64,000 nt of DNA from Sphyrna mokarran (taxonomy: Eukaryota): contig JAGIQG010000003.1 of NCBI GenBank assembly GCA_024679065.1, forward strand, positions 85,250,001-85,314,000, in the 5' to 3' direction. Numbering within the stretch: the first letter of the stretch is position 1; each line of letters starts with the position of its first letter. The position numbers and the translations under genes were made by a program. Positions 1 to 64,000 of this stretch are shown here, in pieces. The notes below the pieces were generated by a model. The model was not told the DNA's origin. It made no database searches and worked only from the letters and a program-made list of their open reading frames with translations.

Positions 1-420
1 GACGGGTCAAAGGCTGGTAAGTGGATGGCATTTCTGATGCCGCAATCTCAGGTGAGCCAAGTTCATGTATTCGGGCTTTCTAGGTCACTGCCAGATGCGG
101 TATTCCTTCAGAGGTCTGAGGATCTTTCGACCTGCAAGGAGATTTAAAAGAGCAGTATTAGTGATTTTTAAACAGCAAGAATTGATTTTTAGAAGTGTGG
201 GGCAATTGTAGAAGGGGGAGATGTTGTGAGGAGAGAATGTTTGTGGCCTGCAGAGGGTCGATTGCTCCAGGTCAGAGGGACAGGGGGTGCTGGTGGATTA
301 AAGACCTTGGCATTTTATAAATGTCAGGCACAGACAAATAAGTGATGCTTTGATCACTTGTAGTTAAGGTTGTTGGTAAGAGAATAATGCATCATTGTGT
401 TCATCAAGGCCTTGTTAACA
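1..420 (-). mobile_element. Decayed L2-like LINE fragment
   Basis: Purine-rich plus strand resembles the antisense of L2 ORF2/3' ends seen elsewhere in the window; no ORF. Confidence 0.4.
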
Positions 421-1344
421 CCATTAATGGAGAAGTTATGTACCATGGTGCTCATTAAGGCCTATAATGAAGCTATAATACATCACTGTGTTTATTACAG
501 TGAAATCCCACATCATTAATAAAGACATCTTGTGCTACAAAAGATAATTTATTTCGAATATTCCCAAGCTCATGAAGTCCCAAATATTTTACAGCCATTT
601 TTGTATTTTTGAAGTATAATTCCAGGGGAACATAGGAAGACAGAATAGAAGTGGGCCCTTCAGTTCCTCAAGTGTGTTACACCATTCAAATATATCATGA
701 CTACCTATATCTTAACTCAATTTATCCACCATGGCTTCATATTCACCAATGCCTTTGCAAGTAAAAATCTACCAATCTCAGATTTAATATTACTCACTGA
801 GACACTGAATAAATTAAAGACTGAGACAGGTTGCTTCTTGAATCATAAGGGAATTGGGGTTATGGGAAACATGCAGGAAAGGGGAGTTGAGGCTATGGTT
901 TTATTGAAAGGCAGAGTAGCCTTGACAGGCTTTTTGGCCTATTCTCGCTCCTATTTTTTATGTTTTGCGCATCTGCTGCTTTTAGTGTGAGACAGCTCCA
1001 TAATCCTAACATCCTTTGTTTACAGAAGTACTTCTTAACTTCTATCTTGAACAGCCTGATTCTGATTTGAAAATCATACCCGCTTGTCCCAGACTGATCC
1101 ACCCCCTCATGGGGGGTTTGTGGGACAAGATGGAGAGTCAGTCATACTAGCACTGCCTAAGGCTGCACCCACTGAGGTTGCATGCCAGGTCAGAGCAGCT
1201 CTGCCTCTCATACTGAGACCTCTGGTTCAACTTAACAGTTTATGTGGACTAACCAACAGCACAGTGACACACGGTTTTTAATTTACTGATGTTGACATGA
1301 CCTTGATACATATAGCGGTGCATTACAATCTTATTAATGGACTA

Positions 1345-1600
1345 ACTCAGCCCAAAGTGTCAGCTGTATCTCACACTATCTCTCAAGTCAGAAAGTTGTG
1401 GGTTCAAATCAGCTCTGGAGATTTAACACAAAGATTGATGTTATCGCTCTGGCGTAATGCTGCATCATTAATGTTAAATGAAGGCCCCTTTCACCTTCTG
1501 TTTGACATGAAAGATCCTATTTTGAAGAAAAACACTGGGAATGTCCTGGCCAACTTTAGTAAAAATATTAAAATTGGTCATTTGCATACAGATCTTATCG
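1345..1600 (+). mobile_element. SacSINE1-like DeuSINE (partial)
   Basis: ctcaagtcagaaagttgtgggttcaaatc tRNA-like head, then gttaaatgaaggcccc...aaagatcct...tgtcctggccaa core shared with the 5415 copy. Confidence 0.6.
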
Positions 1601-1634
1601 GAGGTGCCTATTTACAAACTGGTTCTTTGTGTAT

Positions 1635-1870
1635 TAAACAACTATACAAAATCCTGGTTAGACCACACCCAGTCCTACCGTCAACAGTTCTGGCCACTGT
1701 TCCCAAGAAACAATAAATTGGTCTCGCAAATATAATGCAGCTCAAAGATTGTGCCTGGAACTCCAAAGATTAAATTCTGAGGAGAGATTATATAAACTAG
1801 GCCTGTATTCCCTGGAATATAGAAGATTAGAGGGAGATTTGATGGAAGGTTTTAGGATTTTGGTAAGAAT
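1635..1870 (+). mobile_element. CR1 ORF2 C-terminal fragment
   Basis: Translates to degenerate LYKILVRPH...ERLYKLGLYSLEYRRLEGDL, the CR1 C-terminal motif. Confidence 0.7.
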
Positions 1871-2519
1871 TATATTGGCATTGGTTGCTTTCAGTGGGTG
1901 AGTGACAACACTTTCCATCTTGGGACTCCTCTTTCCTCAAAAATAGAAAAGCTTTGAATCTGACAGGAAAATAACAGAAGATTGCAGCTATTTTGAGCAA
2001 CACAGGGAAAAAGACAACTTAAATTCATGTGACCTTTGCCTCTAAGCCTACAGTTTGACATCATTCTTCCCCATGTCAGAAGGACCTTCTGTAAATAACT
2101 TTTTTAAATCTCTCAAAATATCCAATACTTTATAAATTTGAGACCACAGGTCTTAAGAATCGTTTATTTTTGTGGGCGCAGAGTTGAAAACCCAGACTCA
2201 GAAATGTTTACAAAGAACGCAATCAAATATATTTACTCAGGCTTCACAACAGCAAATGATTAAAATGTGAAACAAAGCCAGAACTATAAACGTGGCTGCT
2301 GAGGAATCCTGAACAAAGAAATATAAAAGTACGATCAATAACCGGAGTTATAACTGGAATGGGAATGTCTGAAAGAGACTAAAAATAATTTCCAAGTAGG
2401 AATGTATAGAAAGTGGAGCAATGTGGGGAGTGGGTGGTAGGGGGGAGCATTAACACAGACAGAGTAGGCAATCTCTCTCTAATAGCGCAGGCAATCTCAG
2501 ATTATCCTTAAAGATTTTC

Positions 2520-2880
2520 AAGATGAATGGATTACTTTTGTATTGGAATCGCTGCTTTTAATTTGCGAGACAGCAGCTAAAATGTACACTGCGAGCAAAC
2601 TGCAAGGCAATAACAGTCAGATAATCTGGGTTAGAGACAATGGCCAAGGGATAATTGTTGCCCAGAATTTCTCTGATTGAAAGGTGCCATAGGATTGTTC
2701 TCTTACAGCTGAAGGGGCAGAAGGAACATCAAACACTCTTGTCTCTGTCAGTACAGTATTCTCTTAGCATCACACTGGAGTGTCAGCCTGGATTATGTGC
2801 TGAAGTCTCTGGAGCAGGACTTGAATTTTGCTCTCCAATTGGAAAGGTGACAGGGTTCACACTGAGTCACGGCTGACTCC
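2520..2880 (-). mobile_element. SacSINE1-like DeuSINE
   Basis: Reverse complement contains ttcaagtcctgctccagagacttcagcacataatccaggctgacactccagtg and cagattatctgactg. Confidence 0.65.
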
Positions 2881-4439
2881 TGGGGAACCCTTCTCTACTG
2901 TTCAGCTCAAAGTGCAAGAGGCAATCTGAGAAAAGATATAAATGCACAGATTCAAAGTGACAAGAATGAATTAAATCGCAGGTTACAACTGGATATGTAT
3001 GTTCTTTCATAACTGATAACATTTACTGTCACTTTCATTGCTAAATATGAGTGAATTAGCCTGAAAGTAGACTAATTTCCTGTCTGAACAACTAATTTTG
3101 CATGCATCAATAACCCATCGCCATTAATCTGTTATATACAAGCACTGCCTGTCACAACAAGCCTTGCTTAATAATCATGGGGATTACACTTGCTACGATG
3201 TTCATAGTACAAACCGTTGCTAAATAGGACACAATCCACTCTTGTCTTGAGTCTTCTGCTTTACTACTGTGTACAAATGTGAGGAATGAAAGGAATCAAA
3301 AAGACTGAAAGAAGTTCAAATGTTGGCAGATATTGCAGCAAATGACCTCCTTGTTGTGGTTTCTAAACAAGGTCAGCATTTATTGCCTATCCCTAAATGC
3401 CCTTAAGAAGATGGTGGTGAGTTACCATCATGAACCGCTGCAGTGCCTAAGGCAAGATACACTCAAGATGTTGTTTTGGGCTGCTTTGTCCTGATTGCTT
3501 AGCACCTCAGTACTAGTGTCAATCTTTTCTGATCCACAAACTGCATTCATTTTGCAAATTCACTGAAACCCTGACAATATCCTTTCCATTTCCTCCTCTT
3601 ACAATTTTCAGTAATTACAATCCAATCTCCAAAGGGATTAGTTCCTCTGTTCTGAAGGTCTATTTACCCGATGGCATTTTCAAAGCAATCTCCTTAGTAA
3701 CTACAATCTTGGCCTTGTGTTGGAGACATTAGATTGGGTTTGTGGCTTCCCTGACCCCACTCCTGAAAATCAGGAACTCAACAGAGGTGACCCCAAAATA
3801 CCAATGCTAGTTGATGTGCCAGTTTCACAATGCCATTTGCAAGACTGACAAAGTTCATCAGGGTGGGGCAAGAGGAACAGTGCAATCCCATTTACCTCTT
3901 CATTGGGGATAATTATAACATTAATGAAAGCCACTAAGCTTCTTAGAAGGTGGGATTTTGAAAGGGGCATGCAGGTTTCAGGAGTTCACCATTTCTGATC
4001 TGCTGAATGGGATACAGAATGGGGAGCCAATCGTGAGTACCACAGGTCATCATCCCAGCCCCCATAAGAGGATCAGCAGGACAAAAGGGACTTGGCATTT
4101 GGTAAGGATGTGTTCTTGGCATTATGCAAATGGCAGGGAGAGGGGGTTCTCCATGCTCAAGCCTTGAGCAGAACCAATGTCAGCTCATCCCTGGTATGTC
4201 CAACACTGGCATCTCTACATCATCATAAGATGAAGCAGCCAATTACAATAGGGCAAGCACCTATCCAAAATGGGCAGGCCCTGGGGCACAACAGTTAGTT
4301 TTTAGGTCCCCTGACGATCAGGGCTCCGTAAAAAGAGCAGTATCCCAAGGAATAGGAGGTCACAGGAGTGGGAAAAGGAGAAGGAAGAAAAGAGAGACCA
4401 AATGCTCAACACAACATCAACATGGAGGTGACCGAGACC

Positions 4440-4870
4440 CATTGCCATGGAAAAATGACTCTCCTGACAGATAGTCACAGATGAGTATCATCTCGTCACC
4501 AGGGACCTTCCTAGTCACCATGCCAAAGTCACTCTGGCATCATATGTCTTTGGCTTCTGGTTCCTTTCAAGGATAGCTGGGGACACATGTCCATAAATGA
4601 CTGCACATCACTGCATCTCATTGGTCACTGATGCCCTCTTTCCCAGAGCAAGAGAGGACAGTGCATTCATTTCAGTACAGAACAGACTGGCAATGGTATT
4701 GGGCAGTGGGTTTCTCTGCCACTGAAGAATTTCCCCAGGTGCAGGACATCATCAATTGCTCCCATGTGGTCATCAAGGCACTAAGTAATTGACTACAGAG
4801 ATCCATCAACAGGAGGGCCTTCCATTTCCTCAAAGTCCAATTGGTCTGTAGCCAAACCAGGAGATTCCTC
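4440..4870 (+). pseudogene. PIF/Harbinger (HARBI1-like) DDE transposase fossil
   Basis: Frameshifted translation gives ASGSFQG-AGD, HCISLVTDALF, FPQVQDIINCSHVVIKAL and INRRAFHFLKVQLVC, matching Harbinger FPxVxGxIDCTH and NRKGFHSxNVQxVC motifs. Confidence 0.8.
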
Positions 4871-5414
4871 CAGGTGTGAGCTCATTTTCCTGACTGCGCT
4901 TTGAATCCATTGGAAAGGTGTAGGAGGACGGTCCACAAGCCCCTCTATAATGTTGTCTATTGGCATCCTGCAGACTATTCGACCTGACTTGAGCAACAGT
5001 GTTCAGCGATTGAGGCAAGGATGCAGTTTTCTGCTGGTTTTACCTCCCTGGTGGGTGCCTTGTGTCAAACAGCCTCCTCTTTCAATGCATAGTTTAATGT
5101 CAGGATATCCTAACTGAAGATTGAAGGGCATCATGTTTTACAAAAGATTAGTATAAAGCAGTGTGATTAGAAAGGCAAGAGAGATTGACCACAAAGTGGA
5201 GCTAGAGGCTGATCAAACTGGACTCCCAAGTGAAGGCTTACAAGGCTGCTCCATCTGCCTAAGATAAATGAATATCAGGTCCGTTGACTTGCTTCTGAAA
5301 CACTCAGTTTAGTTTACAGATATATTAGCACAAGAGTATTAAATGCCAGAGCTTAGCCAATCTTTATGTACAAAGAAACTCTCTCACTGTTCAGATTAAT
5401 CATGAATGATCTCA

Positions 5415-5870
5415 CCAGCTATATTTCAGTTGATAGCACTGTTGTCTCTAATTTAGGAGGTAGTGGATTCAAGTCTTGTTCTAGGGTTTAATCCGGACTG
5501 AGAGTGTTCCTCAACTGGTGTCTCAGTGCATTGTGAAGGAATGTTGCATTGTCAGAAGTGCTGATTTTCAAATGTGACATTAAAATAAGCTCTCTTCTGC
5601 CTCTCAGATGGATAGAAAGGATCCCATGGTAATGCTGTGAAGCATAGCAGCAGAGCTTCCCCAGTGTCCTATGCAACATTTAAATAAGCCAACATCACTT
5701 GACAAAAAAATGTTATGGTCACATTTCTGTTTGAGGGAGCTTGCTGTGCACAAATTGGATACCGTGTTTCCTACATTACAACAACGAGCATATTCAGAAG
5801 TTACTAGAGCACTTTGGAATGTCTTGATGGTAAGAAAGAAAGGTGATATATCGATGCAAACTTTCCTTTT
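5415..5870 (+). mobile_element. SacSINE1-like DeuSINE, near full length
   Basis: tRNA-like head (gatagcactgttgtc...ggattcaagtc), Deu-like core (ctgcctctcagatggatagaaaggatcccatgg) and L2-type tail (gagcttgctgtgcacaaattgg...tttcctacattacaaca). Confidence 0.75.
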
Positions 5871-6776
5871 GTCAACTTTACTCATGATTCTCATGGGATC
5901 TAACCAACATCACGAGCATCATCAACAAAATTCAGGAGGAAGAAAGTGTTGAAATATATTCTGCAGAAAGTACAGTTATGATCTTGAGCAAGATCATTAA
6001 CCTTTAAAAAGAAATTCAAACTCCTCGCCTTACACCTCAAGATTATACATTATGAACAAAAACTTTTGCCGTACAAGAATTAAACAAAGCAAATCCTACT
6101 AACTTTAACACTGTATTTTGTAACACTTGCTATTTAAATTTGAAAATGTCAATGGACCACTCCCTGTTTTATTCCTACACCCCATAAGGGTTCTCTTACA
6201 CTTCCTAGGAACTTGAAGATTATTTCATTCTCCTGGGATTAACCACAACTCTCAGGAATTCATTTTTACTCTCCACAGTTATCCAGACTGGTATTTAGGT
6301 TCCTTCAAGGATTCCACTACAATCTCTTCTACTGGCCTTACCAGGCAGGTCTGACAATTCTAATTCCTCATTAATTTGGACATTTCATTCCATACCTGAC
6401 TAGTGACTTGAGATCAGGAACATCCTGGTTCCTAATTGTTTCCATGCTTCTTGTTCTGGCTGCTAAGCAGATAGACCATAGCATTTTCATAATCTTCTAA
6501 GCTGATGGTTATGTGAGAAAACATACAAATAAACCGAAAGCAAAATACTGATTCCCCGCCATCTATCCCCTGGACAATGTGGGACACATGAGATGATCCT
6601 CACTGAATTTTCAATTAAATAACTTCAATTCCCAAACATGCCCTTTGATCTGAAAAATATATAAGGACTTTAAGACCGTCCCTTGTTTATCAGTTACTTT
6701 TCAACCTTACTTTCATTTGAGGAATTATATGAATTCACATTTTTAAAGAAAACAGACAATTCTTCTCAGACTTACA

Positions 6777-6907
6777 GGGCAGGATTCTCCAGCCACACTC
6801 GCTTGAAAACCAAAGATTCCCATCTGACTTCAATGGACTTTACATGGTCTGCCCCCCTGCAACCCTTTAGAACTCCAGTGGCAGGTAAGATGGGACAATT
6901 TCAGCCA
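6777..6907. mobile_element. Short MITE (Harbinger-like)
   Basis: Imperfect terminal inverted repeats gggcaggattctcc / ggacaatttcagcc; internal sequence resembles 24281-24410. Confidence 0.5.
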
Positions 6908-8404
6908 CAGTCTTTAGTTCCCAGCTAAATGGGCCCACCTACTGTTTTACGACTCTCATCATTGTAAAACATATATTGTAAAGACTTTTGTTGTGTAATT
7001 GGGTGGCCCAGTAACTTCTGAATTCCTGAGTTTCAATTACCATCACATTTACAATTTTAACTTGCTCAAAACTAAAAGTTATATGAGTTATGAATCATGG
7101 TATGGGATGTTTGGACTTTCCCAAAAAGGGGCAAGAAATACAGTACACCACAGGGTGAGATAATTTCCATCAAGTTATTTTCTGACTGTGTGTAGATGGT
7201 AGGTAACAATAGACATTGGATCTGAACAGCAGCAGAAGCAGCAGCAATGTCCAATGAGAAACAACAGCTTAGGATTGATGACACAGGGCAACAGATTGGT
7301 GATTGGTCAGTGATTATTCCCATTGCCTTCAGTGATCTAAATGACTGCAGTGAGTGGTTTTTAAATTTGATAAGTTTGGCCTCCAAAGATAAATCAAACA
7401 ACCAAAGTTTGATTCACAAAGTTGTCTGAAATGAAACCAGGATCTTGCCAATGTCACTCATCGGGCAGATGAAAGTTGTCATCATGTTAACTGACTCGAC
7501 AACCTAAATACCATCTTGCCTTACATGATGATTCTTTATTCATACTTGTCCTGCTCAGAGAATGATAATTTTAAGGTTTCAATTGATACGTGTGGATTCA
7601 TACTATGTTGGGCTTTGTTGGAAGGCTCGGAACCTTCTTAACTGACATATGATCTACTTATTTCATATTCCTATCTTTCACTTCTGGCGCTGTCATGCAG
7701 CATGCAACATGAAGCGCTTTGGGCTGCTTTTGGCCCCATTAAAAGTGCAATATAAATGGAAATTATTCTCCTCACATTTGAAGAAAACTTAGACCACATT
7801 CCCCCCTCCATCTCACTTATTTTACTGAAAACAAGTTGATTCTTTTGGGATGCTGAGGTGAAACAGGCTTGTACAGCAATGACACAGATCCCGGGAGAGC
7901 GAATCTGACTGCAGGAAAATCTCTCCGTAAATAAACAATGCAAACAGCAGCAGTAAACAGTGACCACAGAATGGGAACAGCTGGCTGAAAATAAAGGATC
8001 TTTGCACATCTTCAGAAGCATTGAGTCATCCATTTAGCCATTAGGTGGATTAATGTATTTGTGGACAAATACTGGCTTCATAACCTGAACAACATTACTG
8101 ACTTAAAGTGGAAACATTGCATAGATGTACAACTCTGACATCTTATAAATTTTGACCTGAACCCTATGCTAATTCTGCAGGAGAGGCAAATTACCAGGCT
8201 TTCTGTGATTTTATATTTATGGTTATCATGATCTAGATCAGCTGAGGGATATTACCATAATCCATCATATCCAGTTTAAAAAATGCGCATCATCCGTAAA
8301 GTCAAAAGTAATAAAAACAGTTGAATAAAATCAATCATTTCAGTTATGGTTCCAAAGATGGGTATAACCAAAAAAATACTTCTGGAAATTCAACCACTTT
8401 TGCA

Positions 8405-8632
8405 AAAGGCAAAGTCACCATAGTCCCAGATGACCAAAGGCTCCTCACTCCTTTGAGTGGAGGGAAGCTGACTGGTGGTGATATAACCTGAGGATCACCA
8501 CACCTCAGGTGAGCAGCAAGGTTGAGAAGACAGGTTTTCATGGATAACCTCAGCTGGCATGAGAATTGAATCCATGTTATTGATATCACTCTGCATCACA
8601 AACCCGCTGTCTAGCCAACAGAACTAATCCCA
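8405..8632 (-). mobile_element. tRNA-derived SINE
   Basis: Reverse complement starts ggattagttctgttggctagacag...ggattcaattc (A/B boxes); a similar head occurs at 17200-17285. Confidence 0.6.
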
Positions 8633-9072
8633 CCCCAAACTCCTGTAATGTAGCTTTGGCAATTGATTTTTACACAGGAAGCTCCCACAAACAGTAACGT
8701 GATCATAAATGGATCATCTGTTTTAATAATGGCCAAGGGATGAATGTTGAGCAAGATGTTGGGTGAACTCCACTGTCTACTTCAAGATAACTTCATGGGG
8801 TCTTGTACTTCAGCTGAGAGGTCAAACAGGATATAACATCACATTGGCCTAGATCTTCTAGTCAGTGGCAATGCTGGATACACTGACCCTACCTGCAAAA
8901 TTTATACTGACTTGACATTTTTTCTGGGAATTTCCAATCCCAGTAGCTGCAGAAATGGGCAGTGTTGCATCTCCCAAGTAGGCCCAGTGAGCAGAGTGGA
9001 GTCGGGGAAAGGAGGGGACAATAGCTCTTATAATCAGGTAAGTTTTTAAAAATCCAATCTTTTCATGAATGT

Positions 9073-9315
9073 GCAGCACACTGGTTAGCATTGCTGCCTC
9101 ACAGCGCCATGGATCCATTCCAGCCTTGTGTCTGAATGGGTTTCCTTCCACAATCCAAAGATGTATGAGTTAGGTGGATTGGCCATGATAAATGCATAAG
9201 TTTACTGGGATGGTTGGGGGGGGGGCAGAATGTGCCTGGGTAAGATGCAGTTTTGGAGAATGTGTAAACTCATTGGGCTGAATGGTCTCCTTCTGCACAG
9301 TGGTAGGGATTCTGT
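9073..9315 (+). mobile_element. HE1-type V-SINE (internally deleted)
   Basis: tggttagcattgctgcctcacagcgcca head, ccacaatccaaagatg...ttaggtggattggccatg, HER1-like tail. Confidence 0.75.
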
Positions 9316-9469
9316 GCATGAGTATGAGTTAATGGATGAATGAATGACTAGGTGAGTGGATAAGGTGGGTAGGTGGATTGGGGTATGAGATAGTCAGGGG
9401 AGGGAAATAGATATAATTAACAAGCTCAAAAGGTGAGAAAAACAAAGAAAATGGGAGCAAATAGTGATT

Positions 9470-9900
9470 AACCCCAGGTTAATCCTTGAGATGGCAGGAT
9501 TGTGAAATGAGGGAGAGATCGGGCAAACTGGACCAATATTCTCTCGAGCTTCAAAGACTGAGAAGTGATGTCATTGAAACTTATAAAATTTTTACAGGGC
9601 ATGACAGGATAGATGTAGAAAGGATGTTTCCTTTGGCTGGGGCACTAGGGACCAGGGGACCCAGTCTCAGAATAAGGGGCAGGCCATTTACAACAGAGCT
9701 GAGGAAGAATTTCTTCAGTCAGAGAGTGGTGAGTTTTTAGAATTCTTTACCCCAGACAGCTGTGAAAAATTACAGGTTCAAGACAAGAATTGTTAGATTT
9801 CTGGTGACAATAATAACATCAAAAGATCGGAGGATAATGCAGGAAAGAGGCATTGAGGTTGATGATCAGCCATGGTCCAATTGAACAATTAAGCAGACCC
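9470..9900 (+). mobile_element. CR1 3' fragment
   Basis: ORF 9486-9740: YSLELQRLRSDVIETYKI...TRGPSLRIRG...RKNFFSQRVV. Confidence 0.85.
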
Positions 9901-11654
9901 ACTCACACTGCTACGTTACAGAGCTGATGGATTTGTGTCTGGGAGAATATGCTAAAGGGGAGACTTTAAAATAAAACATTAGATGCAGTCGGTCAGCGAG
10001 TTCTGAATAAAAGGTGATAAGTAGAATGAAGGAGTGGATTAAGTGAGTATAAAGGCCAGTTTGTCTGTGCTTCTTGATACATACATTTTCCATGCCAGCT
10101 TAAGCATGCATCCTCCTAGGCAAGGTAAAAAATAAGCCAATTTTGAGGGGAAGAAATGTTGGGGGATTCCTTTTTGACCCCATTCGTCCAGCAGATCATT
10201 CTGAGTCTGGTTAATAGAGTTTCACTGACTGCCTACCCATTCAGCTAATGGAAAGAGAAATGTACAGTGTTTCAACAATTCTCACTTTCACTCTCTTCTC
10301 TATTCACATTGCGATTTGATTATTCTACCTCAAGAACCTTGGCCTCAATATTTAGCAGGCACAGACCTGGAGGGATAATATAGAAGCAGACAGTTCACCC
10401 GGCTCTTTGACACAGTTATCCAATTAGTCCCACCTTACTCTTTACCTAAAATCCTATAGTTTTTAATCTTTCAATTATTTATCCAATTCCTTTTGAAAGT
10501 AACAATTGAGGGAGTACATATACTTCTAATGTATGTTCAGTGTAGTGCACTGCAGATTGCAATAACTCGCTGTGCTGAATAATTTCCCCTCCTGTCACTC
10601 CTTTGCTCCTTTGTCAATCACCTTAAGTCTGTGTCGTCTGGTGGCCAACCCTCCTGTCACTGGAAATAGTTTGGCCTTTATCATTCTACCTAAGTGCTTC
10701 ACGATCTTGAACATCTTTATCAAATGTCATCTTAAGTCTTCTGCTTTAAGGAGAATAACTCCAGTGTCTCCAGTCTCTGCCTGATTTCTGGCAAAATTTC
10801 ATTGAATCTCCTCTTAACCATCTCCAAGGCTCTGACATCCAAGTTAAAGTGCAATGGCCAGAATCTCAGTAGCACAACTGGGACCTAATCGATGATTTAT
10901 TAATGCTCACCATAACTTCCCTGACTTTGTGTTTGATGCCTTTATTAAAAAAGCCTAAGGTTTCATATGTTTTTTTTAATAGGCTTCTGAGCTTGTCTTG
11001 TCACCTTCAAAGGTTTGTGTACATACACCCCCAGGCCTTCCTGTTCTTTTATAATTGTACTATATAGTTCATATTCATGTCCCATTTTCTTTCTACCAAA
11101 ACACTCTCTGTATTAAATTCCATTTGCAATATACCTGTCCACATTGCCACTCTGTATGTCCTCCAGAAGTTGATAGCTCACCTCCTCATTGTTTGCTATA
11201 CTTTTTGAGTTTTTGTGATCATCTGTAAAACTTAAAATGATGTGTGTGCATCCAAATTCATTAATATACATCAGAATGACTAATGGTCCTAAATCTTGTC
11301 CACCACCCTACAGTCTGAAAAACACTCATTCTCTACTACTTTCTGCTTTCTGTCCCTTGGCCAATTTTGTATCCATGATGTCCTTTAAAACTGCCCTGTC
11401 ACTTTAATGACTTTTACTTGCTGGTCTATCATGGGGCATTTTGTCAAGCACCTTTTGGAAGTCTATATGCACTTCAACAAAAAAACTCAACTAAGTTATC
11501 AAGCATGATTTGCCTTTACTAAATCTGTGCTGACTTTCAGTTATTAATGTTTCAAGTGCCAATTAATTTTTCCCTGGGCTATTGCGTCTAAATGTTCCTC
11601 CATCACTGACATTAGATTGAATGACTAACTCTCTCCATTTTGAAAAGAAGTGTA

Positions 11655-12043
11655 CCTTTTAGGGAAGGTTGAATAGGCACAATCCTGTTTACATGGAAGC
11701 TGTTACCTATAGGGACTCTGCTAAATCCTTGAAGGCAAGGGATTAGAATCCTGCCCTAGGGATTTCTGAGCATGGAAGAACTTTGTAGCTGAAATTGATA
11801 CTATATAATTAGTGTTAATCACCTAGAAACTCAGTGAGATTGTCCTTGTTGTATCAACTATTCCATGCATAATTCATAAATTGTACTGACTGTGATTTTC
11901 ATGTTAATTTAAATTGCTTTAATTTTGGCTCATGTTAAAGTAAAAGTTACAAGAAGTGAAACCATATTCATAGTTTTATCATCCGAGAGTCAATCAGTAA
12001 ATTTGCTTATTTTGGTTTATGGATTCCCATGGGAATAATGACA
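11655..12043 (+). mobile_element. Possible solo-LTR remnant inserted in CR1
   Basis: Interrupts CR1 homology, has a gttaaagtaaaag polyA-like signal and ends gggaataatgaca (CA end); no TSD confirmed. Confidence 0.35.
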
Positions 12044-12816
12044 AATTCTGTTCCCCTTTTAAATCTTCTCTTCTATTTTCTATACTTAGCATGATATATA
12101 GAAGGCATTTCCCAGGGAGCTCTCGCTTTGGATACTCTTCATTTTCCCTCAAGGCAAAGCTTGAAATATTTCCACTTTGAAGGCCTCCCATTGTTCACAT
12201 ATTGTTTTGCTTACCAACTTTTTCTTACAATCCATCAGAGCCAGATCATTTGTTAAATGAAGTTATCCCTTCTCTATTTATATATATTTCATCCTTCATT
12301 ATTCCCTGTCCTTTTCCATAACTACTCTAAAACTATGTGATACTATGATCACTCTCGCTCAAGTATTTTCCACTTAATCGTACATTGCCTAACCCACTTC
12401 TTTCCTTCAGAATTAGATACAGCACTGCTTCCTTCCTCATTAATCAAGAAAATTATTACTCAGGTACCTATTTCAGGAATTCTTCTCCTTCCTTTCCCTT
12501 TATGCTGTCACTTTCCAAGTCTATAATAGGATAGATGTTCAATTATCACTCCTCTCATAGTTCTTGTATCTTTCTAAAGTTTGCTCCTCTATCTTTCTCA
12601 TTATCTGTGGTCTCTAATAAAGCATGATATCTCCATTTGTTTTGTTAACTTTCACTTAATAGAATCTGTCTCTGAACTATCAACTACATAATCTCCCTTG
12701 TGCTGTAATAGCTACTTTCATCAATGTTGAAATCCCTCTTTTTGTTTTCTTGTAGCCAGGAATGTTGAGTTCCCAATCTTGCCCCTTCTTTGAATCATTC
12801 CTGTTATTACTATAGT

Positions 12817-12902
12817 CATGATGTAGAAAGTCGAAAGCTCGCAGATTTATTATCAAATAAATCGGTTGGATTTAAAATTGGTGTTGCCAGATTCTTACTG
12901 AG
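12817..12902 (+). mobile_element. Penelope-like short insertion with 11-bp TSD
   Basis: attactatagt duplicated at 12806-12816 and 12903-12913; core caaataaatcggttgga...tggtgttg...ttcttactg shared with the 32526 copy. Confidence 0.7.
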
Positions 12903-13569
12903 ATTACTATAGTACCATGTGGTGAATTATAAACACCATTGAATGCGAATCTACACACATATACACCCATGTTGTCTCTCCTCTGATCCCTTCTGATCCT
13001 GAACTATTCTTTAGGTAAGTCCTATTTCTTTTTCCAAATCCTGTGTGCACACTGCAACTTCTAGATGGTCCACTATGGTATCCATTCCAACACTAAATTA
13101 GTTTAAACTCTTCCCCACTTCACTTTCCTGATTCCAGTTCTGTTCAGGTACAATCCCTCCACCTTGAACTGGTCTCAATACTCCAGAAATCTGAAGCCCT
13201 CTCTCCTGCACTTTATCGATCTTATCCTACCATTTTGTACTTCCTAGCGCATGACACAGCTAGTAATCTGAATGTTGCTTCCTTTTGAAATTTGGCTCCT
13301 GAACTCCTGAAACTCTGGCTGTGGGATATCAACACCTAGTTACTTTAACATGAGCCAGAATTAAAACAATTTAGATTTAAATTAACAAGAAAATCATAGT
13401 CAGTACAATTTATGAATTACACACGGAATAGTTGATACATCAGAGACAAACCTTCTGAAGCTATTGGGTTCCCATTTCATCTTTGACTTCTGGCTGTTTC
13501 CCTTCTCCTACTCTTACAGTCTTCTGCATCCTCTCAGTGTTTAAAAGTTTTGAAGTTAATTTATCAATG

Positions 13570-13840
13570 TCATAAGTAAGCTTATATTAATACAGCAATG
13601 AAGTTCTGTGAAAATCCCCTAGTCGCCACATTCCAGTGCCTGTTTAGGTATATTGAGGAAGAATTTAGCACAGTCAATCCACTTGACCAGTTTTGGAATG
13701 TGGTAGAAAACCTGAATGCCGAGAGGAAATTCATGCAAATGCAGGGTGAACTTACAAATTCCGCACAGACAGTTACACAAGCTGTGAATCAAACCTGGGT
13801 TTCTGGTGCTGTGAGGCAGTGGTGCTAACCACTGTGCACT
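13570..13840 (-). mobile_element. HE1-type V-SINE with alternative tail
   Basis: ctgtgaggcagtggtgctaaccactgtgc head and tgtgaaaatcccctagtcgccac tail on the reverse strand. Confidence 0.8.
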
Positions 13841-14519
13841 ATGATACTCAGTGATATCCTATAGGCAGCTTATCATTTGGACTCATGTTGATGATTGCAA
13901 AAACAGCTATCCATATCATGAGTATTGAACCTCTATGACCACCCCTATCTTGCATCTTGTTATGTTCTTTGTACACCACATTATCTAATGCCATTTTGAA
14001 CTCTTATTGTTGTTATCCCTTACCAAGTTAATTTTAACCTCTCGGACCTAATGAGTACTCTGGTAATGCATAGATATATTTACTTGTTTAATTATGAGAT
14101 AATCTGATTTTTTTTTATTCTTCTTTCTTCTTAACCTACTTATCCTTTTATTCAAGGATTCCACAAGGGTCTCCTGTCACGTTTACTGTGATGGTGTTTC
14201 CCAAATTCTCTCAGGATTTCTCTGACGCCTCTGCCAAGTTTGCTGCTGCCATACTGTAGATTGCTCCAGGCTTCTCCCACGGCTATTTTGAGTTTGAATT
14301 AGAATGCAGGGAGCATTGAGTTAATTTGATTCATGGGTTTGATATTCTACATGAGCCAAGTAGAAATATCATTCTGTTCATGTCTATTATCAGCACTCTT
14401 AGTCCTTGATATTCTCCCCCACACAAAAAGGAAACAGTTGTGAAAGACTTGAAGAAAATGTTAAAACGTGTATGGAGAAAAGAAGAACTGAACCCATGCA
14501 AAGTATTAAAAGACACTGA

Positions 14520-15185
14520 AGAGCTATAATGAATGTACTTTTAAAGGCAGAAAGCGGAGGCAGAGACCCTCATAACAGTTAAGAAGTATTTACATGTGTG
14601 CTTGCGATGCCAAGGCATACAAGACTCTGGGCTAATTGCTGGAAAATGGGATTAGAATAGTTAGGTGATTTGCTTTGACCAGCACAGATGGGATGGATTG
14701 AAAGCCCTTTTTCTGTGACTTTATGATTAAGAGCAGTGTTTCCGTTAGAACAGCAAGGCTAGGCAGAGATTTAATAAAGGATTTGAAAAGTAATGAAGAA
14801 TTTTTCTAGATAGAATGGGAAAAAAAATCCCTCCAAAATCAGTGAGAGAGTCATTGCTTGAAACTTGTCACTCAGGGAATGTGAAAAGCAGTTTGGAAAA
14901 ATGTCATGTGCATGTCAGGCCACCAGAAGGAATGGTTGAGGCAGGTTTCTTTGCAAGTTAGAAAGGAAAGAGTTTCTCTCTGAGACTTGTGAGACTTTGA
15001 TATTCTCTTCCTCAGAAAGTGGTTGAGGCAGGGTCTTTGAATATCTTTAAGGCAAAGACAGCTAGGTCCTCCAGAAGAAAGGGGACAGGATGAAAGATTA
15101 TTGTAGTAGGCAGGAACGTGGAGTTGAAGTTAAAATTAGATCAGCCAAGATCTTACTGAATAGCAGAGCAGACTCAGCAAGTAAT
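14520..15185 (+). mobile_element. Cluster of decayed CR1 3' ends
   Basis: Several CR1 3'UTR motifs (gctggaaaatgggattag; agatcagccaagatcttactgaatagcagagcag). Confidence 0.6.
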
Positions 15186-17289
15186 AATTACAATTGAACA
15201 ATCCAATTAACAATGATAATTAGAGCTATGTTGAATTGGTGTAAAATATTGACTTTTGAAAAGTTATTGCTATACTGTGACCAGAGTACAGTTAATTTAA
15301 ACATTGTAATCATAAAAATAAAAAAAAACAAATGGGATAGTTCAAATTGTAAAGTACAGACATGATGATAATAGGTAGTTGGAAGATTTTAATCACAATT
15401 TTCACTTATCACTTCATTTAATGTTTTAAGTGAAATATCAGTAATGTTTTAATTTATTTTAAAACATGGTCTATTTTGTTCCAAATCTGTATGTTTGTAT
15501 GTTAAATATTTGAAGAAAAGTACCACAGATACCATGAAAAGTTGGGATAGAGAGATTAGTTCTGGAATCCTCCAGTAAAGAGGAGATATGGATTTAATTT
15601 ATATCTTCTGCAGACAATTCTGACTACAACTCAAACAACTATGAAGATATTCCCCTGGGATCATTTTTTCTCCAATGTTTTCCTCTCCTCTACCTGAGTT
15701 GGTGAATCACACCAAGCTATGCTCCAGAGGTACTGAATGCAATGGCCCCAGAATTGACAGGAACGAGAGTTATAAACTGGGTGGAATAGTTTCAGTCAGG
15801 GGCCTGGTTTTCCCTGTATGCTGTGTGGTCTTTGTCAGCCCAACTGACATACTTGGTCAGGGAGGACTCTGAAGCAGGCTGCAGGTAAAGATTCTTCACT
15901 GGTTATTGTGAGCATAGGGCGGGGCAAACAAAATCCCCAATACTGGTCAGAGGTTCAATCTGTGGAGGCTTTACACAAACCTACCAATCTCTCACACAAC
16001 ACTAATTAGCTTGGGTTTACTTGAAGGTAAAGTACAGGGTGGTTCAGCAGACAGGTCCATTCTATGGATGCAGCAATTATTACTCATGAGGACACTCCTC
16101 ACTGCTGGTCACATGCTGCTCTACATATTTACTTAATTGCATATTCCCTTAAAGTGATAATACAACAGGAGAGGTGAATCAATTCCCAGTGGAGTGGAGT
16201 AGGGCAGAGAGTTGATGCAACATGTTCATAGGGACGGTTTATATTGAATAGTGAATAGTTGTGGAATAGAGCTAATCGTTTAGGAAGACAGAGTGCTCGA
16301 GGGAAAGGATCAATGATCATGGAGCAGTTTGCAACCTGGGGGAGGCGGTCAGTGATTGTAGTTTGGATGGGTGTTGGGGAGGGGGGGAGTTAGTTTCAGT
16401 GATTGAAGAGAGTAGGGTATTGGTGATTGATAGACCTAATTGGTGATCATGACATGAAGGATCCAATTGTAGAGAGCCAGTTAACTAGCAGACATACTCC
16501 CTCTCCCCCTGGCCCATAAGTAACGCTGGAAAGGCATGTACCTCTTTTCTGCAGTAGTCCTCTACTCCTTTTAGCTGCCAGTTTTCCAAGGTTCTGGAAA
16601 CTCTGCCAGCTAGCATTAAAACTGGAAAGTACTTGATACCTGAGGCACAAAACCCCATTAAAATATTTATATAAGTTAATTCCATCCTGGGAATAGAGTG
16701 GTGGCCTTTTCTCTATTAAAAGGAAGTGGGTTGTATTCAGGTTGAAGTTTCTAAATTTTATCATTCCTTCCAATGAAATTCGTCCATTTCTGGAGGAGTC
16801 AAAGTTATCCTCTGTTCTACACTTTGAAGGAGTTCATTCCCTAATCACACCAAGTCCCATTGACCTATTACTCATACTACACTGGCTTGCATTAACTCCC
16901 AACTGGGAAATGGCTACGTTTGAAATTTCTCATCCTTCTTTTCAAGTCTATGACCTCTTCTCCCTATTCCTCCACTCCTATAACCCTACAACCTATTTCT
17001 GCTTCTCTAATTCTACTCTTTCACGAACCCCTGATATTAAGCATTTCCTCCGTGGCGGCCTTCCCTTTGGTCACCAGAGTCCTCAGCTCTAGGATTTTCT
17101 CACTAAATCTCTCCACCTTTTAAGACTTTAAAATGGACTACGAGTGCCCAATGACATTATTGAGCCAAATAATAAATAAATATTGTATCATTCATTGATT
17201 AGCTCAGTTGGCTGGATGTCTGGTTTATCATTGTGGGGTAATGCCAACAGAGTGGGCTAATTCCTGGACTGGCTGATGTTATTCATTAT

Positions 17290-17590
17290 CAACAGCACGG
17301 TGGCACAATGGTTAGCAATGTGCAGCACCAGGGGCCTAGGTTTGATTCGCAGCTTGGGTCACTGTCTGTATGGACTCTGCATGTTCTCCCCACATCTGCA
17401 TGGGTTTCCTCCAAAAGCTCCAGTTTCCTCCCACAGTCTGAAAAATGTGCTGGTTAGATGCATTGGCCATGTTAAATTCTCCCTCAATGTATCTGAACAG
17501 GTGCCAGAGTGTGGCAGCTAGGGGATTTTCACAGTAACTTCATTGCAGTGTTAACATAAGCCTGCTTGTGACACTAATAAATAAAAACTT
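17290..17590 (+). mobile_element. HE1-type V-SINE with alternative tail
   Basis: cagcacggtggcacaatggttagc head, V-domain tgcatgttctcccc...ccagtttcctcccacagtc, tail ctaggggattttcacagtaacttcattgcagtg...taataaataaa. Confidence 0.85.
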
Positions 17591-18739
17591 ATTAAGACAT
17601 ATGTGCACAACTAGAGATGCCATCTTAGGATATAGAAACACAAGATGGCCACTTTGGAACAGAGCAGAGCACTGGGGGGGTGAGACTGATTGCTGACCCA
17701 TTGCTACAAAGTAGGAAGATGTAAAATCAGTCTCAAGAGCACTGACTGGGGAGTAAATGGAAAATCTTGCTAGGGCGTGTTGTACTTTGCATCTTTTGCC
17801 AGTCTCAGAGCAGGTCTGCTTCCGACCTGTTTCTGTGCCAAACACAGTCCAAGGGGATGGAAGCGTGGTAGAGCTTCAAAGTGTGTAAAGCAGCACTATT
17901 GTGAGCAGGAAGCAGAGGAGCTCATGCTTTTCTGGTCCAATTCTGTCTCTGTCTAATTCCAATGATTCATCACCCAAAATGCCCATAGATATGGGAGCTT
18001 CACCTCCAAGGTTCATGCAATATCGATTTATTGCGCTGCAGAGCAAGTGATTTCCATTTAGAAAGCATTTGAGTTAAAAGCTTTCTGCCATTCTATTGTG
18101 GAAATGTTTTTATTCCACATCACAACTGGATTTAATTGAGTGACAAATGGACTTGACTCCCTTCTATCTGACTCACATTTTGAGAATGTGCTTTCACCTG
18201 TGCTCCAAGGGTCAGAAACCTTATAGAACCCATCTTGCCATTGTGCTAAAGATTGGTTTTAATGTAGAATTTAGACTTTTAATTATTATCTGCTGTCAAA
18301 TGCTGCCACTCACCTGAACCACACAAAGATTCCCCTTACCTCACTCTGTGTCAGCAAGGTTACTGCTATTCTCTCACTGGCCACCATCAGAGATTGTCGA
18401 TTCGGGGAAATGCTTGAGGAGGATGCCTGGATTGGAAACTTCCATATTGTTGGTTGTTAACTTTCTCCAACCTGCTCTGCCCTGTCTCCTGAAGAAGGCG
18501 ACTTCTTGCTCTGGATTTTATTATTAATTTGGCATCCTTACCCAATTGCTCATCTGCTTTGACAATGACCGTTTTCTGGTGCCTCTGATAAGTACTAACA
18601 GGATCCAGGAAATCAGGGGACTTGTGACAGGAAAAATAATGGTGCTTTTCATAATAAGTGCAAAGAATCAATATGACTGCACCATGAAAAAATAATGGCA
18701 TCAATTTTAATGGAAGAAATGAAGGACATAAAGTTATAT

Positions 18740-19370
18740 CATCTGCCACTTTGCCCCGAAGGAACAGCAATACCAAGGGAGAGAGGTCTGAGCACCAGCG
18801 GGGGTGTGATAGGAATGTCTTCTGGTTGTCTGAGGCCTGGAGGTCTCTGGCATACTGAGGGGACCCAGACAGGTATAAGATCCTCCTCTAATACTGCAAC
18901 CATTGGGGCCACTGGCAGAGGGGTTAAGCAGTTGCCATCCACACCAAGAGCACCCTGACAAGGATCCCCACATGCAAGAAAGCAGACAGCCTTCTCTCCC
19001 ACAAGATATCAGCCAAACGCGGACAATTGGGATTAGCTTAGGGCTTTTTAAAAAAAGGCAGCATGGACAAGTTGGACTGAAGGGCCTGTTTCCATGCTGT
19101 AAACCTCTCTGACTCTATATCAGCTCACCCTACAGCATACTGCAGAGATCAAGTTTCTGAAGAACCCCAGTCTGCTTTGACACTGCAATCATGTACTGAT
19201 CACTGAGCTGTGTATGGCAGACTCTCTTCTGGCATAGGACTTCCTTCACACAGGATACTGAAACAGCATCTTCTGCTCCAGTCTGCCCACCCTGAGATTG
19301 GCATCTCTTGCTACTCCCTTCTCCAGAATGTCCATCCTGAGGTTGACATCTCTTGCTGCTCTCACTGGTA
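18740..19370 (-). mobile_element. Possible Harbinger-derived fossil
   Basis: Weak resemblance to the HARBI1-like N-terminus (PLPVAPMVAV, FLACGDPCQGALG); motif order is not collinear. Confidence 0.3.
19014..19116 (+). mobile_element. HER1 3' tail, 5'-truncated, with TSD
   Basis: gggattagcttaggg...gaagggcctgtttccatgctgtaaac; atatcagc duplicated at 19006-19013 and 19117-19124. Confidence 0.8.
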
Positions 19371-19486
19371 CACAAACTTCCAAGATATCACAGGTTGAAT
19401 AAAATCTAGAAGCTTAAAATCGGATTGAGTTTGAAGTTCAAAAAGAAAAGACATTGGTGGCCAGAAGGAATATATCAGAAGAAACT

Positions 19487-20660
19487 AGAGAGATGGCAAA
19501 TGGAATTTAATCCGGATAAATGCGAGGTGATGCATTTTGGCCGGAATAATGTAGAGGGGAGTTATAGGATAAAAGGTAAAACTATCCGGAGTATAGAGAC
19601 GCAGAGAGACCTGGGGGTGCAGGTTCACAAGTCTCTGAAGGTGTCAGTACAGGTGGAAAAGGTGATAAAGAAAGCGTATGGTATGTTAGCCTTCATAGGA
19701 AGGGGTATAGAATACAAGATTAGGAGTTTGATGTTGCAAGTGTATAGAACGTTGGTTAGGCCTCACTTGAAGTACTGCGTCCAGTTCTGGTCGCCGTACT
19801 ACCGGAAGGATGTGGAATCCCTGGAGAGAGTGCAGAGGAGATTTACCAGGATGCTGCCTGGTATGGAAGGGCTGTCTTACGAGGAAAGGTTGAACATACT
19901 GGGGTTGTTTTCCCTTGAAAGACGTCGGCTGAGAGGGGATCTATTAGAGGTATATAAGATTATGAGGGGTATAGATAGAGTAAATGGTGGTAAGCTTTTT
20001 CCACCATTAGAATCGGATAGAACGAGGGGTCACGGCCTTAGGGTGAGGGGGGCTATGTATAAGACGAATATTAGAGGGCATTTTTTCACACAAAGGGTAG
20101 TGGGGGTGTGGAATGCACTACCAAGTAAGGTGGTGGGAGCAGGCACACTAGGGTTGTTTAAGGGTCTCTTGGACAGCCACATGAGCGGTCTGCAGATAGA
20201 GGGATATAGGAGGACTGTTTAAATACTTTAATTGTTTCCACAGGCTATTCGGTCCACCTTGTTGACCAACAAGGTGCATGCATTCGGCAGGTAGTGCGAG
20301 GGCTGCTCCTGGAGGTTACTTCAGGAGTGGCCTAGTGCTTCACGTCGTTAGTGTATGCTTAAACTGGACCATCAGATGGGCAACATGACAGCTCAGAGAC
20401 TATCGCTGTTGCTGTGCAGACACATGGATTTGGGCCTGTGTCTGCGGGAGTTTGCGCGTTCTCCCCGTGGTTGCGGGGGTTTTCTCCGGGTGCTCCGGTT
20501 TCCTCCCACATCCCAAAAATGTGCTCTTAGGCTGATTGGGTAACAAATTGTCCCTATATTGGTCTCTATATGTCATTAAGACGTTAGGATGGCGGCGTGG
20601 GCTCGTTGGGCCGAAGGGCCTGTTTCCCATGCTGTGTTGTTCTTTGTTCTTTGTTCTTTG
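19487..20660 (+). mobile_element. Young CR1/HER1 LINE, 5'-truncated, with composite V-domain 3' UTR (copy 1)
   Basis: Uninterrupted ORF2 C-terminus WQMEFNPDKCEVMHFG...LVRPHLKYCVQFWSP...RRLRGDL...FFTQRVV (stop at 20222), extended UTR and (gttcttt)n tail. Confidence 0.92.
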
Positions 20661-21034
20661 AAGATTGAAGTGGATGGTGTCAGTCTGGAACAAATAAGTT
20701 TGCCTAATTGGGACAAATGATAACAGAAGATGGTGGATGTTGAAATTAGATGAAGAGTAGAAAGAGACAGGAACATTTTGTGAACATGATGTTTATGTTC
20801 AGAACAGGAAAACTCAAACTTGCAATAAAGACAATACTCCTAAGATGCTACATTCTATGCACTTCCCTATCTGCCTCAGAAGCCTGGACAATAAATAAAA
20901 ATGTTTGGAAGAAAATAGAGCCTGTGAGATATGAATGACAGGGCACATACCACAAATTCTATAAACAGAATTGAAGACAAATGAATGAAATTTTAAGAGC
21001 AAAATTAATTCTACAAAGTGATTCTTTTCTAAAT

Positions 21035-21662
21035 CTTTTCTAAATAAAGATTACAAGTCTTGGGACATCACTGGGAATCTATTGATTCCTGTGGACCTTC
21101 CAACATATTTCATGGCTCACTTGCTTTATTTCTGCACTTTTGGGGATTCCATAAATGTCTGTCTAAGTTGTGCATGTTTATTGATGTCTTTGCTTTTACT
21201 TCCCAGGTGATTCGATCCACCTTGTTGACCAACATGGGGCATACACACGGTGGGTTGTGTGAAGGCAGCTCTTGGATGTTGCTTTGAGAGTTGCCTAGTG
21301 CTTCACGTCGTTAGTGTACACTTAAACTGGACCATCTGATGGGCATCACAACAGCTCAGTGACTATCACTGTTTGCTGTGCAGATACATGGATTTGGGCC
21401 GGTGTCTGCGGGAATTTGCACATTCTCCCCATGATTGCGTGGGTTTTCTCCAGGTGCTCCGGTTCCCTCCCACATCCCAAAAATATGCTCTTAGGCTGAT
21501 TGGTGTAACAAATTGTCCCAAAATTAGACTTCCCTCAATCTTCCCCGATAGGTGTAGACAAAGTTCATAGGTACAGGAGGGCACTCATAATGGTAAAATG
21601 GTGGCACGGGCTTGTTGGGCCAAAGGGCCTGTTTCCTGTGCTGTGTTATTCCTTGTTCTTTG
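21035..21662 (+). mobile_element. Composite V-domain 3' module without recognisable ORF2 (copy 2)
   Basis: Homologous to copy 1 from 21207 onward; ends gggcctgtttcctgtgctgtgttattccttgttctttg. The 5' boundary is approximate. Confidence 0.8.
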
Positions 21663-24280
21663 TAATATCAAGAAAAATGTTTGTATTTTGGTAATTAATC
21701 AGAGCTGAAAAGCTAAAAGGTCTCTCCTCAAGGAGAATGCAAAGCTGTCCTCAATGTAGTTGGATGATGGACATGACACAGAGTTTCAGATCAGCTATGT
21801 GAGAGGATGTCTCAAGACAAGGCCGTAACAGCAGATTTCCTGGGAGGAATAGTGACAGGTAACCTCAGTGGCAGCAAATGCCACAGCCCTTCATTGAGTC
21901 CTGGCATCTTTACATACCTCTTCAGTCAGTAGTGACACCTTTATTCCCCCTCCTGCTCTCATTCAGCGTTGTCCTTAGTTCTCTACCCTTCCTTCCACTG
22001 CTCTTTGGCTCTCCAGATGGTTGTCTGGCAGGGACAGCAGTGAACTCTCACTTTCCATGTCCACTGACCAGACAGGTTTCTGAAACCCTGCTGTCCCATG
22101 TGCCATTGACTAAATTAGAAAACAGCCATATAATTTGGGTTAATTACTGCTTTAACTACTTCAATTGATGTTCCATTGCGTCACAGTGAGAGGCCCATCC
22201 CCCACGTTTCCCGCGGCAGATAAAATGAGGCAGGATTATCTCAATGTCAGACTGCTGGCTGACAGCGTCCCCAGCACATCCCCCATCGCACTCTGAATCA
22301 GCAAGTCAAATTTCAACCTTCATGTTGTCACCAGCTATTGGCTACATTAACAAGTCAACAAGAAAGCCAAGTGGTGTTGATCAGCTATGGGAATGATTAA
22401 AGGCTTCCCAGTCTGGACATTACCAATAGTGCCCAGTGTGCTGAATGAGAGGTACAGAGTGTTGCAATGGGAAATGTTGTAGTCAAGACATTCAGCATCT
22501 ATTGATTGGTGTTAAGAGGATGAAATTGGTTCAAAGAGTGAAATAGGCTCACGGTCAATCAACAGCCTGAATGCAACAAGTGTCTCATTTGTATGAATCA
22601 TTTAGTATTATTGGTACAGAACAATTTTATCCTTCCCCCATGTTCTGATGTGGGCTGCACTTCTGTGACATATAAATGATTATCTACCAACAGTGCATCA
22701 GTGACTCATGACACTATCAATTGACAGCACATATTTTAATTATATCACAAAAGCCACTGTGCAGTTAAATTAGGACCTAGAGGACAAGCACAGCAGGGAT
22801 GTAGTTAGAATGAGACCTTGTCCATGCGAAGGACTTTCTGACTTAATCCTCAATGAGCTGAATTGTGCCACTTAAACAGAGCAGTGATAAATGTAGAGTT
22901 TTGGTTCAGTTGGGAGCTATTCACAGAGACTCCAGGTTCAAACAGATTTTTGATGATCTAACTGACCGTGTATGTTTGTGTGTGTGAGTGTCTGTGTGCA
23001 CGTGTTTGGAATAACAGCAATTATTCATTTCTCAGTTATTAAATCTGGCTGAGAAACTATGACTGCCACAGCAGAGCAGACAGGTTCATTCAATTCTCCA
23101 TTGTACAGACATACAAAGCAAAGACTGATGGGTGAGCCAATCAAAAATATCTAAGTGCTGAAAGATTGTGAAAACGGAAGATTTTTAGAACCACTTTTCT
23201 TGGCGTGAGAAAAATGGCTGACTGGCACCCCAGCCCACTGTCTGCAAGCTGCTCTTGGTTAGCACCAAGCAAGGAACATTCAATGTGACAATACAGTTGC
23301 TCAAAAGCAATTAGAAGTCACTTCTGATTTGCAAAGTGCCACAATTTAAATCAACGGGGTTATGGAGAAGAGCAGTTGCTCACCAAGTGACTAGGTTTAA
23401 AAGTAGGAGTATCTCACTTTGCAAAGACCAGACTCAGCAGCAGCAGGAAGCTAGGAAGACAACGCCATTCTTTAACGTATTAAAAAGTGCTACAAAGAAC
23501 TATTAACAATGATGATATTAAGAGGGTTATTTATAATCATTAAGGATAATATGTGTGGAAAACAAAATCAAAGTGAGTGATAGTCATTATAAATGAAGCA
23601 GTCTATGGACTAAAGAAAGAAATGAATGTGCTTTCTGGTTTTGTGGGAATTGCAGAACTGCTGAGAATTAGTCATAAATCTAATTGATATTTTTGAAGAA
23701 CTTACTCACAAATCAATTACTCATTGTGAGAATGTGTACAGTGCCCATATTTCAAACTCAAAGTCAGTCCCTTGTATGCTGATGCTATTTCTTGTCGATA
23801 AAAGGCAATCCTGAAGCATTTGTAACAATGTTAAGCGAAAGCACCAAGCCAATGATCCATCTTGCCCTCCTCTGGAAGCCTCCACTTTCACAGGTCCCAG
23901 TCTTCAGCCAATTTGATTCACTTCAAGTGATTTCACAAAATGCTTGATAACATCCTGGTAATAGTGCAGCAGAACTCAGCTCTCAAACTACTGGCAGCAT
24001 TAACCAACCTGTTCCAGTACGGTTATAAAACACCAGAATCCACCCAACAGTCCGGAAAATTGCTCAGGTATATCCTTGTAAACAAAAAGCAAGAAAAATT
24101 CAAAGCAGTCAATTCAATCTACTCTCAATCATCAGCAAAGTGATGGAAAGTATTGTCAATAATGCATTCAAGAGACATTTACTCAGCAGGAAGCTGTTCA
24201 TTTAAGTTAGGTTTGGGTTCTGCCAGGACATTTGGCCCTAGATTTCATTACAGCCTTGGTCCAAACAAGCACAAAAGACC

Positions 24281-24408
24281 AGGGATGGGATTTTACAGCT
24301 GCACAGCCAAGACCGGAAAATCCCACTCAAAGTCAATTGACCTTTGTATGGTCTATGCCCTGCCTGCTAGGATTCCCGTGGTGGGCACAATAGAAAAATT
24401 CTGTTCCT
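24281..24408. mobile_element. Short MITE nested in the old LINE
   Basis: Interrupts LINE homology (acaaaagacc|...|tgaagtccagagg); similar to the 6777 element. Confidence 0.5.
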
Positions 24409-25568
24409 GAAGTCCAGAGGTGAGGCAAGAATAACTGCCCTTGACATCAACATTGTATTTCACTGGGAATATCACCATCTGGTGATATTTCACTCACGAT
24501 CCTGATTTGGAAATATATTGCTGTTCCTTCACTGTCATTGAGGCAAAATCCCAGATTTCCCTCCCTAACAGCATCTTGGGTGTACTTACAGATGCAGGGG
24601 AAAGCACTTCAGTGGTTAAAGTCATACTTAGCACAAAGGTCAATCATTTCAGTTCCAGGACATCACTGCAGGAGTTCCTCAGGATAGTGCCTTCAATCAC
24701 AACCATCTTCAGCTGCTTCAGTAACTTTCCCTCTGTCATCAGAAATGAGGATGTTCACTGATGATTGCAGTCTCCAGTACCATTTGTGACTCGTCAGGTA
24801 ATGAAACTGCCTGAGCCACAAGCCCGGGACAATCTCCAGACTGGCAGCAAGTAATGCTCAAGCCACATAAGTGTCAAGCAATGACCATCTCCAACAAATT
24901 ACAATGTAAGTACCTTCCTTGATACTTAACAGCATTCATCATCAAAATCTCCCCACTATCAATATTTAAGGGTGACTGCGTTTGACATCCAGGCCACATG
25001 TTACTGAGTGTGGCATTGAGGAATCCTAGCAAACCTAGAGTCAATAGGAATCGAGGGAAACTCTCCACTGGTTGGACTCATACCTGATAGGAAGATGGTT
25101 GTGGGTTGTTGAAGGTCAATCGTCTCAGCTCCAGGACATCACTGTAGGAGTTCCTCTGGATAATGTCTGAGGCCCAACCATTTTCAGCTGCTTCATCAGT
25201 GACCTTGCTTCCATCGTAAGGTCAGGAGTGGGATACTTACTGATGATTAAATGTTCAGCACCATTCGTGACTCCTTAGATACTGAAATAATCCTTGTCCA
25301 AATGCAACAAGACTTGGCCAATATCCAGGCTTGTGGCAAGTAACATTTACTCCATAAATTGCTAAGCAAATCCATTTCCAATAAGAAGCAATTTAACCAT
25401 CAACTTTGAAATTCAATGATATTACCATCACTGAATCCTCCACTATTAACATCCTGGGGGTTACCATTGATCAGAAACTGAACTGCACTAGCAATATTAG
25501 TACTGAGCAGGTCAGGGACAGGGAATCCTTGGGCAAATAACTCAGTTTCTGACACCCCAAAGTCTATC

Positions 25569-25742
25569 TTTGCGTCAGTTGTAGATGCGCCAAGTTTGGT
25601 GGCGTTTAAGAGGTTAGTAGATAAGTTTATGGATGAAAGGGGAATGGTTTAGGTTAGAGGGTCACTGCTTGTTCCTAATTGGTCGGCGCAACATCGAAGG
25701 CCAAAGGGCCTGTTCTGCACTGTAATGTTCTATGTTCTATGT
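25569..25742 (+). mobile_element. CR1 3' end with (gttctat)n tail and TSD
   Basis: ggtcggcgcaacatcgaaggccaaagggcctgttctgcactgtaatgttctatgttctatg; tctatc at 25563-25568 and 25743-25748. Confidence 0.85.
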
Positions 25743-25866
25743 TCTATCCACAATCTACAAGGCACAAATCAAGAATGTGCTGGAATATTTTCCACTTGCA
25801 TGGATGAGTGCAGCTCTAACAAAATTCAAGAAGCTCCACACCATCTGGGACAAAGCAGCCTGTTTG

Positions 25867-27103
25867 TGAGGTGATGCATTTCGGGAGAAAAAATGCATGG
25901 GGGGAGGTATATGATAAAGGGTAGACCTATTAAGAGTATAGAAATGCAGAGGGACCTGGGGGTGCAGGTGAACAAGTTTCTGAAGGTGGCAGAGTAAGTG
26001 GAGAAGGTTGTGAAGAAAGCATATAGTATGTTAGCCTTTATAGGAAGGGGAATAAAGTACAAGAGCTGGCCTTTAATGTTGCAGTTGTATAAAACGCTGG
26101 TTAGACCTCATTTGGAATACTGAGTCCAGTTCTGGTCGCCTTACCACCGGAAGGACGTGGACACTCTGGAGAGAGTGCAGAGGAGGTTTACCAGGATGCT
26201 GCCTGGTATGGAAGGTCTGAGTTACGAGGAGAGATTAGGCAAATTGGGATTGTTTTCCTTAGAAAGACGTAGACTCGGAGGAGATCTAATAGAGGTGTAC
26301 AAGATTATGAGGGGTATAGATAGAGTAAACAGGGTTAAGCTTTTTCCTAGGATGGACTCAAATAGCACGAGGGGTCACGGGCTTAGGGTGAGGGGGGTAA
26401 GGTATAATTTGGAATCTAGAGGGAGTTTTTTCACACAGAGGGTGGTGGGGATATGGAAAGCGCTGCCAAGTAAAGTGGTGGAGGCAGGTACTCTGGAGAT
26501 ATTTAAGAGATACTTAGATGGGCACATGAACAGAATGGGAATGGAGGGGTATAGAAAACTGATTTAAAATGGGGATCATGAGCCTTGGGAGTCGCTGAGA
26601 AGTGTGTAAATAGATGATGATATTGATGTACTTGTTTTTATCCTACAGTTGCTTTGGTCCACCTTGTTCTGTAACGAGGGGCATACACGTGATGGGTCGT
26701 GAGAAGGCTGCTCTTGGATCTTTTTCGAGAGTATCCTAGTGCTTCACGTTGTTAGTGTACGCTTGACCTGAACCATTTGATGGGCAACACGACAGCTCAG
26801 TGACTATCGCTGTGCTGTGCAGATACATGGATTTGGGCCTGTGTCTGTGGGAGTTTGCGCATTCTCCCCGTGCTTGCGTGGGTTTTCTCCGGGTGCTCCG
26901 GTTTCCTCCCACATCCCAAAGATGTGCTCTTAGGCTAATTGGCAAAACAAATTCTCCCTAAATTGTCTCAAATTTGGTTTTTAATCCACAGATCTATAAA
27001 CATGGACAGGGATCGCGGATAGAGGTGGGAACATCGGGGTGGTGGTGCGGGCTTGTTGGGCTGAAGGGCCTGTTTCCCGTGCTGTTTTGTTCTTTGTTCT
27101 TTG
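25867..27103 (+). mobile_element. Young CR1/HER1 LINE with composite V-domain 3' UTR (copy 3)
   Basis: ORF2 C-terminus (ORF 26157-26567 ...YLDGHMNRMGMEGYRKLI), same UTR module; tgtttg at 25861-25866 and 27102-27107 is a TSD overlapping the tail. Confidence 0.92.
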
Positions 27104-28599
27104 TTTGATTGACAGTCCTTCCAGAAACATTCACTCCCTCCATCACCAATGCACAGCAGCTGTGCATACCATCTACAAGATGCACTGTTCCTTAGGCATC
27201 ACCTTCCAAACCCACAACCCACTACCATTCAGAAGGACAGGAGCAGCAGATACCTGGGAACACCACTATCTGGAAGTTTCCCTCCAACTTATTCACCATC
27301 CTAACCTGGAAATATATCACCATCCCTTCACTATCACTGAATTCCCCCCCTAACAGCACTGTGGGTGTACCTACATCATCTGGGCTGCAGCTGTTCAAGA
27401 TGGCAACTCACCACCACTTTCTCAAGGACGATTAGGAATGGGCAATAAATGCTGGTCTAGCCAATGACATTCACATCCCATAAATGAATAAGGAAATGCA
27501 TAACATATAGATATGAGGGAGGGAATATACCTCTATCATCAGTCAACTGGGTCTGCAGTGTGTAGACTCCAGAAGAAGCACTGCAACAATTTGCAAAAGC
27601 TTTTTATCGTGAATAAAGCAAGGCAGAGCTATAGACTCCACAAGGTAATTCAAAAAGACATGAGGCTTGAACATGCTCCTTTCGTTTGCAGGGAACAGGT
27701 TCTTGTGTATGAAAGCATGTCTTTTTAAGCAAATGTAAATGAGGTATGTTATAAACTTGAGGGATTATTTTAAATTGGCTTTACCTCACTGCTTTGGTAT
27801 AAAAATTCTGCAACCACGTTTTCCTAACAGCACTGTGGATGCACCTACACCAAATAAACTATGGCGGCTCAAAGAAGAGACACACAAATGGCCTGCTCAA
27901 GGGCAATTAAGGATGGGCATTGAATACTGGTCCAGCCAGTGATGCCCACAACCTGCGAATGAACAAAAAATAAACAGTCCATCTCTCTGCCAGGAAAATA
28001 GTCAACCCAGCAAACTGTGGCAATTGGATCAGGGACCATTTCACTCCTTGTGGCTCATCTTTAGCACACTATAAATCCTAAAACCAAACAGCAGGGAAGG
28101 AGGCCCTTCAGCCCATCAAGAATCTGCTGAATCTCTCAAAGACCTATCCAGTTAGTCCCACTTGCATTATCTTTCCCCCCACCCCAGAAACCTGCTTATG
28201 TTCATGTTTTTATGCAAAGATCTGGATAAACACGGGACAAGTTATTGTGGCCATTGTGGCAAAAGTTTTCCTTTTCAAATTACCATAAATGTGGTTTCAG
28301 ACACAGGCTCAATGAAAGAAGGACTCAGAGTATAGGGCTGATCTTGCCTGGCGTTTTCAACTAATACAGTTCATTCTGTAATTCATCAGATACGTTCTTT
28401 TGATGACAATTACTTGTGTTGAGTTTCTCAATAACATGGAAAGCAAATAGTTGTGTTATGTGGAAGCCAGCAACATACACACGCACAATCCCAGACTGTT
28501 CAATAATTGCACCAGATTAAAAATCATTAAATAAAGAGTCCTGTACAATGTCACACCTCCAGGACATATCTTATCTTTAATATAACATTATCATCAACT

Positions 28600-29555
28600 C
28601 TGTAAACTTGAACTCGTCCAATTCTCCACTGCCCCTGTCCTAATAAACACTAAAACCCGTTGCTCCATCATTCATCCATCACCCCTTTGCCAACTGACTT
28701 CCACTAGCTCCTGGTTAAGCAACATCTTGATTTTAAGTCTTGCCCTTGTTTTCAAAGCCATGGCCTCACCCCTTCCTAGCTCTCTAATCTCCTCCAGTCC
28801 CACAACCCTCTGATATATCTACATCAGGACACAGGCAGCAAGTACATAGGAATGCCACAACTTGGGAGCTCTCTCAAGTTGTAGGAAGCTGAGGAGTGAT
28901 CTTATAGAGGTCTATAAAATAATGAGGGGCACAGATCAGCTGGATAGTCAATATCTTTTCCCAAAGATAGAGGAGTCTCAAACTAGAGAGCATAGGTTTA
29001 AGGTGAGAGGGGAGAGATACAAAAGTATCCAGAGAGACAACTTTTTTCACACACAGTTTGGTGAGGTCTGGAACAAACTGCCACAGGTAGTAATAAAGGC
29101 GGACACAATTTTGTCTTTTAAAAAGCATTCAGACAGTTATATAACTACGATGGGTATAGATGGATATGGGCCAAATGCAGGCAACTGGGATTAGCTTAGG
29201 GGCTTCTAAAAAATGGCGGCATGGACAAATTGGGCCAAAGGGCCTGTTTCCATGCTGTAAACTTCTATGACCCTACAAGTGACTCATCATGCCGACTTAA
29301 AATCTAATTCTGGCCTTTTGAGCATCCCCATTTTAATTTTCCAGTGTTGGTGTCTGCACCTTCAGTTGTCGGGTCTTGAGGTTTGGAATTCCATCCCTAA
29401 TCCTCGATTTCCACCTTTAATTTGCTTCTTAAAACCCACCTCTATAACAAAGTCTTTGGCCACCTTCCCAATAACTCTTCATGGGGGGCTTGGTGTTAGA
29501 CTTAGTTTCATAATGTTCCTTTGAAGCACCTTGAGGTGTCTCATTACATTAAAAC
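28600..29555 (+). mobile_element. L2 3' fragment interrupted by a conventional HER1 LINE (about 28870-29275)
   Basis: L2 motifs (catcacccct...gacttccactagctcc; tggaattccatccct) flank ORF 28862-29194 (LRSDLIEVYKIMRG...GYGPNAGNWD), which has a short HER1 UTR lacking the composite module. Confidence 0.8.
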
Positions 29556-29564
29556 CATAGAAAG

Positions 29565-29830
29565 AAACTATACAAACCATAGAAATCCTGTAGTACAGAA
29601 AGAGGCCATTTGGCTCATCGAGTCTGCACCGACAACAACCCCACCCAGATATCTATCCCCATATCCCTAATACTTTACCCGTTAATCCCTCCAACCTATG
29701 GGACACTAAGGGGCAATTTAGCATGGTCAATCAACCTGCATATCTTTGGACTGTGGGAGAAAACCAGAGCACTGGGAGAAAACCCACATAGACACAGGAA
29801 GAATGTGCAAATTCTACATAGACAGTGACC
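29565..29830 (-). mobile_element. HE1 V-SINE
   Basis: caatttagcatggtcaatcaacctgcatatctttggactgtgggagaaaacc V-domain antisense, plus HER1 tail. Confidence 0.85.
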
Positions 29831-29869
29831 CTAGCCAGGAAATTAGAGACACTGTATAAATATATGTAT

Positions 29870-30862
29870 AAAATGGAATGGTTGGGAGGAGGGGAGAGGA
29901 GGGAGGGCAGACTGTAAAAATGGACGTGGTGTTCCAATATTGCTCAAGGAGTCAATTGCTACAGGGAAGAGAGATGATATCTTAGCAGGCCCTTCAATTC
30001 AGACCATATGGGTAAACTGAAAAACAAAATGGGGCCAATCAGTTCGCTGGGAGTGTACTACAATCTCACAAACAGTCAGGAAGAGATAGAAGAGCAGATA
30101 TGCAGGCAAATCTCAGAGAAGTGTAAAGATAATTGGGTGTAATTGTCAGGGATTTCAACATTTGCAATGTTAATTGGGATAGGGAAAGTTTGAAAGGCTA
30201 AGAAAGGGAAGAACTCTTGAAAGGGATCTAAGAGAGCTTTCCGAGCCAGCACATAGCATACACAAAAAGAGGCAGTATGGGATCTAATTGTAGGGAATGA
30301 AGCTGGTCAGGTGGCAGAGTTGTCAGTGGGGGAACATTTTGGTGATAGTGATCATAACTGTGTAAGATTTAAGGTAGTTATGGAAACAGAAAAGAAATAA
30401 AATTCTGGACTGGAGGAAAGCCATTTTAATAAGACATGGCAGGTTCTGCCAAAGGGCATTTTGAGCAGCTACTTGAAGGAAGATCAGAGCAGTGGGAGTC
30501 ATTCAAAAAGGAAATAGAGAGAGTACAAGGCCAGCATGTTCCCAGAAAGGTTAAGGATGGGACCAAAACATCCAGAGATCTCAAAGATGTACAGGATTGG
30601 ATAAGGGAAAAAGGGGCAGCTTGTCTCAGATATTACGGGTTCAAGAAAATGGATACCTTAGAGGAATATAGAAGGTGCAGGGGGGTACACAAAGAAGAAA
30701 TTGGGAGAGCTAAGACGGGGCGTGGAAAACTACCGGCAAGCAAAATAAAAGAAAATCCCAAGGTCATTTCCAAGCATATTTAAAACAGAGGGTTCATTAG
30801 GGACCAAAGTGGCAATCAGTGTGTGAAACTGGAAGATGCAGATGAATTATTAACTGAGTATT
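29870..30862 (+). mobile_element. CR1 ORF2 endonuclease/linker fragment
   Basis: Degenerate GDFN, GEHFGDSDHN and KIKENPK motifs. Confidence 0.8.
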
Positions 30863-31064
30863 TGGGGAGTGTGGGAAGAAATAAGAGGACCCAGAGGAAA
30901 CACATGGGGAGAACATGTAAGTTGCACACAGACAGCTACCTGAGGTTCCTGGCGCTGAGGCAGCAGTGCTAACCAGTGTGCTGGTAAGTTTAATGTCCCA
31001 GCCACTCTGTAAACCAGTAAACGCAACCCTCGCTAGCCTAGGTTGCCCATGTTCCTGTTGTATA

Positions 31065-31066
<2 letters not shown>

Positions 31067-31096
<30 letters not shown>
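31067..31096. repeat. (GT)n microsatellite
   Basis: About 15 GT/TG dinucleotide units. Confidence 0.95.
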
Positions 31097-31098
<2 letters not shown>

Positions 31099-31589
31099 GT
31101 GTTGATCATTCTCCCTGGTCTGACTGTGTGAATAAATTAAGCTGATTTCATCATAAAGAGAGTTTTGGGTTTAATGTGTCTGTAAAAATCAGACTTCACA
31201 GACTGAAGGTCTGGGGAAACATGCCACAGCCTATTTCTAAAACGATAAAAATACCTCTGCTTACGGAGAGACTGTGAGAAGGTAAAGGAGTTCAATTGGC
31301 CTCTCTCTTCTTGTTGGAGGGGCTGGGATATTCATCTAACTGATTCATAGCGGTGCTGTAAAAATGGGACATGGCTTCACTTCTTGCAATAATTCTGTGT
31401 TACACAGGACTCCTGGAGCAGCAGTGCTATACATTTCTCTGTAGGTCTGGGTAAGAAATATAGAGCTGCAGTCTAAGTGAAAAGGAGCGCAGTGGCAGTC
31501 TGATGATGATTATCTCTCCAGGTTATGCAGCCAGATCTGTATTAATTACATAAATTAGAGGATTAAGTAGCAAGCAGTATACAGGGGTG

Positions 31590-31810
31590 AACTCCTCTGC
31601 CCTTCTTTAAAATACTGCAATGGGATTTTATTAGGATCATTGGAGAGGGCAAACAGCATCTCAGTTTAACGTCTCAGCTGAAAGACAGGATATCTGACCT
31701 CACAGCGTTCTTTCAGCGCTGAGGTGTAGCCAGGATTGTGTGCTTAGATCTCTGGAGTGAGACTTCAACCCACCACCTCCAACTGAGCAGTGAGCATGGG
31801 CGCCGCTGAA
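31590..31810 (-). mobile_element. SacSINE1-like DeuSINE fragment
   Basis: gtttaacgtctcagctgaaagacagg...gtgcttagatctctggagtgagacttcaaccc is antisense to the SINE head and core. Confidence 0.65.
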
Positions 31811-32525
31811 ACACATTGGGTGCACAATTCCACTGAACCCAGTATATTAGCAGACTTTTCAAAAAGCCACGGATGTGAATTTTTCTCGGAAAATTTGATC
31901 GTCAAAATCTTCCTAAAAGCTTTGCTATAAATCAGAGATAAACTTGCCGACATTCAACTACAATATATCCTAGTTTCACTGTTGACACAGCTTTTGACTT
32001 TTTCAGATTTTGCCAAGAGCATTCTTGGGCTGAGAATGGGCATTTATTACTCAAACTCAGCTCCACAATGATTGCTACTACTCCAGGTTAAATCTGATCT
32101 TCTTCTGCTTTGGCACCCCCATTTCTATTTAGTAAAGAGATTTATTAATTTTTCCTGATCCAATGTGACATGACTGGAGTTGTTTTTTTTTTGAAAATGT
32201 GGCTTGAGTTTGTGTTCCAAAGAGCAAAAAAAAATCTGAATTTTAAAACCAATCTGTTCAAACGTAAAGAGGGGGAGTGATGAAGGACACAGCAGGTCAG
32301 GCAGCTGAAGATCAATGTTGGTAAATTCTGAGAGACAATAGTCCAAGCAAAATGATAGATATTTGGAAAAATATGGGTGAATAAAAGGACAGTTAGTCTG
32401 TTGAAGGCAAACTGCACTTACTGTGAGTGATGTTTATTAACATGCCACAGAATAGATTTATAAGCAAAACTGTATTTAACAAGGTTAAGGGGCAGCACGG
32501 ATGTAAAACTGGCTAAGGAACAGAA

Positions 32526-32644
32526 TAAGAAGTCTGACACCAAGCTTGTGTGAGTTTACTATCAAATAAATCGGTTGGACTTAAAGCTGGTGTTGTCAGA
32601 CTTCTTACTGTGTTTACCCCAGTCCAACGCCAGCATCTCTACAT
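32526..32644 (+). mobile_element. Penelope-like short insertion with 12-bp TSD, inside a CR1 RT fragment
   Basis: taaggaacagaa duplicated at 32514-32525 and 32645-32656; ends accccagtccaacgccagcatctctacat. Confidence 0.75.
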
Positions 32645-32882
32645 TAAGGAACAGAAAGCAGTGTGGAGCTGAACACTTTCAGACTGAAGGGCAACTGGAC
32701 TTCTGCAGGAGTCACTACTGCAACCACTGCTGTTTTTCATAAGAACCCGGAGTTGGGTAAACGGGGGATTTATTTCAAAATTTACAGATGACATAAGCCT
32801 TAGGAATGTAGTAAACAGTGCGGAGGATTGTAACTGACTTCAGCAGCTCATTGACAGACTGCTTGAATGGATGGTGAAATGG

Positions 32883-33095
32883 ATAGCACAGTGGTTAGCA
32901 CTGCAGCCTCACAACGCCAGGGACTCCAGTTCAATTCTGGTCTTGGGTGACTGTCTATGTGGAGTTTGCACTTTTTCCTCGTGTCTGCATGGGTTTTCCT
33001 CTGGATGCTCCGGTTTCCTCCCGCACTCCAAAGATGTGCAGGTTAGGTTGATTGGCCATGATAAGGTGCCCCTTAGTGTCAGGGGGATTGGCAAG
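32883..33095 (+). mobile_element. HE1 V-SINE (3'-truncated)
   Basis: tRNA head with agttcaattc B-box and intact V-domain. Confidence 0.85.
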
Positions 33096-33279
33096 GCCAT
33101 CACTCCAGATCTCCATATCAAAGAGACAAGAGTTTGGAGTTTCAGAATCTAAATTCAGTGTCTGCCTTTTCCATCAATAGCTGTCTAATTTGAACAACGG
33201 TTCTGTGAAGTGCTTAACCAAAGCTGACTCCTAATTGTGCAGTGCTATGAACCCTCAGACCTATATTCCAGATAAAGTT

Positions 33280-34270
33280 CTGTTTAGATGCCTTGAGGAA
33301 GAAAACCTTCACTGTTAGTCTGCATAAACCCATTGCTAGCTTATCATGGTCTCTTCCCTCTCTTGCACCATTATCTTGTAGCCCACTGAGGACCTTTATT
33401 TCTCATCTACAAGTTAAGAGTTGTTTTCAAATTATGTCACCATGTCAGTCTCTGCATGTGCATTCTGGTTACCTTCAACTCCATCCCACTGTCACCTTCT
33501 TGGACCCCTCCACTGTCAGACTGTTTGTCCAACATCAAATATCAGATGAAAAGAAAATTTCTTCCATGAAATATTGCAAGGATTGATGCGATTCTCTTCA
33601 ATTCTCGCTACAAACTATATTCCCTGCTCATAGTCTTCATCCCCAGAAGTTATTTTAAGCCAAGCAAGACTGTTCACAACGTTGGTGCTATGTTTGACCC
33701 AGAGATGAGTTTCTGACCATATTTCTGTGCCAGCACCATGACCACCAAGCTCCACCTCCATGTCGTCTTTTGACTCTGATCCTGTCCCAGCTGACTTAGT
33801 GTTGAAAAATTCATTCATTCCTCGGTTACTTCTGGATTTGATTATTCCAATGTTATGCTGGCCAGTCTCCCATTTTCCGTCTTACTTAAACTTGTTATCA
33901 TCCAAATCTTTGTAGTCGGCGTATTTACTTTCTCCAAATCTCATTCACTCATAAACTCTGTGCTTGCTGACCTGCCCTAGCTCTAGTCTAGCCGAGCCTC
34001 AAGTTTAAAATCCTCATTCTTGTTTCAAATACCACCTTGGCTTCACCCCTTTCTAATCCTGTAATCTCCTACAGAACTCCAAGCCATCACAATCTCTGCA
34101 CTCCTAAAATTCTGGCCTCTGGTTCATCCCCAATTTTAATCACCCCACAATTAGCAGCTGCACTTTCAGCTGCCTTGATACTAAGTTTCGGAATTCCCTC
34201 TGTAAACCTCTCCTCCTCTCTTTTATGATACTGCTTAAAAAATTCATCTCTTTAATCAAGCTTTTAAGTT
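33280..34270 (+). mobile_element. Decayed L2 LINE 3' part
   Basis: ctggatttgattattccaatg (RLDYSN-like), gctgacctgccctagctc, cggaattccctc tail motifs. Confidence 0.7.
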
Positions 34271-34789
34271 ACCCTGTGGGGTTTTACAATCCTCGCTCCA
34301 TATCTGGAGCTATTGAGATCAGACATTCCTTTCAATTAATTTCCCTCAACTTCAGCCAGAGAGAGCTAGACTCAGACATATAATTGAGCCCATTAAATCT
34401 AACTTGTGCTGCCCCTACCCAAATTAAAAGAAAAGTTGAGATTTACTCTCTTCCCAATAGTTTAAGTTCAAACTATATTTTAGTTAGATTGTAGTTTGCC
34501 TTATATTACAAGGAGTCTGGGTAAAACTCCACAATAAATATCCATCCAGTGAATACAGCAGGGCTCATTGGGTATTTGACGCATAAGACTAGGTGAGTTA
34601 ATTGAAGTTTTAAGGGCATACACAAATTTATGATAACAATGACAAGAATCGCGAAGCTAAACAAATCCTGAAAAGAAACTAGTTCTTATTTCTATAAGTG
34701 GATCCAAAATTCAAATCTGATATAAGGTTTCAAAAAGAAAGTAAGGCTATCCATCAAATATTGTCTGTATGGTTCCCTCTGAGTACTGC

Positions 34790-34960
34790 AGTCTCCTCCC
34801 ACATCCTAAAGATGCGCAGGTTAGGTGAATTGGCCATACTAAATGCATGAGGTTACAGGGATAGCGTGGAGGGGGAGGGATTGGGTGGGAAGCTCTGTCG
34901 GAGAGTCAGTGCAGATGTGATGGGCCAAATGGCCTTTGTCCGCACTGAAGGTATTCTGTG
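34790..34960 (+). mobile_element. HE1 V-SINE 3' half
   Basis: cctcccacatcctaaagatgcgcaggttaggtgaattggcca...gggccaaatggcct. Confidence 0.75.
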
Positions 34961-36089
34961 ACAGTAAAGTGATATTACTTTAATTCCCCGAATATGTGAG
35001 ATTCACTAGATTCAGAACAGCTTTGAAGTCATTCAATGAGAATCTAATCAATCTGAAGATTCGAGTTTGGGTTGAAGAACTTACAATGAATTTTGGGATT
35101 GTATGGTTATAAAGAAGATGCTCATTTGATCAATAATAGACCATCCTTAACAATAATTCTGTATTTGATGAAATATTGTAATGAAGTTCCTGTTCAATTT
35201 CTAGGAAATGTTATTTTGAAATTATTCTGAAAACTGGACTTCGTGTGATAGTCACATTGGTCAATGTTGACAAGTTAAGACGCTGCATCCAGTAAGATAA
35301 TAAAACATCGGGCCTTGAGTTGTGTTTCATATGTTTTTGCTTTTACTTATCAAAGCTGGTTTCATAGCTTATATACTAGTGTCATGGCAAGAATTCCCAA
35401 GATATCGCCTTATTGGTGTGTATAAGTTTTATTAGCAACTTCACATCGTTGTGAAGGGAGGTAAATTGTTGTTTTTTTGCAAGCTAGATATGCTAAGATT
35501 TGTTAAGATATGTTTTACTGTCAGTTTACCCAAAGTAACTTTTAACATAATATTCCTGTATTAATTCCACATTATTTGACTTCACAGTAATTTAATAGCA
35601 GCATTAATGTAAGAGTGCTTGTGACACAAATAAATAATCTCCATTCCTTCACAATTTGTCCTGATATCTCCCTCTGTGGTACAGTGTCAAAAATGCAAAT
35701 GTTGGTCATTTTAAGCCCTACTGGACATTCTGCTACATTGATCACTCTTCTATATGAATGTTAAGTTGCATTTATTGGTTGTTGCTGTTGAATATAGCAT
35801 AGGCCTTTGGTAAGACTGAGTGACAATATCTAATCATGGGAAGTCATTAGGCCTTGTAAATAAGGCAAATTGCATTCTTGTAATATTACAAGATGAATAT
35901 TAGTGTAACAAATAGTAAAACCAACCATACCATGCCTCATTGACTTGGAATCAAATACAGATGTGGAGGAATACGTAGAGATGACATTAGTTGAGCTGAT
36001 AGTCTTTTTGCCATTTTAGTTGGAAGACATTTTGACCCTGAAGCTATGGCTAAGCAAAAACTTTGGACATAGAAGAACTTCTTTTTACC

Positions 36090-36200
36090 TAGGCCAGAAT
36101 TCTCCATTCTTGCACATCCCACTGGCAATGAGAACAGAGAATTTGCTGGTCAGGGACCGCAGAATCCCAGCCTCAAGTGAGATTGGAGAATTTCAGCTCT
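36090..36200. mobile_element. Short MITE
   Basis: ggccagaattctcc...ggagaatttcagct imperfect TIRs of the same style as 6777. Confidence 0.45.
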
Positions 36201-37057
36201 ATTCTCAGTAAGTGGCAGAAATATGCAGGTCCTTGAAATGATGATTGACAGCTAATTAACTGGTGATACATTTGTATACTTCAAATTGGAATCCGGTCTC
36301 ACTACAGAATGATTGATTGGTCAGATTGCCTGAAGAAATGTTTTAATTCAGATCAGGAAAGATGCTTCAGGAAGCTGCTGCTCTCGATTTTAGAAGTTAT
36401 AAACAATATATTTGAAATTAAGGGAAGTGGAAAGTTTGGAGAATTTCAATTCAAAGATATATGAAGGAGTTTTAGGATGCTACAGGAGTGTTTGGAGAAG
36501 ATACAGAATATAAAAGCACAGAATAAACTCAATTATTCGTCATAAAGATTGCACTGAAAAATTGTTCATTGCGCAATAAATTCTACATTCTAAGCACACA
36601 TCCAATCTAATGCTGTTAAGGTAATCTTTAATAGTTTTTGGTCTAGACCAGTTGAGATGATTGCTGTTGTGACAGTTTGTCATTGTTGAATTATAATGTT
36701 TTGAATTTGCCTAAACTTTTATATGACCAATGACATTACTAATGTATTCCCAAATTCTCTTTCACTGGTTAACTGCAAAGGAATCCTTAGAATAACTCAC
36801 AGATTGAATTGTTGAGTGGGACTGTCAATAAAATAATTTTAAAACTCTGTTCCTGAAGCATTTAATACAATCTATCAGAAACACTTCCTGAGATTGAAAT
36901 ATTTCTTTTTGCAAACAGCCTTGCCCAAATCCAATTCGGTGATTGTTGTTGTAAACATGGCTTCTGATTCACTCCATCGATTTATTGTAAAATTGCAAAA
37001 CTCACTTGAATAAGATTGAAAAAGGTAAAATATGAGTTAAAGTGTTTTCCTGATGAA

Positions 37058-37330
37058 GGTGGCACTGCTGCCTCTCAGCGCCAGAGAGCCTAGTTTGATT
37101 CCCAGTTTGGGTCACTGTGCAGAGTTTGTGTGTTTTTCCTGTGTCTTCGAGGGTTCCCTTTGGGTATTCCAGTTTCCTCCCACAGTCCAAAAGACATGCT
37201 GGTTGGCTGCATTGGCCATGCTAAATTCTCCTTTAGTGTACCCGAACAGGTGCCAGAGTGTGATGACGAGAGGATTCTCACAGTAACTTCATTGTAGTGT
37301 GAATGTAAGCTGATCTGTGACTGATAAATA
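37058..37330 (+). mobile_element. HE1-type V-SINE with alternative tail
   Basis: V-domain plus gtgtacccgaacaggtgccagagtgtg...cacagtaacttcattg tail. Confidence 0.85.
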
Positions 37331-40089
37331 GACTGTAAAAACTTTTCTGGGTTCAATACACTTTATGCTCAATACTCAGCAGTAAGATGGACAGGGTGAA
37401 TATAACTGGTGTTCAAGTCATTTGGATGAAACTATCATTGTCTGTTGCGATTGTTAAACATCCCATGGTGTCATTCAAAGTGCAGAATTTAAAACAGTGC
37501 AGAAAGCATAAAGAAGGCTGGGCTTCCTTTACTTTGGAAAAAATAAGGAAAAGTTAAAATCATCTGACTGAGCATTCTAAGCCAATGAAGGGAACTGACC
37601 AATTTGATCTGGGTCATTTGCTTATTGAGGCAAAGGTCTCAAACTAGGAAGAAGCAGATTTAAAAATGAGGACAATTATAATATGAAGTGAACTTTATTT
37701 AATACAGTGTATCAGGTTTATAAATTACAAAAGGAGTTCGTTGAAGTAGGGAATTTGAATGGATCAGATAATTGAAGAAGCCCCTGGATAGCACACGAGT
37801 TTAGGGATATGTGAGGAGTTAGTAGGTGTGGTTGATTGATCACAAATGGGTCAGTCTTGCTGGACCCAACTGTCAATTCCAGTTCCTTAATATTCTCGTG
37901 TATCAGTGACTAAACACATCTTATGTTAGAAAGTAGCAACTATGAAGGAGATTGGCAGGAACATTCTCCAATTTAAAAAAAAATCACAATTTGTTACACT
38001 TCAAGAAAAGATTTTGTTCACAGTCAGTCTAGATATGATGAAGGTACCACCAATATATCTTGCTAAACCCATCTAGAGTCAGGAGGGAGCATTTTTAATT
38101 CGTTAAGTCTCTGAACTCTGCTCCAAGGAAGGAATTGATTTTTCTGCTCCTGCTTCTTATTACTGAGCAGTAAGCAGTTATCAGGTGAGGATGGGAATTA
38201 CACAAGCCATAATGTCTTCATCTTTTTAAAAATTCATTTGATTAACTGGATGTGGGTATCGCTGGCTGGACCAACATGTATTGCCCATCCTCAATTGCCC
38301 TCAAAAAAGTGGTGGGGAGCTGCTGCAGTCCATGTGGTGTAGCTACATCCAACTTGCTGTTAGGAAGAGAGTAACTCAGTAAGAGGTCTGGCAACATCAA
38401 TTTTAAATCCAACCGATTTATTTGATAGGAGTCCCAGGGTGTTGACCCAGTGACTGACAAACAGCAATATATTTCCAATCAGGATGGCTCAGGGAACTTG
38501 CAGGAGGTGTTCTCGAGCATCTCCTGTCCTTATCCTTCAGATGGGACAGACTATGGAGTTTGGAAGGTGCAGTTGAAAGAAATATCTGAATAATTGCTAA
38601 CACTCACTACCTGGAAGTACGAATGCAGTAAGAAAAATACATTTTGTAAACCAGTTGCTACCCTACTGTACTCTCCTCTTTTAAGATTTAAATCCTAACT
38701 ATTTGACCAAACACTTACTCTAATTTCTAATAAAAAAAGGATAAATGGATACAGGGAACAAGTGAGGGGATGGATTTGAAATCAGGGAGAAATCAGCCAT
38801 GGTCTGATTGAGGGTGGAGCAGGCTCAAAGGGTTAAATTTGCCTACTTCTGTTCCTGATTCCTATCTAACTAATGTCTTTTTTTGTACAGTTTGGCGTCA
38901 AATCTTTGTCTAATTGCATTCCTGTGAAGCATCTACGAATGTCTTGCTATGTTAAAGGTACTACACATTTTTGTTGTTTCTCATCAAATTGCCTCTACCT
39001 TTCCTACCCTTGGCTGTTGTCTTTGCCCCCGGCTGATTATTTTTTCTGGGCTCTCTGCTTTCCTTTTACACAGTAACCAAATGGTTACTGAAATATTAAA
39101 TAAATCTGCAGTCCAGTCAGGGCACTCTACTATCCAAGCTGTTTTGTTATACCTTTTTAAATCCACATCGATGGTCATAGGTCCTTGGACAATTCTCTTC
39201 TTGCCAACCTGAACAACGAAAGCTTAACCTGAAGCCAATAAAGTTGAAGCTGTAGTCACGGGGAATCTGCGAGCATGCTGGATAAAAGAAAGGCACATCA
39301 ATCAGCCACTGCAATTAAACTCATCCATCAAGTCCAAAGATTAGAGGCAAGTGCCTTTGACATTCACCTCGGCAACTCTTGACAGGATTTTGCATGGTAA
39401 AATTATCCTTTCTGCTTTCTCGAGTGAAAGTTTCTTTTATTGTTACACACAGGGGCTTGGGCATGGCTGTACACATCAATTGTTCTGTTCTGCACTGCAT
39501 TTAACTCAATCTTGGCTGCATCCTTTGGAGTCCAATGGAGAGGGATCCACTTACTCCAGGAATTCAATAAAAGCCACTTCCTTATTCCACTTTGATCCAA
39601 CAACCAGAATTTGCATTCTGCCCTGGCAGTTAACAGATTTGCCATTTCCCATTAGGGAATTATTTCTATATGTGCTCCTGTAAAGTGTTGACTTTTCTCC
39701 TCTGAGGTTAGCTATGCTGCTTTTCTATTCTGAGTTAATTTTACCAAAGCTCCCTAATACCACACTCTGTCAAATGCTGCCTTGATTCATGCATTTGATG
39801 GAGGTTAAAATTCAGCGCTGTCATTTTAGATCTTTCTGAAATTGTACCAAGTATCCATACCTGTCAACTTTTTCCGTCCAAGCAGTGCTTGAATTTTGAC
39901 CTTGCTACTGACAAAGCTAATTCGTTCCAACTTTGCAGTATTTACTTTGTTCAAGCCAAATTCCTTACATTCACAAATTAGCTTTACTGGTACTGTACTA
40001 GGCAAGAAGAAAAAGAAACCTAGGCTTAATTTTTTCTGCTGCCGGAAAGCGCTTAAGACAATCTAAACTCGAAGCTGCTCGATGGGGTC

Positions 40090-40430
40090 AGTCATGGCTC
40101 AGTTTGTAGCACATTTGCTGCCTCGGACTCAAACGGTTGTGGATTCAGGTCACATGCCAGCGATTTGAGATCATAATCTATGGTGACACTCCAGTGCAGT
40201 GTCCCTGAGACATTACACTGAGGCCCAGTGTGCTTTCTCAACTGGGCATTGAAGAGCAGGGAAGCTTTTCCCAATGTCCTGACCTCACCAAAATCTAGAC
40301 AGAGACTGTGATGACTTGCTGTTTTGCTGGATGTGGGATCTGACTGTGTACAAATTTGTGTGCCACACAATGGCTCCACTGTAAAATACTTCATTGGCTG
40401 TAAATTTGTTGAAGGGTGTTGGGCAGGGAT
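40090..40430 (+). mobile_element. SacSINE1-like DeuSINE
   Basis: gtcatggctcagtttgtagcac...ggattcagg head; aaatacttcattggctgtaaa tail. Confidence 0.7.
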
Positions 40431-41490
40431 AGATTTAAATAACTCATTCAATAGAGCTGCCTAATGGCCAGGACCTAAAAATACAGCTTACCAACTAGTG
40501 GGGCAAAATTGAATGGAATATGTCATTATGGCAATTTAGGGGAATTTCACAGTAACGTCATTGCACTGTTAATGTAGCCTTACTTGTGACTAATAAGTAA
40601 ACTTTACGGTGTAATTTAAGTCACACTTTTGGCTGACACTCCAGTGCTGCACTGTCAGAGGTGCCATTCTGTGGATGTGATGTCAAACAGTAGCCCTGTC
40701 TGCCCTCTTTTTACCCAACATCATTCAAAACAAATGACCTGGTCATTTATCTTATTGTGGGACTTCATCTTGCTGTTTTTACTGCGCAAATTACATTTCC
40801 TTTAAAAGTGAAATCTTATCTAGGTTTATTCATTCCGCCGGTTATGTTATTCTTTCCACAGCCAGTTTCAACTCAGAGCATAATAAATAGCTTGACACAA
40901 ACACATTTACTCAGAGCTGGTTTCAAGATTAAATAATTCATTTTTTATTGTGTTGTGAGTAAAACCTCTCCTACTCCTCAAATCATTAAGCATCTGGTCA
41001 GAAATCCAATTACAGAACTCAAGTGTGGGCAGACTGTTTTTTTTATCACATTAGTTGCACCTTATTTAAATGCAAATGACGATGACCTTTTGCCCTGAAA
41101 TCCTCTGTGGCAATGCGGGTGGATGTGTCTAAACCTCAGCTAGTAATTGTTTTGGTATTTAGCAGATAATAAAACCTTCACAAAAGGGAGAAAAAACCCC
41201 AGAGGAATCATCCCGAACTTTCCATCTCAATACGGTTCACATCTATTAATTGTATTCTCCATCTCACATTGCTGTGAAAATACTACATGAAGGGGTTGAC
41301 TGAGGAGCATGCATTTTATTGCCATCCAATCTGACAATGTTCACAGCCAAAGACAAGCGTGTTATAAACATCTGCTCTTTCTTGCTGGATACTTTGCTAA
41401 TTGCAGAGACACAACTCAGGACTTTGGAGTCTTCGAATATCACACCAAAAAATTCAATACTTTGCTAAAGCGAGCTCCGTTCCCCTATTT

Positions 41491-42482
41491 CAAAGAACAA
41501 AGAACAAAACAGCACGGGAAACAGGCCCTTCGGCCCAACGAGCCCATGCCGCCTCCCCGATGTTCCCATTTCTACCCGCGATCCCTGTCCATGTTTATAG
41601 ATCTATGGATTAAAAACCAAATTTGAGACAATTTAGGGAGAATTTGTTTTGCCAATTAGCCTAAGAGCACATCTTTGGGATGTGGGAGGAAACCGGAGCT
41701 CCCGGAGAAAACCCACGCAAGCACGGGGAGAATGCGCAAACTCCCACAGACACAGGCCCAAATCCATGTATCTGCACAGCACAGCGATAGTCACTGAGCT
41801 GTCGTGTTGCCCATCAAATGGTCCAGGTCAAGCGTACACTAACGACGTGAAGCACTAGGATACTCTCGAAAAAAAATCCAAGAGCAGCCCTCTCACGACC
41901 CATCGCGTGTATGCCCCTTGTTAGACAACAAGGTGGACCAAAACACCTGTAGGATAAAAACAAGTACATCAATATCATCATCTATTTACACACTTCCCAG
42001 GGACTCCCAAGGCTCATGATCCCTATTTTAAATCAGTTTTCTATAACCCTCCATTCCCATTCTGTTCATGTGCCCATCTAAGTATTTCTTAAATAACTCC
42101 AGAGTACCTGCCTCCACCACTTTACTTGGCAGCGCTTTCCATACCCCCACCACCCTCTGTGTGAAAAACTCCCTCTGGCATCCAGATTATACTTTACCCC
42201 TCACCCTAAGCCCGTGACCCCTCGTGCTATTCGAGTCCATCCTAGGAAAAATCTTAATCCTGTTTACTCTATCTATACCCCTCATAATCTTGTACACCTC
42301 TATTAGATCTCCTCTAAGTCTACGTCTTTCTAATGAAAACAGTCCCAATTTGTCTAACCTTTCCTCGTGACTCAGACCTTCCATACCAGGTAGCATCCTG
42401 GTAAACCTCCTCTGCACTCTCTCCAGAGTCTCCACATCCTTCTGGTAGTAGGGCGACCAGAATTGGATGCAGCATTCCAAAT
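41491..42482 (-). mobile_element. Young CR1/HER1 LINE with composite V-domain 3' UTR (copy 4)
   Basis: ORF 42187-42480 CR1 C-terminus; UTR nearly identical to copy 3; CpG-rich; caaagaacaaagaac tail on the plus strand. Confidence 0.92.
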
Positions 42483-42669
42483 CCTCAAACCCAGAACAGC
42501 AACTCTTGCTAGGTTACAACAATATACATTTCAATAGTACCATTAATGTGGGGAAATGCCTGCCAATATCAAAAATGAAATATTAGGAATCAAGCACTTG
42601 GTTAAACAGATATGTTTTAAGCAAAATCCTAAAGAAGGGTTTGGGGTTATGCACCAACCATAGTGCAGT

Positions 42670-42858
42670 TTAAAGATGTGCAGGTTGGATGGATTGGACA
42701 TGCCAAATACCCCTTAACGTCCAAGATGTACATATAGGACAAGGAGATTAGCAGGGTAAAATACATGTGGTTATGGAGATATGGACTTGGGTAAGAGTTA
42801 GTGCAAACTCAATGGGCCGAATGGCCTCTTTTTGCACAGTAGTGATCTTATGATTCAT
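42670..42858 (+). mobile_element. HE1 SINE 3' half
   Basis: aaagatgtgcaggttggatggattgg...aatgggccgaatggcctc. Confidence 0.7.
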
Positions 42859-43204
42859 GGACAGAGAATAGGTGCGGACAAGTACTAAAGGAGCTGGAAG
42901 AGAATGAGCATCAGCAACAATTTGTCAAGTGGCCATCCTTATGTGTGAGCCCCAATAGCAAGTGTTGGCAAGCAACTCCACCATACAGGACATAAGAACC
43001 AACATTGACCATGTCCTCTGCTGATGCCCACATATTTAATCTTGTAGGAAGTACTTGTCTATTCTTGATTCCAGTTTGGTTAAGACCGAGTGGCAGATCA
43101 ACCCCAAGATGGGGTGCAATGTCTTATCTCGTCAACTTGGATCTTTTTGACTCTCTTATGGGAACCATAAATTGGGTTCAATTAGATTTTGAATTTGGTT
43201 TTTG

Positions 43205-43412
43205 GAGCTTCTTCCCTGCTACCATCAGACTTTTGAATGGGCCCTCCTTATGTTTCTTTGTACCGTAGCTCTGACTGTAACACTACATCTTGCAGCCTCT
43301 CCTTTCCTCCCCTATGTATGCTATGAATGCTGTGTTTTGTCTGTATAGGGCACAAGAAATAATACTTTTCACTGCATCCCAATGCATGTGATAATTATAG
43401 ATCAAATCAAAT
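43205..43412 (+). mobile_element. Rex1/Babar-like LINE 3' end
   Basis: SFFPATIRLLN C-terminal motif followed by a UTR ending ttttcactgcatccc...gtgataa...aaatcaaat. Confidence 0.65.
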
Positions 43413-44314
43413 TCTAACTGAATGTCTGAAAAGGTTTGAAGGCCCTAATGCCCATATATTCTTTCTAAATGAGAGGCGGGAAGTTAGACTCTAATGCAAT
43501 AGTTAGGGATTTATCACTACCAGCTCCATTGTCATCAATCTTAATGATTTTGTTTCTTATTCATAGGATTTGGGTGTCCACTGATTGGGCCAGCATTTGT
43601 TTCCCGACTCTAACTGTCCCAGAGAGGTTTTGATGAACCACGTTCTTGAATTGCTCTATTCCTTATGGTGTAGGTACAACCACAATACTTTTAGGAACTC
43701 CCAGGAATTTGACGAGCAACACAGAAGGAACTGTGAATCGTTTTAAGTCAGAATAATGGCTGATTTGGAGGCTTGTAAGTGGCTTTTCCATGCGTCCACT
43801 TGCCATTACTTATCTAGATAATAGCAGCCAGGGGCTAGGAAGGTGAGTTTAAAGGGATCATGTAGGGAGAAGGATAAACTATCTCTTGTTGGAGATGGTC
43901 GTTGCCTCTTACTTCTACTAATCACTCCAAGCCTGAATGTGTTATTCAGATCCTAATGCTTGAAACAACATGATCAAAATGCAACATTTGAAAGCAAATG
44001 GTGAAGGAAACAATCTGCATTTATGTAGTGCCTTTCAGCTGGTAAAATGTCCCAAGACAATTTACAGAAATGGCACCAAGCAGAAATTGACACTGAATCA
44101 CATAAACAGATAATACGATAGGTGACCAAAAGGTTGGTCAGACAGTGGAAGGATAGCAGTAATTTTCTGCCACAAGATTTCACTGCTGTACCTTTGCCAT
44201 AATATATATAAATATAATTTATATTTAAGTTTACCCAATGAAAAAACAGGCTGCCTAGCCACTTACAAGCATCTTCAGATTGTGTGGAAACAAATGAGCT
44301 TTAAATATTGTATT

Positions 44315-45264
44315 GTTGTATAGTTGTATAGAACGTTGGTTAGGCCTCACTTGGAATACTGCGTCCAGTTCTGGTCGCCGTACTATCGGAAGGATGTGGA
44401 GTCCTTGGAGAGAGTGCAGAGGAGGTTTACCAGGATGCTGCCTGGTATGGAAGTACTGTCTTATGAGGAACGATTAAATAGACTGGGGTTGTTTTCCCTT
44501 GAAAGACGTCGGCTTAGAGGGGATCTCATAGAGGTGTATAAGATTATAAGGGGTATAGATAGAGTAAATAGAGGTAAACTTTTTCCACCTTCAGAAATGG
44601 ATAGGACGAGGGGTCATGGCCTTAGGGTGAGGGGGCTATGTATAAGATGAATATTAGAGGGCAGTTTTTCACACAAAGGGTAGTGGGGGTGTGGAATGCA
44701 CTGCCGAGTAAGGTGGTGGGAGCAGGCACGCTGGGGCTGTTTAAGGGTCTCTTGGACAGCCACATGAGCGGTATGCAGATAGAGGGATATATTAGGACTG
44801 TTTCACTACGGCTTTTTTCCACAGGTAATTCGGTCCATAATTTGAGCACGCATTCGGCAGGTGGTGCGGGTACAGCTCTTGGATGTTGATTCATGGGTTG
44901 CCTGGTACCTTATGTCGTAAATGAGTGCTTTATGTGGACCATCTGAAGGGCACCATGACAGCTCAGAGACTATCGATGTGGCCGTGCAGACACTTGGAAT
45001 TGGGCCGGTGTCTGCGGGAGTTTGCGCGTTCTCCCTGTGGTTGCGTGGGTTTTCTCCGGGCACTCCAGTTTCCTCCCACATCCCAAAAATTCACTCTTAG
45101 GCTGATTGGGAAACAAATTGTCCCTATAGTGAGAGTCTTCCATATTAGGAATAACCTAAATCTATAATAGGATAATGGAATTGCTACTATATAGTTATGA
45201 CGGCGGCGCGGGCTCGTTGGGCCGAAGGGCCTGTTTCCCGTGCTGTGTTGCTCTAAAAAAAAAA
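44315..45264 (+). mobile_element. Young CR1/HER1 LINE with composite V-domain 3' UTR (copy 5)
   Basis: ORF2 C-terminus closely related to copy 1 (LLDSHMSGMQIEGY), diverged UTR module, A-rich tail gtgttgctctaaaaaaaaaa. Confidence 0.92.
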
Positions 45265-45659
45265 TATCTGGAATTAGCGACAGTCAGAAGCAAGTGAACA
45301 GAGGCTATTAGATGTGTGCATTACAATGAAGTACAGATTAAAAATAAGAAGTAGAAGTATTCTGAATGGAAGAATGTTGATTTGTGTAGAAGCAGAGAAA
45401 TTCAGATCACTGGTTCATTGAGAATACAGGCAGATAAAGTCATAAAATGGAGAATCACATTTGGATTTTATAAATAGGGACTTGAATGCATGAATAAAGA
45501 AGCAAGAATAATTTTATACAACATAATAAATAGGACACATTTACAGTACTATATGGAGTCTTAGACACTGATTATGGAAAATATATTGAAGTCAGATAGA
45601 ATGCAGCGTTGATTTACAGGAAACAGAAAGACTGAGAAACTTTGGTAATGAGGTGAGAC

Positions 45660-46260
45660 TTGAGATTGGGGGCAACTTCCCAACCTTGCCATGCCTTGCA
45701 CAGATTGCTCAATCCCGGAAAATTGTGCATAGGCCAAAAATGGTTTTGCGTCTGGGGCCAAATGACTTGCAATCATCCTGCCTCTTTCTACTGGAGCAAC
45801 CTGAATGATGGAGGCTAGTTAGCACTCTTAAAGTAGCATTCAATACATTTAATCTGTTTGACATGGGATTCTCCCAGGGTCTTCTGGCTCGCAGATGCAG
45901 CACAAGACCAGCAAGAATCATTACTAGTCTCTCCTAACAAAGACCAGCAGTAAGGGCCACTGTGGGAGGCTCAAAAGCCATTGAAAGCCTTGGGTGGTCA
46001 GGGATATGGTTGGACAGTTTGGCTCATCAGGCAGTGCCCAAAAGACACCCTGGCGGTAGTTGGACACTGCCAGAGTGCTAGGGCAGTGCCAAAGGACTGG
46101 CTCCTGAGCAGGGACAATGACCGGGGCGGGGGGTCTCTCAGCTTTATGGGACTAGTTTCGGAAGGTTTCGAAAAGTTAGACTGTTTCTACTACAGCAGAG
46201 AAAGTTCAGCTGCATCTTTTAGAATTATGACAAAATTATAGAAATTATAGAGCGAGAAGA
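45660..46260. mobile_element. Non-autonomous DNA transposon remnant (Harbinger-like)
   Basis: Starts ggggcaacttccc and has GC-rich repeats (ggcagtgcc) internally; right end not defined. Confidence 0.35.
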
Positions 46261-46579
46261 GAAAATTCTGTTACGGAAAATTCTATTATATTCTGTTCTC
46301 TTCTGTTTTGAAGAGGAGGCGCCAATTTGAAGCCACCAGTAAGAAAACTTAAGATAAAGTGTTTAACGGAGCATTATTATAGTATTGCAATGCTTTGATT
46401 CAAGATGTTATTGAACTGGAGAATGTTGCAAAGATACTGCCAACAGAAAGGGCTGGAAGTTTTCAACCAGTCTTCCACATTGAAGTTTTGGGTGGAGGGG
46501 TGGGGGTAAGGGGCAGCAGAATGAAAGGGGAGGAGTCAGAGGACAAAAAAATGGGATCAAGCTGTAAAAATAATAAGTA

Positions 46580-47830
46580 AGAACTAGCAGCAGGAGTAGG
46601 CATTTTAGTCCTTCAAGCCTGCTCCATCATTTAATACAAATATGGCTGATCTCATCTTGGCCTCAACCTCACCTTGCTGCCCATTCACCATAGCCCATCA
46701 AACCATTATTAATTATAAATATGTTCTCTTCTTCTTTAAATTTACTCAAATTCCTGGCATCCACCACACTGGGGTAGTGAATTCCACAAACTTCACAATC
46801 CGTTGACAGAAGCAATTTCTATCCACCTGTTAAAATCCTTTATCTTGTACTCCCAACCTTGTTCCAGATTGCTCAAGAGGAAACACCTTCTCCACATCTA
46901 ATTTGCCAATCCCTTTATCATGTTGTACACCTCTATTAGATCTTCTCTCATTCTGAACTCCAAGGACTATAAACCTGAATTGCCCAATCTCTCTTTGTAA
47001 GGTAAACCTCTTCTCTCTGGAATCAATCTACTGAACTCCCTCCAATACAACTACATCTTTCCTCAAATAAGGGGACCAAAATGTACACAATATTCTACAT
47101 GCAGTCTCACTAATGCATGTACCAGCAACACTTTACTTCATTTATATTCTATTCCTTTAGTAATAAATGTCTAGATTCTATTTGCTTTCTTATTATCTGT
47201 TGTATTTGCATTTTTGTGATTCATGCGCAAGGACTCCCAGATCCCTCCACATTGAAGCACTCCAAAATTTCTTCCCATTTAGATAATGATTTGCTGTTGT
47301 GGCTCAATGGCACAGTGGTTAGCACTGCTACCTTGCAGCTCTAAGATCTGGGTTTGATTCCTAGCTGGAATCAGCTAGCTGTGTGGAGTTTGCATGTTCC
47401 CTGCATCTGCATGGGTGTGCTCCCATAGTCTAAAGATGTGTGGGTCAGATTGATTGGCTATGCTAAATTACCCCTTGGTGTCCTATAATGCATAGGTTAA
47501 CAGAGATTAGCAAGGTAAACGTGTGGAGTTATGGGAATAGGGCCTGGATGGGATTGTTCTTGGTGTAGACTTGATGGGCCAAATGGCCTCCCTCTACACT
47601 GTAGAGTTTCTATGATTTTTCATCCCAAAATGGATAACCTTACACTTAATCACATTAAACTCCATTTACCAAATTTTGTGCCACTTACATAAGCTATCAA
47701 TATTCATTTGTACATTTCTTATTTATTATTGTAATCCCACCTAATTTAGTGTCATCTGCAAATTTGGCTACAGTATCTACCTGCATCCAAGTCATTAATA
47801 TAGATTGTAAATAGTTGGGCTTCAAGAAAG
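46580..47830 (-). mobile_element. Decayed CR1 LINE containing an HE1 SINE (47300-47615, +)
   Basis: Antisense tail (agcaggagtaggc...atggctgatct) and KFADDTKLGG (ORF 47697-47948); SINE head cacagtggttagcactgc. Confidence 0.8.
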
Positions 47831-48214
47831 TGAAGAAATGCCATGAATGAGGTAAATAATTCATAAATGACAAGGGGAGGTAGCCATTAACTGTGTAAAT
47901 GATTGGTATGATTTTGTCCACTTGTCTGAATGGAAGGCTGAATTTCATTGATCAAATGCTGTGAAAATCTTCCGATCAGTGATCGGCCACTGGGCTGAGA
48001 AGCATGAGTTGGGAACAGATCCTCAAAAATGTCAGAGTGGTTACATTATCATCAGAAATCCAATGTGTATATAGCCAATTAGTGGCCCAAAACAAACCAC
48101 ATCCAGCAAATATTTCTGATGAACAGCTCATTTGTTAGCTTTATATAATTAAGCAGTCTCTGATGAAGCTGTAGCTAAAGTTACTCAGAATGAATTTGAT
48201 GAATACTTTGTGCC

Positions 48215-49590
48215 CATCTGATGACAGATGAAGTTGGATGCACAGAGATGTGAAGTGACTCATCTTGGAGTCATAGAGATTTACAACATGGAAACAGGCC
48301 CTTCAGCCCACCTTGTTCATGCCACTTTTTTTTAACCACTAAGCTCGTCCCAATTACCGACGTTTGGCCTATATCCCTCCATACCCATTGTATCCATTTT
48401 TAAAAGGCAAAATTGTACCCGCCTCTACTACTACTTCCGGCAGCTTATTCCAGACATGCACCATCTCGTGTGAACGAATTTCCTCTCTGGACTCTTTCTT
48501 TTCTCTTTCCTCTCACCTTAAACTTATGTCCTCTAGTTTTAGATTCCTCTACTTTTGAGAAAAGATGTTGTCTATTTAGCTGACCTATGCCGCTGTTATT
48601 TTATAGAGCTCAAAAAGATCACGCCTAAGCCTCCTACACTGCAGGGAAGAAAATCCCAGTCTATCCAGCCTCTCCTTATAATTCAAACCATCAAGTCCCA
48701 GTAGCATCCTAGTAAATCTTTTCAGCACTCTTTCTAGTTTAATAATATCCTTTCCGTAATAGGGTGACGAGAACTCTATACAGTATTCCAAATGTGGCCT
48801 TACAAATATCTTGTATAAGTTCAACAAGATGACCCAACTCCTGTATTTAATTTTCTGAACAATAAAATCAAACATGCTTGATAGGAAGAATGTGGAGCAA
48901 TAATATAATATAAAAGGTACCGTTCTAAAGTGGATGCAGGAGCAATGGAACCTGGATGTAAAAGTGGATGTGTCATTGAAGATGGCAGGACAGATTGAGA
49001 GCAGTTAATGAAGCATGTATTATTGTAGGCTTTACTGATAGGCTGGTTATGTCAAACTTGTACACGACACCTATTCAGTCTCAGCTGGAGTATTGCATTC
49101 AGTTCTGAGAGCCACACTTTAGGAAGGATGTGAAAGCATTGGAAATGGTGCAAAAAAGATTCATGAAAATGGGTCTAGGGATGAGGAGTTTCAGTTATGA
49201 AGATAAATTGGAGAATTAGGATTGTATTCCATTGCGAAAAGGCGACTGAGAGGTGATTTGACAGAGGGCTATTCAAAATCATGAGATGTCTGGATAGAGT
49301 AGATGGGAAGAAACTGTTTTCGCACATCGAAGTATTGGAATGACAGAGCACAAATTTCAAGTAAAAGAAATACAAGAAAATACATTTTCACAGCGAATGG
49401 TTAGGGTCAGAAATACAATGCCTGAGAGCGATGGAGGCAGATTCAATTGGGATATTCAAAAGGAAATTAGATTGTTATCTGAAAAGATATGTGCAGGGTT
49501 ATAAAGAGAAGGCAGGAGAATAGTATTAAGAGAATTGCTTGTTTGGAGAGCCGGTGTAGACACGATGGGCTGAATGGCTTCTTTCTTGCC
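48215..49590 (+). mobile_element. CR1 fragment interrupted by antisense HER1 (about 48268-48877)
   Basis: Host reads gatgtgaagtgactcatcttg|...|ataggaagaat; the insert encodes YKIFVRPHLEYC...RRLRRDL on the minus strand. Confidence 0.8.
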
Positions 49591-50196
49591 TTTGGGTTCT
49601 GAACTTCCTTAAAAGCAGTCCAGCTCTAAAGGCTTCCAGCCTGACAGAAATTCATCTGAAATGCTTTCCGGATCATTGGAGATCAGGCTGATCTGCCACC
49701 ATTCACACTTACCTCATCTACACCTACAGACTGTTTCTTTCATTTGTACACAAACATGAAGCTTGGGGACCCTCAGAAAGTTGTAATGCAATGATTCAGT
49801 GGGAATTCCCCAGGAAGGATGAACTTCTGATAAGCAATTTTCCTGCTCCTCCGTTCCTCTAACAAAGTTCCCGACTCAGTTTGGATTCCTCTGATTAACT
49901 TACCTGGAGGTACTCAAGAAGAATTAGAAAAATATTAGTCTAACCCCTGGATAGCTTTATAACTGACATCCCTGATTCCCTGCCCCTATCCAACCCAAAC
50001 CAGCTCCCACAACCTGACTTTCCCTGACCAACATGATTAGCCCTCACCTGATTTAACTGCTCCCCCATCACCCAACTCGTTCACCTGACTCCTTGATCAG
50101 ACTTGACTAGTCCCCAGCTTCTCCATCCACACTCTGACCCACCTAATCCAGCTGTCATACTATCCATCTGCCACCATACCCATCCTCTACTGATCT

Positions 50197-53100
50197 CAGG
50201 ATCATTTGGGAGGCAGAGACAGTTATAGATAAAAGCTACAGAGAGGTAGTTACTCTTAGAAATAAAGGTACTTGGGTGACTGTTAGAACGGGTAAGAGAC
50301 AGTCAGTGCAGTGATCCCCTGTGGCCGTTCCTCTGCATAACAAGTATACCATTTTGGATATTGTTGGGGGGATGACTTACTGGGGGTAAGCCGTAGAGTA
50401 CAGGTCTCTGGCACAGAGTCTGTCCCTGTTGCTCAGAAGGGAGAGGAGAGGAGTAGAGCATCAGCCATGGGGAACTCTAATAGTTAAGGGGACAGATCGA
50501 AGATTCTCTAGGAACAAGAGAAACTCTTGGTTGGAGTGTTGCCCACAAGGTGCCAGGGTCCTGGTCCACATAGGCACCAAAGACATTGGCAGGAAAAGGG
50601 ATCGGGATGTAAGAGAGAAGTTCAGGGAGTTAGGGTGGAAGCTTAGAGCTAGAACAAACAGAGTTGTTATCTCTGGTTTATTACTTGTCCCACGTGCTAG
50701 TGAGGTGAGGAATAGGGAGAAAGAACAGTTGAACATGTGGCTACAGGGATGGTGTAGGAGGGAGGGATTCAGATATCAAGATAATTGGGGATCATTCTGG
50801 GCTAGGTGGGACCTTTACAAATGGGATGACCTACACCTGAACCAGAGAGGTACCAATATCCGAGGAGTAAATTTGCTAATGCTCTTCAGGAGGGTTTAAA
50901 CTAATTCAACAGAGGGATGGGAACTTTAATTGTAGCTCCAGTATACACAGGAGGTTGGGAGTAGTGAGATCATGAATAAGGTTTCACAGGAATGTAATGG
51001 CAGGCAGGAAGGTGGTTTGAAGTATGTCTACTTCAATGCCAGGAGCATCTGGATTAAGGTGGGTGAACTTGCAGTATGGGTTGGTACCTGGGATTTCGAT
51101 TTTGTGCGCATTTCAGAGACGTGGATAGAGCAGGGACAGAAATGGTTGTTGCAGGTTCCGGAGTTTAGATGTCTTCAGCAAGATCAAGGAAGGTGGTAAA
51201 GAGGGATGCCAGTTACATAGTTATAAATTCCATCGGTTGGCTGGATGGGATTTATCCTAGGATTCTCTCAGAAGCTAGGGAGGAGATTGCAGAGCATTGT
51301 TAGTCAAGGACAGTATTAGGGTGGCAGAAAGGACATTTGATCAGGACTCATCTACTGAGGTAACATGGACTGAGGTTAGAAACAGGAAAGGAGAGGTCAA
51401 CCTGTTGGGACTTTTCTATAGGCCTCCAAAAAGTTCCAGAAATGTAGAGGAAAGGATTCCAAAGATGATTCTGGATAGGAGCCAAAGTAACATGATAGTT
51501 GTTATGGGGGAATTTAACTTTACAAATAATGCTGGAAATGCTATGGTTCGATTATTTTAGATGGTCAGTTTTTCTCCAACGTGTGCAGGAGGGTTTCCTG
51601 ACACAGTATGTAGATAGGCTGACAAGAGGCAAGGCAGTATTGGTTTTGGTATTGGATAATGAACCAGGCCAAGTGTTAGATTTGGAGGTAGATGAGCACT
51701 TTGGTGTAATGACCACAATTCGATTACGTTTACTTCAGCGATGGGAAGAGAGAGGGATATATATGACAAGGCAAGAGTTATAGCTGGGGGAAATAATGAT
51801 GCGATTAGGCAAGATTTAGGATGCATAGCATGTGGAAGGAAACTGCAAATTATGGGCACAATTGAAATGTGGAGCTTGCTGGAAGAATAACTACTGCATC
51901 ACCTTGGTTAGTATGTACTTGTCAGGCAGGCAGGAAATGGGTCAAGAGAGGAAACCATGGTTTACTAAAGAAGTTGAATCTCTCGTGAAGAGGATACTTA
52001 TGTAAAGATGTGACATGAAGACCCAGTTAGAGTGCTTGAGAGTTACAAGTTAGCCAGGAAGGACCTAAAGAGAGAGCTAAGCAGAGCCAGAAGGGGACAT
52101 GAGAAATCTTTGGCAGGTAGGATCAAGGAAAATCCTAAAGCTTTCTGTAGATGTGTCAGGAATAAAAAAATAACTAAAGTAAGAGTGGGACCAGTCAAGG
52201 ACAGTAGTGGGAAGTTGTGCATGGAGTCCAAAGAGATAGGGGACGTGCTAAATGAATATTTTTCGTCAGTTTCACACTGGAAAGACAATGTTGTCAAGAA
52301 TACTGAGATACAGACCATTAGACTAGATGGGATTGAGGTTCATAAGGAGAAGGTGTTAGCAATTCTGGAAAGTATGAAAAGAGATAAGTCTCCTGGGCTG
52401 GATAGGATTTATTCTAAGATTCTCTGGGAAGCTAGGATGGAGATTGCAGAGCTTTTGGCTTTGATCTTTATGTCGTCATTGTCTACAGGAATAGTGCTAG
52501 AAGACTGGAGGATAGCAAATATTGTCCCCTTGTTCAAGGAGTAGAGACAACCCTGATGATTATAGACCAGTGAGCCTTACTTCTATCGTAAGCAAAGTTT
52601 TGGAAAGGATTATAAGAGATAGAGTTTATAATCATCTAGAAAGGAATAATTTGATTAGGGATCGTCAACAAAGTCTTGTGAAGGGTAGGTCGTGCCTCAC
52701 AAACCTTACTGAGTTCTTTGAGATGACCAAAGAGGTCGATGAAGGTAAAACAGTTGCTGTGGTGTATATAGTTTCAGTAAAGCGTTTGATAAGTTTCCCC
52801 ATGGTAAGCTATTGCAGAAAACACGGAGGCATGGGATTGAGGGTGATTTAGTAGTATGGATCAGAAATTAGCTAACTATAAGAAGACAGAGCGTGGGAGT
52901 TGATGGGAAATGTTCATCCTGTAATTCAGTTACTAGTGGTGTACCGCAAAGATTTGTTTTGAGGCTACTACTGATTGTCATTCTTATTAATGACCTAGAT
53001 GAGGGCATAGAAGGATGGGTTAGTAAATTTGCGGATGACATTAAAGTCAGAATTGTAGATAATGGTGAAAGATGTTGCAGGTTTTAGAGGGGCATAGATA

Positions 53101-53898
53101 AGCGGCAGAGCTGGGCTGAGAGTTGGCAAATGGAGTTTAATGTGGACAAGTGTGAGGTGATTCACTTTGGAAAGAATAACAGGAAATACAGAGTACTGGA
53201 CTAATGGTAAAATACTTGGTAGTCTGGATGAGCAAAGAGATCTCGGTGTCCATGTGCATAGATCCCTGAAAGTTGGTACCAAGGTCGATAGGGTTGTTAA
53301 GAAGGCGTACGGTGTATTAGCTTTTATTGGTAGAAGGATTGAGTTTTGGAGCCGTGAGGTTTTGTTGCAACTGTATAAAACTCTGGTGCGGCACACCTGG
53401 AGTACCGTTCTGGTCGCCGCATTATAGGAAGGATGTGGAAGCATTGGAAAGGGTGCAAGTAGATTTATCAGGATGTTGCCTGATATGGTGGGAAGGTCTT
53501 ATGAGGAAAGGCTAGGGAACTTGTGACTATTTTCATTAGAGAGAACGTTAAGAGGTAATTTAATAGAGACATACAAGATGATTAGGGGATTAGATAGGGA
53601 TAGTGACAGCCTTTTTCCTTGGATGGTGATGGCTAGCACGAGGGGACGTAGCTTTAAATTGAGGGGTGATAAATATAGGACAGATGTCAGAGGTAGGTTC
53701 TTTACTCAGAGTTGTAAGGACATGGAATGCCGCCTTGCCTGCAACAGTACTGCACTCGCCAACATTAAGTGCATTTAAATAGTCATTGGATAAACATATG
53801 GATATTGGAATAATGTAGGTTAGATGGGCTTTAGATTGGTTTCACAGGTCAGTGCAACATCGAGGGCCAAAGGACCTATACTGTGCTGTAATGTTCTA
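50197..53898 (+). mobile_element. Near full-length CR1 LINE (SGNH-esterase ORF1, APE endonuclease + RT ORF2), pseudogenised
   Basis: ORF1 VHIGTKDIG, VVISGLL, DDLHLNQRGT; ORF2 YFNARSI, ISETW, YRPP, GEFN, YRPVSLTS, KGRSCLTNL, SGVPQ, KFADD; many frameshifts; TSD tgatct at 50191-50196 and 53899-53904. Confidence 0.93.
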
Positions 53899-56800
53899 TG
53901 ATCTGCCACCCTTACACTTACCTCATCCACACCAACAGACTGCTTCTTTTATTCATACACAAACACTTACCAGAATATGAGACTAGTGCCATAAGAAGAC
54001 AGCCTGACTTCTACAGATGCTCTTTGCTACTTTCTGCTGAGCGAGTTCTGCTGGACCCTCCATCAGGAATTGGAGTCTTCACTGTACGCACTAAGTGGAT
54101 AATTTACTGTCTGATCAGAACTGGACATAGATGTTCCCTCCTCAGGTTTCACGTGAATTCGTCTGCACACTGATGTTGAGTGTTTTCAGCAGTTTTGGTT
54201 TTTATTTTTGTTAAAGATGAGATGGAGATACTTGCATCAAATAATTCATTTTATTTAAAAGGCACAGACTACAGTTTGTTTTTGCTAGTTACTTAAATCA
54301 CAGAAAAAGGACAGTTTTATAAAAGTACTTGAGCATTGGAAAGAAATATTAAAGTTTCCAATTCGTGAACTATATATTTTCTCTCAAAGCTGTAATAATT
54401 ATTTTTATTTAATTTCATGTCTAAAAGTTATTACAAAGGCTGAACAACCAGAATGCTCACATATTTATATTCCCATAACCAGCACATGCTTTTGATTTTG
54501 CTGCATAGATGGTGTAGCCCAGACTAACATCCCCAGGAGCATTGTACCTGAAAAATTGATGAACAACACAAGTGCTTCACACCAGTTTCAGAAGTATTAT
54601 TATAGCACAATGGGGAATGTCTTCAGAGCAACTGGAAAGTTTATCAAAAACTGAGAAATATTACTTATAAATATAACTTAGAGGCAAAGCTTGTGACAGG
54701 ACTTCACAAAGAGTCAATATTGCAGCCAATAAAGTCTATTTACTGAATAAATAATGTTCATTGCAAGGGTCTTGACAAACTACAGCAAACAGAACTGATA
54801 ACATCTTGTTCCTTTCCTTATCCTCTCCCACTGAATACTTTTGCCTAAATAACACATCAACTATGAGGGAAGTCAGTCTATCCATGGGTCTGAGGTGGTG
54901 GCCAATCAAAATTATGCTAGTCTATGCAGGTTTCATTCAGGCCCAACTTTAAACAAAGTGGTGATTGTGGAAGTGCCAAGATTGTTCCTTACAGCATTAC
55001 TAAATGAAAACCCTGAATGTACCATGTTTCAAACTAACTCAATCCTAACACTCTGACAACAACCCATAACTTTATGGCAAAAAGGAGAGAGTTTTCTCTG
55101 CTAGCCGAATTCACAATTCCAGTTGACATATGGATTGACTCATTAATATCAGTGAAATATCTGTCCTTTCAGACTTTGGCTCGATTTGGAGATACCATTC
55201 TGAACTGTGTAATGTTATAGTAAAGTGCTGGTGATTCTGGGTATTGGTAGTGTTAAGAGGAGCAGTTGGAGGTGGTGCATTAGGTCTGTCACACTGTAAA
55301 GCACTACTCTGATCTTTGCTTATCATTTACCGGCAGCAGTTAGCCTACTAACAAGACTGGAATACAGTATGCTAACCAATGCATTAATCCAGTGTTTGAT
55401 CCATGCCCAAATTATGGGACACTTGTTCAGTATTTCTGATGGGTGCACATTAGCAAACTCTTCTCAGAGTTTATGAAATGAATCCGCAACTTCAAAGTTA
55501 ACACGAATACGGTTGGAAAAGAGGAATAATCTCTGGAGTTATATGAAATTCAGGCAAAGTGTCGCTAAAATGTCTTGTGGAAGATCCAATCATTTCTTTA
55601 TGTTTGACCAGATTCACACAGCGATTTATGCCACTCATGGATTCATACGTACAGTACTCAAGCACCTGGTGTGAGACTCCCCAATGAGAATGTCATATAT
55701 TCAAAGAGATGGGACATGAACTTGTCAGTACCAGGTGATAAAAGTAGAATTGTTTGGCTAATGTTCCTTTTGGAAGCTCCTGTATTAAAAAAATGTCCTT
55801 CAACTGGAATGCAATTAAAAAAGACTATGCTACTGAGATAACTGTTATACTAGAGGGTTAAACTTTCATCAGATGTCTATCTTCATGCTGCACAGTTAGA
55901 TGCACGCTGACAAAATGCGCATTATGTAAGGAGCAATCTGGGCACTTGATAGTCTTCTGATTCCCTGATACAGCACAACAAATCTCTTAACTACTCCAAG
56001 AACAATCTGAGCAGACAAAGAGGCAAGACAAGGCAGCAACATAAAATATGGATTTCTTAAAATGTTGGTGACTAATATGTGATCAATTTCTAACATAAAC
56101 CTGCAATGCTAAATGAAGTGAAATTTAATTACATAGATTAAGTTTGCTACACATATATTTTTATGAGATGTTATATAAAAATGCTTTCCCAAGCAATCCA
56201 ACAAATGCTTGATTGATTAAGTATTTTGGCCTTGTTTACCACAGGTCTCCAAGCAATAATCATTTGAATAAGATTGCTGGCTAAAATTGTTTGGTCGCAA
56301 TCCAAAATATAACTCGCACGTAATAAACAAGATACTTTGGCATTCAAAGAAATGCTTACATTGAGATCTCTGCTGTTGTTGCACTTTGAAAACAACATGA
56401 TTTCATAGGAAATAACCTGTGGATTCTCCTGCTATTTGTATAAATGAATCCTTGGCCGGTCCTTTCCTTTGGATATTTTACCTCCTTCTGGTCCAGTTTT
56501 CCTCTGAAGATATCAGTATGCCCTAGCTTATAATTTAATAGAATTAGCCTTTTTCCTGCACCTCATCCAGTGCTATTCCAGTGCAGCCTATGCAATTGGT
56601 TGTATGGGGGTGGGAAGGAGAGGGGAGGATCCACAATAATTGCACTCTGCAACCAGGGGAGACAAACTAAATGTCCACTGTAGTATTTCTATGATGTCTG
56701 CACTTCAGCATAAAATCTGAATATGTACATAAAACAGACAGACACACACACAGGTTTAAATAGATAGCAAGCATTTCAGAATCAGTGCCGAAGGAGTTCA

Positions 56801-57492
56801 CTATACTGGCACTGGCAAATTTACTTGGCTTTTGCAATACTTCTGATAGTTTCAGAGGTGCTATGCACTTCTAAACTTTCTTCCATAGAATGAACCAGCA
56901 ATTCCAGTTTATATTCATTGGTCTTGCTACAGGGGAAGATGGAAGAGTGAGAAAAGGGACAGACAGAGGCAGTGACCGTGCAATGAAGCTCTAAAACAGC
57001 AGTGCAAATAATTTGCTAATATATATGAACTTTATATATCAATAGGTAGCAAGCAATGGCAAGCAAACCAAATAAGGACCAATTGGTTATTAATCTTGAC
57101 AACCTCCTCACTGAAATATTCCATGTATACAGAGGATGTTAATATTTCAGTCCCTAATTTCAGACACGCTAGTTGCATTTCATCTATTTGCACATTTCCA
57201 GGAACTTTTTGTGAAAATTGCAGGAAAATTGCAATTGCTCAACCTTCAGTGGAACAGTCCGGCATATTAACATGCTAATTGAGTTCCTCATTCCTTTTAT
57301 TATGTTGCATTATTAAAAATAAACTCTGGAGCTTAATAAACTTAAACTCTGGAGTTTATTAAACTGGTATGAATCTCCAGTCCTAAATGCTGGTTCTTTA
57401 TGGTGGTTAAAAATACATTCTATTTTGTCAATAGTCAGGAGTGCTAGTTTTTATTGGAAGCTCGTGTCATGCTTTTGTGTTGGAATGCTCAC

Positions 57493-57576
57493 TTCCTTGT
57501 CCGTTTGTTTTCAGTACTCCTTTTTCTGGACACTCCTCTCATTTTCCTTTTCTGACTCTTCACATTCAACAGTTCC
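57493..57576 (-). other. Candidate exon of an unidentified minus-strand transcript
   Basis: Strong acceptor ttaatttcttttgcgtgttacttctcttgcag|gg, purine-rich body, possible donor aa|gtgagc giving 84 nt (ELLNVKSQKRKMRGVSRKRSTENKRTR); alternatively a terminal exon GTVECEESEKENERSVQKKEY*. Confidence 0.35.
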
Positions 57577-58611
57577 CTGCAAGAGAAGTAACACGCAAAA
57601 GAAATTAAATTAAAAGCAGATATTTTATATGGCCCAGCAGATGCAAACTATTTGGCTGTTGAACCATAAGCACTGCAGGATCTCAGAATATTCCTCACTT
57701 CAGAAGGAAGATAGCACAATGCTGAGAGGGACAAGTGAAGGCCAGCTGCTCTCCGTTAAGTTTAACAGAGAATCAACACCAGGACCTTCTCATGTCCCTC
57801 ACTGCTAACAGCTCGTGAAAATGGCACAAATAAGGTTCCCCTGGCAGCTTAATAAATTTAGCTATTCAGCTATGGGGATGCACAATCCAGAAAGTTCCAA
57901 GGTTTGAAATCTGGTCTGTGTTGAGTTAGCTGATCTCCGATAGGGTGAGAGTCACCATAATTAGCTTCAGGTCTAAGGGAAGTAAAATAAATGAACAAAG
58001 CAACTTCTGCTGATCATTTTCCAATTCCTCCTGTTGAAATTTACCAAAGAATGTCAGGCAACAACAGGATCAAATGTGAACGTTGCCCTTCATGGTCAAA
58101 CAGACCATTAACACCTACAGTGAAGGCTCACGGATGCAAAAAAGGAGGCCTAATTGAGCTACTGAAGAATATCCAAAGCCTCTGGATCATTAACAAGTGG
58201 CTAATGCTCCAGCATTAAGGATGGTAAGGGCAAAAGAAAACGTGCTGGCTGAGAGGGCAAGAAGAAGGAAAAAATGTAATTGATTCAGGATCTGCCTGGT
58301 TTTCTACCTGCCTTCCTACATATGATCAGGGCAAGAAAATAAATAAACATTTGAGGCCGATCAAAGAAAAATATTTCAGGTTATTAGGTTGGGACATAAA
58401 TCAAGGCTTCTTATTTCACCTTACAATATCCCTTCCTCAAATTATGTCAAATGAAAAAATTAAATTCAACTTCAACCGATTTCTTATTACTAAAACAATC
58501 AAACAAATAATTAACAATGAGCATTCCTTATTAATTAAGAAATGTCTTCCAGTAAGCTGCAGGAAGTGGAAATGTGTTATACATCAGACACCACAAGCAG
58601 AATAGAAACAG

Positions 58612-58960
58612 AAGGTTCTAGAAATAGTCAGAAGATCTGGCACCATGTGTGGAGAGAGAAACAGAGGTAATGTTAGCTCATCAGAATAAACCTCACTGAC
58701 CGGCCCCGACTATCCTCGCTGACCGGCCCTGACTGGCCCCAACTATTCTCATTGACCAGCCCTGACTGCCCTCGCTGACCGGCCCCCACTACTCTCACTG
58801 ACTGGCCCTGACTGCCGTCACTGACTGGTCCTAATAACTCTCACTAACCAGCCCTGACTGCCCTCTGTGACACTTATGAAAAGTCTTTTCTAACCTAAAA
58901 TGTTAACTCTGTTTCTCTCTCCATGGTTGCTGCCAGACTTGGTGAATATTTCCAGAATGC
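58612..58960. mobile_element. Palindromic Penelope-like element
   Basis: Inverted arms tctggcaccatgtgtggagagagaaacagaggtaatgtt / aatgttaactctgtttctctctccatggttgctgccaga. Confidence 0.7.
58691..58865. repeat. GC-rich minisatellite, about 22-23 bp unit (cctcactgaccggccccgactgc)
   Basis: About 8 degenerate tandem units. Confidence 0.9.
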
Positions 58961-59275
58961 AACGTGTCTGGAATTATTACAGAACTTTCAGGATGGGATA
59001 AATGAGTTTGAAAGAATATTCTGCTAGAGGAGCAAGTATGAGAATGCTGTGGATTATTCCAGGCAACAGTCAGTACGTTTGTCACCTCTACTGCTCTCTA
59101 TTCAATGAGCAGACTAGAAAGTCATCCAAAGCCTGTTTGGCTTCTTGTCTTTCCTTTCCCAATGAATATTTACTATGGTCCAGCAAAACATGAACTTATG
59201 TTCAACAGGAAATTTAAAAAAAATTCTCTTAAAACAGAGGCTAAGATTGGCCTCAACTTTAAAGATATTGGCCTG

Positions 59276-59570
59276 TGGCAGCATGGTAGCACAGTGGTTA
59301 GCACTACACTGTTGCCTCACAGTGCCAGGGATCTGGGTTTGATTGCCTGCTTGGATGACTACCTGTGCAAGTCTGCACATTCTCCCCATGTCTGCATGAG
59401 TTTCCTCTGGGTACTCTCCCAAAGTCCAAAAGATGTGCTGGTTAGGTACATTGGCCATGCTAAATTTTCTCTGGCGCCCAAGTGTGGTGACTAGAAGATT
59501 TTAACAGTAAATTCATTGTAGTGTGAGCGTAATACTTCTGACATTACTTGTGACACTAATAAATAAACTT
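59276..59570 (+). mobile_element. HE1-type V-SINE with alternative tail
   Basis: ggcagcatggtagcacagtggttagcact head, V-domain, taataaataaactt end. Confidence 0.85.
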
Positions 59571-59851
59571 ACAAACAAATAAATACTCTGGTCTATGGAA
59601 CGGAGAGTGGACATGGAACAAAGTCACATGTCTGGGCTCTGTGGGAATCCTGGCGCACACTGCCTGGGAAGTTAAAACTCCCAATGGGATGATTCCTTGC
59701 TGCCCGGGACTCTTCGTCAATGCCTTCGAGCCTGAGCTTAAGTAAAAGAATTGGACTAAATATGTGAGATTTAATTGGATACTTACCCAAGAAACGTACA
59801 GACCCATTCACCCAATGCCAATCACCCTCACTGAGTAGACACCAGCCCCAA

Positions 59852-59970
59852 TTGACCGGCCCTGATGCCCTCACTGACCGGCTCTGATCGCCTTCACTGA
59901 CCGGCCCCGACCATCCTCACTGACCGGCCCTGATGCCCTCACTGACCGGCCCCGACCGCCCTCAGACCAG
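59852..59970. repeat. Second array of the same minisatellite
   Basis: About 5 units of cctcactgaccggccc(t/c)ga. Confidence 0.9.
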
Positions 59971-60139
59971 CTTTACCTGGCCTTTCACGAACCCTAACTC
60001 ACTCATTCTTAAGTGAATGGCCCTTTAAAAAAATGATGTGGAAATGGTTGCTAATGCCATGAGAAGTAGACCCTCTCTCCTCCCGATACGAAACCACATG
60101 CTGGGATTAGAAAGGTGACACAATGCTGCCCATTTCAAG

Positions 60140-60416
60140 CCTACAACAATAACAATCCCAACCAGGTCCCATCCCCGTAACTCCACGTATTTACAATCCT
60201 AATCTCCCTGACAGTAAGGAGCAATTTATCATGGCCAATCAACATAACCTGCCCATCTTTGGACTGTAGGAGGAAACTGGAGCAGCTGGAGGAAACCCAC
60301 ACAAGACCAGGCGAGAATGTACAAACTCCACACAGACAGTGACCCGAGGTTGGAATTGAACCTGGATCCCTGTAGCTGTGAGGCAGCAATACTAACCACT
60401 GTGTCACCATGCCGCC
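60140..60416 (-). mobile_element. HE1 V-SINE
   Basis: gaattgaacctggatccc...ctgtgaggcagcaatactaaccactgtgtcaccatgccgcc with V-domain, antisense. Confidence 0.9.
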
Positions 60417-62199
60417 CCAGATCCCGAAGAAATTGCCAGTAAGATTGGATCAGGAAAATATTTGTGGTGAGTGGAAATGTGCACAGCATTGCTAGGCCAC
60501 TGGATTACAACAGATGTTCTTCAAGGAATACTTTCCATCACCTCCTTGTTATACTACAGTCAGAATTCAATTGGATGGTTTCGTAAATGCAGCATAATTA
60601 AAATCCAATCGAGGTAGCAATTTAAGGCAGGATGCCGATTGAAAGCTGCAGTGCATCAAATGTGTATTGTTTCAGGCCATGCCATGATGCCATGTTACAT
60701 GAATGTGCCTCACAGGCTGGAGGAATGCATGGAACTCACTCAATGGAGGACTTATGACACATGCAGTGTATTGGGATCAGTTCCACGTGCTGAAGGAACA
60801 TGTCAATTCAACTGCAAGACTACACTTTGTTAAGGCTACCATCCTGCTAGCACAAACAACAGTGGCACAACGAGTTGCTAAAATTGGTTTGGCTCAGTTT
60901 GCAATATATCTGACTTCTATATCTGAAGGTTATGGATCTGACCCCTCATCCTGTGACTAATCAGCTAGGCTAGGACTCCTGTGCAGAGCTTAACAGATGC
61001 TACATACTTGCTTCCCCAATGAAGGTAGAGTTCTTTCTGCCTCCCTTGGTATATGCTCTACTGCACTAATTTAAGAGTAGAAAATGTACTGAATAAAACC
61101 CTCTGTCTTCGTCAGCAAAGAGTCACTTTTTTTAAAACAGTTTTTCTACGGCAATAAGCAATTTTATATGGTAAATTATAGAAACTGGCTCTTCCAATTT
61201 CCTATAAATTTATGTTTACTTTTAATAATCTTGATTCATACGTTCTAACTCAAGTCTCAGAGGGTGAGAGCCATTATTCTTTTAATATCTTAAGACTAGA
61301 CTACACAACAGCTTGTGGTATTTCAAGCTAATATTAAAAAGTGTGTTCAGTTTAACTTATGCCAGATGCATTGTGTATAAGGTCATTTTTCTATTTGGAG
61401 ATGAAGATTCACTTTTCCCTTTCCTGTTCATTGCCCACAACATTTTATTAGGCTTTTCAGATTATTTTGATGTATTGCATGCTACACACAGGAGGAATAT
61501 CTCGGCTAGTTTAATACAAGTATGTTTATAAATTCACAAGACACTCATTTCAGAAGCTTTGATTAGCAATACAATCACAATCAACACAGCATTTCCGCAT
61601 TTTGCTGTCTTTTCATTGCTGTGAGCAAAAGAAAAACAAATCTTGCATTTACACAATGCATTTCAAAGTCGTTTTAGCACTTCAAAATCAATGGATTACA
61701 TTTTTGAGGTTTGTTTCTGTCGCGTAGGTAAGCGAAAGTGGCAGCACAGGAAGATCTCTGAAGTGTGACTTGGATCCTTCCAAGATCCTATGTCACACAG
61801 ATTGAGCCTTGGGTTCATCAAAAAATAATTGTTCACAATTGCAATGAAGGGGAAAACGATAGCCACCATGTAATCAATTTAATCAAACCCTAATAATTAT
61901 CAAACAAATACAGCCACAGAAATACAACATGGCTATGGATTTAGCATGGTCAGATGGACTACTAGCACTAATCACAAAAATCAAGCATTAGTGTAAGAAG
62001 GGAATTAATTACCTATCCGGATAATTGACAGATACTAACTTTTTCTGACTGGCACCTAAAATGAAATGGCTCATAAGATTATGGTACCCAATACCCTCTG
62101 GGTCTCGCAACTGATGTATGTGTCTCCAAATATCAAATCTCCAAAAATTTGCCCTGTAATTCACACTTTGCTGTATTAAGTTTATTTTGCTCAAAGATG

Positions 62200-62505
62200 T
62201 AATCATAGATTCCCCTATGTGCAGAAGGAGGCCATTCAGTCCACTGAGTCTGCATTTGCTCTCCAAAGAGAACCTTACCCATGCCCACACCACTGTTCTA
62301 TCCTTGTAACCCCATGCATTTAGCATGGCCAATCCACCTAACCTACACATCTTTGGACTGTGGGAGGAAATTGAAGCACCTGGTGAAAACCCACGCAGAT
62401 ATGGGAGAACGTGAAAACACCATACATACAGACCCGAGGCCAGAATCAAACCCGGATCCATGACACGATGAGGCAACAGTGCTAACCACTGTGCCATTCT
62501 GCTGT
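62200..62505 (-). mobile_element. HE1 V-SINE, full length with HER1 tail
   Basis: gaatcaaacccgg B-box, V-domain and aatcatagattccc...gaaggaggccattcag tail, antisense. Confidence 0.9.
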
Positions 62506-62559
62506 CCCATCTTATTCAATAACAGCTAGTTAAAAAGCCCAGCCCCAGAAGAAATTGTG

Positions 62560-64000
62560 ACGACTATCAATCAACAATGAGATCAGGTTTTCTGGTCATT
62601 TTTGCTCTCTACATATCAGAATTTCTACCTCCACATGTACCCCAACTGACACAGCAGAGAAAATGGACAGCAGTTGGAGTTTTCTTGCTAAGAGTCATTC
62701 TCTCCCATATCATGTGGGTGCTTGGTAAGATAAAGGGTGTGATCTTACCAAACATTCTAAGTGCTGAATGAGCACGAAAACAGGAGGGAATCACTCCTGG
62801 TGGGGGGAAAAAAAGCAAGTGTGATTCTCACAACTACTGGGAGTGGATGAGTCTATTCATGCCAAGAAGCTGGCTGTTGAATGCGAGAGGGCACTATAGC
62901 GCATTATCTCTCAATGCACTATATACAAGGGTACATAGTGATTTGGGAGATTGTCACTCCCCCCAGCTGTTTTCTCTAAAAGTGCTGTTCTTTTTGTTAA
63001 TTTCATTCAGACAGATTGGTGCTGTTCTTTCAGGACCATTATATTCTTAACTTTTTTCCTTTCCTTCTTTCAGGAGGTAGAGACTTCTTCACATCTTAAA
63101 ACGTTTAGACTTCGCTGGCTGCAGTGTGGAAATCTCCACCCAGACATGATTCTGCCCAGATTGGGAAGTCTGAAAATCTCAGCTCTTCATTTTCCTGCAC
63201 CACTGGGAGAGGCTCAGCAGCTCGCTGGCTTTTATTTCCTTTCTACTTCTGTACTTGTTGATCTGCAGCTGATTTCTTCCTGTAAAAAAACAACTTCAAG
63301 TTTCTTCTTTTTAAATCTGCAACACAGTTTTCTTCTACCTGGGCATATCTTCCTTTTATTTCAAATTCCTATCTTTTGTTTCTTTAACTAAAGTTTCACT
63401 TTTCTTGCTCCTGAAGGCTAATTGCCCTTCATTCTAATTTTTCTTATTCTCTCAAACCTCTTGGCCACTAGCCACACTGGACTGGTTACTTTGGCTGCCG
63501 TCAGAATCTGGCACTATCTTGACAACTCTCTGAGTCTATTCACCCTCGGGTGGGTATCCCTCTTTTCCAACTTCAATTAAACCGGATGTTCACAGGTAGT
63601 CTGTGCCATTCAATCTATTCCATCTCGTCACCAATCCGTCATGACACCGTCAACCTCTTTCAGACTTTGTTAAGAACAAAAGACATTTATTGATAAGAGA
63701 ACTTGATAAAGGGGCTTACAGCCCTTGTCTGCCCTGGAGCGGCAGCTTAAGTTTTTGCAATCTCACAATATGACTTCTAGATGATACTGCCTGCGAGAGA
63801 ACTTTGCCACTTGTGTGATCACTCACTTTTAATTTCCATTTGTCAGGTAACTCATTTCTGCTAAAAGATCTTAGATGTAGAGATGCTGGGGTAAACACAT
63901 AGACAGACATCTCATACATAACTGAAGGCATTGTTGAAGATGTCTTGGTGAGTTGCTACAGAGCATATTACATAATGTCCTCAACTTATGAAGTTGACCC
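62560..64000 (-). mobile_element. Decayed LTR retroelement: 5' LTR end, tRNA-Ser(GCU)-type PBS (63617-63633) and degraded internal region
   Basis: Minus strand: AATAAA (63686-63691), then ...gtgtcatgacggat TGGTGACGAGATGGAAT versus the tRNA-Ser(GCU) complement TGGCGACGAGGATGGGAT; the following sequence is purine-rich with stops. Internal extent uncertain. Confidence 0.55.

What the first reader, a model, noticed from the sequence alone, without database searches (positions are those of the whole stretch)
20223..20660. CR1/HER1 LINE lineage whose 3' UTR contains a V-SINE-like unit (LINE-SINE chimera, five copies)
Seen: copies at 19487-20660, 21035-21662, 25867-27103, 41491-42482(-) and 44315-45264 share one architecture. 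After the ORF2 stop come about 140 nt of unique conserved sequence, a degenerate tRNA-like head (gggcaacacgacagctcagtgactatcgctgtgctgtgcag, compare the HE1 head ggcagcacggtggcacagtggttagcactgctgcctcacag), the V-domain (gtctgcgggagtttgcgcgttctcccc...ctccggtttcctcccacatcccaaa...ttaggctgattgg), a variable linker and the HER1 tail. The conventional HER1 at 28870-29275 has none of this. Known: HE1 V-SINEs borrow the HER1 3' tail. Inference: here the relationship is reversed. An autonomous LINE has fixed a SINE in its UTR and kept it through subfamily divergence (two ORF2 variants, at least three UTR variants), or LINEs of this type are the donors of the V-domain. Either would suggest the V-domain is useful in cis to a retrotransposing RNA. 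I cannot tell whether this is already catalogued.
Basis: partly seen in the sequence, partly recalled or inferred. Interest (0 to 1): 0.75.

Follow-up and report, generated by a model that had tools for sequence, protein, structure and literature searches.

The report
LINE carrying a conserved captured SINE
A family of jumping genes in a shark-like genome once swallowed a smaller parasitic element and has kept it unusually well preserved, next to an RNA hairpin and a splice-like signal, which hints that the captured piece now helps its new owner spread.

Summary
Confirmed and extended. Five 5'-truncated copies of one CR1 lineage carry, after the ORF2 stop: a 19-163 nt spacer ending in a polypyrimidine tract plus CAG, an ~85-nt hairpin, a tRNA-derived head with its B box deleted, a V-domain, a variable linker and a CR1 tail stem-loop. 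The hairpin folds on the sense strand only, with 5 of 33 pairs compensatory. The module follows the ORF2 tree (22 of 26 informative sites), so it was captured once. Between ORF2 subfamilies, head+V differs at 7-13% of sites against 30-41% of ORF2 four-fold sites, as slow as the tail. The direction is SINE to LINE; LINE as donor of the V-domain is not supported. The element is not shown to be HER1: ORF2 is 46% identical to the window's ordinary copy. Best reading: a structured 3' RNA module kept by selection in cis, possibly a spliced terminal exon. The main rival is homogenisation by gene conversion. A 2016 paper states that no such domain was known in LINEs; Repbase, Dfam and shark genomes could not be checked.

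The parts
19488..20222 (+). c1: 3' part of CR1 ORF2, 244 codons open, stop at 20220-20222; 5'-truncated
   Evidence: elasmobranch and bird RT proteins among the hits
20223..20243 (+). c1: spacer ending in polypyrimidine tract + CAG (3' splice-site-like; CAG ends at 20243)
20276..20358 (+). c1: long imperfect RNA hairpin (34 pairs, 9 G-U), sense-strand specific
20378..20438 (+). c1: decayed tRNA-derived V-SINE head; A box altered, B box deleted; predicted to refold into two small hairpins with the start of V
20439..20558 (+). c1: V highly conserved domain
20559..20588 (+). c1: variable linker (about 30-77 nt across copies; unalignable between subfamilies)
20589..20660 (+). c1: CR1 tail stem-loop and 7-mer terminal repeats (presumed RT recognition site)
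21035..21663 (+). c2: copy truncated at about the ORF2 stop; 163-nt spacer, CAG ends 21206, full module
25865..27104 (+). c3: second ORF2 subfamily; stop 26565-26567, 81-nt spacer, CAG ends 26648, full module; possible 6-bp target duplication
41491..42482 (-). c4: same subfamily as c3; stop 42030-42028, CAG ends 41947, full module
44315..45262 (+). c5: ORF2 sister to c1; stop codon lost, CAG ends 44824, most divergent hairpin, ends in an A run; possible 6-bp target duplication

Best explanation
A distinct elasmobranch-type CR1 lineage acquired a V-SINE once, in sense, just after ORF2, by insertion, read-through or template switch. The SINE's Pol III promoter died. What remains (acceptor-like site, long hairpin, remodelled head, V-domain) is inherited with ORF2 and works as a structured cis-acting module of the LINE's own RNA, so master copies that keep it retrotranspose better. 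Shown: anatomy, single origin, co-inheritance, slow change of head+V, sense-strand hairpin with compensatory pairs, acceptor-like composition. Inferred: selection in cis (about 0.65). Mechanism I favour (about 0.3): the module is a 3'-terminal exon. A donor in the unseen 5' part of the element splices onto the CAG and removes ORF2, giving a short RNA (ORF1 message or Pol II-made SINE-like RNA) that keeps the RT-binding tail. Unspliced RNA is what is copied in cis, which is why genomic copies keep the acceptor. The hairpin and V-domain would stabilise the RNA or help load it onto the RT particle.
For: Head+V differs at 13, 14 and 24 of 180 sites for c1/c3, c1/c4, c3/c5, against 16/46, 18/44, 13/43 ORF2 four-fold sites (Fisher p 8e-6, 5e-7, 0.012). 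Between subfamilies that is as low as the tail (10-17%), while spacer and linker on either side are barely alignable. Informative sites in the module support (c1,c5) 11 times and (c3,c4) 11 times, with 4 conflicts, matching ORF2. Hairpin z-scores -5.5, -1.8, -2.0, -3.2, -4.4; sense MFE -32 to -48 against antisense -17 to -21 kcal/mol; 92% of cells paired, 5 of 33 pairs changed on both sides, 0 of 500 shuffles reach the covariation score, although the region diverges by up to 39%. All 5 copies keep CAG with 11-13 of 15 pyrimidines, 27-37 AG-free nt and a branch-like motif, while the tract letters differ at 7-9 of 15 between lineages and the spacer varies eightfold. ORF2 differences rank third > first > second codon position. 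Two unnamed proteins at 82% and 89% identity end at the same ORF2 position.
Against: Only five copies and about four lineages from one window; no full-length copy, donor site or transcript seen. 0 of 5 copies is a spliced retrocopy. c3 and c4 differ at 1 of 181 head+V sites but 55 of 799 elsewhere (permutation p 0.006), which suggests conversion. Within c1/c5, head+V (16/181) is not much below four-fold sites (8/59). Pair-keeping changes in the hairpin are 22 of 31 against 7.3 expected at random, but 18.0 if all were transitions (p 0.10). The tool warns that related sequences can beat shuffles without structure, and the structure was derived from these same sequences. The head/V hairpins show no covariation signal (140-221 of 500 shuffles) and the V-domain alone does not fold well (z +1.1). 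c5 misses my 28-nt AG-free cut-off by one base; 108 of 8781 AGs in the window pass it, and the site was picked after the fact. In human L1, splicing inhibits retrotransposition (PMC5860796, abstract).
Confidence: 0.6

Rival explanations
1. Single capture, but the V-domain stays alike because it is a hotspot of gene conversion or template switching among copies of this family, not because it is selected.
For: c3/c4 near-identity confined to head+V, with 7 CpGs kept in both while 6 tail differences are CpG-type. Recombination-hotspot model is one of three proposed for such domains (PMC5804259, passage).
Against: Head+V still carries subfamily-diagnostic sites matching ORF2 (11 of 13 informative sites). 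It has not been converted by the more numerous free V-SINEs (17 of 126 V columns and 36 of 86 head columns fixed differently). It does not explain the strand-specific hairpin or the kept acceptor.
Confidence: 0.2
2. Neutral passenger: the SINE and 140 nt of flank were picked up once and persist only because reverse transcription starts downstream of them.
For: The V-domain also rides in the DNA transposon MER6 after a SINE insertion (PMC6887750). The hairpin region diverges 21-39% between subfamilies, near the silent-site range.
Against: Spacer and linker, equally carried, have changed in length and sequence while head+V has not. Compensatory pairs in the hairpin.
Confidence: 0.1
3. The module is an independent SINE-like element that repeatedly joins CR1 3' ends; c2 is a free copy.
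For: Variable junction; c2 lacks an ORF2 reading. One-off Alu/L1 chimeras are common in humans (452 cases, PMC13174262, passages).
Against: c2 starts in sequence homologous to the c4 post-stop spacer. Module and ORF2 trees agree. No Pol III B box. The possible target duplications of c3 and c5 flank ORF2 plus module together (6 bp, weak).
Confidence: 0.06
4. LINEs of this type are the source of the V-domain, which SINEs took along with the tail.
For: LINE UTRs gave rise to some SINE bodies (RTE and Vingi cases, PMC5786205, passages). By eye the c3 V-domain differs from the published MER6 row at 10 of 102 columns, against 16 of 100 from the majority of free copies here, so it may be close to an old state.
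Against: The LINE carries a decayed tRNA head upstream of V, the mark of a SINE. Other CR1 ends in the window lack V. V-SINEs occur in cnidarians, molluscs and insects.
Confidence: 0.04

Closest known systems
CR1 LINE HER1 and V-SINE HE1 of sharks and rays (listed as a pair in the table of PMC3747384; Ogiwara 2002 not held, 1999 not requested)
   Same: CR1 ORF2 end, tail stem-loop and V-domain. The tail is 34-39 of 46 identical to the ordinary CR1 end at 29 kb and folds the same way.
   Different: Here the V-SINE sits inside the LINE, lacks a Pol III promoter, and follows an acceptor-like site and hairpin found in neither partner. ORF2 is a separate clade (97/99).
MER6/MER6A MITE (PMC6887750)
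   Same: A V-SINE captured by another mobile element, with its head lost or disabled, then spread by the host element.
   Different: MER6 moves as DNA, so V has no RNA role in its transposition. Here the carrier is a retroelement with coding-type ORF2 divergence, and V can be compared with silent sites.
Alu/LINE-1 chimeric insertions (PMC13174262)
   Same: A sense SINE joined to a LINE; shows that ligation or template switching can form such chimeras.
   Different: Those are single events. This chimera founded a family with at least two ORF2 and four UTR variants.
L1 splice sites and SpIREs (PMC5860796)
   Same: Splice signals inside a LINE RNA.
   Different: L1 sites lie in the 5' UTR and ORF1 and give dead ends. 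This site is after the ORF2 stop, appears maintained, and its use is untested.
SINE bodies derived from LINE UTRs (PMC5786205)
   Same: Exchange of modules between LINEs and SINEs.
   Different: Opposite direction; the passages seen concern RTE and Vingi, not V or CR1.

Membership tests
CR1-clade LINE | ORF2 C-terminal region homologous to CR1 RT proteins | tested here: met
   938 and 2697 hits; named ones include shark and ray proteins at 53-69% and bird RT proteins at about 36-53%. The stretch lies after the RT core and has no Pfam hit.
CR1-clade LINE | 3' stem-loop plus short terminal repeat; frequent 5' truncation | tested here: met
   Same two-helix fold in 5 of 5 copies and the ordinary copy; 7-mer repeat in 4 of 5, A run in c5; all truncated.
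CR1-clade LINE | Full EN-RT ORF2 and esterase ORF1 (autonomy) | tested here: inconclusive
   244 open codons in c1 and codon-position pattern of constraint; no full-length copy of this clade in the window; genome-contig scans gave none.
HER1 family | Close identity to the HER1 consensus | not testable with these tools
   No Repbase or Dfam; Ogiwara 2002 not held.
   46% identity over 95 aa; different clades.
V-SINE | V highly conserved domain | tested here: met
   79-84 of 100 columns match the majority of 8 free copies; motifs occur in published V alignments.
V-SINE | tRNA-derived head with A and B boxes | tested here: not met
   B box 4 mismatches in 5 of 5 copies against 0-2 in 8 of 8 free copies; A box 2-3 against 0-3 (box patterns recalled); 18-19 gap columns.
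V-SINE | Free-standing short element with its own 5' end | tested here: not met
   5 of 5 copies continue 5' into LINE ORF2 or its post-stop spacer.
Known structured RNA (miRNA, snoRNA, ribozyme, 5S, SECIS) | Match to an Rfam model | tested here: not met
   0 at gathering over 64 kb; 3 matches at E 1.2-4.2, all far below threshold, over 20150-21700; no tRNA.
Functional 3' splice site | CAG, pyrimidine tract, AG-free zone, branch motif | tested here: met
   5 of 5 have CAG and 11-13 of 15 pyrimidines; 4 of 5 pass the 28-nt AG-free cut-off (motifs recalled, no trained scorer available).
Functional 3' splice site | Use in transcripts | not testable with these tools
   No RNA data. A protein search with one post-CAG frame of c4 gave 0 of 3 candidates, weak evidence.

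The most novel reading that the evidence does not exclude
This is a LINE that has domesticated a SINE highly conserved domain for its own RNA and wired it as a spliced terminal exon behind ORF2. The V-domain would then be a general cis-acting enhancer of retrotransposition, which would explain its conservation across animals, and the element would make its own SINE-like or ORF1-only RNA by splicing.
Probability: 0.25. Interest if true: 0.88.

Novelty: new variant of a known kind. Interest (0 to 1): 0.63.

Why it matters
Why SINE domains such as V stay conserved for hundreds of millions of years is an open question. PMC5804259 lists three untested ideas and marks one down because no such domain had been found in LINEs. 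A LINE carrying V supplies an internal yardstick, the silent sites of ORF2, and in this window V beats it. It also supplies an autonomous carrier in which V can be deleted or mutated in a retrotransposition assay without a Pol III promoter or a partner in trans. Either result, selection in cis or conversion hotspot, tests one of the standing ideas. A maintained acceptor after ORF2 would be an unusual way for a LINE to express itself, and a route for host exons to gain a CR1 tail.

Tried and rejected
Known RNA origin of the 140 nt: no Rfam or tRNA match. A third ORF: frames after the CAG close within 0-43 codons and differ among copies; the 63-codon frame across head+V in c1 is shifted in c2, c3 and c4 and gave 11 weak hits, best E 7e-7, 48-76% over partial stretches. 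Those 11 unnamed hits may be human MER6 translations and were not examined, so whether any carries this head stays open. DNA palindrome or MITE: antisense folds poorly and there are 7-9 G-U pairs per copy. Pre-miRNA: 4-6 nt loop and no 22-mer conserved in all five; judged unlikely from recalled criteria. Escape from HUSH through the acceptor: splice sites alone did not protect reporters (PMC8770142, passages). Linker as relic of the ORF2 end or SINE body: 1 of 15 comparisons notable (c4 against a free SINE body, 1 of 500 shuffles), unresolved. Whether the tail came from the LINE or with the SINE: closer to three ordinary LINE tails (32-39 of 46) than to two others (23-30 of 45) or four free SINE tails (23-31 of 46); unresolved. 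Outside DNA: genome contigs gave 0 motif matches and 1 weak unrelated locus of 550 candidates. One search had three CAG positions off by one, redone. c5 and two short fragments fell out of the ORF2 tree through my locus bounds and a 90-residue cut; c5 differs from c1 at 40 of 478 ORF2 bases. Unchecked: viral and metagenome contigs, shark assemblies, Repbase, Dfam, the Zenodo consensus set of PMC13343379, supplement file 1 of PMC4824008, bioRxiv supplements.

Full report
Observation. The five copies are real. A model built from them scores them at 335-392 bits, as expected for training sequences; the next 12 matches (13-64 bits) fall on free V-SINE-like repeats and 5 more are weak (22 matches in all). 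c1, c3, c4 and c5 have CR1 ORF2 3' ends; c1 is open for 244 codons to a stop at 20220-20222. c2 has no ORF2 reading, but 21031-21078 matches the c4 ORF2-end/spacer (1 of 5000 shuffles; 4 of 1246 other windows), so it is most likely truncated at the stop. The closest named proteins are from sharks and rays, so the window is inferred to be elasmobranch. The V-domain label is supported by published alignments holding the same motifs. The names HE1 and HER1 are recalled, and no consensus of either was seen.

Anatomy. After the stop comes a spacer of 19-163 nt, then CAG, about 30 nt of lead-in, an ~85-nt hairpin, the head, V, a linker of about 30-77 nt, and the tail. Conservation starts sharply at the CAG. 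All five have 11-13 of 15 pyrimidines before it, 27-37 AG-free bases and a branch-like motif, while the tract letters differ at 7-9 of 15 between lineages. 108 of 8781 AGs in the window meet the same rule, c5 misses it by one base, and 1 of 5 ordinary LINE ends has such a site, just past its tail. The copies are related, so this is one site, chosen after the fact. The hairpin folds with z from -1.8 to -5.5, lower than 95-100% of 856 GC-matched windows, on the sense strand only. 5 of 33 pairs change on both sides and 0 of 500 shuffles reach the covariation score; against a transitions-only expectation the excess of pair-keeping changes is not significant (22 of 31, p 0.10). The head aligns to free V-SINE heads but lacks about 18 nt including the B box. 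Its predicted small hairpins show no covariation. The tail folds like the ordinary CR1 tail.

History. ORF2 of c1, c3 and c4 groups with five unnamed proteins (97/99), apart from the ordinary copies at 29, 48 and 53 kb (39 rows; c5 dropped by my bounds). The four copies aligned form one clade against 8 free SINEs (100/100). 22 of 26 informative module sites support the ORF2 split (c1,c5)(c3,c4). One capture, from SINE to LINE, followed by vertical descent, is the simplest account.

Constraint. Between subfamilies ORF2 four-fold sites differ at 30-41%, the hairpin region at 21-39%, the tail at 10-17%, V at 8-12% and the head at 5-15%. Head+V against four-fold sites gives Fisher p 8e-6, 5e-7 and 0.012 for three of the four cross pairs, which are not independent. 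Linkers do not align between subfamilies (0 of 3 pairs). Against a simple reading: c3 and c4 differ at 1 of 181 head+V sites but 55 of 799 elsewhere (p 0.006 after scanning), though both show decay after insertion. That points to conversion, chance, or young copies of different masters.

How it most likely works. Established: CR1-type LINEs need their 3' end recognised by their own RT (PMC3747384, passages). Shown: a dead-promoter V-SINE, a sense-strand hairpin and an acceptor-like site are kept in the UTR. Inferred: they act on the LINE RNA in cis (about 0.65). My committed mechanism (about 0.3) is a terminal exon: splicing from a 5' donor onto the CAG gives a short tail-bearing RNA without ORF2, while unspliced RNA is copied in cis, so genomic copies keep the acceptor (5 of 5 do). 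No transcript, donor or spliced copy was seen; one protein search for a post-CAG peptide was empty. Rivals: conversion hotspot 0.2, neutral passenger 0.1, independent SINE 0.06, LINE as donor 0.04.

What is known. PMC5804259 (passages; supplement) says no such domain had been found in LINEs. PMC6887750 (part 1 of 5, passages, supplement hits) describes V captured by the MITE MER6. PMC13174262 (passages) reports 452 one-off Alu/L1 chimeras. PMC5860796 (abstract) finds that splicing inhibits L1. PMC5786205 (passages) covers LINE-to-SINE transfer. PMC13343379 (abstract, passages, data statement, supplement search) surveys vertebrate CR1 groups; its text has 'UTR' once and 'SINE' once, and its consensus set is on Zenodo, unseen. 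PMC8770142 (passages) argues against a HUSH role. PMC4824008 (passages, 2 of 3 supplement files) and PMC5499810 (part 1 of 6) give background. Ten searches listed no paper describing this UTR, and four diagnostic motifs had 0 hits. The library lacks most subscription papers, Ogiwara 2002 was not held, and Repbase and Dfam were out of reach, so a catalogued consensus may exist without comment.

Verdict. It works like a CR1 with a structured 3' RNA module; it is not a V-SINE and is not shown to be HER1. Interest 0.63, limited by five copies, no expression data and unchecked repeat libraries.

Noticed in passing
window 26782-26962(+) against the matching head+V of c4 (about 41812-41632, -): c3 and c4 differ at 1 of 181 head+V sites but 55 of 799 elsewhere (permutation p 0.006). 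They lie 15 kb apart in inverted orientation; conversion is possible.
   Followed up: partly
window ~50220-53901(+): A near-full-length ordinary CR1 with an esterase-type ORF1 remnant (Pfam Lipase_GDSL_2, E 4e-9) and an RT remnant; its ORF2 is in another clade and its tail differs.
   Followed up: partly
window 49689-49756 and 53899-53965: A 68-bp, 88% identical direct repeat, the second copy starting at that LINE's 3' end; possibly an unusually long target duplication.
   Followed up: no
window 13.5 kb(-), 17.3 kb(+), 37.1 kb(+), 59.3 kb(+); tail only at 35.6 and 40.5 kb: A second kind of free V-SINE with a different tail ending in an A-rich motif, beside the CR1-tail kind at 9.1, 29.7, 32.9, 34.8, 47.3, 60.2 and 62.3 kb.
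   Followed up: no
window 26843-26942: By eye the c3 V-domain differs from the published MER6 row at 10 of 102 columns, fewer than from the majority of free copies here (16 of 100). The donor may not be the local V-SINE, or the free majority is eroded by CpG decay.
   Followed up: partly
window 44803-44805 and 45250-45265: c5 has lost the ORF2 stop, so its frame reads on into the module, and it ends in an A run instead of the 7-mer repeat.
   Followed up: no
window 58691-58865 and 59853-59964: Two related 23-bp tandem arrays about 1 kb apart.
   Followed up: no
P0049, P0070, P0125: CR1 ORF2 proteins 66-68% identical to c1 are labelled as bacterial and nest among elasmobranch CR1s; probably animal DNA in those assemblies.
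   Followed up: no
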